Shown here one piece after another: positions 1-64,000 of a DNA stretch of 64,000 nucleotides. The first letter of the stretch is position 1; each line of letters begins with the position of its first letter. The notes under the pieces were generated by a model that worked only from the letters and a program-made list of their open reading frames with translations, searched no databases and had not been told where the DNA came from. This stretch comes from Asterias rubens (taxonomy: Eukaryota), in contig NC_047068.1 of assembly GCF_902459465.1 (NCBI RefSeq), positions 6,882,001-6,946,000 on the forward strand, written 5' to 3'. Made by a program: the position numbers and the translations under genes.

Positions 1-255
1 CGCGAAATCGTCAGTCTCGTCATACAGCAGCTGAACAAGGCTGTAGAGTCGCACAATCTAGACTCGCCAATCTACCTCGAGGAGCAGTGGGACGATTTCG
101 GTCTAGTGGCCATCATCAGCAATAAAGAATATCAACTACGTGATGACCACTGCCCGCTACAGCTGCAGAACCCCTGGACCAAAGGCCACCTCTATGTTCG
201 GACCAAGGATGGGAGCGAGACGCTTCTCAGCACGGGACCATCCACTGCGGTTTAG
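1..255 (+). CDS. 3' end of a gene entering from the left; Ras-association-like C-terminal domain, probably ANKFN1/wide-awake family
   Basis: Frame 1 is open from base 1 to TAG at 253-255: REIVSLVIQQLNKAVESHNLDSPIYLEEQWDDFGLVAIISNKEYQLRDDHCPLQLQNPWTKGHLYVRTKDGSETLLSTGPSTAV*. The LRDD..PLQLQNPW.KG.LYVR motif matches my recollection of the WAKE/ANKFN1 C-terminus. Absent from the ORF track because there is no start codon in the window. Family call is from memory only. Confidence 0.55.
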   Translation, partial: REIVSLVIQQLNKAVESHNLDSPIYLEEQWDDFGLVAIISNKEYQLRDDHCPLQLQNPWTKGHLYVRTKDGSETLLSTGPSTAV

Positions 256-290
256 CTGCAGGCTCTTTGAGGAATTCTTCTTTTTTAATT

Positions 291-514
291 CTTTCCTTCT
301 TCCAAAGTGGAGTCAAGTTATTCAAAAGTTGAGAAATTTCGAGCCAAAGTGGAGTTTGAACCAAAGTTGTTGTCGCTCGGCACCATCCACGGTGGTTTAG
401 CTGCCAGCTCTCTTGGAGAAAAGCTTCTTCTTTTTATTTGGTTGTTCTTTCCTTCTTCCAAAGTTGAGTCAAGTTGTTCAAAAGTGAGACATTTCGAGCC
501 AAAGTGGAGTTTGT
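291..514 (+). repeat. Imperfect direct duplication of about 68 bp in the putative 3' UTR
   Basis: ctttccttcttccaaagt(g/t)gagtcaagtt(a/g)ttcaaaagt..atttcgagccaaagtggagttt at 291-358 and 447-514. Confidence 0.85.
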
Positions 515-3006
515 TCCAAAGTGGACTTTTCACTTGGACCTACTTTTTGTAGAGATAGTAGGCCAAAATACTAGGGCTTATTCAAATCAATTTGCAACAA
601 AAATTATATACATGGGTCCAGTTAGACAAATACTATGTATCTTATATGGCATTTCGGCTGGTAAGTTACATCTATCAAGACATGTCCTGTGGCCATTACA
701 TCAGTGTTTGACTCCAGCAGAATGATTTACTTTTCTCAAAAAGGTTATTTTGTTAATATTTATTGCTTACTATTTTCTTAGGGCTATGAATAAATTTGAG
801 TTTTTCTGAAATATTTATGGACTAACCTAATCTTTAAGGAAGAATGATGGTGATTCTATTGGACATCCTTAAATATTCTCTGCTTCTTTTCTGTTTCATT
901 TTAACAAAAATAAAAATTGAAATCTAGAAGAGATGACTGTAAATTTTGTGCAGAGCTGCTGAAAATAAGAAACTGCCAAACATACTCTGGCGCTAAGCCA
1001 AAGCTATTCGAAAATGAAGTCAAGTTGACAGGGCAAATGTTAAAAGTGGGCTTGGAATGTTCGTTTGTTTTAAGAAACAAAGGCTTTTTTTTCTCAAGGT
1101 TAAAGTACCTAGTCCATGTCAAATTTTTGAGGTTTTAGGGTAGTTGTTTTTTTTGCCTTTCATGTTTCAGTGAAGGTAACATTTATCATTGCCAAAAATA
1201 CCTGGCTTTCTGTATTTGCAGACAGAAATCACTCAACCCTTATCACCCAACCCTGGCATTGTTTTAAAGAGAGTCTACTGTTTCCTTTTTAGCCTTGAAT
1301 TCAGCTTTTTGTTATTTGTTTTTCAAATTTTTGTTGGGGAGGGGGATGATAAATCAACCCATCCGTTTCAGCAGCCGAGTTGGGCATAGACCTTTTCGCA
1401 ATTACCCATTGTGCAAGTGCTAACTGTTGAATGAGGTGCATGCTGGTCAAACTTGAGCGCTAGCAAGACCAGCATGCACGTACTGAGTATTTGAAACCAG
1501 ATTTTGTTTGAGATATTTATAGTTGATTTAAATTTTCTGTTTACCAAAGAAAAACAGCATGTTTATTGGTTAAAGATCAGACATAATGTCACTGGGACAA
1601 TATGTGGTCGATACTGCTGGAGGAAGAATTAACTGAATGAAGGGGTCAGGGGTCAAGAGAAAATGATCCATTTGCAGGGAGATGTTTTTGGCAAGACCAT
1701 TTAAACTCTTTGAAGTTGGTTGACAATTGACAATGCATTATATTTTACTGAAGCCTTCCGTGTTATATAGATAGAAATCTTTTATCAAGTCCATAGTGTG
1801 CAATACATGTACTGTTCTCTACAACTTTTACTGAAGTGTACACAAGGCAAGTTTTTTATTGTACAGATTTCATAGTTGAAACATTGCCATTTATAATATC
1901 TCTATTTATTATCAAATTCCTTCCATGTGATACGAAGATGGTCGTTAAAAAAAAAAGAAAAAAAAAAGGAATTTCATCTTTGGAATTTTTTTATTTATAA
2001 ACATTGATATTTGAGAACACCTGCATTCTTATTGGAAATATTTTCCTACACCAATGTTGGTCATCCACATAGAACTATATACATGTATAATGACAATAGC
2101 TATATGGTTATCACCAGATAGACAGTTACCCAGCAAGTATTAGTATTGCATTATAGTGAGGGTAGTCTGGGTTCTCTTCAGTTATTGAGGCCAAGTAACT
2201 TATGTTTCGACTATGGCTGTTGGCTGCGACAACAACATTGAAGATTAGCCACAGCCATGTTGAAAACCAGTAATTTATTTGAAAATGGCCTAAGCTGTTG
2301 TTTATAGCTATAAATCATTTGTATCAATATTTATTTTTAAATTTAAATTGGACCAACATCTGAAAAGGAAAAAGCTCTGTGTGGTATTCAAATCATACTT
2401 TGCCCTTTGTTCATTTGAAGACTATTTGTGAATTAAGTCTATAATTGATTTTTTATCAATCTGTGGAGTGTGAACATTTGTACTTATTCTAAACAAAATG
2501 CCAGTAGAGGATTAAACTGCTGCCTTCTATAACAGTAATTTAATTTTACTTGTTTGTGATTTTAATTTCATCTCGAAACTGAAAAGAAAAATAGTAAAGG
2601 CTCATTTTCTATAAGGGTATGTTTCAAAGGTATGTTTTGCTGACATCACTAAAATTGTACTTTAGCCTGAAACTGAAAGAAAACAGTTGTCCAGCTATGA
2701 TTTCTCTTGTGTGAAACTACGAAAGGTGCAATCATGAGAATGTGGCCTATACTTGCTCCCTAAATGGGAGGGATGTAAAAGTTAATCCAATGAGTTGTAA
2801 TTAGGGACCAGTTCGTTTTATGATTTAAAGATAAATCTTAAGCACTTAAAATTCAAATCCAAAAGATTTATTTTTAATTTTAAAATGCATCCGTCCTTAA
2901 TAACAGTCATTTGGATTAACTTTTGAATCCTTCTCATGTAGTCTAGTTTGTAAACTAAAGGGAGTAGAACAGTAACTAAAACAATGGACCTCAAAGTGCT
3001 ACTTTT

Positions 3007-4838
3007 GAGGGCCAAACTCCCTTAGTTTACAAATACTGCACCATTTGTTGTGAACATTGAGGGCCAAACTCCCTTAGTTTACAAACTATACTGCACCATT
3101 TGTTGTGAACATTGAGGGCCAAACTCCCTTAGGCCGTGTCCGAAACGACGACTTCAGCTACAGCTACGTCTAGATCAGCGCGTCTACCAGTGTTGAAGAA
3201 TAGCAGACGCGCGCGATCTAGCCGTAGCTGTAGCCGAAGTCGCCGTTTCGGACACGGCCTAAGTTTACAAACTATACTGTACCATTTGTTGTGAACATTG
3301 AGGGCCAAACTCCCTTAGTTTACAAACTATACTGCACCATTTGCTGTGAACATTGAGGGCCAAACTCCCTTAGTTTACAAACTATACTGCACCATTTGTT
3401 GTGAACATTGAGGGCCAAACTCCCTTAGTTTACAAACTATACTGTACCATTTGTTGTGAACATTGAGGGCCAAACTCCCTTAGTTTACAAACTATACTGC
3501 ACCATTTGTTGTGAACATTGAGGGCCAAACTCCCTTAGTTTACAAACTATACTGCACCATTTGTTGTGAACATTGAGGGCCAAACTCCCTTAGTTTACAA
3601 ACTATACTGCACCATTTGTTGTGAACATTGAGGGCCAAACTCCCTTAGTTTACAAACTATACTGCACCATTTGTTGTGAACATTGAGGGCCAAACTCCCT
3701 TAGTTTACAAACTATACTGCACCATTTGCTGTGAACATTGAGGGCCAAACTCCCTTAGTTTACAAACTATACTGCACCATTTGTTGTGAACATTGAGGGC
3801 CAAACTCCCTTAGTTTACAAACTATACTGCACCATTTGTTGTGAACATTGAGGGCCAAACTCCCTTAGTTTACAAACTATACTGTACCATTTGTTGTGAA
3901 CATTGAGGGCCAAACTCCCTTAGTTTACAAACTATACTGCACCATTTGTTGTGAACATTGAGGGCCAAACTCCCTTAGTTTACAAACTATACTGCACCAT
4001 TTGTTGTGAACATTGAGGGCCAAACTCCCTTAGTTTACAAACTATACTGCACCATTTGTTGTGAACATTGAGGGCCAAACTCCCTTAGTTTACAAACTAT
4101 ACTGCACCATTTGTTGTGAACATTGAGGGCCAAACTCCCTTAGTTTACAAACTATACTGCACCATTTGTTGTGAACATTGAGGGCCAAACTCCCTTAGTT
4201 TACAAACTATACTGTACCATTTGTTGTGAACATTGAGGGCCAAACTCCCTTAGTTTACAAACTATACTGCACCATTTGTTGTGAACATTGAGGGCCAAAC
4301 TCCCTTAGTTTACAAACTATACTGCACCATTTGCTGTGAACATTGAGGGCCAAACTCCCTTAGTTTACAAACTATACTGCACCATTTGTTGTGAACATTG
4401 AGGGCCAAACTCCCTTAGTTTACAAACTATACTGCACCATTTGTTGTGAACATTGAGGGCCAAACTCCCTCAGTTTACAAACTATACTGTACCATTTGCT
4501 GTGAACATTGAGGGCCAAACTCCCTTAGTTTACAAACTATACTGCACCATTTGCTGTGAACATTGAGGGCCAAACTCCCTTAGTTTACAAACTATACTGC
4601 ACCATTTGTTGTGAACATTGAGGGCCAAACTCCCTTAGTTTACAAACTATACTGTACCATTTGCTGTGAACATTGAGGGCCAAACTCCCTTAGTTTACAA
4701 ACTATACTGCACCATTTGTTGTGAACATTGAGGGCCAAACTCCCTTAGTTTACAAACTATACTGCACCATTTGTTGTGAACATTGAGGGCCAAACTCCCT
4801 TAGTTTACAAACTATACTGTACCATTTGCTGTGAACAT
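3007..4838 (+). repeat. 55-bp minisatellite, about 31 units
   Basis: Unit gagggccaaactcccttagtttacaaactatactgcaccatttgttgtgaacatt starts at 3007, 3059 and 3114, then every 55 bp from 3300 to 4785. Variation is almost only tgc/tgt and gtt/gct. Confidence 0.98.
3132..3259. mobile_element. 128-bp foldback MITE (PIF/Harbinger-like) inserted in the third minisatellite unit
   Basis: Arms ggccgtgtccgaaacg...cgtttcggacacggcc pair over about 54 bp with few mismatches. Flanks are TTA/TAA. The unit is 131 bp longer than normal (128 + 3). Confidence 0.85.
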
Positions 4839-6375
4839 TTCCAACAATGGTGAGCAGTTCTGTTTTGTCAAGTCGCCAAGTGTTTCTTTTACTGCCAACT
4901 GATAACAGTTCAAAATTTATATTTCTGATGCAATAAAGGAGATCATAGTTTGGAGCAAATTGTCGAAAAGATGAAACTACATGCAGTATAGGGGCACATT
5001 GCCAAAAAAAGCCTAGGGGTAAAACGATTATGTTTTTATCACTAACTGCCAAAAGAGTTAAAAATTGATATTTTCTGATGAAATGCAAGGAATAATATTT
5101 TAAGCAAACTGTCAATAAGATGAAGCATGAGCATATTGCCAAAGGGTCACAAAGTTATTATTATTTTTATTTATCACTTGACAAGTGTTTCTCTAACTGC
5201 ATGTAGAGTTAAACATTTATATATTCTGATGAAATTCGATGGATAATTTTTTGCCCCCCCCCCCCCCCAAAAAGGTGAAACTATAAAATACATCAAGGTT
5301 ACACTCGTTTTCCAAACACTCCGAGTGTTGTGCTATTTTGCTCTACTCTAAAAATCGACTGTCTTTTGAAAATTTGGCAAACAAAGGGTACAATTAATTT
5401 TTTATTGATCTTCCAAAACTATTGTGATGTATCACCCCTTGGAAAACGAGAGGATTGGAACGAATGTACTTTTTAATTGAGTCAATTTAACATGTGAAAA
5501 CACTTATGTGGCTTTGGGCGTTGGCAGCCAAAAGAACCAGCCTCTGATAAAATACCTTACGACGAAAGCCGGTCAAAGTGGTGGCAAGTCTCATTACACT
5601 TTACGCACAATTCAGCTTGAAACACAATGTAAAGCTGACAACAATGAAAGAAGTACCAAACAACATTTAACAAAAGACTCACTAAGCGGTGAATTGAGTT
5701 GGACAGTCATGTGTACTGACTGACATTTATTTTTCACATAGTTGATTGTTGTCGTCATAACCGATCCAAGGTTAAGTTATATACTGACCAATAACAATGG
5801 TGAACGGAGATAATTATGTTTTTCATTGGCCTCCACTCGGCAAACGTATTCTAATACGAGGCCGGATGGTCAGTAGTCGGCCAATGGTCACTCGGCCTTG
5901 GCGCGGATTATAAACCAAGTCATGCAACACCAGGTGATTGTAATGTAACCCTCCTGCCATGCTGGAAACAAGTATAATTGAATCATGAATGAACCAATTG
6001 AACTAAATTTTGCCCATCAATGTTTTCGATTGGGAGAAAGGACAGTTTTAAAACGACAACTAGAGAAGTTTGTGATAACACTGTGTGAAAATATGTTATT
6101 GGGTATACTTATTTGAAAAGAACCGATGGTTTTCAGAACCATTTCAAAAAGCGATGTTTACGTGCATGGTGTTATCGTAAACCTCCGATCGTTTATACTT
6201 CCACCATGCAAAATTTCAAATCCTACTTATAGATATATCCCTATTGTTCAAGAGGTTGTGAAGTGAGTCAAGAACTGATACTAGCTCAACACTGTTTCAA
6301 CTTGATACCATAATGGTCATGGCCACTTGTGCAATCATTGTGGGGTCGCGTGTTGATGATAATGATAGAATTGTT

Positions 6376-6534
6376 TGGTCGTGTACCTTGACTTGTTTCA
6401 TAAAGTTAAATCCGCAAGGAGCAAGTTTTTGGTCATGTACCTTGACTTGTTTCATTAAGTTGAATCCGCAAGGATCAAGTTTTTGGTCGTGTACCTTGAC
6501 TTGTTTCATAAAGTTAAATCCGCAAGGAGCAAGT
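6376..6534. repeat. 54-bp tandem repeat, about 3 copies
   Basis: tggtcgtgtaccttgacttgtttcataaagttaaatccgcaaggagcaagtttt at 6376, 6430 and 6484. Confidence 0.92.
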
Positions 6535-6834
6535 GAAAACTGGGGATGATATTTTGAAGATATCGGTTCTGGTTGTGCTGTTTTCTTTCGTTCCATTCAA
6601 AATATCAGTGGCTGGGAAAATCGCCCATCCGCACCGATTTTAGACTTTTAAAACTGGTGGTGAAACCGGCAACTGTTGTTTTGCCTGGGTGGTTGCAATA
6701 ATAAGGCTCACTGGTGCTTAGTTTTGGGGTAATGGCTAGATGGTTATTTAATAGTTAATACATTTATAATTTTCGATGTTTCTTTTTATAAAAATAAGAT
6801 ATGAGGGGGCAAATCTGGTAATGTGTTGTTGTTG

Positions 6835-6835
<1 letters not shown>

Positions 6836-6885
<50 letters not shown>
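6836..6885. repeat. Poly-T tract of about 50 nt
   Basis: Seen directly. Confidence 0.9.
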
Positions 6886-6888
<3 letters not shown>

Positions 6889-8862
6889 TAGGTGGGTGGT
6901 GGTTTTTTCAGGGAAGGAAACAAATTGTTTATGAGAGAATGATGTAATAATGCTAGATTGACATAATTTTAAAGTATAGAAACACGTGATTTGAATTTGT
7001 GTGTATAATATAATTCTCTACTTTATATACCAAAACTATATTGTCCGGATCGCGGTTCTCTCCTTTAACTTATAATAGCATGTATTTTATATTGTAAACA
7101 ATAAATTAAAATATAATGTGTTTCTTTAAAGAAATCTCTTTTAACTTATTGTAAAATGTACATTCTCGAATAATTATAATACTGTATGATAAGATGTAAA
7201 TACAAGAGTCTGAGTTGGAAGAAGTTTAAATATGTAAAAAAGATATAATGGTTCGAGGAGATCTGAAGAAAATCCAATAAACTATTAACAGTGTGCGATT
7301 TTATTAAGGAAATGAAAATAGTCTTTTGTAATTTCTTGGTCCGCATTCCTCTGGCAAATCTTTCCCTGCTGTTTTCCCGATGGGCCCCATCGCGATCGTT
7401 TAACTTTTTAATTACCATGTATCTATTTTATTTTACACATTCAAGAAAGTTATAAGCTTTAATTTTCAGGTAGGCCAATAGTGCACGAAAAATCCATCAT
7501 GATGCTAACTGGAGGTTTAAAAACTGAAATTGCAAGTGCCGCACAGCACAATACCATTGAAGTTGATTATTGATTTTAAGATAAATGTTGCTTAAATGTT
7601 GTACCTAAACTGCAAAACTGGGATAAAGGAAAAATTCTTTTAGTGCAAGAAACTATGTTTCGGTACCAAACTTCATGTTTGCGTTGTGTACAGTTTTTAG
7701 TGTGACTTTGGACTCTGGACGTTATTTTTCAAAACCCCCAAGGAAATGCCCGCCGCGCAGTAGACGCATTTTCCCGATCAGTGTCCTCGTCAGTAATGTA
7801 GTTATTAATACTGGAGATCATCAATGAGATACCGTAATTTTGATTCCTTGTTTTTTCCAATGGAGATATGGTGATCGCTAATTTACCATTACCCATTTAG
7901 GCGGTCCTTTTTAGACGCCATTTTAAATTTCGCAGAATGCATGGAGAAAGGTTTCGTTTTGTGACGATCATCACTAAACTAACCGAATAATAATGACCGG
8001 ACTTAGAAAACTTATGCTGTTAAAATAAAAAGGGTTCTCAAAAGGTACCGCGGCCGGTACATTAAGAAAATAAAAACAATTTACAAACGACGAGTCATGT
8101 TGTGTTTAATTTTTTTCCGTCGTTCGGCACACTGAAGTTCTTCACGCGCTGCATACGTGTTGTTTAATTCAACTTTTTCCCATTGTTTATTTTTTCTATC
8201 TGTCAACAAAGTTGCGTAACAATCCAAGACACGACCGCCGTAAGCGCCTTTACACAAGCCTCAAAACTTGTTAATATTCATGATTATTTTAACATGTGAC
8301 TGTGAAGAACCAATGCCCGAGCTAGCTTGGTGATAACATCAACAAACCTCCAGCCCGCCCTGATGACGTGTACGCGCTTTACACAACAAAACAACAAACC
8401 GCCGCTGATCCATAAAACACCGCATGCACACATCACAACGTACATCACGCGCATTGACACATCACCATAGCTAGTTACCCTAGACTCATCAGAAGTATTC
8501 TCATCGACGACTCTGCATTTTTTTGAAGGAATCTGATGTTGATTTCGCCGTCTTCAAGATGATATTTGGTTCATCAAGTACTCTTGCCCTGCTGAACATG
8601 GTCTGTATGGGCTGCAGTCGTCACCACTGTGACTTCTGCGACTTAGTTGCGTCGTTTTTCCCTCTGTGACGGCGAGAGAAAACCGGCTAGTTTGTCGGGA
8701 ACTTTTGGGCAGTCGTGCCGATTTGATAAAATAACTATGTATGTTTTATTTTTGTGCTGCCAATTTTCTTCGGAGATGTGCCAGTTTACTTCACTTTTAA
8801 ACCCCCGACTGACAACGTAGGAATCTTCCGTCATTTTGTAGTGTACCCCATTTTCGCATCAG

Positions 8863-11800
8863 ATGAGCAAAAGTACTTCTAAAGTGGACCGAAAATCATC
8901 GGGAGATTGGAAAAACATGGAGTTGTTCAACGTGAGTATAGAATATAGAACACGGGCTAGCCATGCCCTCTGCATAACCCCGTCACGTATCTATCGCGTG
9001 TTCCGAGTTTGTGCACAAGGCAATGGGGAGCCGGTTGGTCGGAACTGGTTGGGACTGGATCTGGTTGCTGTTTTTTGTATAACTTCAGTGCTGTTATTAA
9101 GGAAACCCGTTCAACTCAATCACTGGATTGAACCATTTCATTACAATGATATCAATTCAAACGAATAAATGATATTAAAAATGTTACTATATTTCTAATA
9201 TAAGGATTTTTGGTTACACAATTATTACTGTCAATGATTTTGAGATTGGTTTTTATTTATCAAGTGAAAAGTGTTGTGCATGTCGGGGTGTGTTTTGATT
9301 GTGGATTTGAAATGAACTAAATTCGAATTTCGTCTGCAGAGAGGAGAGTGCAATGTGTTTGCACTGTTGGTTTAGAAAAAAAAATTCAGTTCGCCACTCC
9401 CATGTTCGTGGTGAACTTATGAAATTTTATGTCCAAAAAGTTGGGGAACTTGGGACTATTGAATTTCCCTTCTTTACCATACCATGGCATGAGTTTTGTT
9501 TAGTTAGTTGTTTTGTTGTGTTGAATTGATTGATGCATTTGATTTTGAACATTTCTCTCAAACTTATTGAATGTTGTATTGTTGATGAATCACATAAGTT
9601 TAGTTTCATAATTTAGTACCCCCTTTTGACAGAAATAGTGAAATTTAGTTTATCTTGCAATGAACAGTGTGTGGTGAATGTTTTCAAGAAATGTGTTTTC
9701 CCAGGTCCTGGATATTCAGTGAGTCAGTGGTCAGTGTTCATGGCATTAGAAAATGAATGATGCAATACCAATCCATAGCATAGGTCTATGGTGGATTTCC
9801 TCATGCTTCAATCCTTAATCATCACAGCATGGTATAACCAATATTTAGTTTTCTGTACTATCAGTTTTAAAAAGATGTGTATATATCCTACTTTTTGTCT
9901 GAACTTGTTTGATTGAAACATTTGGGTAATTTAAGGTGTGATTTCACTTATTTATGACCAAAAGCCTGTACCTGATTTTAGGTAAATGCAATGTAATTTG
10001 GTCACAATGGATGAAAAAGTGGCGTCCAGATTTGATACCTTCTCCATGCTTTGCTTTTTTGTCTGCATTGTTTCTCAATTTTTTCTTTTGGATTTTTTTC
10101 AAAAATTGTGAGTTCACAAAAATTAAATCACATGATCAGACCTAAAATAAATAGAAAAACCACAGTGCTCACTGTGCTTCTCTTGCTGTGGTGCCCTCTG
10201 CAAAGTTCCATTAGAAATGTTGGTTTTCCTCATAGAATTGTCCCTTAGAAGAGGAAATATGTTGTGTCCCTTCTAGAACGAAATTCAAGGCCTGCATGAT
10301 GGAGTGAGTCTCATGATGAACGAGGCATGTAGCCATTGCGTCTGGTTCATTTATTGGCCAAGCACCCCTGTGGATAGCTTGGTCTCCAAATCTGCCTTGC
10401 CTGGCAAAAAAAAAACGGGAAAAAGCGCTGTATTATCCAAAAACAAGTTGGGCTGCTTCTGTTATACAATTGAGATTGATTACATGCTCGTCAACTCAAC
10501 GAGTTTTATTTTCTGAGTACTAAATAATGGGAGTTTACAAAAAGCATTGAAACTTTTAATTTTACTTTGTTGCTTGAATAAAAAACTAGCAGTTAAGCCT
10601 GGTTCATACTTCCTGCAAATGTAAAGTGAATTTTGACGTCAAACCCGGCCTTGTTGACTCGCACGAATTTAACCCATTTCAACTGTTGCAATTGATTTGT
10701 TTTAAATTTTGTGCTGTAAAAATTGTTATCGCATTCGCAGGAAGTATGAACCGTGCTTTATAAGTGTGTTGCTAGTTTTTAAATCAAATATGTCAAGTAT
10801 TTTGTTATTAAATTAAAGTTTTTCTTTTTTGTTCTGTTTGACAGTCGCCTATCTTTAAGTCCTTTGTGGCAGGCTCCCTGAGTGGGACCTGTTCAACAGT
10901 GCTGTTGCAACCACTAGACCTTGTAAAGACCAGGATTCAGTCGCCTGCTGCTCTAGAGCACAGCCATCGAGGAATCTTCTACACCATCTCAAGCGTCGTC
11001 CGCCATGAAAAAATTCTTGGCCTTTGGAGGGGAGTCATTCCTGTAAGTGTTTATGTTACACTCTTCTTTACAGTTGGAGAGGGATGTCATTAGAAAACCC
11101 TGGATAGGACTACAAATGTTTTCCAGATGTTATAGGTTGATATTTTGGTTATTTGTTTCATAAATTTTCCTTGGCAAGAATAGGTTACCAGCAAAAGTTA
11201 CGTAAAATTGCCTTGCTTATCATGACTGGTTCCCTGTATGTTTTCTGCTTAGCCCATAAGTTTGTTGAGCCATTTTCTTCTGCATTAAATTTCGGGAGCG
11301 AGGCATCATACTTTTCAATTTTTATCCGAAAGTCTAATTGTTAAGATGGAAGTAAGCGTCCTACAAAATTACTTCTCTGAAGTGCCAATATTCATCTGAA
11401 CTCAATAAAAGTATGTTGAAAATTTGAATCTTTCAAAGGGAGATTCAAATTTCTGTGGTGTCAGTTTGTATGATACTCAATGCGCTGGTACACACTGCCA
11501 CATCGCTAAATGTGTATGGATTCGGCGTTTTAACCTTCCGTACAGTTTTTATTGAAACAATCAAAGACATGTTCTTGAACTAAATTAAAAGGGTTAGGTT
11601 TATAAATAATTATTAAATGATAAAATTTGCACTGGGACAAAGATGTACCTCATTGATATTGTTGACTAATCAAAGATTGTGAGCTGAGTATTTCTCAAAC
11701 GAAAATTACATGCACTTTTCTAAGGAGGCACTGTTCTGTCAATGCACTTTTCTGTCCGGATCCCCTCTACCCGGCACTGTATCAAATATGTCCCGGGACT

Positions 11801-14800
11801 CCTGGCACACTCCAGTCCAGAGTTCGAAAAAGATTCCCAAATGCTGAATCATCTTTGAAGCTTTATCAATCTTTACCTTTCAATCATTTGTAATATTACT
11901 ATTTTTGTAAGATAACTTTGTATCGTTTGCATAACTATACCAGGTACTTGTTATTGGGTTGCTTGATAAAGAAATTAACATAGAATGACTGAACTTTGAA
12001 TTTTGTGGTGCAATCTTTTCAAGAGCAATTCTACAATAAATGAAGTTTGTGTCGGAATTTAGTTTGTTGACCTTATGGAATGGCTTGGCCATCACTAGGC
12101 CTAGCCATCACTAGACATTGTTATAAAATAGTTTTTATATTAAGAGATTCATTTAACACAACAGTATGCCCTTTGTGAGTGTTTTTGTTACCTTCCCCCT
12201 CCCCCTTTAAGGTGAAATGTTTTTATTTTATTTGCACTTAAAATTGAATTGACAAGCTGTTGAGTTGAAGCATATTTGCCAGTTGCAACTTTGTCAAAAA
12301 GGAAAAAGTTTCCTTAAAAATTATCCGCCTAAACTTGCAAAAAACATGTAAAGTTTACCGAATTTGGGTTCTGTTCCAATGAGTTGCAAACCCCAGTTGC
12401 TGTTAATATAGAATCCTGCATTTTACTCTCTGTTAAATACAAAGTTTGTGCTCAAGATACCGTTATTTTGATATAACGCTACTTGGTTGGTTCAAAGACG
12501 TTTATACCCAAAGGAAATTATGTTGTGCCTAGTAAAGTATAGTTTATGCCTACATGTAGGTAAGGTCATGGCCTACTCCTGAAATGCTCACAATAGTACA
12601 GGGGGTGTTTTTGTGATTAACATAAACATATCTTGAAGGTTAACTTGATATTAGACCTGCCACAGAACAGACTATCCTTACAGTGAATATTTTTGTCAGT
12701 ACTACATTATTGTTTGTTTGATATTTGAAGGTTGCACTTTTCATTTGTTTTCCTTCTTCATGCAGTCTGTTTCCAGAACAGTTCCTGGAGTAGGACTCTA
12801 CTTCTGCTCCCTTCATACACTCAAAACAAAGTTGGGGTGAGTTGTCATTACGACTTAATTATTTATCTTTGTTGAGTAGATTTGCAGCTGGAGTGTACAT
12901 GTAGTGACCTTTAGGGTGGATTATAGGCATGTGTTAGACCAAAATATTTTGATGGAGTTGATATTACCTTCTGAAATGCCGCTTAAACAGGCTTTACAGC
13001 CAGAAGAAAACAATTTTCCTCATATTTGTAAGTTAAGTGTGTTAAACACCTCAGTACTTCCTACTAGAGTGCTGCATCGTTAATATTTATACTAAAATAG
13101 TTTCATTACACTTAAAATTAGGATACAACATGTATGCATGGTCCTTATGGAAGTAACTTTAAATGGTTCATATCTGGGCTTATCTCCATTGCACTGTTTG
13201 CCACAAAGTGATTGTGCCCTGAGAAGCATCATGGACCCTGTAAAGTGCGCACTTCTGATGCTGTATCAGGGCGTAGTGCAGGATTATGATGAACCAGTGC
13301 ATTGAAATTGAGTCCTGCTGTGCAGTTGATATCTCATACGATAGTTAACTTTATTCATTACCCTACATGTATATCTACTACACGGGACTCATGTAAAACC
13401 GCTTTCAAAACAGACTTATTTAAATCTATCTAAGTTTGTTCAGTTTCTGCTATTTCATCACACTGAAAATCATCAATTTTTTTGTTTCATTGCGTAGAAA
13501 GCCGGCATGTTATTATTATTAATACTATTTATCCACAGATGGACGGATCCCAACCCATTACAAGCCATAACACTAGGCATGTTAGCACGCTGTGTAGCAG
13601 GAGGAATGATGCTCCCTGTCACAGTAGTCAAGACCCGCTATGAGGTGAGTCATCACATCCTATTGGTCACTTAGTAATGCTGGAATTCAAGAGGTCATAG
13701 TGAGGTCGCAGCCTTCAGTCTCGGGCCTACTGGCTATGACCTAATCCTTCACATTGATGTTAGAGATAAGGCTGGAGTTTTAAAATTTAGCAACATAAAA
13801 AATACAATGTTTTTTGTTACTTAGCCCTTTGATCCTTGGTTGTATGTCACTTTGTTGGGTAAAAGTCAATATATTCACAGTCTGACAGCCATGTATCACT
13901 TAATTGAATTGTTTAGACTAATGTTGGTCCCAAGAATAGCTTCATCAGATAACGTGTTTGTTCAGCCCGGTGTGAATGTCAAAGACATGTTGGGTTGTAT
14001 GTTTAATGTCAATGGCAGATTAGTATTTCATTTTCTAGGAATCTTGTTTCAATGTCGATATTTGTTTGGGACTTTCAATTTGTCATCTTTAAAATTTACA
14101 AGCTGGTTTTTAAGTTTCTCAAAACTGAAAAACACTTTATGAAACCTTGCTATATTCTGGCACTTTCCTCTTCCTGGACAAACCGCAGTGGTATTTCTAT
14201 ATTCGGGAGTTTTACAAATTCCAAAAATTTACAAAAATTGTACAACTTTTGTAGCTATGATTTTTTTTTAGGATTAAAAAAGGATTGCCTCAGTAACAAA
14301 CCTTGCTCAGAGCTTAGTTGTTAAATAGTTGTGGGTTACATCTCTCAATCATGGCAAAAGAATGTTACAAACATACAATGATGACACGCTAGAATTGAAG
14401 ATAACTGATTTCCTTTGAAAACTGATATTTCAGAGCGAAGCTTACCAGTACAAGACAGTCAGAGGAGCTTTGAAGAGTATCTACAACACCGAAGGTACTA
14501 AAGGTAAGCAATATCATGGAAATATTCGTTTTTGTTTACCTGTTGTTATTTGTCAATAAGCAAATACTAGACGGTTGTAGTGAATCAAAAAATACCTAGC
14601 TTGCTCAAGGCAGTCAAATTATTCACTCCGAAAAAAGACAGCCTCTGTAAAAGCCCACTCTTATACACTGTGGCCGTTGAACAGTGGGCGTTGAGCGATG
14701 TGACAGTGTATACTGTAAGGTCGTGCGGTATGATTACACACGCTAAGCACAGTGTATACAGGTGGGTTTACAGCAGCGTCTTTTCGGAGTGAATGATGCG

Positions 14801-17800
14801 ACTGCCTTGAGCAAGGCTAACAAATACCGGGCATGATATTCCTCCTATTTAGTCTGAAATTGTATTTAATCCTAAACCACATATTTATATAGGTCAGCCA
14901 TTGTTCTAAAGCAATTTTTCCAAAGACCAAAACTCAAACCTGTAATACGTAAAAGAAAAACTGTCAAATTTCACAAAGTATTGTCAAGCTGGGACACTAT
15001 GTAGTTGTTGGTGTGTTGTTTTTTGTTCAATAATTCCTATGCTTTCTCTCTCCATAGGTCTATTCAGTGGAATGGCAGCCACTCTATTGCGAGATGCCCC
15101 CTTCTCAGGAATCTATCTACTGTTTTACACACAGACCAAGAAAGCAATACCCCCAGGTGAGTGTTCTATGCCCATCCCACCCCGGTAATTCAGTGACACT
15201 CTGTTGTTGGTCTATTCTTGCTTGCAAAACAAGAAAGTCAATTCTCATCTGTGATTTGGGGGAAACCAGCTTTCGTATTTCAACCAAAATTGAATACATA
15301 CATTGCATTTGTTTTCAATAACTAAACGCAAGATACCCATATACAGAGTGTCACACCACTGACAGGTAAGGTGAAAGTAGCTGGTTTTTGTTTTTCTGTC
15401 CACTGACTAATTTGGAATTTTCTTTTACATTGATAACAACTGAACTTTCAGGTTAAACATGCAAAACTTCTTCTTCGAGTGTCTTGCGGTTCATCTACCT
15501 GTTGTATGGAGGAATGTCGGCCAAACAAGTTGAGGACGGTTACGGTGCGGCGATCAATAAACCATGGCTGTCCCACCTGAACTCTCCAGAACTGTGACGC
15601 TTAGCCACGGGTTTGTAATGGTTAACTTAACTGCAAAGGTTAAAGTATTGAACAGTCGGCAAGTGTTGGGAAAAGGGGGTCTTGGTCGTCTGATAAAGAG
15701 AAAAGGGAATTGCAGATGGTTCTACGTCATTCACACACGCTTACACACACACACTCATGGATACTACATGACTGGATTACGTCATTTAATTGGTCTGTAT
15801 AAAACCAGTGACACTTTGTCATGAAAGGATCATTAAAGAGATTGTGCAAAATTGGTCGACACCAAAATTGCACCTTCCCTGAAACCAGAAATCGTACTTA
15901 GTTTTTTTTGCAATTTCCTGGCAAATTTTCACTGTAGTTTTTTGTTTTCTTTTTGTGCATGCTATTTTTTATCGGCTCGTTGGTGTATGGTCATACATGT
16001 ATTGTGTGAAATTGTCTTGTATGTGTTAAGAAATTTCTTACATCTTTTGCTGGAAAGGGGTGGGGTGGCGTAAAATGTCCCTGTGAATGTATTCAGTTGA
16101 TTTGAATTAATATTTCCTAAAAGAGAAATTATCAACATGTTTGACGGATATTGGCAATATCATTTTTCACAGTTCAGTAGCTGTTACAAACATAAAATTA
16201 AAATAAAGAACACATGCATCTTATTGAAAGTCATCACGCCAGATGGCGAACAAGAATCCTGTCTTGTGTCTGCCAGGCCTCTCAAGTTGTTCTCAAAATT
16301 CTAAGAAAGATGCCAGGCAGTGGAGTCAATTCTGTTAGCACAGTCTTTGTCTTGTGTTGTGTTTTGTTAATGTCAAAGTTTGTTCTGTCAGTAGTGCACA
16401 TCTGGCGAAAAAAAATCAACAAATTTGTGCCTTCACTGCTCAATAAGTTCATGCTACACTTTGAAATGATTTTCTAAAATGGTCTCAGTTTCTGTAGCTT
16501 GCAAAGGTTTGCTTACTGCTCCATGCCTCCCCCTTCCTCCTTCTTGTCTATAGTCTAAGGACAAAGCTTTTGTGTGTGCTTGCTTGTTTTTTATAGGGGA
16601 GTGGGCTGTTTTTTTTTCTCCATATTACATCATAAATAATCCTTAGCAAAGCAAGAATCTGTTAGAGTTTTTATTGCAACATTTTTATTCTAAATAAATT
16701 ATGAATGAGGCTGGTCATGGTCTTGGTCTTGGTTGGAAAGAGTGTAGGTCTTGGTTGTAGTGTCCAAAACTCAGCAGTTTAGTTCAATGAAACCGACTTA
16801 TTATAAGTGAAAGTATGATTAACGTAAAGTTGTTGGTGTGTTGCAGAACCTGACTCCAAGCAAACATTTTGCCCATTGTGCTTCCAGTTCCGCCAATGTG
16901 TAGAAAAGAAATAACCAGCGTTTTGCTAATATTGTCTAGTTTATTTGAATTGTCGAATGACAAATAGTCTGAAAACATCACTTGCGGAGTACTTATCCAG
17001 TGTTGACTTGTTACCCGTTTGATTTTTGAGAATACAATTTGCCCAACAGATTGATGCAAAAAAAAAAACACGCCGTCGTTTACTTGGCACAGCTTTAATG
17101 TTAACATTCTCAACAGATTTGTCATCCAAAATGTCAACCAAATGTTCGCGATATTGCCAATCCAAATGATGCCATTGGACATACCAATGGAGTCGAGTAT
17201 CCAGTGGTGTTGCATATATAGCACACATACATGGAGTAGATTATAAGAAACATACATGCACATCCAGGGTTCTGAGTAGAGCCTGGATGAGTACTCTTGC
17301 TGCATGGAATGAGACTAATGGTCCACGACTGAGGTCATGTTATTAACAATTCTTTTCTTTCTCAAAATCATTCCACAAGAAAGGCCGACAGAAAAAGTTC
17401 ATACAAGAAATTATGCTTACAACATTAGAGATGCATATTCTGTGTTTTTCAGGAATAAGATGCGTGTCTGGACTTTTGACATGGATCTGTCTCACTTAGT
17501 GTGATTAATTATATATTTTCTTATGCAGGGTTTATATGTGTAGAAGGATCTAAAGTACTTTGCGTACTACGTCCTCTACACTAGAAATTCAACAACTTGT
17601 CTGTTGATGTTATCAAAAAGATGGGAAACGAATTGTTTTTATAAAGGTGGAGAAAATGCTGGGAAACCAGTCGCCTTTCTCAAACCTCGGCTTAGGCTTC
17701 AGCTCCAAGCTCCGTCTGCTGATGCTCAAACCACCGCTTGGAAAATACAAGCTGCTCCCCAAAAAGGAAAAAGGGATGAAGGCTGAGCTGCATTTCCACT

Positions 17801-19078
17801 GCGTACGTAGCGTGTAGCCAGAGATGGAGCCCAAGCTGAGGTTTGAGAAAGGCCCCAGGCTTGGCAGGGAATATGCATCTCTAACTCTTTAAAAATTTTT
17901 ATATCGAACAGGCAGGCTGAACTTGATGTTTCATGCCATTCATAGATGGTTCATGCCATTCATATAAGCACAGTGTGGAACTATTTGTGTCGAGTTACAT
18001 ACGGCATGTTCTAGTAATTAACGTCTGTTTCGTTTCTGTTGTAGATATTTCGATATGTCACCATAATAATGATCATTATTCAAGTCCTGTTTCCGAGAAT
18101 CAGGATATTGTCCATGAAACAATGATTCTAACTTGAGATGATGCTTTATTTTTAAGATTCACTAAACCATGTATTTCATCAACGTCTTGTCCATTGCTCT
18201 TGTTTCTTTTCAGATATGATAACCCCCCATATGATGCCCACCATCAACTTCTCGTCAGGCCTGCTGGCAGGGGTTTTAGCGTCGGCGGTCACCCAACCGG
18301 CCGATGTCATCAAAACCCACATGCAACTCTACCCCCAAAAACATAAGAAGGTTATGGCCACAGTGCAGTATGTTATCAAGGTAAGATGAAATACAGTGTA
18401 AATGGTAGAACCTAAAAGCATCAACTGTAGGACAATTAAGAAACTAAATTTGTTTTTTTGATTCCGAAAGTATTGTGAAACAATTATCTGCTTATGAAAA
18501 TTAACAAAAGCACAGTCACAAGTAGTAATACCCATGACATGATATTTTGGCTGGTAAAATTTTTCTGTGAGGCACTATTATCTATTTTTAGTTGGTCTGC
18601 ACATTTGCAATTTATTTTTGCTTGCAAAGTTTCAGAGCTTCTAGTGTTCAAAAATCCATGCTGTGTGTTTTCTCGCTCTCCTGCCTTTTTTCATGTGTGT
18701 GTTTTATCATTGTTGTTAAATGTTTGTGTTTTATTGTCGTTGCAGAAAAGTGGAGTGAACGGCCTGTTCCGAGGCATGTTGCCTAGGTGCTTAAGGAGGA
18801 CACTGATGGCCTCTCTGGCATGGACAGTATATGAACAGGTAATGCAGGCATGGTTTGAATATAGGAGGGGATTCAATTAATTGTGGCCCTCTGTAAGTTG
18901 ATGGTTCATAATTGAAAGAAGTGACTCGGAGTTACTGCATTGGTAGTATCTTCACTACTTTGCCTCATATTTTCTGTGCCATTGGTTTAATGTAGTTCAT
19001 TCAACAATTGTGATTATTAATTTCAGATCATTTGCCTTCCTTTCATTGCAGGTGATAGTAAAGTTCGGCCTGAAGTAG
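8863..19078 (+). CDS. SLC25A38: Mitochondrial glycine transporter SLC25A38, 9 coding exons, 299 aa
   Basis: Exons 8863-8931, 10845-11042, 12766-12836, 13539-13644, 14434-14503, 15058-15156, 18214-18380, 18746-18838, 19052-19078; total 900 nt, all GT-AG, phases consistent. Three carrier signature repeats ([33 protein letters not shown]) plus family motifs [22 protein letters not shown] and [19 protein letters not shown]. Confidence 0.95.
10596..10757. mobile_element. PIF/Harbinger-like MITE, family M, TTA target duplication
   Basis: TIR agcctggttcatacttcctgc...gcaggaagtatgaaccgtgct with TTA on both sides. Second copy at 34697-34866; partial copy at about 55210-55298. Confidence 0.8.
17671..17864. 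mobile_element. MITE in SLC25A38 intron 6
   Basis: cctttctcaaacctcggcttaggcttc ... ggagcccaagctgaggtttgagaaagg form an inverted pair. A related fragment lies at about 54645-54675. Confidence 0.65.
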
Positions 19079-22000
19079 CCGCAACATCCGGCTTGTCCGC
19101 ACTCTCTATGTCTCATAGGAGTCTAAAGCCTGAAATGGAAAAAGACCTCCAGCAGGTTATCCTGCCTGGAGGGAAGCCTTCACATTGGAAGTGATGGCCA
19201 GAGGATGGAGAAAGAAAGCCCTGTAATACAGTGGTTGAAATGTAAAATAAAACATATTGTAGTCGTTTAAAAGTGTTTAATCTGAAAATCATCTGCCAGT
19301 GGTCACATCCGAGCTTGGTTCAAATAAGCTTCAAATAAATTATAGTAAAAAGTATTTCAAGTGGGAAATAAAACTTACAATAGATCCTAAAACTAAAAAT
19401 GCATGATTGGTATTTGCACAGCCTCTTAAAGCCTTGGGTTTGGTGTTCACTTAATGCAAGGAAGGTGCAATAATAATAGGTAAACACACTTAAGAATGTA
19501 TTTTAAAAGAAAAGTACAATGTATTCAAATGAGTCTTATTCTTGTGACATTTTTACATGTACATTTAGTTTTCAGTATTATTTAGTTGTGTAGCCAACAA
19601 GGTTTTTCGCTGGAATATTAAAAAGCAATTAAAATGCTATTTATAAAACGCAACATCTCAGAACCTATTTAAAAAGAGTGTATTTAGTTTTATGATATAT
19701 TTGTTAACTTCCTGAAACTATTAGTTACCTCAAACCCACGTTTATTCCCCAAGGCCTTAAGAGGTTGCAGACATTGATTGATGTGGAATTCTAAATTTTC
19801 TGCCAGATAACGAAATTTGAATGGAATTTGAGCCAAGCTTAACAAATTTAGATGCATTGTTGAAAATGGTGTGACTGCGTGTAATACTGGTGTGTGAATT
19901 TTTAATGTGTCCCCCCCCCCCATTTTGTCCTAATTTTGTTTTCTATATTTTCTTCTTTATTTGATTGGGGTGGGGGTGTTTATTTTTAATTTGAAATCAT
20001 TCAACACTGAAATTTCCAGATTCTGTACCTATAAGCTGCACAAGGCAGGGTTATAAAAAAACTTGTCCAAGATGTAAATATATCATTAAAAAAAAAAAAA
20101 AAATGAAATGTACAGAAAGTATTTTACGTTAGTCTTATTGCTTTGCATAATTAATTATTTTGTTTAGAAACGCACAAAGCAAAGTGATACAAAGTCTGAG
20201 AAATCTGAGTGTTGACGGTTGAGTATTGTACATAAGTTGATGTTGGCCGTCTAAGGCCGATTTATTGTTATTGAAACGGACGATTCTGTTATACCAATTT
20301 ATTTCTTCATTGTCACATTGTACAGTTTAAAAAATAATGACAGTGGGGAATGCTTGAAGATACTAATACAAGCTGCTCGTTGAAAACTCATAATTAGAAT
20401 AGTTAACAAGTTTTTATTGTCTGAAATCATTGTGAATGAGTGAGATACGGCGGTAGAAGTTATTAAAAGCCTGTGCATAAAAATATTATTTGGAGCATAC
20501 CAAGTTTACAATGATAATCACAATATGTCGACATTGAAAATTGGGACTACATGTGTACTAATGACGGCCAAGCCGTGTACTTGAAAGGTATTGCATTTTG
20601 TACACGTTCACTTTTAAACCCTGTAGAGAATATAACGCATTGAACCTTATTTTGCACATGATTGGAAATATACACCATTGTGCATTGATTGGTTTCATAA
20701 AATAATTAGCCAGTAAACCAGTTGGGTTATCTTTCAATTCTGAATACAACTCAAGAGAGTGATTTTCTAAATACAAGAGTGACTTGACTTATTTTCTGTA
20801 CCGGTAGTTCTGGGCGCCAATTGGCACAATGGGTATGGTGTGCATGAGCTGATCAAATGATCATGGATGCCTCATTATGACTTTCAGTACAATTGACACA
20901 AGTCTTGCGTTGATTTGAACATTGAGAACTGTTTTAGTGCGTGCTTCTTTCCAGATGCAACTGTTTATGGGCCAGACTTGCACAGTCTACAGTGGTAGAT
21001 AACTTATCGGCACCAATATTTCCACACCATTTTTCAGATGTGGCGATCGGTGGGAACTTTTTTTTTGAAAACTCAATGCCAATGTTTTTTGAAATAATTG
21101 AACATGTTCATAATGCATACAAAGTGGCATTAATCATGAAAATCTGGTGCATCTTTTTTGTGTTTAAGCCAGTACTGGTTCATGCAGGAGTGACTCCAGT
21201 ATTTAGTCTTATAGGAACTGATCATGTATGGAATGTTGACTGTGTGTATAGATCGTGCAAGTCCAATTTCCTTTGGGTTCGCATTGCTTGTAAATGATAA
21301 AAAACTATGCACTTTAATGGATCCCAATGGAATGTGCACAAGACTTGCACAATCTATTGTTGAGGTTTCAACTCTTTATTACCTAGACTCGCGTCAAAAG
21401 CGAGAAACTAAATCTTGCTGTATTGTTATCGTTATGCGGTTAGCATGACAACCTTTTACATTATTGTACATACAACAGAGCTTTAAGCTGTCATGCAGTG
21501 TGTCGTATTGTTGGACGAACCAGCAGTGCATTATTACAAATTGAATTACAGAAACAGTTAAATATTTTCATTTTTAGGGTGTTCTTTTTAATTTTTAGGA
21601 GACTTGGAAATTTTGAGGAGGCAAATTTGCTGTAACATTCCCCTTGTGTACACAAAGTAGACTTGTCTCTACAAAAAATATGTATTGCTTGTTAAGAAAT
21701 ACATTTAAGTGACTACCTAAAGACTGACTGAAACAGGCGCTAACTAACTTGCTACGGCATCTTATAAGTAAAGTACATAAAAGGGCATTATCAATTGGCA
21801 TTACAGCTAATACTTCTAAAATGTAGTGCATGAAATGTTAACCCTCATAAGTTTTCTTGATAAATCTTGCACAAAGTCAAGATACCTTGTGTAATTCGAC
21901 ATGAATAATTAAAGTGTTTTATACTGCAGCTGTACTATTATCAGGCATTGTGTAATTATTATTATTGAAAATAACACTTGTAAATATTTAATAAATGCCA

Positions 22001-23499
22001 AGTACAGCTACAGTGGTGTTAAGAAAATAATTATTTTAATTAATTTTTTTTTGCCAAATAAACAATACTTGTAATTGATTTTGTGTACATTTGTATTTTT
22101 TTTTCTTCAAGTCCTTTGTATGCACATTGAAATAATACTTGAAATTAACAACGCTTGAGGAGAAAAAGAAATAGCAATGTGATCGATCATGAAACAAGCA
22201 CTTGTGGAATTACGGACAAATATTCGTTTCTACATGCATCCGATGTATAATATATTATGTATAATATATTATGTCTAAAAAAAACAAGTTGGATGGATAT
22301 TTTTTTTATGCAAAGAAGGCAGGCCATAAATTTGTATTACTCTACATTATTATGAAGACTTTAGCAAACTGGATGCCCAGCTGAAAATGGAACATCCCCT
22401 TTTCTAAATGATGTCTGATTTTGTTATGTACATGTACATGTATTGTGTATGCACACCATACATGACCCTTGCAGATGCTCGAAAATTGTACCAAGAGTAG
22501 GAGGGTCAAGAGTAGTTTTTACAAGTAGCCACTGATTGTATCCCAAGTTCACTATTTGCACCAATGTCACATGCAGCTAATCACAGGGAAGTGGCGGGCA
22601 TGGTGTCTGATTTCAATTGCTCTTGGGGAAAAGTCTGAAAAATTGTCTTGTGATAATAGCCTGATTGTCTGATGTTAGGCATGTGAGAGTTCCTCTTTTC
22701 AGCTGATTTCCTCTTTTGGGGTTTTTTATTATCCTCTTTTTCTCTTCACTTTCTGTGTACAAAAGTATAGGAATATTATCTTTTCCACTTTTTTTCTTGC
22801 CCGGTTTTCTCTTTTCTCTTTTTCTCTTTTTTTCATGACTAGTTACTCACATGCCTATGGAGGCCTACATGTAGGTCAGCCATTGTACTCTATGAATATT
22901 CTTGCTTTTTTTCCCAAGAACCAAATACGCCCGAGTGGTGATAATGGCAAAAACATGATCGAGGTGTTCGCTGAATAAAGTCAGGTGGGCCTCCTCGTAT
23001 GCGTGGGAAGGAGAAACACCCTAACAATAAATACAAAATTCAAAGGGATTCCTTTTTTCTTTTTTACAAAACTTCTCAACCTGACAACCAAAGTATTGGA
23101 CTGACAATAGCTCCATCAAAGTCTTATACAAAGCATTCATTGTTGAGAACAATGATATTGCGAGGAGCTGTGTTCAGTTCTGGCTGAAGCACAGCATATA
23201 GTGTGTGGACATGATAAGAAGAAGAATTGTTGCATGTACACAATGACCATGTAAAATATAATAGAATTGTTTGGTGAACATGACTACAACACAAACTGGA
23301 CTAAACCAACATCACTTCCATTTACTCTTCACAGGTGTATTTATAGCAATAACTCTACAGGGGCTACCTAACCTTTTATAGGCAGTGGACACTATTGGTA
23401 AATTTAAAACTGTCAAACTATAAACCAAACCAAAAAACAAGACTTTGTACAGGTGGAGCTATAAACCACCTAACCAAGAACAAGTATTTCCTGTTAAAC

Positions 23500-23527
23500 C
23501 ATGGAGGGTTCCTTTCCTTCCTCCATG
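23500..23527. mobile_element. 28-bp remnant of a P-like element (TIR tips only)
   Basis: catggagggttcctttccttcctccatg flanked by GTTAAAC/GTTAGAC (7 bp, 1 mismatch). Same termini as the 630-bp element at 32204-32833. Confidence 0.65.
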
Positions 23528-23686
23528 GTTAGACACACATTAGACCACTGCACAGTCTATCAATATAGACTCATTTAAATATGGGCTAAACCCCAACCTT
23601 GTCCCACTTCACACTTTCCTGTATCGACTAGATCTATTTTAATACTGGTATGGTCCAATGCATCGCGACGGTTCACCTTGCATTAA

Positions 23687-23993
23687 AGGAACATGTCAGA
23701 ATTGTTTTTTTGCTAAAACAAAACAGTTGCTGGCAGTGTAAGCACTTTATGTAATCCACCATATATAAACTGACAAACCTGATCGATCGGCCATCTGGGT
23801 CACGAAAAAATAATGAAAAACCGATTACACATTTTGCCAAAATTAGTTTTATTTTTTTCTCTCATCAAGTATGACATTTCAGACAGAAATATTTCAAGGG
23901 ATGTGTTTCACTATCAACACCATTGGACCGTGAAAGTTTATGTAAATCTGTGACCTTAGAGAAGTTTTTTCTTACCAATTCTGTAACGTTCCT
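23687..23993. mobile_element. TTAA-flanked non-autonomous DNA transposon (Kolobok-like), family K4
   Basis: TTAA|aggaacatgtcagaattg ... caattctgtaacgttcct|TTAA. Confidence 0.75.
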
Positions 23994-24462
23994 TTAACAA
24001 CCAGATGCCTCCATATAGCCCCACACCCTCCCAAAATAAAACAGCCAGTTATACACCACTGATGATTAGTCTTGGGAAGAGTAAACTCATTCATTCCCAT
24101 TCTCTAGTTCATAAACACACTATCCAATCAACCCATTGCGACTAAAGAAATGTGTGGGTTTTTGGGGTGTTTTTTTGGGGGGGGGTCATCAAATGCTATT
24201 TTGCACAAATGGTACTACTAGTTTTGCCTTTAAAACCAATGGTGTTTGAAAGTGCACACAACCAACGTTCAAATAATACACTGCACACTGAAAATTTGCA
24301 CTGAATAAACATTTAGAGGGCACTGTCACTAGTTTTATTTTGCCCACCAATATCTAGGGAACAAAATTACGCACAGCGCCCTCTATGTCATTCATTATAA
24401 ATGTACAGTGAGGTGCACACAGATCTGAATGCACAAACACCATGGTCTTGAACCAAGGGGGT

Positions 24463-24590
24463 CAGGGGTGGATTTCACAAAGAGTTAAGACTAGCCTTAT
24501 CTCGTTAGGACTAGCCGTACATATTTTAAAATCTCCTAGGACTAGTTCTAAGTTAGGACCTGTCCTAACTCTTTGTGAAATCAACCCCTG
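24463..24590. mobile_element. MITE with ggggtggatttcacaaagagtta TIRs
   Basis: caggggtggatttcacaaagagtta ... taactctttgtgaaatcaacccctg. Confidence 0.7.
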
Positions 24591-24652
24591 GCTACTTTTT
24601 GTAACACAAAACACAATGTGTTACAACAAGCACCCAAGTCCTATTAATACTG

Positions 24653-24803
24653 GGTGCGGTCGTTTAGCTTCCCTGGGTCAACCCCGGTGTGTGGCGTGTT
24701 TTGTTTTCCAGGACGAACGTGGGTAATTATCTGCACACGTTCGCTCTGGAAAGAAAAAACGCCACACGACGGGGTCGACCCAGGGAAGCTAAACGAACGC
24801 ACC
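24653..24803. mobile_element. Foldback MITE, near-perfect hairpin of about 150 bp
   Basis: ggtgcggtcgtttagcttccctgggtcaacccc...ggggtcgacccagggaagctaaacgaacgcacc; arms pair almost to the centre. Confidence 0.8.
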
Positions 24804-24976
24804 AACAATGTGCTACATACATGTGTTTCATAATTCAAACAAAGCTAATGAATACTTGTCCTGAAAATACTGAGCGCTTTATGAGACGCCCGTCAGGTGT
24901 GACATCAAGGCCACAATATTATTACTGTTATTACTAATTACTATTTCTGTACATTGATTTCTAAGATATACTTCTG

Positions 24977-27900
24977 CTACCTCCTGCCTCCTTTGAAAAC
25001 CAAAGGCTCTCCATGGGACCCATGGTACACCCCATCTGAAAAAGGGAACAAACAAAGGTTTTACAAAATGATGCATACTTTTTCATTTTTGATGTATCAA
25101 GTAATAAACTGACTGGGTACATTTTTAAAAATTTTAGCTTAAACAAAAGCCAATGCTCTACCAACTGAGCTATCTAGCCCTAATGTTGACGGTGTCTGTA
25201 TTTTGTCAAAATCTTTGTTCTTGGATGCCAGTCAAAAGTAATTCAACCTGTAACTGCCATATAGCCAGGTATCAAACCAAAGTTCACGATACAACTTCAG
25301 GGGATGCAACTTTCATTTCAATTGTGAAATAGTAAAACTATTCTCTCTTGGTTCAACCATCATTCTATGTCAATTGTGGAATAGTAAAACTATTCTCTCT
25401 TGGTTCAACCATCATTCTATTTCAATTGTGGAATAGTAAAACTATTCTCTCTTGGTTCAACCATCATTCTATTTCAATTGTGGAATAGGAAAACTATTCT
25501 CTCTTGGTTCAACCATCATTCTATTTCAATTGTGGAATAGTAAAACTATTCTCTCTTGGTTCAACCATCATTCTATTTCAATTGTGGAATAGTAAAACTA
25601 TTCTCTCTTGGTGGTTCAACCAACTTGTTTGACCTCTAAGGGCCAATTTCTTGATGCTGCTTACCACAGAATTCTGTGCTTACTCTGCCAAATAAAGCAT
25701 CTGATTCTGTGGATTGTAAACACAGAATTCTGCGGCAAGCAACGTTATGAAATAAGCCATTCGCAAGTAAGATTTAAGCTGGTACAATGACCTGCTTAGT
25801 CACATTGACCACTTACATCTGAATTCCTCAGACTAATCGAGGAAGTTGCTATGTCAAATGGTTCGAGGCAAGCCTTTGCATAGAAGCCTCTAGATGAGCA
25901 AACCCTGGTACCGTTGTACCTTACACATTCATTCAGAATTGTGTATGGGTGTTCACCGTCTCTTATGCAACTAAGCAAAAGCTTGCTCCAGAAATCATGT
26001 GACATAGCAACTGTCTCGATAGTCTGGGGAATTCAAATTTAAGTGGTAACTTGTGATCAAGCACATCATTGTACATTCAAATCTAACACTATTAATGGCT
26101 TATTGGATCTGGATGAAGTGCTAACCTTGGGTAGCCATGGGTACTCTGTGATGATCAGTGTGCCTGCCGTCAGTATTTAACACCTTTGAGGATCTTGCTG
26201 TGTCTCGGCTCGGCAAAGATTTCTTGCTGTGTACAAAGTGGCTCAAGATGCTGTAGAGGAGGGGACTAAAATAAACAATAACAATAGTTATGCAAAAATA
26301 ATAAATAATAATAATAATAAGACTTGTAATGCGCACATATCCACCCTGCTGGGTGTTCAAGGCGCAGTAAAACCAAAAACAAAACAAAAAAACAAAACAC
26401 AACACAAAGAAAAACAGACACAACAAAATTAGTCATTGAAAACCTGTGACATAAGATAAGTTTTGAGAAGAGACTTGAATTTTGCAGTACAAAGACAAGA
26501 TCGAAGATTAAGTGGTAGAGAGTTCCAGATGCGTGGCGCGGCTGAAGAAAAAGACCTGTCACCCCATGAGTGTCGAGACTTGGGTTCAATGAGGAGAAGC
26601 ATAGAACTTGATCGAAGATTCCTTGATGGAGTGTAAACTTGAAGCAGTTCAGAAATATAGTGGGGAGCCTTGCCATTAAGAGCTTTGTGGACAATGAGCA
26701 TCAGCTTGAAGATGATTCGTTGAGAGATAGGGAGCCAGTGTAGTTGTTTCAGAATGGGGGTGATAGAACACGATTTTCTAGACAGTGTCACAATGCGGGC
26801 AGCAGTATTTTGGAGCCGTTGAAGTCTGGAAATCTGGTTGTTAGGAAGACTGTAGAGAAGAGCATTGCCGTTGTCAAGACGAGAAGTAACAAATGCGTGA
26901 ATGACCTTTTCAGTGGCACTTTTGTCCAAGTACTTGCGAATCTTACCTATATTCCTGATGTAATATGATGATAAACGAACAATGTTGTTGATGTGTGGCT
27001 GAAGTGTCATTGATGAATCAAAAATAACCCCTAAGTTCCGAGCTTTCAGCGAGGGAGCTATCCGAGCATCACCGATGGAGATGTATGGCACTGAAACCTT
27101 AGTTAACTGTTGACGTGACCCAAATAGAAGGAACTCTGTCTTATCATCATTTAACTTCAGGAAGTTTTGTTGTGTCCAACGTCGAATCTCTTGGATGCAT
27201 TTCTCAAGTCTTGCAATAGATGCATTGGCGTTTTCTTGAGAAGATTTAAACGTGATGTATAGCTGAGTGTCGTCTGCGTACACATGGTAATTCAGATTAA
27301 ATTTCAGGATGATGTCACGAATCGGTAAAGTGTATAGCGTAAACCACTGCGGCACAGAGTAGTTCAAAACAACAGGGTCGGATATCGCAGTGCCAATACA
27401 TACATGCTGAGTTCTATTGTAGAGATACGATTTGCACCATGCTAGGGCTGTGTCCTCTATGCCAAGGTGATTCTGGAGCCGAGAGAGAAGGATGTTGTGA
27501 TCGACAGTGTCAAAAGCAGCACTCAAGTCTAGCAGGACTAGTGCTGTAAGGTTACCATTGTCCATTGCAGAGAGAATATCGTTGCTCACACGGACTAGTG
27601 CAGCCTCGGTCCCATGGAAAGGCTTGTATGCTGACTGGAACACGTCGGACAGGTTGAAAGTATGAATGTGATCAGAGAGCTGATTTGAGTGGCTGCTGTC
27701 AGGCGCTCAGTAGTAAGACTGTTACGTTTGACCCTAGAAGAGTCTTAATCAAGGCTAGCCCTTTAGCCTTTGAGACAGAATTTGCAATGGCCAAAACCTA
27801 AGGCCTTTGCAACTGAGGCCTCTGCGTACAAAACAGCTTGTTTTGGTTGGTAAGCAGTTTGCAATTGCTTTACGACTGTTTCTTGAATTTTGATGAGGAA

Positions 27901-30498
27901 AATCATGATACAACAGTGCTAATCCTTCTTAAAGATTTGTTGCATCTCTTCACCCAGGGGTATAGGTACCTGTGAGTGCAGAGATGGTTCTTGTGATTGA
28001 TTTAGCTTAAAGCCATTGGACACTTTCGGTAAACAGTAATGTCCAAGGCCCACACTTCGTGTATCACAACTGTTATGTAAAATAACAAACCTGTGAAAAT
28101 GTAGGCTCATCGGCCATCGGAGTCGGGAGAAAATAACGGAAAAACCCACCCTTGTTTTACCACGTTTCGCCGTGTCATGACATGTGTTTAAAATAAATCG
28201 GTACGAGAATTGATATTGTTTTAATGTTTTCTAGAAAAGTAAAGCATTTCATGGAATAATATTTCAAGAGAAGACTTTCACCATTACCTTCTGTAAACCC
28301 TGTAAGTTATTTGTAAATCTGGTAACTTTTATTTTTTGTTCTGTTCCGAAAGTGTATAATGGCTTTAAGGGAGCTTAGTAAATAATACTAATAAAGACTT
28401 GTAATGCGCACATATCCACCCTGCTGGGTATCCAAGGCACAGGTAAGGAATGACCCAATTAAATAAATGGCCCAATGACCAGTGAGGGGTATAGGGTTTG
28501 AGCTGCATGAAAATCATTGCTAAACAAGTTAGAGCCCTACATGTATATGAGAAGCCACGATTGTTATCAATAATAATAATAGTAATAAGACATTTGTAAA
28601 GCGCCTAACGCAAAAGCCTCTAAGCGCATAAAAGAAACAAAAAATAAACAATTAGAGAAAGATACAAGATACAAATAGGCAAATTACAAAAAAGAAGCTT
28701 TAAATAAATCAAGAAGCTTTAATCAAGAACATTTAAAGATAAAATAAAAATGTCCACTGACACAGAAGCTGTATCTCTGTCTTCGGTAATGTTGAGTTCG
28801 TTGACCAGAAACTCCCTGTCGAGTGGCGTCTGTGGTTGGCCAGATTCTGAAGGAAAAAAAGTGAGAAAACAAATTTAGAAAAATTATTTGTTGGAAATAA
28901 GGTGATTGTTAAATTTGCAGAGTAAGTAAGGATGTAGGCATAGGTATCACCCACTAGGAGCCTGGCTGGGAGAGCAGAATGTACTACCTTCACAGGTAAA
29001 CTTGGTATTTCTAAGTTTGCAATCTTTTGAAATAATCTCAAGTTCTGGTTTTCGACCTGTACTCTCATCTCAAGTGTTAAGGTCGCATTAAGTAGGCAGC
29101 TTTTAAGTCATGATCACAAAAGTGATTTCAGTAAAAATATTATAGGGCCATAAAATTTGGAGGAAATCAAATAGACTGGCCTGTTAATGGGGGCTATGTA
29201 GGAGTACTCCTAAAATAGTTGGTTCCACTATTGTCTTGTGGAAACAACAGCGGAACAAACCTGTAGTTCCATGAGTGCTTTTTGGCGACCCCAACCAAGC
29301 CAACAAGTCGGTTACCGGTTGGTCTGAACAGCATCGTCACCATGGTTCAACCGAACACGTGAAAACGCTCAACCAATGACCAAAGTTTCTGGCTGGGTCG
29401 CCAAAACCACTCCAGGAGTAGGTCTTGGTGTATCATGACACACGCACCTGCAGTAAGCACCGATGATGTGTATTTATATTTGTTGAATTCCAGGTACTCT
29501 CGGATCAGTTCATTAATTAGCATATTCTCATTACTGAGCGGAGGTCGAGGGTCGCTCTGGTCATCTAAGGCATGGAATACCTCCGAGCGAACTCTGGCCT
29601 TGATTTGACCCATGACCCCTCTGGATTCTAAGGTCTCTTTCAGAACTGAAGTAGAGAAAGAAAAAAGTACTAAATTATCAAAAGATTTACAAAATTTCTA
29701 AATTTCTATTAGAAAAAATTTTCTATTTATTTTAATTTTTTTTCTACTCCAATGCTAAATAAGAAATCACACTGCTGCCTCAGTGTTGTTGCTGAATGAG
29801 GTGGGTTCACATTGATTACCTGCTGGGGATATTCTAAAGTATGGGGTTTGTTCCGCTATCGTCTCCACAGTGGTACTAGGGACCGGTACGGGGTACAGTA
29901 GTTGCAATAATCGTAACCGTCCATCCTCCCAACCATCCCTCCCGATGGTAGTTGCGATAACGTAACCCTCCTCCCGACGGCCACCAGGCGGCAACGTAAC
30001 CCTCCTCCTACCGCATCATACGTCAATTTATTAGAGGTATTTTTTTTTTTTTGTGGTAAATATGAGTTGTGGCAGAAATACGGAAATCTTCCCCTATTTA
30101 ATAACTTGCCTAACTTTATAATCACCTTAATTAATTTTTTAAAAAATTATTTAGTTCCATCAACCATGCATCAACCATGCTAGTTCTACATGATTACGGG
30201 GCAAGTAGATCCAAATCGACTTTGATCATGGACTCATTGCTAGAAGAAAGAATGATTGATCTTGATCTTAAAAAATGTTTACAGTTACACTGCTGCTGTG
30301 CTGAGCTGAGTCACTGAGTCTGAGTGAGAGTGTCAGGACAGTGTCCAGGTAGGTGTCACGGTTTCAAGCCCTAACTAAACAAAACACAGAAATAGTTTCA
30401 GCAGTCACACCACTCATATTCAAGTTAAACATTTGATGCCAAGTGAATACATATTACAATCATGAATTACCAGCTTTAAGTTCTTGCACGGATGTCAT
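24977..30498 (-). CDS. CEP20: Centrosomal protein 20 / FGFR1OP N-terminal-like (LisH domain), 5 exons, 169 aa
   Basis: Minus-strand exons 30498-30471 (MTSVQELKA), 29645-29448 (LKETLESRGVMGQIKARVRSEVFHALDD...NMLINELIREYLEFNKYKYTSSVL), 28846-28762 (SGQPQTPLDREFLVNEL), 26265-26126 (PLLYSILSHF...) and 25035-24977 (GVYHGSHGEPLVFKGGRR*). Total 510 nt, GT-AG, phases consistent. The last exon is the least certain. Confidence 0.9.
25317..25610. repeat. 52-bp tandem repeat, about 5.7 units, each with a 7-bp hairpin
   Basis: Unit ttcaattgtggaatagtaaaactattctctcttggttcaaccatcattctat; period 52. Located in CEP20 intron 4. Confidence 0.95.
26297..27688 (-). mobile_element. 5'-truncated L2-clade LINE (ORF2 reverse transcriptase and C-terminus, 3' UTR, (TTA)n tail) in CEP20 intron 3
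   Basis: More than 400 open codons with RT motifs FQSAYKPFHGTEAAL, LLDLSAAFDTVDH, YADDTQLY, KLNDDKTE, RNLGVIFD and LHWLP, ending AAPRIWNSLP...FKSLLKTYL. L2-type 3' end gcgccttgaacaccc...gtgcgcattacaagtc(tta)n. No endonuclease domain. Confidence 0.93.
28011..28364. mobile_element. Kolobok-like MITE, family K2 (second copy 52444-52807, inverted)
   Basis: TTAA|agccattggacactttcgg ... ccgaaagtgtataatggct|TTAA. The internal sequence matches the 52444-52807 copy in reverse complement. Confidence 0.85.
28380..28632 (-). mobile_element. Two solo LINE/SINE 3'-tail stubs
   Basis: 28380-28442 is nearly identical to the 3' end of the LINE at 26320-26370. 28570-28632 is a related (aat)n...tgtaaagcgcc...aagcgc stub. 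Confidence 0.7.
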
Positions 30499-30612
30499 CT
30501 TTGCAGCTTGTTTGGGGACAATATCTGACTGCAGTTTTCAAGTCGCCGTCAAAATCGCGGGCAGTGTTTATAAAGGGCGCCCTCTTCTGCTGACAATACG
30601 TTATTTAGAATC

Positions 30613-33408
30613 ATGGCGTCCTGGGAGACGAGTTTCTATGCAATTTGTGTGTCCATTTGTGTTCAAATTTTGTCGGGTGAGTAGCTTCATTCTGCCTTTA
30701 AACTAATGTTATTTGGAAGATTTAACATTGACAAATGTATGGTTTAAATTGAATGTCGATATAGGGTAACTAAAAGGATGAATTTCAAATTTAATTCGCC
30801 AAAACTTTTGACATGTTAAATTGTTATGTTTGTTGATTTTGATAAATGGTTTTCATTGGAGATTCTTTTCATTCATGTCATCCATTGCTGATCTCCGCCA
30901 ACAACCAAACACTTTTTCAATATGCCGTTATTACGCTCTATACAGCGCTATAAAGCCCTAATAGGGCGTTATAATGCCTTATTTTACAGCGTTATAATGC
31001 CCTATATATATTACTATTTACGCCGTAATAACGCCCTAGCTATAGTCTATACCGTAACCTTGATATAGCATTATAACGCCCTAAATTTAAGGCGTAATAA
31101 TGCCCTAATTGAGGAATATAAGGGCGTTATTACGCCCTAAAATAACGCCCTATTTAGGGCGTCATGTGCCATACTTGAAAAAGTGTTTAGTTATTGGCGG
31201 AGATCAGCCACCGTACGTATGAAGTCGTACTAAAATCGTGGAATGCCAATGAATGCCAGCCAGTCAATTCGCCCCCACCATCAAATTCGCCCAACACAAA
31301 GTCGCCACTCACAACCCCTGACTTGTAGTTAGTACATGTATGATGTAGTTGGCGAGTTGGCACTTGCATACTGTGTGTGGGGATGGGGGCAGGTTGACTG
31401 GATTCCATTGCATGTGATGTACTGTCAGATTGTTGACTATTTTGCTTAATTAATTAAGTACTGACATTTTCTTAAATAGGGTAGAGGTAGGTAGCTGCAT
31501 TTGAAGTATTAAATTTACACAGTAAAAAGTTTAAAAGTTCCAGAATTTGTTAAAATTCGTTTTGATTGAATTGAATGCTGCCAATTTCATAGAACATTTT
31601 TTTCTTCATGTTAAAATGAAAGAATTATGTTTGTCAAATAAACAACTTACAAGTTTCCTGAATAATTATTACAAGCAATCAAACAGAGATATTTTTGCCT
31701 TTCTGATTCAGTTTTTCAATGTAAGAATTTTTTCTGACTTAATAATATTCTTTTCTTTCTCAGTACGGACCAACACATGGCAGAACCCTTCTTGCGTCAT
31801 AGTGGACCCTAATTCAGGTCCTTGCTTGGACGTCTTCTTGCGTTACTTTGATGGCTACGAATCAGCCATTGGGGCAGGGGAGCTTGTCCATCATGAATGG
31901 GTCGAGTACCTTGGCTACGTTTACGACTACAATGACGAGAGTGATACAGATTGTCAAATAAGTCAGTTGAAGTTTGATGTTTTATTATTTACTTTTATCA
32001 GGCAAAACGGTTAACAGAAAAAATTCAATAAAATACAAAGAAAACAATGGGGGGCAATGCAGGGGGGGGGGGGAGAAGGGAGAACGTTGAAACCCTAAAC
32101 AAGACACAAATGAACAACAGATAAAACCCAGATACAACACTGAAACAGAGATGCATGCCTGAGAGATTGCCTAAAAATCTTAGAAACTTCTGGAGAGTCC
32201 TTCCATGTAGGAAGGAAGAGAAGGAGCTCGAACGACCCGCAAAACCGTAGAGTAACAGAAGAATACCCTGTCAATGCCCCTGTCTGACCAGTGGAAAAAA
32301 AATAGGAGACCTCCAGCTGGACGGCCGATTAACGAGCAGGATTAGATCTCTTTGCACAGAAGGTGTGGTACCGCCACTCTGCACCGTTGCCTTCGTGTAA
32401 AGTTGAATCATTGGAGACAAGAATTGTGAATATACACGTTTTCATTTACCGTTTGTGGTGTTTCACTGAAACATCATGGCATATTTTTACATTTTTTGTG
32501 ACTTACCGGTCACTAGCGGTGGTTCAAAATTTGGGTAATAGCACACGAGGGTGGTTGGTATTCAATTGTGTTTTTCGATTTGGTGGGCAAAAGTGTACAC
32601 AATTTTTATCAGGTCTCAAAAAAGTTGTTTTTTTCTGTATTATATCCATACGAAATACGACACCATAGTTGAGTGAAGAACCAAGTGCGCACGAGCAAAC
32701 TCGCATACGCCAGGTCGCTCATTGTCTGTATAAGGTATGTGGGTGATTACGAGGTGTCATTAAACGACCGCGGTACCACAAGTTCAACTTTTGAAGTCCC
32801 TTCGTTCGAGCTCCTTCTCTTCCTTCCTCCATGGTCCTTCCAACTTCACCTGCTCAATGGAAAAAAACAAACAAAACTTAGAAAAGATGTGGCAATGTAA
32901 AGGGCAAGACAATGAAAAACTCCAGTTGGGGTGGTAAACAACACCAGCAAAAGCAAAACAAAGTACCCTGGCAGGAAAAGCCAGAAGTGACAGAAATCCA
33001 CTTTCAAAGTGACTGACCTTTGGTTTTAGACAACCCCACCCTTACAAGAAGGAATACACAATACCCAGCCATGCTGTGCAACTAGAAAATAGACCTGTAA
33101 AAAATACAAAATTCAAAAGTTAAATCTGGACCTGCCAGCTAATTTCTTTTTTACTCAATTCCCCAGGGCAATCGTCCAAAGGCAACGAAGAATTCACCAA
33201 TGTGACTTGGACAAGGGATGGCTTCTCAACATGTACCCAGAGAGACGTAGATAACTTTAACAGCTGGTGGGATTTTGTCTGCGCAGGACACTGCACAGAG
33301 GATGATAACTGCAGGAGATATCCCATCTTTTTTGGGCAACATCTTTGGAATAATTGCTCCTGGGATGCCGATGAAGAGAAACCGTCTTATGATTTGAGGC
33401 TTCCTTGA
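30613..33408 (+). CDS. Unrecognised secreted Cys/Trp-rich acidic protein, 3 exons, 167 aa
   Basis: Exons 30613-30676 (aatcATGG start; MASWETSFYAICVSICVQILS; donor G|GTGAGT), 31764-31961 (acceptor ttcttttctttctcag; donor A|GTCAGT) and 33167-33408 (acceptor ttctttttactcaattccccag; TGA stop). Lengths 64+198+242 = 504 nt; both introns phase 1; no internal stops; exons GC-richer than flanks. Confidence 0.75.
30885..31210. mobile_element. MITE with TIRs of about 35 bp and internal ataacgcccta/gcgttat subrepeats
   Basis: gctgatctccgccaacaaccaaacactttttcaa ... ttgaaaaagtgtttagttattggcggagatcagc, in intron 1 of the orphan gene. Confidence 0.75.
32204..32833. mobile_element. 630-bp non-autonomous P-superfamily-like element
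   Basis: TIR of about 30 bp catgtaggaaggaagagaaggagctcgaacga / tcgttcgagctccttctcttccttcctccatg; perfect 7-bp TSD GTCCTTC at 32197-32203 and 32834-32840. CA-N-RG termini with a 7-8 bp TSD are the P-superfamily pattern. Confidence 0.75.
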
Positions 33409-33981
33409 AGAAAATTGCTAAAGAAGATGAGGGGGTGGGCTGGGGATGATAAAATTTGGGTCAGGGTTGCACCAGACAAACAGGGCCCAATTTCAAAGCT
33501 CTATGAAATCAGGCCACTTTTTTTTTTTCATTTTATTTAGACCTCATTCCAGTAATTTTTACATCTCATTGTAAATATAATTACTATGCACATCAAAACA
33601 AGACTGAAATTGTCACATCTAGGAGAAATGATTCCAGAACATAGTCCACTTTTTAATACTTGTAGTGGAAATGTTGGTAAAGTTTTATATTTTGGATGTA
33701 ATTCCTTTAAGTGGTCACCTTTGGAATGAATTATATAATTTATTTTGTAATAAGTCTTCTGTGCTATTATTAGATTTGCTTGGAAAAAACACCATGCACT
33801 TTATTTAACCACTTTAGATCTTTATTTGAAATTGATGTCTTTTTTGTATATATTTTGTCAATTGAGTAATTTCTAATGGTTATGGATAACTTTATATTGA
33901 TATGTTGAAGCTTTGGAGAACTTAAAATTGTATCGGAAGTAATCTTATCAGGATTTTTTTTTTGCAAAAACAATGTTAATG

Positions 33982-34090
33982 ACCTGATGTTTTGACCCCA
34001 GCAGAGTCTTTCTCTCAGGCTAAATATATTTTTTAGCTATAACCTTTTTAGCCTTGGAGAAAGACTCTGCTAAGGTTGAAACATCAGGCC
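33982..34090. mobile_element. Inverted pair of short Penelope-like terminal motifs forming a hairpin of about 110 bp
   Basis: cctgatgttttgacccagcagagtctttctc ... gagaaagactctgctaaggttgaaacatcagg. The PLE assignment is from memory of similar termini. Confidence 0.45.
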
Positions 34091-34320
34091 ATTAACTATC
34101 TTTTTAAATTGATACCGTAGGTGCTTTTGGTTGATAAGTTGTTTGCAACAGCTAGTTCTATTTTCTCAGGATTTATTTTAGCAGAGTATAAGTTTTGTTT
34201 TTGTAGATTAAATGCGCAGTCACATTTATGGGTTCACGTTTTATTCAAAGATACAATTAGGAACAACAGATTAAATTTTTTGTAGATCTTGTATTTGACA
34301 ATCTCCAAGGTATTTGTTAA

Positions 34321-34866
34321 AGGGAAGGTACACGTTTGGTAATTATTTAAAACAAGTATTAACTTAAAAACTGACTTGGTAACGATCATTGGAGAGCTGT
34401 TGATAGTATAAAACATTGTGGGAAACGACTCCCTCTGAAGTAACGTAGTTTTGAGAAAGAGGTAATTTCTCACTAAAATAATAAAAGACTTCTACCCTAG
34501 CTAGAAGTCTTTTATTCCTATCTGAAAGCACACAAATTCGTCAACCAGGGTTTTTTTTTTCTGTCATAATTTTCTCGCAACTTCGATGACCAATTGAGCC
34601 CAAATGTTCACAGGCTTGTTATTTTGTGCTTATGTTGAGATGCACCGAGTGAGAACACTGGTCTTTGACAAGTACCAAACGTGTACAGTGCATTTAAGCC
34701 TGGTTTATACTTCCTGCGAATGCGATACAAATAGTGACGTCCCAGCCTTGTTTTCGCTGCGAATTTTTCCCCAGAAATTGAGCGCATTTCAACTGATGCG
34801 AATTATTCGTTGGGAATTTGATATGTAAAAATTTGTATCGCATTTGCAGGAAGTATGAACCAGGCT
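34321..34866. mobile_element. Diverged Kolobok-like K1 copy (34321-34693) abutted by a family M MITE (34697-34866)
   Basis: TTAA|agggaaggtacacgtttggtaatt...aagtaccaaacgtgtacagtgcat|TTAA; then agcctggtttatacttcctgcgaatgcga...gcaggaagtatgaaccaggct with TTA TSD. Confidence 0.8.
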
Positions 34867-36019
34867 TTAGTCTTTACTGAGTGTAACTAACTGTGTTTGA
34901 TAATTGATTTATAAATATGTTGAAATAAGTGTGCTAATCAGTGGTGATGAAGTGCTATTCTCGAGCTATAACACCATGGGTAGACAGTACACCTCACAGA
35001 TCCATACCTCGATTTGTTCAGATTTTAGAATTATAAAAATTGGGCATAGTAAAATGTCAGAATTTTAGACTTCAAATATAAATCGCGATTTAATCGAATA
35101 TCGCGATACTTTTTAGCCGATATATCGTGGGATAATAAAAGAAATATCGCCCAAGCTTATTCTCGACATGAACACCATAAAACTGGTTCCTAAGATTGTG
35201 GCTGAGCATTTTGAATCATGACATATCTGATTATAAATTTGTTTATCTGTGTAAATGTTTGATTCCGTCCATAAATTTTATAATGATGTAAATAAAATTC
35301 TATATTTTCCTTTGAAAAAGTTATTTGAACCTGTTGCTGAAAATTCCAAGTGGTCCTTATTTGCACATATTGTTTTCACATGTGATTATGATTAACATCA
35401 TTTCCTTCATTCGCCGTACAACATTTAATTTATTTAATAGCCTTTTTTTTCCAGCAGTTATAAAGGGCCTTAGTTCAAATCCGGCTACAAATAGATTTTT
35501 CTTTGTTCAATCCCAAAAAATCATTTAAACATTCACCAGTCAGTTTCCCTTTGGGCTTTATTTGTGTCTGTAATAAAGTGTTTGTGATGTTCAAAGTGCG
35601 ACATTAAAATTTCATTTACAGTCATTTTTTTATGCTAAAGACAATGAAATCAACAGAAAGTGACCTCAGAAAACTTATTTCCACAAACCACAAAGTTTGT
35701 TAGGAATAGGAGTTGTGTGTAAAAGCGGTCTTGATTTCACTTCTTTCAATGTTAAGTTACCTAATGGTCTTATTTATAGAGCTTACAAATAGTGCTTATA
35801 CATTTTCTGCTAAGCCAAAAAATAAGCAGGAGACCAGTCACAAATTTGTTTGACATTGATCACTGCATTATAATATTTTGTTGATGGTTCCCTGGCTGAG
35901 ATCAAATTTTGTTGAGGATCAAGCTCTATTTATTGGGCCCTGTGCTCGCCTGCCAGACCGTAAAAAGTGTGTAGCGCCCTCTGTCGTCGCTCGATGGTCA
36001 TCCACGTGTAGCACTCAAA

Positions 36020-39000
36020 ATGGAGTCCGGAGAGCAAATATCCGGCCAAGAGCCAGAAGAAACGAAGCCAGAACCGACAGAAAGCAACGATTCCTACACC
36101 TTAGAAGGTATCCTTTTGAACGACCGTATATAAAACTTTACCACTGTGTTTAAAATTGTCAATTTGTGCCATGAATTTTTGTTTTATTTACGAAAGTGTT
36201 GGTCCTTGTGCTGAGCTATTTTGTGCCATTTTGCAATCATGTGTTTCCATATGGCAAGAATGAATTGCAAGAATAGAGAGGCGGAGAGACAACACATTCA
36301 AAATCGGCTGGTGATATTAAAATATTTTGGCAATTCAGCAAAGGATGGCTGCTATTGAATTTAATCATTTTATATAATTTGGAATATAAATTCCCCATAT
36401 TAAATACATTAAAAATATTAATTAATTTAAACAAATTAAATTTTCCAAAGTTCTTATTTTTTTTGGTGATTTTTATTTGTATTTTAATTTTATGTAAAAA
36501 TAAAATACCATCTTTATGTAAAATGTGATGAAGTAAATTGTAACATAGGGGTCCTCTTACCTTAGCTGAGTTCTCCTTCTCCTAGGTAGAACTATCGTTC
36601 CGCTGGCGAACGAACCTCATTATTTTGTGTTTGTATGTTTTTTGTTTTGGGTCTATAGCTTTACTACGCTGTCTGAGCTAGTCGTAATGTAAATGACCAT
36701 TATTACTATAATAGTATTGTGGATATGTTTTTTATTTTTTATTTGGTATTTTGTTAATTTGACATTTCCTTGACTCCACTGTGTGCAGTTCTACAGCTCA
36801 TCAAGGAGTCCCAACAACAACATGGATTAAGACACGGAGATTATCAGCGATATAGGTATTCAATTCAATTCAATTCAACTCAATTCAATAATACGGTATT
36901 CCATACTCTTGTTGAAAAAAAGAATAATTGTGAGAAATAAACAGTAGGGCCTACATAGAAATGTAACAAAATCTAAAGCGCATTAAATAGGTAGGATTAG
37001 GAGTTCAAAGCATTCTGACCAGATGGTTGAAGGACAGAAACAATTATCAACCAAACCACTCCTGCACCATCAAAATCCAAGTTTCTGCATGGTTTTGTTT
37101 GATTCTGATGAATTACTGTTTTATCATGATAAATTTAATCTGGATTCCTAGAAACTACCAGGGGCCTTGTCCACAACATTGGAGCCTTGAGACGTAGCCC
37201 AAACATGGGTTTGGAAAAAGCCCCTGATAGTGGTTCAGAGTGTTAAACAGAATCCATAGTTTCATACAGGAATACAAATAATTCATGTCTAACAATTTTG
37301 TATATATTTTTGTACCAGTGTTGTGTCTAGCAAACACGACTAGACTGTTGTCTTGTATAGTGTTTGGACACTGCACGATGGGCTAGAGACAAGAAACAAA
37401 ATCGCACACTTAAACTAATCCAATGGGAGACTTTCGGACGCTAGATGGCAGCAGACCTACCAGGTAAATTGCCATTGTTTACGTATTTCTGAGCCTGCGC
37501 ACATTACCGAGAACAATGGATTTTACCTGGTAAGTCTGCTGCCACCAAGCGTCCCAAAAGTCTCCTATTGCTTGACTACAATCAAAACAGACAGAAGCAG
37601 TTGGGCAAATGTCAACTCTGGTCTTTGTAGAACATACTGCCTGCTTTTGTCTGGTTGCGAGTTTATGAAATTTTGCCCTATGTGTTACTGAACCCCGTTT
37701 CTAACTCACTTGGTGGTTTGGCGTCAACTGGGCATACATTAATACCATGTTGTTTTGGCCGGTCAGTTAATGCTGTATTGACTTGGTGAAAGAACATAGG
37801 GACATTCATTTCTTAATTTTCAGAGTTGATGCACTGTCCTCCTTCTGTCTGACTGGTCAATATCACCCAATGTGGTTTTGAATGATATCCACCCTGCCAG
37901 CATGCAATATGGTATCATGTGGTGAATGCATAGATTTTGACAGTACATAGCCAACCTTCCTACTGTCTGACCATTCAATACCACCCACAGTGTTTTGGAA
38001 TGGTTGCCAGTCTGCAATATGAAATCATGTGGTGAACACACACAAAGTCGACCATAATGCCTGACCATTAACAATGATCAACTGTGGTTTTAAATGATAA
38101 TATACAAATAATGAATGTTTATGAGTGCAATGGTGCGAATATGTTCATGAATTGAATGGAACAACTTTCAAAACAAACAAAGCTTAGGCCTACAATTTTT
38201 AATTGAGAAATTACACCCGTTTCTTTTGGGTCGGCCTGTTGGATTGAACAGTGAAAATGTGCGTTCTGTACAGCTATTTTGAGACATGCAGACGCCGAAT
38301 GTATTTGCCTTGCAGTGATGTTTTTTGCTCAGCGTGCAATAGTACTTTTCGGATGGAACGAAAAATGCACGGTGAGTGACTCAGCGTGCAATAGTACTTT
38401 TATTTGCTATCACGTGACGGACAATCCTCCAATCAAATAGTAAGGATCTGCTTGGGTGTTATATAATAATATGCAATATACCATTATGCAAAGATGTTAT
38501 CAAGTGATGAATGCATACACAGACAGTCAACCTGAACCCTCCTACTGTCTGATCATTCAATATCATCCTGACTGTGGTTTTGAAAGATAGCTGGCAATAT
38601 GGAATCGTGTGGTGAGTTCAGCTGCACAATACAGTTAATTGTAACCATACACAGCCTGTGCAGTTGAAAGGTTTTGAAATGTTGATCAACTTATTTAAAA
38701 ATGTCATCAAAAGTAGAAGGATTAAAATTCATATTTTGTTCATGTTTTGAAGTTATATTTTTACAATTTTCTTTTGTCTGTAGGAGTTACTGTTCAAGGA
38801 GGCTTCGTAGAATACGAAAGTCTCTCAAGTTTGTGTACGGCAACAGAAATAAATATGTTTCCAGAAAAATCAAAGAAGAAACCATCACAGATGTTCGGTG
38901 AGTATATTTCTCAACAAACATCCTTAATGTTCTATTTGTATTTAAATGTTATATGCGCTGAGTGGAATTTGGCATGCATGCTGGTTTTTATGAACCAATC

Positions 39001-42000
39001 CAATACAATCACATCAATTATCAGTGCAGATGTGTGTCCATTCTTAAAGGTTTGTTTATCTGACCTTGAGTGATATATCCAATTCAATCGCATATCAATG
39101 ATCAGTATCGATTTGCTCCTCTCTTCGTAGGTTTTTGTATCTACCATTGATGTGCGCTGAGCGATGCTGGGCGTTCATGATGCAGCTCAAACAAGAATCC
39201 AACACTGAGCTGAGGAAACGTTTTCATCTCATGTCTCGACTCATCAAGGCTGTGCGATACGCTGAGGAGTTGGAAACGCTGTCACAGAGCGAGAAATGTG
39301 ACGCCCGCTCCAAACTCGAAGCTCAGGTATAACAGTGGGTTACCATCAGGTCCGAATTTTATAAAGCTGCTTGCGCAGAAATTATTGCTTAACAATTATT
39401 TTCTGCTAAGCAGAAATGAGCAGGATACCACTTGTTGATAGTACATATAAGACATGGTAGTTTGGCTGGTAACCTTATTCTGGTAAGCATGATTTTGGTG
39501 TGGTTGAGTCTAAATGAAATGGGGTAAACAATATTTTTGAAAGTTTACATAATAAAAAACTAAAAATTGCTAGACTACATTTAAAACATGCACAGTTTAT
39601 TTTTTGCCCTATGTGTTACTGAACCCCGTTTCTAACTCACTTGGTGGTTTGGCGTCAACTGGGCATACATTAATACCATGTTGTTTTGGCCGGTCAGTTA
39701 ATGCTGTATTGAATTGGTGAAAGAATGTGGGAACATACTCTGTATTTAATGCTGTATTGACTTGGTGAAAGAACATGGGAACATACTCTGTATTTAGTGT
39801 TATTGCATTGTCCTAGTACTGTCTGATGTGACGCTTATCTTACTTGCTGAGTTGCTGTAGTTTTTGAGAAATGAGTATTAAAACAAGTCTCAAAGAAAAA
39901 AGATGAAAATTTTAAGCCCCAAAAACCCACATATTTTTGTGAAATTGTTTTACGAGGGTGACCCATCCAGCACATCTGATCATTTGGGGACCCTCACATA
40001 TTATAAAAAATACATCCAAGATAAACTACATAAAGTAACAAGACTTGGCAGACGGCCTGTAAAAGGGAAATAAATTACTAAAAATGTACCTTGCCAGCCT
40101 GCGACATGATACATTTGGTGAGTGCATTACAACCCTTCTACTGTCTGACCATTCAATATCATCCACTGTGGTTTTGAATGATACATGCACTACGCCAGCT
40201 GGCAATATGATATCATGTTATCATGCTGTAATTTGTGCATAATCTGCACGCAATTTGAATGTATCAGCAAGCAGTTTGTGTTTATCGGCGTGATACGCTA
40301 GCTTGTTTATAAGGAGAACCCTGGTCATATCCCTCTATAAGAGATTGGTTTTTTTTTTGCGTTTGATTGATAGGCCTACTGCTCATGGATGAAAGGAACA
40401 TTGTTCTTTGAAAGGGAGCAATGGGAAGACTGCATCAAGATGTTTAGCACTGCACAGTAAGTTCATCATCATTACTTCTCTTTTTCTCACCAGCATTTAA
40501 ATGTGTCCTTAAAGGATTTGGGTACTTTTTGTAACACAAAACACAATGTCCACAGATTTACATTAAACTTAAACTGTTTGAAGATAATGATAGTAGAAAG
40601 CGTAACTTAAAATATTAGTTGCTGAGGTGCTGTAGTTTTTGAGAAACGAGTAAAATAATGTCATAAAAATTAATTTTTTACATGTTAAAATAATTTTCGT
40701 CTCATGATCACTGAGACAAAAAATATTTTCATGACATTGTTTTACTCATTTCTCAAAAACTACAGCACCTCAGCATATAATATATTAAAGGAAGCTCTCT
40801 GCCATAATTATTTTCAAACTGTGTAAGTTTAGTGTAAATCTGTGGGCATTGTGTTTTTTGTCCTACAAAAAGTACCCCACACCCTATAATGCATATATAT
40901 ACATTTTATCAAAAATAGCACAAAGTTTAAGAAGTAAATCAGACCTAGAATTAGACTGGGGCCGTTGAGGTCATGGCCTCTGTTCTTTGTTGCCCCTGGT
41001 CTTGATCTTTGTGCCCCTTCAAACGTTTCCCGAAGACTTTAAGATGTTCAAGTTCCCTTTTCAAAATGAAATTGGCCGTGCCCTCTCAAAAATGAAAATC
41101 CAGGCCTGGTACATCATCATCAACTTTTACTATGTTAATAAGCCCTGTTAACACGTAACTCAAAAACAGCATGAATCATGTCATTGACAACTTTATGCAA
41201 ATTTGAGACTTCTAAAGTGTTTCACCGACTGGTGCAAATCTCTGTAGAAATGAAGGCCTGATTTATTCTGGTTGTAAATATTTTAATATTTTGCCCTATG
41301 TGTTACTGAACCCTGTTTCTATCTCACTTGGTGGTTTGGCGTCAACTGGGCATACATTAATACCATGTTGTTTTGGCCTGTCAGTTAATGCTGTACTGAT
41401 TTGGTGAAAGAACATGGGAACATTGTAAATTAAACTATACATTTTTAAATAATAAACCACAAGGGAAACTGACCTGGTAACTTGTGTGAATGATGTGGGG
41501 TTGAGCGTAAGGAAACGTTTACTAAAGCAGGATTTGAACCAACGACCTCTGGGATGCCAGTCAGAAGCCATTTAACTGCTTCTGACTGTCAAAGATATTG
41601 ACAAAAAGAGAGACCACAAACATGGCTAGGTATCTCTGTTGTAAAAGAGCCGGCACATTAATCCGGATGCAGTAGATTCAAATCCTGCTCTGGTCAATTT
41701 GTCTTTGTTCAACCCCAAATCAACTATAATTTGTGTTATGTGTAAGATATGTGTTGGGGTCCGAAGACTGATGTAGTGTGGGGGTCCAAAGCGGCTGCTA
41801 AATACTGGTTATGAAGTTTTAAAGACACACAGGTTATGTTTTCTCTCCGCCAATGTAGTTGACCCTTTATTGAATTGTTGAGTGACCTAACCTGCACAAT
41901 TGATATCTGATGAAGATTGTGCAGGCGGGTGATAAAATACACAAAGATACATTAATTAAACTCCTGCTTTAGTACGACAATACTTAGGACCTCTCAATAT

Positions 42001-45000
42001 CAATTCATCTCTTAAAATCTCAATAGACACTAGACTCAGTTAACTGGGATATATTAATGGCACAGCAGTACTGGGCAATGGGGATATGAGACACAAACAT
42101 ACATCGTTGAACGCCCAACTTCACTTACACCATTTTCACACAGAAATAAACACCCATTCCCCCAATATTTAACAGAGCCATTGCCATACATACATCCGTC
42201 CATACATAGCAACGTTAACATTAACTTCTACATGTACCTGACTGCGCGTGTATGTACCGCAACACAGCATAGCTTATAACGCTAACCAACGCACATGTAT
42301 ATCCTAAAGCGTCACCTCCAAATCTGTGACCCACACAAGTTTTCTAACTGTAAAATTACTCTTTTTAGTCAATGAAATTCCCAAAATCTACAACAGAATA
42401 TGAATCTATGGATATTTGCGGATATAATGAAAATAAGCATGAGTCAATAACATTGCATTATAATGATTAAATAAAAGGTTTAAAACTACGGATAAAGTTT
42501 GGCATCCTCACCTGATGAAGATTGTGCAGGCGGTGAGGAGCGTGGGGGGGGTCTCTAAACTTCAAAGGGCGCCACCCCGCATCCTCAGCGGAGAGAGAAT
42601 AACTTTATACTATAACAATTAAACAATTGCTCCAATAATAAAGGAACAACTCCTCACAACCTTCCCCGCCTAGTAGTCATCGTCCCTTGATGACCAGGAG
42701 CATGGTCTAAGAATACCTTTATACTATAACAATTAAACAATGCTGCAATAATAACGGAACAACTACTCAAGAATAACTTTATACTATAACAATTAAACAA
42801 TGCTGCAATAATAACGGAACAACTACTCAAGAATAACTTTATACTATAACAATTAAACAATGCTCCAATAATAAAGGAACAACTCCTCACATATGTTTCA
42901 ATGAAAAAGATAAAATGTTAATTTTCCAATCTTGCCTTTCTCTCAAAGGAATATTTACGAGAAGTTGGCAAGCGCCCTCAACGAGGACGAGCGTATTCTG
43001 TATCTACAGCGTGTGGAGGAGATCACTCCAAGTATTCGTTACTGTGCGTATAACATCGGTGACCAGAGTGCTATCAAAGACTTAGTAGAGATGAGGCTTA
43101 AGACTGGCAGTCAGATGTCTTCCAATATAGATGTAAGTTTGCTTAAACCAAATCTTATAAAGCACATTTGTACAATAACTGAATCAATGACACTAATGTT
43201 TGTTTTTGTTTTCATTTGTGTTTTATTTGTGACACTTGTGTATAGACTGTGTTGAATAACCCCTTTGTTGCTATGAAAGTCGCCATCTTGTAGGTAAAAA
43301 CGTATGCGCGTCCAAACGCGTACATCAAAGAAACACGCAGCACGCAATGTTCCCGGTTTGATTTTTGAACGGTGACGTCATATTCAATACGGTCTATTGG
43401 TTTATTATTATTATTATTTGACTTGTGTATTGGATCGGTAAACGCTATTCCGAGGTTCAGTGAATCTCTGAAATTGGTATCTGTAAAATGAAGACAATAG
43501 TAGTAATAACAATATTAACCAGTTTTTATATAGAGCTTTTCAAACCCGAGGGTTTCTCAAAGCGCTTCCAACACTATTACCCCTGGTCATAGGGCCTTTT
43601 ATCATTCCTTAAACAATCTCCCTGGGGAGTATACAGCCTGTGCGACAATTAGATGCGCTACTCGGCGAAACCAATCACAAGAACCATCTTTGCTCTCATA
43701 ACCTATTTATCCCTTGGTGGAGATAAGCAATTATAGTTAAGTGTCTTGCTCAGGGACGCAAGTGTCATGACCGGGATTTGAACCCACACTCTGCTGAACA
43801 GAAGCACCAGAGCTTGAGTTCGGTGCTCTTATCCACTCAGCCACGACACCCCATGGAACTTCATCAAATGGAACTACGGGAGAAACTGAACACGAATATC
43901 TTTGTAGGACTACCTTTTATGTTCTTTTTTTGTTTTGTCGTTTTTCAGAACCTTCTAGCGCAGACGAGAGAGAAGCAGGCAGCTACTCTGAGTGAAGTCA
44001 CCTGGAGAGGAAGACTAGTGGCAGTCAAGAATGAGCAGGTAAGACAGCCACACAGCAGTGGAGTTTTATTATTTGTTAATAAATTGTTTCACACTTAAGA
44101 GGCCTGATACTTCACGAAGGCTACAAAGGCGCTTGCCACCATTCCCCCCAGTCATTGCCTTGGTGCCTTTGAAAATCTCCAGTAGAAATTTACAATTTCC
44201 TCATAGGGTGCCTTTTACCAAGGAGATAATGCCTTGATGCCCTTGCCCTTTCTAAAAACGAAGCATACAGACCTGCTAGATATTGACCCATTTCACCTGA
44301 CGTCATCAGCAGAAAAATCTTGAATGCGCCATACTGGTGGGCAATTTCACTGTGCGTTTTCATATATAACTCTATGCTGCGCGTTATGCAGTAAAGTGTG
44401 CATTTTAGGTGACGCGGCGTTAATACACGTAAACCTAACTGCCCACCAACATGGTGAGCGTGGCATTGGTCGCCGCGTGTGATGTGCGTGCAAGGGGTCA
44501 ATATATCTATTTGCTTCAATGTACATATTTTCTTTCACTGATAGCCCCTTATTGAAGGTGTTATATGGGATCGGTAGAGCTAACAAAATAGTCACAGTCA
44601 CTGTTCTTCATTTTGTGTAATCAACCATAAGTATGAAATAACAAACAAGTGAAAAATTGGGCTTAGTGAGTCTGTTGTGTAAAGGTGATTTTTAACTTGA
44701 CATTTTGTTTTTGAAAGTGACAGCTGCTCATGTATTCAGTGTCAGTCAGTACCCTGTTCAATAAATTTAACGCTCTGCAAAATTGTATGACTAGAAAATT
44801 CCAGGTGAGCTTTTTTGCAAATGCCTATGATTTTCAAATCAAAAGGACTGATTTGATATTTGTACAGGTTTGCTCATATTTTGGATTTGAATCAGTGGAA
44901 ACAGTTGAATGGTGCTGGTAGTCATAAGTTCTGTTTAAAGGCAGTGGACACTATTGGTAATTACTCAAAATAATTATTAGCATAAAACCTTACTTGGTAA

Positions 45001-48000
45001 TGAGTAATGGGGAGAGGTTGATAGTATAAAACATTGTGAGAAACAGCTCCCTCTGAAGTGACGTAGTTTTCAAAAAAGAAGTAATTTTCCACAAGTTTGA
45101 TTTCAAGACCTCAGAGTTAGAACTTGAGGTCTCGAAATCAAGCATCTGAAAGTGCACAACTTTGTGTGACAAGGGTGATTTTTTCTTTCATAGTTATCTC
45201 GCAACTTTGACGACCAATTGAGCTGAAATTTTCACAGGTTGGTTATTTTATGCATATGTTGAGATACACCAAGTGAGAAGACTGGTCTTTGACAATTACC
45301 AATAGTGTCCAGTGTCTTTAACCGTTTAGGAAGAAAATCAATGTAGGTACCCAACCCTTATTGCCTTGCAATCTTTTTTCTGTGAAGGTGCGGACGTTTC
45401 TTGTGAGCTGTGAAGAGAACGAGAAGCAATTAAAGACTTCTAAGGATTCAGAGAGTAAGATGTTGATCTATGAGAGTCTACTTATGGAATGTAAAGATGC
45501 TCTGCAGATTCTACGAGACGAGGTCAAATCAGATCCTGTAAGTAAACCAAGTTTGATGCTTTCCATGAAGAACTCACAGCATGACAAGATGTTTTTTTTA
45601 TTGTAGTTATAAACCTGTAAACAGTGACCAATTTCATAAAGCCTGTAAAATTGACATTGTTTCAACTAGTGTCCCACTTATTTTGTGCTTAGCAAAGAAA
45701 TTTGCCGTACTTTTTTGCAACAGCTTGATGAAATTTTGCCCTCTAATGCTTTCAAACATGAAAAAGTTGGTATTCTGATTGCCCACTTATTTTGTGCTTA
45801 GCAAAGAAATTTGCTGTACTTTTTGCTAACAGCCTTATGAAATAAGGCCCTCTAATGCTCCTGATTGCGTTCCTTGGCAGACTGTTAAGCAACGAGCCCA
45901 GAAGTCTGACGGCCCCATCCCTAGCTCCCAGTACCTCTATACATACCTCATGTACATCCGCCTCACCAAGACGATAGAACGTAACATCCTGATCGCAGAG
46001 ACTCTCAAGGAGAACCTGCCCGAGACGGGATTGACCGTCCCCGCGACGACGCCCGGGGGCACCAACAACAAGAAGACCAACAAGCCACAGGATCTCATCA
46101 GAATTTACGACAGTATTATTCAGGTGGGTTGAGCTGACCACAGCGGAGAAATTATCTGTCATTTGTTGTACAAAGCTCTTAAAATAATATAAGACTGTAT
46201 AGGTTCAAGCGAGGTCGCTGTCGTCTAAGCTGTTATGCCCTTCTGCCAAGCACACTTTGTGCAGAATCTACTAAGCAACAAAGTTGATCCTTTTGAAACT
46301 CTTTGCTCTTTGTTTCCGATGCAGAATCTAAATTTCCGTCAGCCACAGTTTGTCTCGAGAAACTATAAAAAAAATTCCAATTTGATTTCCGTGAAGTACA
46401 ATTTGTGCACATTGCTTCTGTCTCATTGAGAACTCATCGTGTAGTTATCGATGTAATTTTCAATCAACAAACCACGAGGGAAACTGACTGGGCAGATTTT
46501 CAATTAACTTGGGGCTAATTTAAATTTATTTATTTGCAGAATCATTCAGAGATCTCTCAGCTTGCTGGGCTTGAAGACGATGACAGCCTGCAACAGGAAC
46601 TCACCGCCAAGACATTCAAGTATAAAGCTTTGAGGTAAGCACATTCCTATAACCTATGCCTCTCTGGGCCCAATTTCTTACAGCTGCTTAAGCACAAAAA
46701 GGTAGCTAAGCACAACAAAATTATGCTCACCAGAAACAGGTTATCAGCCAAACTACCATTCCAGATGCATACTTTTTGACTGGTATTCTGCTCAATTTTG
46801 CTTAGCAGAAAATTGTTAAGCACTATTTTCTGCTAAAGCAGCTCTGTGGAATTGGTCCCTGTTCGTTAGTGGGATTCCACCCTAAGCCATGTCCACTTGA
46901 CACAAACTGGCTCCACTGGTCTACAGAAGCCCACATGGAAGTTGCATTGAGCTGTTTTTTTCTTTTATGATTTATACAAGAACATTTGGACTTGGCTTTT
47001 ACTTATGTTCCTTCAAAGACTTTAATAATAATAATAATAGTGGCTTCTTATATATCGCTCAGGTCCGTCACGCAGTGACGCTCGTGGCGCTTCAACATTA
47101 TTACCCCTGGTCACTGGGCCTGAAATCATTCCTAAACCATCTCAGCTCCCTGGGGAGTATACAGCCTGTGTCGCCAAATATGTAGCGCAATCAAGGCTCA
47201 CAGGTACCCATTTACCCGTGGGTGGACTGAAGCAATTACAGTGAAGTGTCTTGCTCAGGGACACAAGTGTCACGACCGGGATTCGAACCCACACTCTGCT
47301 GAACAGAATCACCAGAGCTTGAATTCGGTGCTCTTATCCGCTCGGCCACGACACCCCACATTTTTAGGTCTTCTCAGAATGAAAAGTTGCTTTCATATCA
47401 GAATGTTTAAATGGGTGATTTCTGGTAAATTTAGTCAAAAATGTGTACCAGCTTTGTAGCAAAAACCTTGGGCGTGCAACAGATGACACATGCAGGTCTT
47501 GAGTGTCGTTGTTGATTTGAAGGGGCACAGCAATTTCCCTCTGGTAAGGGGCACTTCTAGGAGGAAAATGTTAAAATTTGTATTGAAACTTTGCAAAGGG
47601 CACCACCGCAAAAGCACAGGGCATCAAGGCAAAAGCACAGGGCACCACAGCAAAAGCAGAGGGCACCACGGCAATCGCTGAGGCCTGGGCCCAATTTCAT
47701 AGCGCTGCTTAACGGTAAGCAAATTTGCATGCTTACTGTAGCAGAAAAATTTGCCTAAGCCTTAGCGTATTTCACAGGTTAGCAGAAAAGATGGGCAGCC
47801 ATATTGCGTGTTTACCGTGGATTTGCATTGTGACGTCATTTATTTCCGTGCGGTAAGCACCGGAAGGTTAGCATGCCTTTTCGTGTGCTTACGGTTAGCA
47901 GCACTATGAAATTGAAATCACACAGTGAGCACAAAATCGGCTGCTAAGCAGCGCTATGAAACTGGGCCCTGCACATAAGACACACATTGACTTTAATGAC

Positions 48001-50815
48001 TCAATGATTTAAGGAACACTTGAACTTGGAGCTAAACTCGTTACTTGTTATTCTTGTTTGATGTAGGTGTTTTTATTTGGCTCAATCCTATACTACGACG
48101 AAGAAGTGGAGAGAAGCGTCCGCTCTTTATGAGAGAGTTCTTCAACACATTGATAGCACAACAAAGGAGTTTAGAAAAGTCAAAGGCAAATCAAAGGTAA
48201 ACATTTGTGTTTCCGGTTTTCTTTTCCTTTTCTCCAGTCGGGAAGATTTAGTCTCATTTTGATTCTGGTCTTGTAAAAACAATTCTAGAAATCTTTTTGA
48301 AATTTCCACATTAATGTGTCAAATCTCATCCAGTTGTTCAATAAATTGTATGTTTGTGGGAAATACTGACATTCATCTTTAAGAATTGGTTTAGGTTCTG
48401 GGCCCAATTTCATAGCGCTTCTAAGCAAACAAATTTGCTTAGCATGAAATTTCTCCATTGATAAAAACAGGATTACCAACCAATTTTCCACGTGATTTTT
48501 AGGATAAACAAACAAACAGCTGAATACCAGTAACAAGCAATATGAAACAACGGGATGATTTTGTTGGCAATCCTGTTTTTATCAAGGATGAAATTTCATG
48601 CTAAGTAAATTTTTGTGCTTTGCAGCTCTATGAAATTTGGCCCTGATTTCTTGAAATGTTTTTTCTCCCTTTCCAGGCTGAGTTGTCGGAGATGAAGGAA
48701 CTTACAAAGACAGTTAATGGACTCAAACACTCCGCCCATGCATTATCTATTCTAGGTGGGTATCTTTATAACTACTTTTTGTTCAAAGTTATTTACCAAT
48801 TATGTGACATACTTGTCAATAGATTTATAAGCTATTTTTTGTATATTCTTTAAAGGTAGTGGACACTATTGGTAATTACTCAAAATAACTATCATCATAA
48901 AACCTTTCTTGATTACGAATATTGGGGAGAGGTTGATGGAATAAAACATTGTGAGAAACAGCTCCCTCTGAAGTGACGTAGTTTTCAAGATTGAAGTATT
49001 TTTCTACGAATTTGATTTTGAGACCTCAAGTTTCGAATTTGAGGTCTTGAAATCAAGCATCAGAAAGCACACAACTATGTGTGACAAGGGTGTTTTTTCT
49101 TTCATTATTATCTCGCCACTATGATTTCCACAGGTTTGTTATTTTATGCATATGGTGAGATACACAAACTGTGAAGACTAGTCTTTGACAATTACCAATA
49201 GTGTCCACTGTCTTTAAAGTAAATATATTCTTTAAAGTAAATATATTAATTGATTCTGTTTATAAATGTATATGAGACATTGTCATGGTGTTACCGCAAC
49301 CCTCTCTTGGTTATACTTCCACTATTCAAAGTTTCATATCCTACTGATTTTGTTGTTACTTTTTATTAACCCTAATCCTGGAAATCCATTGATTTACGGG
49401 TTTTTTTCTCTTTATTTTCTGTACAGTTTTTATATTTTGTCATACAATCTATTCGTCCATCTACATGTACCATGGACTTTTTTGTTTGCTCCGTTTGTTT
49501 TTTTGTCTGTCCAATTGGTAGCTCTGTGTTTGTGTATAAGTATTGTACTTCAAAGGCCAGTCGCTACAAGCCTTGGTTCACTCTTGACCTTGCCTCAATG
49601 TTGTATTATGTCCATTTATTATAACCCGCTCTCTATTCTATAGTAAACTAAATTAATGTAGAAACAAATTATAACTTTGACAGTTGAACTGAATTGAACG
49701 GTATCTAGAATGTGCAAAGATATGGGCAAGTGTGAGGAATGAATGGATTTGAATGGTTTCAAATGGTCAATTAGAAGGAGGGTTAATTTCTTTTATAAAC
49801 GCCTGTGTTTCATTCCTTGCATGGTTCTGCCCTTAAAGGATTTGGGTACTTTTTGTAACACAAAGCACAATGTCCACAGATTTACATTAAACTTGCACCG
49901 TTTGAAGATAATGTTAGTAGAAAGCGTACCTTAAAATATTAGTTGCTGAGGTGCTGTAGTTTTTGAGAAATGAGTAAAACAATGTAATGAAAATACGTTT
50001 TTACTTGCTAAAATAAATTTTTTCGTCTCATGATAATTGAGACAAAAATTATTTTCATGACATTGTTTTACTAATTTCTCACAAACTAAAGCACTCCAGC
50101 AAGTAATATTTTCATGGAAGCTTTCTACTATCATTATCTTCAAACTGTAAGTTTAGTGTAAATCTGTAGACATTACGTGTTTTGTCCTACAAAAGTACAT
50201 AGACCCTTTAACTACAATAGGACCCTAATTGTCGAGTATGTTCTTCTTTATAAGTCATCCACTAGCACAAAGTTCTTGGGGGGATAGATCCGATTCTTAA
50301 GCTGGACCATACCTTTGGAATCAGCTCCCACTAGGAATACATAGCATATCCTGCCCTTATTGATTTCAAACTTGCCCTCAAAACCCATCTCTTCCAGAAC
50401 GGTAGTTTGGCTTCAGATATTGTTTTTTTAGTGATAGTTGTTCATATGCTGAGCGTCATAACTTGACTGACACCGGCGCGTTATAAATGTTCTTTTTATT
50501 ATTATTATCTTTCCATTGGCAGATTCAGAGGACATGACCTCTGGAATGGCCCAGCTAGAGGTCACCTCAGACAAGAGAGCAGTCAGCGAACGTCTGAACA
50601 AATACCAAGACGGACTCGACGTGGCCTCCAGCAAACCCAACCTAGTACCCTTCCCACCAGACTTCCAACCCATCCCCTGCAAGCCGTTGTTCTTTGACAT
50701 CGCGCTGAATCAAGTGGAGTTGCCATCGCTAGACGACAAACTTGAGCAGAAGGCGGCAGCAGCAGGAGGCATCACTGGGTTTATAAAGGGGTGGTGGGGC
50801 GGCGGCAAGAAGTAG
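36020..50815 (+). CDS. SRP68: Signal recognition particle subunit SRP68, 13 exons, 603 aa
   Basis: Exons 36020-36107, 36789-36855, 38784-38897, 39131-39326, 40374-40456, 42949-43132, 43949-44038, 45388-45537, 45881-46123, 46540-46634, 48067-48196, 48677-48755, 50523-50815; total 1812 nt, phases consistent. Motifs [64 protein letters not shown] and PPDFQPIPCKPLFFDIALN. Confidence 0.97.
37421..37570. mobile_element. 150-bp MITE with CTCF-like motifs in its TIRs (second copy 54479-54628)
   Basis: caatgggagactttcggacgctagatggcagcagac ... gtctgctgccaccaagcgtcccaaaagtctcctattg. Confidence 0.8.
37674..37807 (+). ncRNA. Box H/ACA snoRNA candidate, copy 1 (SRP68 intron 2)
   Basis: 134 nt, sense to the host gene: hairpin 1 (tgccc/gggca base, tgaacc/ggtttg upper stem), H box ACATTA, hairpin 2 (ccatgtt/aacat(a)g base, gtcagt/attgac upper stem), ACA three nt from the 3' end. 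Confidence 0.75.
37837..38620 (+). repeat. Degenerate local repeat of about 115 bp (further copy at about 40115-40215)
   Basis: cctcctactgtctgaccattcaatatcatccactgtggttttgaatgata...gcaatatg.tatcatgtggtga at about 37840, 37955, 38055, 38535 and 40130. Confidence 0.75.
39605..39786 (+). ncRNA. Box H/ACA snoRNA candidate, copy 2 (SRP68 intron 4), with a 48-nt duplication of the 3' arm
   Basis: Matches copy 1 through hairpin 1 and the H box. The first 3' arm is mutated (aatgtgg); the duplicated arm carries aacatggga-ACA at 39781-39783. Confidence 0.6.
40513..40888. mobile_element. Kolobok-like MITE, family K3 (other copies 49837-50207 and 62377-62722)
   Basis: TTAA|aggatttgggtactttttgtaacacaaaacacaatgtccacagatttac...; the 49837 copy has TTAA on both sides. 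Confidence 0.85.
41292..41425 (+). ncRNA. Box H/ACA snoRNA candidate, copy 3 (SRP68 intron 5)
   Basis: 134 nt with the same architecture; perfect ccatgtt/aacatgg base; upper stem gtcagt/actgat; ACA at 41420-41422. Confidence 0.78.
41455..41715. mobile_element. Fragments of a second tRNA-like SINE family in both orientations (relatives at about 25150-25300 and 58365-58475)
   Basis: B-box-like gcaggatttgaaccaacgacctc (minus) and agattcaaatcctgct (plus); shared body ggatgccagtcagaagcc / atattgacaaaa. Confidence 0.55.
42598..42890. repeat. 60-bp tandem repeat: 3 adjacent copies (42711-42890) plus one detached copy (42598-42657)
   Basis: gaataactttatactataacaattaaacaatgctgcaataataacggaacaactactcaa, period 60, ending about 60 bp before the SRP68 exon 6 acceptor. 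Confidence 0.92.
43496..43852 (-). mobile_element. tRNA-Leu(CAA)-derived SINE with L2-type tail
   Basis: Minus-strand head with A box tggctgagtgg and B box gggttcaaatcc; body tgtccctgagcaagacactt; tail ...aagcgct...tatataa..(tta)n. Confidence 0.8.
44281..44503. mobile_element. MITE of about 220 bp (second copy 61169-61402)
   Basis: tattgacccatttcacctg(a/g)cgtcatca...gtgcaaggggtcaat; the two copies are highly similar. Confidence 0.8.
44939..45317. mobile_element. Kolobok-like MITE, family K1 (other copies 48854-49213 and about 61694-62038; stub at about 23380)
   Basis: TTAA|aggcagtggacactattggtaatt ... aattaccaatagtgtccagtgtct|TTAA. Confidence 0.88.
47023..47358 (-). mobile_element. tRNA-Leu(CAA)-derived SINE, best-preserved copy (3'-only copy at about 57559-57720)
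   Basis: Reverse complement reads ggggtgtcgtggccgagcggataagagcaccgaattcaagctctggtg...gtgtgggttcgaatcccggtcgtgacac, followed by a non-tRNA body and a (tta)n tail. Confidence 0.85.
47688..47968. mobile_element. PIF/Harbinger-like MITE, family G, CTG target duplication (copies 46667-46858, 48401-48642, about 45625-45851; fragments at about 25640, 33483, 39350, 58490 and 62350)
   Basis: CTG|ggcccaatttcatagcgctgcttaa ... ctaagcagcgctatgaaactgggcc|CTG; CTG/CTG flanks in three copies. Confidence 0.85.
50225..50508 (+). mobile_element. Degenerate L2 3'-end fragment abutting the SRP68 last-exon acceptor
   Basis: Decayed ...AGPYLWNQLPLGI...FKLALKTHLFQ, then gcgtcataac...cggcgcgttataaatg and a (tta)n tail ending 14 nt before the AG at 50521-50522. 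Confidence 0.75.
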
Positions 50816-53800
50816 AAAGGAGGCGGAGCTTAAAGTCGTCATCCTGGAGTATGGTTTTATTCGACTTAGAAACCTTGGGTTTTTTTTGTGGCATGTCAAT
50901 GAAATGACATGGAATGACTTCAAATGAATTTTCCTTTGAATATCTTTGATCAAAAGGACTGTTTCGATACGTTCCCCTTTTTACTTCAAATTAGTCTATA
51001 ACAGTTTGTATCTTTATTGAAGACGACAAAAAAACTTGGGGGTCTTGTTTGGCAAATGCTTCAAAATATTGGCGAGTGCTGTTGTTGATGCAAACCAGCA
51101 CTGCCACCGTAATGCGAAATAAAATTGGTATACAATTTAAATGCTACAGTACAAACCATACATGTATTTGTTTGTTAAAAACCTCTTTGATGGCCGTCTG
51201 TCAGTCAGACAATTTATTTCTTTTTCATGGAGGGTGTTTAGAGTAACTCAACACACAGTTATGTGTTCTATGAGTTATTGAGTTATCACAATCAACGAGT
51301 TGTTGGGTTAGCTCGAGTTATTGAGGTGTTCCCCTTGCTTTGTAAAGAAAAATACTCCAATTCAGATTTAGCTCATGATATCATCAATGAACAGGAGAAA
51401 TCTGGACAGAGATTCATGACGATGTTTATATAGACGATGTGGCCTACATGTATGTTTACATTCAAACCGCCCTCTGTTGAAAAAACACTGTATACGTCAT
51501 GTTTCGCCGGGCAAAAAGACGCGTAGTTATGGTAAGATTGCATACACTTTCTAGCTGGATGCCAAAACACAAAGGTTTTGCTCGGCGGTATGCACGAGGC
51601 ATGTTATGGTTTTCGAGTGATGTCAGAGGTCACATCGTCTATGAACAAACAAAAAAACATATTTGCTCAGCAGAAACATGTTACCGGTCAAGACACAGTG
51701 TTATGTATATTGTTAGTGACTGGTACCCTGCTATTTTTGTGCTTAGGAAAACAAATTGGCTCAGCACCATTTCCTGCTTAACAGGTTTTAACATTGGGCC
51801 CTGGCTTTTAAGTTATATTTTTTTTTTTTGCAAAAGGGACTATATTAAATTAAGTCCTTTGTGGTTCAAGGGCAGATTATCACAAACTCCCTAAAGGGAT
51901 TTTCAATCACTGTAAAAGAAACCGAAATCCATCACCATTCAGTAACCCAACACCCAAACTGTTGGACCCTGATTATGGTAGTATGCCTGATCCCATGTAC
52001 AGCACGATCAATTTACTCTTGGGGTTAGTCCAACACCATTCAGTTACTCAACACCCGAACTATATAATATAGAAAGGTATGCAGTAATACCATGTAATGA
52101 TAATCTCTCAATGAGTTGGGGTGATTCTGAAAAGAACCATTGGTTTCAACTCCACTGATCGTCTTCTTGAGAAAGCTGTTTGAATCTGTTTATGGTGGTG
52201 GTAGGTTTGCCTGATCCCATGTGAAGCATAATCAGTTTACTAGTGCAGTCCAACAGAAAAAAACAAAACATACAGTTGGATTTTGAAGTGGTTAAGGATT
52301 GAGACTGTGGAAGGTGGTTTTAGTTGTTAGATATTGAAATTTAGTTTAAACCTTTTGCTTATTTCTGAAGACCAAAAATACACGCCTCAGTATTATGGTC
52401 TTTGAATACTAGACTATAGTGGGATTGTGTGGTAACACCTTAAAGCCATTGGACCCTTTCGGTACAGAAAAAAAAAAGAGTTCACAGATTTACAAATAAC
52501 TTACAGGGTTTACAGAAGGTAGTGGTGAAAGACTTCTCTTGAAATCTTATTACATGAAATGCTTTACTTTTTGAGAAAACAGTAAAACAACATCAATTCT
52601 CGATAGCGAGAATTACAGATTTATTTTAAACACATGTCATGACACGGTGAAACGCGCGGATACAAGGGTGGGTTTTCCCGTTATTTTCTCCCGACTCCGA
52701 TGACCGATTGAGCCTAAATTTTCACAGGTTTGTTATTTGACATAGAAGTTGTGATACACGAAGTGTGGGCCTTGGACAATACTGTTTACCGAAAGGGTCC
52801 AATGGCTTTAACAGTAGAACGTTTTGAATTTGCGTTGTCTCCTAATAATGGGGATTGTGTTGTCTCCTAATAATAGGGATGGTTTATGAAATGAAAGAGA
52901 CATTATTGAAGAATTCTGGTGTAAAGAGAATATAAAAATTAAGATAATAAAAATCTTTGATGGCACACACATCAAAAAGAATCCTGCTAAGGTGTGTTGT
53001 AAAGGTGACTTGTGTTGTGCTTCTACTCTCTGGAATTAATTAAGAATAATCTTTAGTTTCCTGTGACATTTCAGAAGCTATGCAAGTTGTAACTATTACT
53101 TTCAAATAATTCTAGAATATAATTTATTTGTCATAACAGTTGCGTCCGCTGTTGAACTGTCTGTCGTAGATGACATTTTAGGCCCAATTTTTAATCTCAT
53201 AACAGCTTTGTTTTTAAATTGTATTTATTCTGAGTGAGCATCAAAAGCAGAAGAAAGTTTTAATGATTTTGATTGCTATCTGAAGCTGCCTTTCATTTAA
53301 TTTTAGGGTTTTTTTTCCCCCTTTTCGGGTAAAATTTGTGATTCATGGCATTCTGTGAAAGAGGCATCTGAAAGTAATGTCAGCTAATTGTAGTATAAAT
53401 TGAAATCAAAGAATTGAATTGTTTAAACAAATTCAAGAATATTCTTTATTTGAATGTTTTGATAAGGAAAATGTGACCAAGTTTGACAACAAATTCTTTG
53501 TAAAACTATTTTGATCAAATAGATGAGATATTGGATTCTCATATCATGTGGTCTGTTACCACCATTTTTGTGAAATACAAATTATACGGTACTCAAGTTT
53601 TTGTGAAAATATCGAAAATGGTTTATTAATATTCCTTTCTTCTTATGTCTTAATTATAATCGTAAGATTGTGTAAACTCAAATAAATCAAGTACAAAAGT
53701 CATCTTGTCTCCTTAGAGTATGATTTGCTGAGGTCGGAAATGTCTGAAAATTTAAGTATTTGTTTTTATAGTTTCAATTTTATATTTGTTAAATCACTGG

Positions 53801-53929
53801 GGTAACCACTGCTGATATTTATAGGGTTTGAGCTGCCTCTAGCAAGCTGGTGGTCTAGTGCAGAGTTGTGTTTTGAACGGAGAGAGTTGTGACTGTTATC
53901 AGTCCTGTATGCTTTTTTTGTTGAAAAGG

Positions 53930-54097
53930 CAAGGGCACTAATGCATTTTCTCCTTGATAAAAGGTACCCTATGAGGGAATTGTAAAGTTCTACTGTAGCA
54001 TTTCAAGGGCACCAATGCAATGGCCAGGGGGCATGGTGGCAATGACCAGGGGCATGGAGGCAATCGCCTTTGTTGCCCCCGTGAAGTATCAGGCCTT
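53930..54097. mobile_element. Fragments of a gggcacc-rich, caggcc-ended MITE family (also about 40955-41110, 44098-44270 and 47485-47685)
   Basis: Shared blocks gggcaccatggcaa, tgcccc..tgaagtatcaggcc and tagaaatttacaatttcctcatagggtgcc. Confidence 0.6.
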
Positions 54098-54824
54098 GAC
54101 TTAATAGAGGAACCAGTTTTTTTGGTCACAGGTTTGCTGGACGGCATTTTCATATGTAGCACTATTCAATCTACAGTGTAGTCTGGCACTCTGTAAGTGT
54201 ACATGTATTTCTATTGACCCCAAATTACCTCTGATTGCAATTTGTCACAACTCTGGTCTAATGGTTAGACCCCCCCCCCCCCACCCGAGCAATACTCCTG
54301 TGGACTCTGGCAAAGCACTGAGTACACAGTGCTTATTAACACACATTGATGTATGGGTAACCTGGTAAAAACACTTATAATTTGAAACCATAGAATAGAA
54401 CCCAGAGAATGATGTGACTTGTTATCAGTGCATAATATGTTTTGAGACAATCATGTACATTTGAATGGGCAAAGTGTCCAATTGGAGACTTTCTGGGACG
54501 ATAGAGGGCAGCAGACTTACCGGGTAAATCCATTGTTCTCAGAATTATGCGCATGTTCAGAACTACGTAAACAATGGAAATTTACCCGGTATGTCTGCTG
54601 CCGCCTAGCGTTGGAAAGTCTCCTATTGGTTGATCTGTGCCTTTTTCAAAACCTCGGCTTAGGCTCTGGCTCCGACCTCCTCATCAATTTAAAATTAATT
54701 TTCAGTGTTGATCCTTTCCACTAACAATCAATTTGAAAAAATAGTTTTACAGTCTTTATAAACAATTAGTCTTCAATTTATGTTTAATGTTACAAAAAAA
54801 ACCTGGAACGGAGAGATTACTTTA

Positions 54825-57558
54825 TTAAACAGAAAGTATCTGAGCACCTTTAGATGGAGCGGTCACATAGAATGTTGGCTTACCCAAGTAGTTACCCTGA
54901 GGGGAAAAACAAAAACAAACGGGTGACAATTAGAGCTTTGTAGTTCTGGAAACGTTATCAGTCAAGAACTAGTTCAAGGGAGCGTATACCTTTGTGAATT
55001 ACTCAAAAATTAGTTACCATACAAATTTACTTGGTAAGAACTGCTGCTACTGTATAATATTTTGAGAAATAATTCCCTTCAAAGGAATGCGGTTTTAGAG
55101 AGAGAGATTCAAAAGCATTTCAATCTGAGAAACATTGTTCCAATTGCGGATTTTTCGTCCACTTTTTTAAATATTTTTTTTACAGGTTCTTCATTTATCT
55201 AGAATTTAAATTCAAATGTTGCGAATTATTTGTTGCGAATTTGTGAAGTCAATATTTGTATCGCATTCGTCATGTTCGTAGGAAATATGAACCGTGCTTA
55301 AGCGTGCAAAAACCACACCACCCAAAATGGCCATTACATCAATAAAACTCCTACCTACCTTGATGTATTCCACTGCTCTCCCAACAGCGTCTTTCTTTAG
55401 CAGAGTGACCGTACATCCACCAAACCCACCACCAGTCATCCGTGATCCGTATACACCGTCTACTGCCATGGCTGCCTCCACTAGCTGGTCCAGCTCAGGA
55501 CAGCTCACTTCGTAGTCATCACTAACGGAAGAAATAATGACTAAATATTAGATGGTCGCATAAATGGCAGGTTGCATAAATGGCCTAGCAGTAACAAGAG
55601 CACCAGGCTCAAGCTCTGGTGTTTCTGATCAGCAGAGTGTGGGTTTGACTCCTAGTCGTGACACCTGTGTCCTGATACTTGACCATGATGCATTGTCATT
55701 GGGACATAAACCTTTGTGGTGCCGTTTGTTGTGATTGCACATAAAAGAACCCAGTGCGCTTATTGAAAAGAGAAGGGGTTTGCCCTGGTGTTCCTGGTTT
55801 GATTGGCTGCATATTGCGCCACAGAACCTTGCAAACAATTACATGGTGCTATGTAAAAGGAAAGGTCTCATAATACAAACATATTCCCGCATACCTTGCA
55901 TACTGAATACAAGAATTGTATGATCACAACATGCCTCATATATATAAACGAGGGATATACATTGACGTCACGCTTTAAAAAAGGACCCTCACTGAGGCAA
56001 AAGGAGGCAAATCATTGGATAACAGCTGCTCTTAGTGCGCAAAAATGTGTGTATGACCTCAGCATATACCAGCGTGACACGTTATGCAAGGGTTCTATAC
56101 CATATAGTGCTTTCTAAGTCAGCAGTACACTTTTGTAAACATTATTCTGCTTTGGGGGTTAACCAATTACATGCAATTGTAGTTGGGGTAACTTTCCTCC
56201 TGTTTAACGTTGTATAGAACACATCTACATCTATGATAATTCTAGTCAAAGTCTGTTCAGCAACTGGATGAGGGGAGAAGATAACAAAGAAGTTTCATTT
56301 TTTCCACCATAGGAAAAGAAAAACCCAAATGAGCCGAACAAAGCAAAAGGAAAAACGGCTGACCGTAAAGAGTTGTGGCTTTCAACCATTAGACGACCGA
56401 AGGTGGCATAGTCTTCCTTCTGTAGAGCTTCTGCAGCCTCAGTGGTGCGGCTTATCTCACCAATGACATGCCTCGCTCTGCAGTAAACTTCTCTGTCCAT
56501 GCTACTCTCACTGGCTGAAGAGACAAATTAAAATTGTAAAACAATTGAATATTATTGTTATCAATTTCATGGAAATCATTTCAGAGCAAGTGTCAACTAT
56601 GAAAGAATTTTAATTGAACACAAAATTGGTTCTTGAGCTGCCCTTTAATTATATATTACTTTTACTCATGCAATTCAAAAACAACTATGATTCTAGACCC
56701 AAATTTTTGAAGATCAGCCCAAGGGAGTGAATCGAAACGATGTCTTTGGAATTATTTGTAGTTGGCATATTAGGATTGAAATGGCCTAACGTGCATTATA
56801 ATTGGTTTTATCTTGATGATTTTTGTCAAAATAGTAATCAGAAAATTTAAAACATTGATGCAAATTTTAAAGCTTGCACATGGAGAGGTTCCTACAACTT
56901 TATCCGCAATCAGGGCTGCAATGTTATTCTTTAAACAAAATGTAGGATCATAAATGATGTATTTATAATCAAATTTGTTTCGCACCACATAAATCTTCCA
57001 TCGTTGCATCTCGGAGGCTCTTCTTGCTCAAAGCAGCAGCCGCTTCTTGACATTGTCGTCGTCGCGTCGGGTATTCACTCCCAGTCAACTCGTGTCTGAC
57101 ATTGGAGTTGGTGACCAGCACGACGAGCTGAGGGTCTGCGAGGGGTACCAACTTAGCGTCCATGGATCTGGAAATTTATCAAGTTAGAATTGAATCTCAG
57201 AACATGTATTTTGAGGATTGTGACAGATTGAAGTGGCTTTGGTGTCTCGCATGTATTGGATCATTTTGGGAACCTGTTGGTTTCACGCACATTGCTATAA
57301 TGCATGAGGGAAACAAGCTTGTGCACTTCAGGTCCCAATGTATGAATTTGTGCGAGTCTGGCATACTATAATGCTATGGTTGATACAGCTTTTAAAGATC
57401 AGCCATTTACTGGGGTCACATTCGTAAAGCCAGTATTTTGCTGTGATCTAGCTGTAGCCAAACAAACTAAATTCATACACAGTCTTTTTGTCATCTTATT
57501 GTGAAGAAACACTTAAAAAGCAAAAATTAAAGTTTGATATATGGAGTTAAGGCATCCA

Positions 57559-57591
<33 letters not shown>

Positions 57592-59945
57592 CCGTTTTTA
57601 TATAGCGCTTTTCACACCCGGAGGGCGTCCCAAAGCACTTCACTGTGTTACCTCTGGTCACTGGGCCTTAATTCACTCCTTAAACCATCTCAGCTCCCTG
57701 GTGGGGAGTATGCAGCCATGTTTCACATTTTAGAAACTGAGATAGCTGAATGAAATGCACTGACACAATTATTTGTTTCCTAATATTCAAAAAAGAAAAA
57801 AAGCGTCAGGTATGACAGTATAATAATTTCAACATTGATCCTTACCGGCAGTCAATCAGCAAGGCATGCCCCTCCTTCCCCATCACCGAAATGAACTGGT
57901 CCATAATGCCGCACGGCATCTTGGCAAATTCATGCTCTGCCTTCTGACAGGTCAGCGCTTTGGCTCTGAGATCGGCCGTAGGTCCGTTAGGGTCGAGGGC
58001 CTCAAGGAAGGTATGAGTAGCAACCTCTAGAGAGGCGGAGCTTGATACGCCTCCCCCAAGGGGAACAGACGAGACGATAACTGCATCAAACGAGGACAGA
58101 GTACCTGGGGACAAATTGTGTGTTTTTTTACATTTTGTTTTTTATAATTCAAGTCAGAGTCCCTGGGGAAAAATTGTGTGATTTTATTACATTCTTTTTT
58201 AAATTCAAGTCATTCCCATCAGGGCAAACTGTGGTTTGTTCTGAATTTTTTTTTCAGTTTCCCTTGTTGTTTATTACATTACTTCTTGATATTTGAAATA
58301 TAAACTTGTCCCCTTAAGATGATGCCTCTATACTGCTACTTCCTTGGTTGATAGCACTTACAGGTTGAAAGGCTTCTGACTGGCATCCCGAACAAAGAAA
58401 TTGACAAAATAGGGAGACACCAACATAAGGGCTAAGGGCTTAATCCAAAAGTCACAGGTTCAAATCTCACTGTATTCAAACAGTTAACACAAACAAATTT
58501 TGCTTACCAGAATAAGGTATTCACCAGCCAAGATACCATTCCACACATAAATGATTATCCCAACTATTTTTTACTAAGCTGAAAATTGTTTACCAAACTT
58601 TTCTGTTTGAGCAACTCAATGAAACTGGGACTCCCCAAATTTTTGTTTTACTAGGCCTATTTCACAAACGCTTCTTAAGCACAAAATGTTGCCTTAACAC
58701 AGAAGGTTTGCCAGTTAAAATACTGTGTGCGATCGGAACTGGTTAGAGCAGAATGCTTTGAGGGTGTTTCAGGCAGATCTTTGTACCTTTGTAAAACTGC
58801 ACCACCCCCTTGACATAGTTGGCCCAGGCCGGCAGTCCGGGCTGGAGAGCTTTGTCTGCTGATGGAAGATGGAATTCAATACTTCTTGGTTCATCAGCGT
58901 TCTCGGCAGTCGTTGTGATTCGACATAGTCCAGTGTTTGTCTTAGTACCAACAATGACGGTTACCTGGGGCAAAGCCTGCAAGTAATTTGTAAATTTATA
59001 ATGAAATGTGGAAATAACAGACTTTGCCAATCAAATCAGAAATTATTCCATCTATGTTTTATAATTTGAAAGAAATTAAAATCATTTTGAATGAGCTGCG
59101 TGAATCTTAGGCCAGATTGGACTCCTACATTGCATGACTTAGGTCCCACCAGGGCTATGTAAAACTGTAGACCCAGTAACTGGGGCGCTGTACTCCTTTT
59201 TTTTCGAAATTTTGACATTCTCGGTCGTACTAGCTAGTTCGACCAAGAATGTCAAAATTTCGGAAAAGGGAGTACAGCGCCCCAGTACCTGGGTCTAGTA
59301 GTAAAACTGTGCTTTTTTTTTCTTCATAAAATTAAAATCTATCAAAAAAATAAATAATTTATACAAGTTTTCCAGCGGGATTTCTAGCTAGCCTACAGCC
59401 GGTTTCAGCCTACCGCAATAATTTAATGTGTTTTTAAATAGATATAAGATAGCGCGATAAAATTTGCTTTTAATTTATACAGTTGAGTTAAAAAATAAAT
59501 AAAAATAAAAAAACAATTAAAAGGATCGGTCTATCGCAAGAACCGCAACAATTTTATTTTAAATTATTTAGAAAGCGGTAAATTTGCTTGACTCAAACCT
59601 AGCAAATTGTTTTATTTGGGCCCAATCTTAACCCCGCCTTTTTATAATTCCCCCATCACAATCACTCAGTGTAGTGTAGGCCTAGATAGTACTAGAGTAG
59701 ATCTGTGTACTTGATGATGATCAGCATGATTGTTCCATTGCCGGATGAATGAATTCAGAATAGCTTACCATCGGGAAAACAAATCCATCATTGTAATCGG
59801 TGTGCTCTCCAATCAGGTTCACTCTCCCCGGACCACAAGCTGCAAAGCTCGGCTTGCTTCCAAACTTCTCCAAGAAGACACTGCTTGCATCTTGCACCAA
59901 CTCGGCGGTGCTTTTGATCTCTGATACGCCCACAACTTTTGCCAT
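54825..59945 (-). CDS. GALK1: Galactokinase 1, 7 exons, 397 aa
   Basis: Minus-strand exons 59945-59769, 58976-58787, 58104-57846, 57167-56986, 56514-56364, 55521-55359, 54896-54825; total 1194 nt. Motifs [59 protein letters not shown] and [12 protein letters not shown]. Confidence 0.97.
55582..55870 (+). mobile_element. SINE with the same tRNA-Leu head but a different body
   Basis: tggcctagcagtaacaagagcaccaggctcaagctctggtg...gtgtgggtttgactcc...gtgacacctgtgtcc, then gcacataaaagaacccag...aagagaagggg. Confidence 0.65.
59169..59298. mobile_element. Foldback MITE, near-perfect hairpin of about 130 bp, in GALK1 intron 1
   Basis: tagacccagtaactggggcgctgtactcc...cgaaattttgacattctcggtcg / cgaccaagaatgtcaaaatttcg...ggagtacagcgccccagtacctgggtcta. 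Confidence 0.85.
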
Positions 59946-60340
59946 TGTTCAAAAACCACAGAGAGCAAAAATCCCACCTCAAATTACGTACGTGGGATCG
60001 TATTATGATTAATAAAAGCCCAAGTAAAGTTATTTTCCCCAATTAAGAATATTGGGACTACCCCCGTACGTATTGAAGCCGCTAACTATCTCCAAATGGG
60101 ACTGTATTCCCAATTCGGACCTAGCTTGAGTGTGACACCTTGTTTTGCACATTTTTCCCAGTCTTGTTCCTAGTGTCATAAGCGCACAATACGAATATAA
60201 AGAGGTGCTGACTACGTGAAAAAACATCAGACTACAAAAAAGTAGGCGATGTCATTTTTGTCTTTCGAGGAACTCCCTCGGCCTCGCGTGTTAACTGAGG
60301 TTGGATGTTCAATCGGTGGCCTGCTTCTTCTCATGTTTTG
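59946..60340. promoter_or_regulatory. Putative bidirectional promoter GALK1/SNX29, with a non-coding SNX29 first exon ending at 60340
   Basis: GALK1 ATG at 59945 (-); CpG-containing stretch at about 60240-60340 ending in the donor TTG|GTAAGT on +. Inferred; no transcript data. Confidence 0.5.
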
Positions 60341-60874
60341 GTAAGTGTGCTGGTTTGTTTCTGATATAATAGCCCAATGATTCAATTAAATTGGGATTCT
60401 GCCATTGGAATTGTAGATGATGCAATGGTTTGTTGGTTGTCTGCGCTTTTAAATTTGTGAAGTCATGCATGCACAACATTGTCACTGCCTGAACAGTCAG
60501 TTCAACAGTTTATTGCTCCATGACCATGGTTCAATAATAATTTGTAACAGCATACCTAGCTACTGAAGTAACTGTTTAATATTTATGTTTATTTGTTTAG
60601 TGTACTGTTATATTAAAATGTTAGACAGTGTACCAGCTGTAGGAAAAGTTTCCGTATGGCGCCACCACTTTTTCATCCGATATGAAATAATATAGTATCT
60701 TAATTCTTATTTACCTCAATGATAAATCCCTTTTTGTAAAAATGAGTGAAAAAGTGGTGGCGCCAAACGGAAAGTTATCCATGTGTTTTATTAAGCTGTG
60801 TTTTCAATGTGTTTTTTTTGTACGAATTTGTCAATTATTTGACTTTTTTTTCTTCATCTTTCTTGAAAAAAAAA

Positions 60875-60934
60875 ACCTAACCCTAATACTTATGGCCTAA
60901 CCCTAACCCTAACCCTTACCCTAAACCTAACCCT
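60875..60934. repeat. Short degenerate (CCCTAA)n telomere-like tract
   Basis: acctaaccctaa...cctaaccctaaccctaacccttaccctaaacctaaccct. Confidence 0.75.
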
Positions 60935-62121
60935 GGAGTGGCCCTGTATTCTATAATTGTTCAAAAACATTAAACAAAAGAAAAGAAAATAGACAACAAA
61001 ATTAGTCCTTCAAAATTGGTGACGTAAGATAAGTTTTGATTGAGAAGATATTTGAACTTCTTTGTGGTACAACAAAGACCTAAGATTAAGTTATAGAGAG
61101 TTCCAGCCAGATGGAACATTGTTGTATTCTTTACCCTGTCCCTGTCCCTGCACTTTACCAAAGTTTCCTATTGACCCATTTCACCTGGCGTCATCATCAG
61201 AAAAATCTTGAATGCGCCATACTGGTGGGCAATTTCACTGTGCGTTTTCATATATAACTCTATGCATAGAGTATGCTGTGCGTTATGCACTGAAGTGCGC
61301 ATTTTAGGCGACGCGGCGTTAATACACGTAAACCTAACTTGCCCACCAACAGGGTGAGCGTGGCACCAGTCGCTGTGTGTGACGCGCGTGCAAGGGGTCA
61401 ATTGTACGGTACAAACAATTCCTTGTGGAGCACCTCAGTCTTTAGAATTCCCCTATGGATTTCCTTTGTGTCCATTTTTTGTTTCGTCCTTGGCCTCTAT
61501 ACGGTACCAACAATGAGCACACACAATAAAATGCTTTTGAAACTCGTAAACAAGTCATTGAACTAGCTACTGCAGGAAGGAAGTGTCTTCTTGTAACAAA
61601 TCCGTACCGTACCCTACCACCGTCATTGTGGAAGTAGACCTTGGGTTAGTTGTAGTTCAGCGATCAGTAGTAAAGTTCCAGGTAGGCCTAATTTTCAAAG
61701 ACCAGTCTTCTCACTTGGTGTATCTCAACATATTCATAAAATTAAAAAACGGTGAAAATTTGAGCTCAATTGGTCGTTGAAGTTGCGAGAATGAAAGAAA
61801 AAACACCCTCGTCACACTAAGGTGTGTCCTTTCAGATGCTTGATTTAGAGACCTCAAAAAATTCTAATTCTGAGGTTTTGAAATCAAATTCGTGGGAAAA
61901 ATACTTCTTTCTCAAAAACTATGTTACTTCAGAGGGAGCCGTTTCTCTCAATGTTTTATAGAACCAACAGCTCTCAATTACCTGTTCCCAAGTAAGGTTA
62001 TTTTGAGTTATTATCAAATTAGTGTCCAGTGCCTTTAAATGAACAAAAGAATCATTAATGGTTCACAAAAGAACAAATGTTTACAGTTTCTTAATTTTTT
62101 CTGACAGATTCTTAAGGTAGC

Positions 62122-62321
62122 ATGGAGCATCTAGCACAGGAACGACAACATCTTCTTGACCGTCTTCTAGACGCGGTCAAGCAGTGCCAGGTCCGGTTTG
62201 GTGGACGTACGGAGCTAGCTACAGATAGTGACAGCCGTGTGTCTTGTCTGTGCGCTCAGTTAGAGGCCGTTCTGGTTCACGGTTTGAAACGGTCTACAAG
62301 TAATCCGCTAAATGCACTCAA
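62122..62321 (+). CDS. SNX29: Sorting nexin 29 (RUN domain), first coding exon; gene continues beyond the window
   Basis: MEHLAQERQHLLDRLLDAVKQCQVRFGGRTELATDSDSRVSCLCAQLEAVLVHGLKRS matches the SNX29 N-terminal RUN domain as I recall it. Acceptor tttttctgacag at 62107, in-frame TAA upstream of the ATG, donor AA|GTAAGG at 62322. Confidence 0.88.
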
Positions 62322-64000
62322 GTAAGGGTTTAGAATTAGTCTTAAAACTAGGGTTCAATTTCATAGAGCTGCTTAAAGGGTCTATGTGCTTTTTGTAGGA
62401 CAAAAAACACAATGTCCACAGATTTACACTAAACTTACACAGTTTGAAGATAATGATAGTAGAAAGCTTCCCTGAAAATATTACGTGCTGAGGTGCTGTA
62501 ATTTTGGGGAAATGAGTAAAACAATGTCATGAAAATAATTTGTTGTCTCATGAGACGAAAATTATTTTAATCATTTACAAACGTATTTTCATGACATTGT
62601 TTTGCTCATTTCTCAAACACTACAGCACCTCAGTAAGTAATAATGAAGGGAAGCTTTCCACTATCATTATCTTCAAAGTTTAATGTAAATCTATGGACAT
62701 TTTGAAAAGGTACCCAAATCCTTCAAATCTCCTCCATACACATTTTATAAAGAAGGGTATGTTGAATCCATGCAATCCTATTCACTAATAATTTTCTATA
62801 GAAATTTGGTTTTATAATATTGAATCAGGCCTCCGGGCTCAGCTTAGAGCATTGGTAACTTTCTCTTTGTTTGTTTTGCTCTGTATGTTCAGTGTACTGT
62901 TACATTTACATGAACATGTACCTTGCAAGCACGGGAAATGGGATGTTGTGCCGGGATGTTATGACCCTCATTTCCTGGATATTCAACAGTTTCAAAATGT
63001 CGCATTTAGGAACATTCATACCGACAAGATTTGTAGGCCTATTTGTTGAAAGATATTTTCACCTGCATGTTCTCAATTCAAAGAAGAAAAAATGGGAATT
63101 TTTAAATTATCTTCTGTAAATTCTTTACAGAAAATATTTTTGCAAAAAAATGGGGTAAACACTGAAAGTTTTTTTTTTTTGTTCTGAGTAACAAGCTTGT
63201 TTAAATACAACTTATGAAATGGTATTTCACAAGCACAGCTTTGGAGCGTTAAAAATTTGATAGTTTTACAAATAATTTACATGGGTATTAAATACATGGT
63301 GGGCAACTTTCCTTTGAAATATCTTTGCCTAAAATGCTAATGTTGTTTATAGAAATTAATACAACCAAAAACTGATGTCGCTTTAAAACTTTCTCAGTTT
63401 TTATTTATTTGATGTAGCCCCTTTTATTTTGGCAAGCATAAAGTGTGGCTACTGGCCTCTGACAATATCCCATATTGTATTGCTTTGAAGGAGTGATTAT
63501 GCCATGACAGGATTTGTATTATGAAATTTTGGATGGGGAATCAACAATATTATGATTTGTTTTAGTATCCAAGATATGTTCACTGATGATGAACTTTTTT
63601 TTCTTTCCAACATTCTACCCCATTTGGCCCTAATTGCTGATTTTTGTTTGACACGTCAACCAAATAAGCAGTATGTTCATTTGCCATTATTCAAAACTGA
63701 ACAATAATCTTGTAATGTATGATGCTTTTTTAATTATTCTAAAACAACCAAAACTGCCTTCATTTTTTTGTTTGGTGAGACTGTACAAACAAATTCAGTC
63801 ATGAGATGTGCACAGCCTGTGCGGTGTTTACAGTGATCTTTCATGTGTTTGAGTGATGGTGGGGGTGGGGTAGTTTCAGCTTGTAACTCGATATATTATG
63901 TAGACACTGGAGGTCATAGGAGGCCATTGTAAGGTCACAGAGGTCAAGCCTACGGAGTGTTGACTTCAATCAGCTGTTCCTTTTAGCAGGAGGTTTTCCA

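Follow-up and report, generated by a model that had tools for sequence, protein, structure and literature searches.

The window, a 64,000-nucleotide stretch of the Asterias rubens genome (NC_047068.1, positions 6,882,001 to 6,946,000), contains a three-exon gene for a small protein with eight cysteines. The gene is real, single-copy and protein-coding, with splice junctions that are predicted from the DNA, and it belongs to an unnamed family that has been kept across Ambulacraria, in sea stars, urchins, brittle stars, sea cucumbers and acorn worms. Taken as a whole, the reading of this locus as a real gene, from a conserved family, encoding a domain of secretory type is one that we consider likely. 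The gene call itself is ordinary, as relatives are already annotated as “uncharacterized protein”; the noteworthy part is the family, which is old and strongly constrained and is still without a Pfam model, a PDB structure, a literature match or a usable AlphaFold or ESM model. It is in families of this sort that undescribed biochemistry of deuterostomes may still be hidden.

The initial annotation had proposed three exons separated by two phase-1 introns. Its coordinates and GT–AG sites check out (Table 1), and the joined exons give 504 nt without an internal stop, encoding 167 amino acids that are identical to the string proposed earlier. Direct reading of the sequence places the start codon in a good Kozak context, with A at −3 and G at +4. 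A single copy of the gene is present in the 417.6 Mb A. rubens genome, with no expansion into paralogues.

Table 1. Features of the eight-cysteine gene and its surroundings, numbered from the first letter of the window.
Feature	Position	Strand	Description
FOPNL-like neighbor (FOP_dimer/LisH), first coding exon	30472..30498	-	Begins MTSVQELKA...; divergently transcribed
Conserved promoter-proximal block	30564..30585	+	GTGTTTAT..AGGGCGCCCTCT; about 30-50 nt 5' of the ATG
Start codon	30613	+	ATG
Exon 1, coding part	30613..30676	+	Codons 1-21 plus 1 nt; hydrophobic, signal-peptide-like N-terminus; donor G|GTGAGT; phase 1
Intron 1	30677..31763	+	1087 nt; GT-AG; phase 1; tttctttctcag directly precedes exon 2 on the acceptor side
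MITE-like element in intron 1	30887..31208		Old; 34-nt terminal inverted repeats
Exon 2	31764..31961	+	198 nt; Cys32, Cys42, His65, YDY motif at 75-77, Cys85; followed by GTCAGT
Intron 2	31962..33166	+	1205 nt; GT-AG; phase 1; 3' end ccccag
High-copy element in intron 2	~32200..32878		Young; 33-nt terminal inverted repeats at 32203-32235 and 32802-32834
Exon 3, coding part	33167..33408	+	WT..G.STC ending at Cys110, FN.WW, HLWNNC ending at Cys151; Cys126, Cys130, Cys136; TGA stop at 33406-33408
Proximal 3' UTR	33409..33516	+	96% identity to A. amurensis
First downstream AATAAA	34480	+	Found by AATAAA scan

Homologs of the protein are readily found. The ortholog of A. amurensis (P0001, an NCBI “uncharacterized protein”) has 167 residues, is 97% identical, and is encoded by the same three exons with the same splice-site sequences. 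For exon 2 alone, identity is 97% to P0001 (E 1e-37) and 75% to an ENA-derived fragment, P0002; exon 3 matches P0003, P0004 and P0005 with E values from 7e-26 to 3e-18. A family profile retrieves nine full-length orthologs at E values of 1e-56 to 1e-86, with lengths of 157–172 residues. The echinoderm members are those of A. amurensis, Patiria miniata (LOC119738663), Lytechinus variegatus (LOC121422909), Diadema setosum, Amphiura filiformis, Holothuria leucospilota (HOLleu_18714) and Apostichopus japonicus; the hemichordate members come from the acorn worms Ptychodera flava and Glandiceps talaboti (LOC144435641). Repetition of the profile search at E values up to 10 revealed no further members, and matches among viral, metagenome and prokaryote contigs were pattern matches only, none of which was confirmed. 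A match to P0006, a Calx-beta-like repeat protein (E 6.5e-6), was dropped as a short, repetitive chance match. Literature searches with the ortholog locus names and the family peptide motifs found no match.

The gene from A. rubens shares with these nine “uncharacterized proteins” its length class, eight cysteines, motifs and three-exon, phase-1 structure, and differs from them in no essential respect; it is simply the ortholog in its own genome. The earlier description of the locus as an orphan, restricted to one lineage, must thus be abandoned in favor of a family whose full-length members, already auto-annotated as “uncharacterized protein,” are spread over four classes of echinoderms as well as two hemichordates. 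It is this distribution that dates the gene to the ambulacrarian ancestor.

Disruption of the frame in orthologs, which the initial annotation had named as a refutation, was not encountered: the frame is intact in ten species. It is therefore exceedingly improbable that the model is no gene at all but a chance chain of open frames flanked by splice-like sites, or a non-coding transcript. A point in favor of such an artifact is that the A. rubens product is absent from the protein collection, from which records of the same genome may possibly have been left out. Against it, not only the frame but also the length, the eight cysteines and the intron positions are kept in the ten species, and the positions and phase 1 of the introns are common to A. 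amurensis, Patiria, Lytechinus and Ptychodera.

The pattern of substitution likewise speaks for a translated product. Between A. rubens and A. amurensis the coding sequence shows 11 changes over 100 synonymous sites, as against about 8 over 401 non-synonymous ones. The resulting dN/dS within Asterias is 0.16 for the whole protein, falling to 0.12 when only the mature part is counted, and the synonymous excess is significant (binomial p = 3e-4). In exon 3, nine changes are synonymous and one is non-synonymous. Synonymous divergence from Patiria has reached saturation, with dN at 0.2. The exons are better conserved than the introns, diverging from A. amurensis by 3.8% as against 8–16% for alignable intron sequence; the alignable parts of intron 1 are 86–89% identical. 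Purifying selection on the gene is strong.

Sequencing runs that were guessed or labelled to be RNA contain exon 3 and not the introns, which also argues against a spurious model and points indirectly to transcription of the gene. In one such run (X15), 0.94 of the sampled words from exon 3 and the adjoining UTR (33167–33520) are present, whereas only 0.20 of those from the whole 3.1-kb gene span are found, which is about the exonic share of that span. In an RNA-labelled seawater metatranscriptome the corresponding values are 0.61 and 0.08.

The gene lies head-to-head with a FOPNL-like gene, and the two start codons are separated by 114 bp. This arrangement and its spacing are identical in A. 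amurensis and Patiria. Alignment of the spacer from the three species reveals the promoter-proximal block listed in Table 1, which is kept in A. rubens, A. amurensis and Patiria and may well have a promoter role. The TATA-like form of the block (TTTATAAAGG) occurs only in the A. rubens genome.

Several properties that had been attributed to the protein are borne out by the family. The first exon, described as signal-peptide-like, encodes a hydrophobic stretch in all ten proteins: a hydrophobicity scan gives 12-residue Kyte-Doolittle maxima of 2.2–3.1 within the first 25 residues in 10/10, and in the orthologs this region retains its hydrophobicity while its sequence varies. Most of the ten proteins have V, A, S, G or T at positions −3/−1 before a conserved Asn. 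The N-terminus would be a signal peptide, presumably cleaved just before the conserved Asn25; a point against this is that the n-region in Asterias has one Glu and no basic residue. The acidic character is also found throughout, with mature pI values of 4.2–5.0, the protein is rich in Trp and Tyr, and the count of eight cysteines in the mature part is right. Both sequons reported for the translation, N99 (NVT) and N150 (NCS), are present, and no echinoderm member lacks an N-x-S/T sequon at 99.

The mature domain comprises about 143 residues, is almost free of insertions and deletions, and is exactly 143 residues long in 7/8 echinoderm proteins. In the family alignment 38 columns are invariant. 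They include all eight cysteines, spaced C-x9-C-x42-C-x24-C-x15-C-x3-C-x5-C-x14-C, together with His65, Asp76, Arg88, Thr103, Asn119, Asp133, Asn135, His146, Asn149, Asn150 and six Trp residues. The family motifs YDY, WT..G.(S/T)TC, FN.WW and HLWNNC all occur in the A. rubens translation. These features suggest that the mature protein would be a compact, disulfide-stabilized soluble domain residing in the secretory, endolysosomal or extracellular space. It would act, most likely, through a conserved pocket of polar and aromatic residues that either binds a conserved small ligand or catalyzes a reaction on that ligand.

It had been suggested at the outset that the protein is a lineage-restricted secreted effector with a part in defense, adhesion, biomineral matrix or chemical signaling. 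A signal-peptide-like N-terminus, a cysteine-rich and acidic composition, and the lack of a match to any known domain are what one would expect of such a protein. Yet a fast-evolving effector or matrix protein is a poor fit because the gene is single-copy, the mature length of 143 residues is nearly constant, and purifying selection is strong. Paralogue expansion is absent, dN/dS is 0.16 or lower, the mature domain is nearly indel-free, and orthologs with 41–71% full-length identity extend through four echinoderm classes and two hemichordates. Moreover, the sea star gene shares its 114-bp head-to-head spacer with a centriolar-satellite gene, FOPNL, and the protein has none of the repeats or low-complexity acidic tracts that are typical of matrix or adhesive proteins. 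The effector proposal is thus improbable, and the role of the protein looks like a conserved physiological one.

The statement in the initial annotation that no family could be recognized has stood up to profile searches of Pfam and the PDB, neither of which returned a described family. Nothing beyond noise below threshold (Pox_P35, PAN_1, DUF3242) came from Pfam for the exons, for P0001 or for any of the nine members, and the family profile matched no PDB sequence at E values up to 10. A resemblance to the Kunitz N-terminus, noted earlier, does not survive: PF00014 gives no match even at E = 10, and the cysteine spacing is unlike that of Kunitz domains. The likeness to Kunitz/BPTI (PF00014) is confined to a short local C-x7-GPC followed by an aromatic-rich stretch, whereas the Kunitz domain has about 55 residues and a six-cysteine pattern, in contrast to about 143 residues and eight cysteines with quite different spacing here. 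Compared by motif, RNase T2 was dropped because the family does not conserve HEW, and secreted PLA2, MANF, ependymin, beta-trefoil lectins and Kunitz were dropped as well.

Structure prediction has so far been of little help. AF2 models built from the full-length alignment and from the mature-domain alignment are poor, with pLDDT values of 44.3 and 43.7, respectively. Fold searches with the better of the two returned noise, results that are uninformative given the quality of the models. The predicted secondary structure, which is of low confidence, places strands at residues 67–70 and 73–76 and the start of a helix just after Cys110.

Within the same view of the gene and its family, two mechanisms deserve consideration. 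It is quite possible, though short of an even prospect, that the protein is secreted to bind a partner or serve as a ligand and has no catalytic role, acting for instance as a signaling factor, a carrier or a lectin-like module; the eight cysteines would form four disulfides, and the Trp, Tyr, Asn, Asp and His residues that are invariant would make up a recognition surface, for example for a glycan or a receptor. The even number of cysteines, all eight of them invariant, is in keeping with this idea, as are the small size and the acidic, aromatic-rich composition; no catalytic family matches the eight-cysteine protein, and strong constraint with one-to-one orthology would also be fitting for a conserved ligand. 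On the other hand, there is no similarity to known families of ligands, lectins or hormones, invariant polar residues (two His, three Asp, four Asn, an Arg and two Thr) are more numerous than a module that only binds would lead one to expect, and the neighbors of the protein in the ESM Atlas are enzyme families.

These neighbors are the source of the second possibility, that the protein is related to papain-like enzymes. Two orthologs, themselves 54% identical, retrieve the same set of feature neighbors: unnamed mollusc and giant-virus clusters score 0.90–0.93 and CLN5 scores 0.90, although scores near 0.9 are also reached by 4–10% of shuffled proteins. CLN5 is followed by IcsB_M, TseH, Lnb_N and DUF3750, and with the Lytechinus query only, an unnamed bacterial cluster appears at 0.91. 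When the hemichordate mature domain alone was submitted, the papain-like neighbors were gone and no usable match was obtained; the Atlas model of that domain is poor. DUF4105 is presumably the family that Pfam calls Lnb_N, and we take the MARTX toxin of PDB entry 5XN7 to be the IcsB-like Rho-inactivation domain. CLN5, DUF3750, DUF4105 and that MARTX toxin (PDB 5XN7) have been described as papain-like (PMC10318531), and CLN5 and PPPDE as permuted His...Cys enzymes (PMC9012467).

Profile comparison does not confirm this lead to CLN5, TseH, Lnb_N and DUF3750 as relatives. Aligned by hhalign with a 30-sequence alignment of Lnb_N and a 14-sequence alignment of DUF3750, both built from gammaproteobacterial genomes, the family alignment scores probabilities of 0.4% and 0.1%, respectively. 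As a control, Lnb_N and DUF3750 were aligned with each other, and they too reach only 0.3%. Since a comparison between two known papain-like families fails, hhalign lacks power at the level of the fold; judged from these sequence profiles, the result excludes membership in Lnb_N and DUF3750 but not a shared fold. Pfam searches of the A. rubens genome found no match to CLN5 or DUF3750, and a weak, sub-threshold match to Lnb_N (E 0.66) that lies on another contig and not at the eight-cysteine gene.

There are points of likeness nonetheless. As in PPPDE1/2 (DeSI), CLN5, LRAT/PLAAT, TseH, Lnb_N and DUF3750, an invariant His, here on a predicted beta-hairpin, precedes invariant Cys residues. PPPDE1 has 144 modelled residues, to be compared with about 143 in the mature domain, and CLN5 is soluble, glycosylated and disulfide-containing and follows the secretory/lysosomal route (PMC9012467). 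If the protein were such an enzyme, His65 would be located on the beta-hairpin and Asp76 on a neighboring strand, and the nucleophile would be either Cys110, with which the predicted long helix begins, or Cys151 of the HLWNNC motif. The order His65, Asp76, Cys110, Cys151 is invariant but, with 38 invariant columns, it is not specific.

The differences from papain-like enzymes are substantial. Their nucleophile motif, of the N-C-x-x-F type, is missing, the nearest approximation being N-N-C-S-W at 149–153, and the spacing of the His-Tyr-Cys triad in PPPDE and CLN5 is not reproduced. Neither sequence nor profile similarity to the papain-like families was found. Finally, the even number of cysteines speaks against one of them being a nucleophile, as it would suit four disulfides that leave no thiol free. 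That the protein is a very small, circularly permuted papain-like thiol hydrolase or acyltransferase resembling PPPDE and CLN5, the most specific guess at its mechanism, is doubtful. If the papain-like lead were correct, ambulacrarian biology would gain a secreted thiol enzyme; if not, the domain is a candidate for a new fold.

Either outcome would fall under a broader proposal, which we regard as rather unlikely, that the family founds an unrecognized type of protein: a new disulfide-rich fold or a very small, secreted and permuted papain-like thiol hydrolase or acyltransferase that is a functional analog of CLN5 and PPPDE. Such a founder would have stayed single-copy ever since echinoderms and hemichordates shared an ancestor, and is invisible to current methods based on sequence, profiles and structure prediction.

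Both introns of the A. rubens gene harbor elements with terminal inverted repeats (Table 1). A. amurensis lacks the young element of intron 2 at the corresponding site, and at least 40 near-full-length copies of that element, at 93–94% identity, are found in the A. rubens genome.

The gene for the eight-cysteine protein (the 8-Cys gene) matches its initial annotation to the base. Its three exons, separated by two phase-1 introns, join into 504 nucleotides with no internal stops, and the translation is the same 167-residue string that had been proposed. Read directly from the sequence, the ATG at 30613 has A at −3 and G at +4. Exons 2 and 3 each occur once in the genome of 417.6 Mb (150 contigs).

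Features of the 8-Cys gene and its surroundings (window positions unless a locus is named: L003, Asterias amurensis; L004, Patiria)
Feature	Coordinates	Strand	Details
Exon 1	30613-30676	+	GTGAGT directly after
Exon 2	31764-31961	+	pyrimidine tract ending CAG before; GTCAGT after
Exon 3	33167-33408	+	...CCCCAG before; TGA 33406-33408
Intron 1 element	30887-31208		older, MITE-like; 34-nt terminal inverted repeats; internal palindromic GGGCGTTATAA-type subrepeats
Intron 2 element	32200-32878		~630-680 bp, non-autonomous; 33-nt terminal inverted repeats 32203-32235, 32802-32834
Ty3/gypsy-type retroelement	L003 9084-13718		intron 1 of the A. amurensis orthologue; 1436-aa ORF (RT, RNase H, integrase)
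First coding exon of FOPNL-like gene	30498-30472	-	MTSVQELKA; FOP_dimer/LisH; head to head with 8-Cys gene
Head-to-head FOPNL-like/8-Cys interval	30472-30612; L003 5887-6000; L004 9887-10000		
Conserved 22-nt block in 114-bp spacer	30564-30585		from alignment of window, A. amurensis and Patiria

The gene had been described as an orphan, a view that does not survive database searches. Exon 2 retrieves a 167-residue NCBI "uncharacterized protein" of A. amurensis (97% identity) and an ENA assembly fragment that is 75% identical. An exhaustive phmmer search of 1.84 billion representatives with exon 3 gives three clear full-length relatives, and a profile search extends these to nine full-length members (E 1e-56 to 1e-86): the sea stars A. 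amurensis and Patiria miniata (LOC119738663), the sea urchins Diadema setosum and Lytechinus variegatus (LOC121422909), the brittle star Amphiura filiformis, the sea cucumbers Holothuria leucospilota and Apostichopus japonicus, and the hemichordates Ptychodera flava and Glandiceps talaboti. Lengths range from 157 to 172 residues, and every member is labeled uncharacterized or hypothetical; the UniRef label of the Holothuria member is "Secreted protein". A third, relaxed protein search added no members, and scans of viral, metagenome and prokaryote contigs likewise yielded no additional relatives. Because the positions and phase of the introns are common to Asterias, Patiria, Lytechinus and Ptychodera, the gene dates to the ambulacrarian ancestor. 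Literature searches with the locus names of the orthologues and with the family motifs found no paper. Related genomes already have this gene annotated; the family itself is undescribed.

Comparison of the two Asterias species indicates a genuine gene. At the A. amurensis locus the three exons and the splice-site sequences are the same as in the window. Divergence is 3.8% in exons and 8-16%, with indels, in the alignable introns. Over 100 synonymous and 401 non-synonymous sites there are 11 synonymous and approximately 8 non-synonymous differences, the latter in five codons (binomial p = 3e-4 for the synonymous excess), and exon 3 alone has nine synonymous changes versus one non-synonymous. 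A dN/dS estimate against an orthologue, which the initial annotation had proposed as a check, is 0.16 (dS 0.12, dN 0.02), or 0.12 in the mature part. Against Patiria dN is only 0.2, with synonymous sites saturated. Word shares in a run index supply indirect evidence for a processed transcript. One sequencing run, guessed to be RNA, contains 0.94 of the words sampled from exon 3 and the proximal UTR but only 0.20 of those from the whole 3.1-kb gene span; by our own count, 31-mers lying wholly within exons and UTR make up ~0.20 of that span. For a seawater metatranscriptome recorded as RNA the shares are 0.61 and 0.08, respectively.

Five of the approximately eight non-synonymous nucleotide changes between the Asterias species fall in two nearby codons, 51 and 54 (window about 31850-31861), where GAT is replaced by AGA (Asp to Arg) and GAA by CCA (Glu to Pro). 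Both codons belong to a variable loop that precedes the invariant Ser55; the protein is otherwise frozen, and the multi-nucleotide change is clustered here.

Alignment of the ten proteins reveals 38 invariant columns. All eight cysteines noted earlier in the mature part are among them (32, 42, 85, 110, 126, 130, 136 and 151, in the Asterias numbering), as are His65, Tyr75-Asp76-Tyr77, Ile87-Arg88, Trp102-Thr103, Gly106, Thr109-Cys110, Phe118-Asn119, Trp121-Trp122, Asp133, Asn135, His146-Leu-Trp-Asn-Asn-Cys151, Trp153 and the C-terminal proline. The signal-peptide-like character of the first exon also holds: the N-terminal 18-28 residues are hydrophobic in 10 of 10 proteins, though poorly conserved in sequence, and small residues usually come next at −3/−1, ahead of a conserved Asn with which the mature chain probably starts. 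This boundary is also where intron 1 falls. Mature length is 143 residues in seven of the eight echinoderm proteins (144 in Amphiura) and 138-139 in the hemichordates; the mature part has a pI of 4.2-5.0, eight Cys and six or seven Trp. These sequences would most naturally read as a signal peptide plus a disulfide-bonded domain, luminal or extracellular. Every echinoderm member retains the sequon at position 99, which the hemichordates lack. Conservation of the NCS sequon does not necessarily point to glycosylation, as this site belongs to the invariant HLWNNC motif.

The family is filed with the small secreted disulfide-rich proteins, a broad known kind. The lineage-restricted secreted effector initially proposed does not fit: single copy number, 1:1 orthology in two phyla, constant length and low dN/dS exclude a young, fast-evolving effector. 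A non-catalytic ligand or binding protein is a plausible if tentative assignment, rated above the papain-like enzyme discussed below; the probability left after these two goes to enzymes of other types and to structural roles.

The sole positive functional lead is to papain-like enzymes. The family is without a domain model and resists structure prediction; Pfam gave only sub-threshold noise, and a PDB profile search gave zero matches. Language-model neighbors in the ESM Atlas were identical for the A. amurensis and Lytechinus proteins, which are 54% identical but, as orthologues, not independent queries. They comprise unnamed mollusc and giant-virus clusters at 0.90-0.93 and CLN5 at 0.90, although by the tool's own statement scores near 0.9 are also reached by 4-10% of shuffled proteins; an unnamed bacterial cluster at 0.91 appeared with the Lytechinus query only. 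IcsB_M, TseH, Lnb_N and DUF3750 follow. CLN5 itself is soluble and glycosylated, with disulfides. We take DUF4105 to be Pfam's Lnb_N, and the MARTX toxin of PDB 5XN7 to be the IcsB-like Rho-inactivation domain. CLN5, DUF3750, DUF4105 and that toxin have been described as papain-like (PMC10318531), and CLN5 and PPPDE as circularly permuted His...Cys enzymes (PMC9012467). In the 8-Cys family the invariant His65 opens and Asp76 closes a predicted β-hairpin; two invariant cysteines lie downstream of both, Cys110 where a predicted long helix begins and Cys151 within N-N-C-S-W, a sequence with a loose resemblance to the nucleophile motif N-C-x-x-F. Against such an enzyme, eight cysteines fit four disulfides, leaving no free thiol, and the mature domain of a hemichordate member found no match in the Atlas. 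Membership of the Lnb_N or DUF3750 family is ruled out by hhalign, with probabilities of 0.4% and 0.1% against 30 and 14 sequences, respectively, from gammaproteobacterial genomes. Since a control pairing the two papain-like families was equally blank (0.3%), this result excludes family membership without bearing on fold. We regard a papain-like enzyme as unlikely overall; there is a modest chance that the fold of the family is new or that its members are very small, secreted enzymes of the papain-like type.

The 8-Cys gene is flanked by a divergent FOPNL-like centriolar-satellite gene and, downstream in Asterias, by SRP68; in Lytechinus and Ptychodera neither of these neighbors occurs within 10 kb. 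The ATG-to-ATG spacer shared with the FOPNL-like gene is exactly 114 bp in both Asterias species and in Patiria, and looks like a compact bidirectional promoter retained across sea-star orders.

Both introns in the window carry transposon remnants. The intron 1 element has many diverged copies genome-wide (65-85% identity). The intron 2 element has no counterpart at the same A. amurensis site; at least 40 near-full-length genomic copies at 93-94% identity, together with 474 first-look candidates, suggest a young, recently active, high-copy MITE-like family. A Ty3/gypsy-type element, missing from the window, expands intron 1 in A. amurensis and brings the gene there to 12.8 kb.
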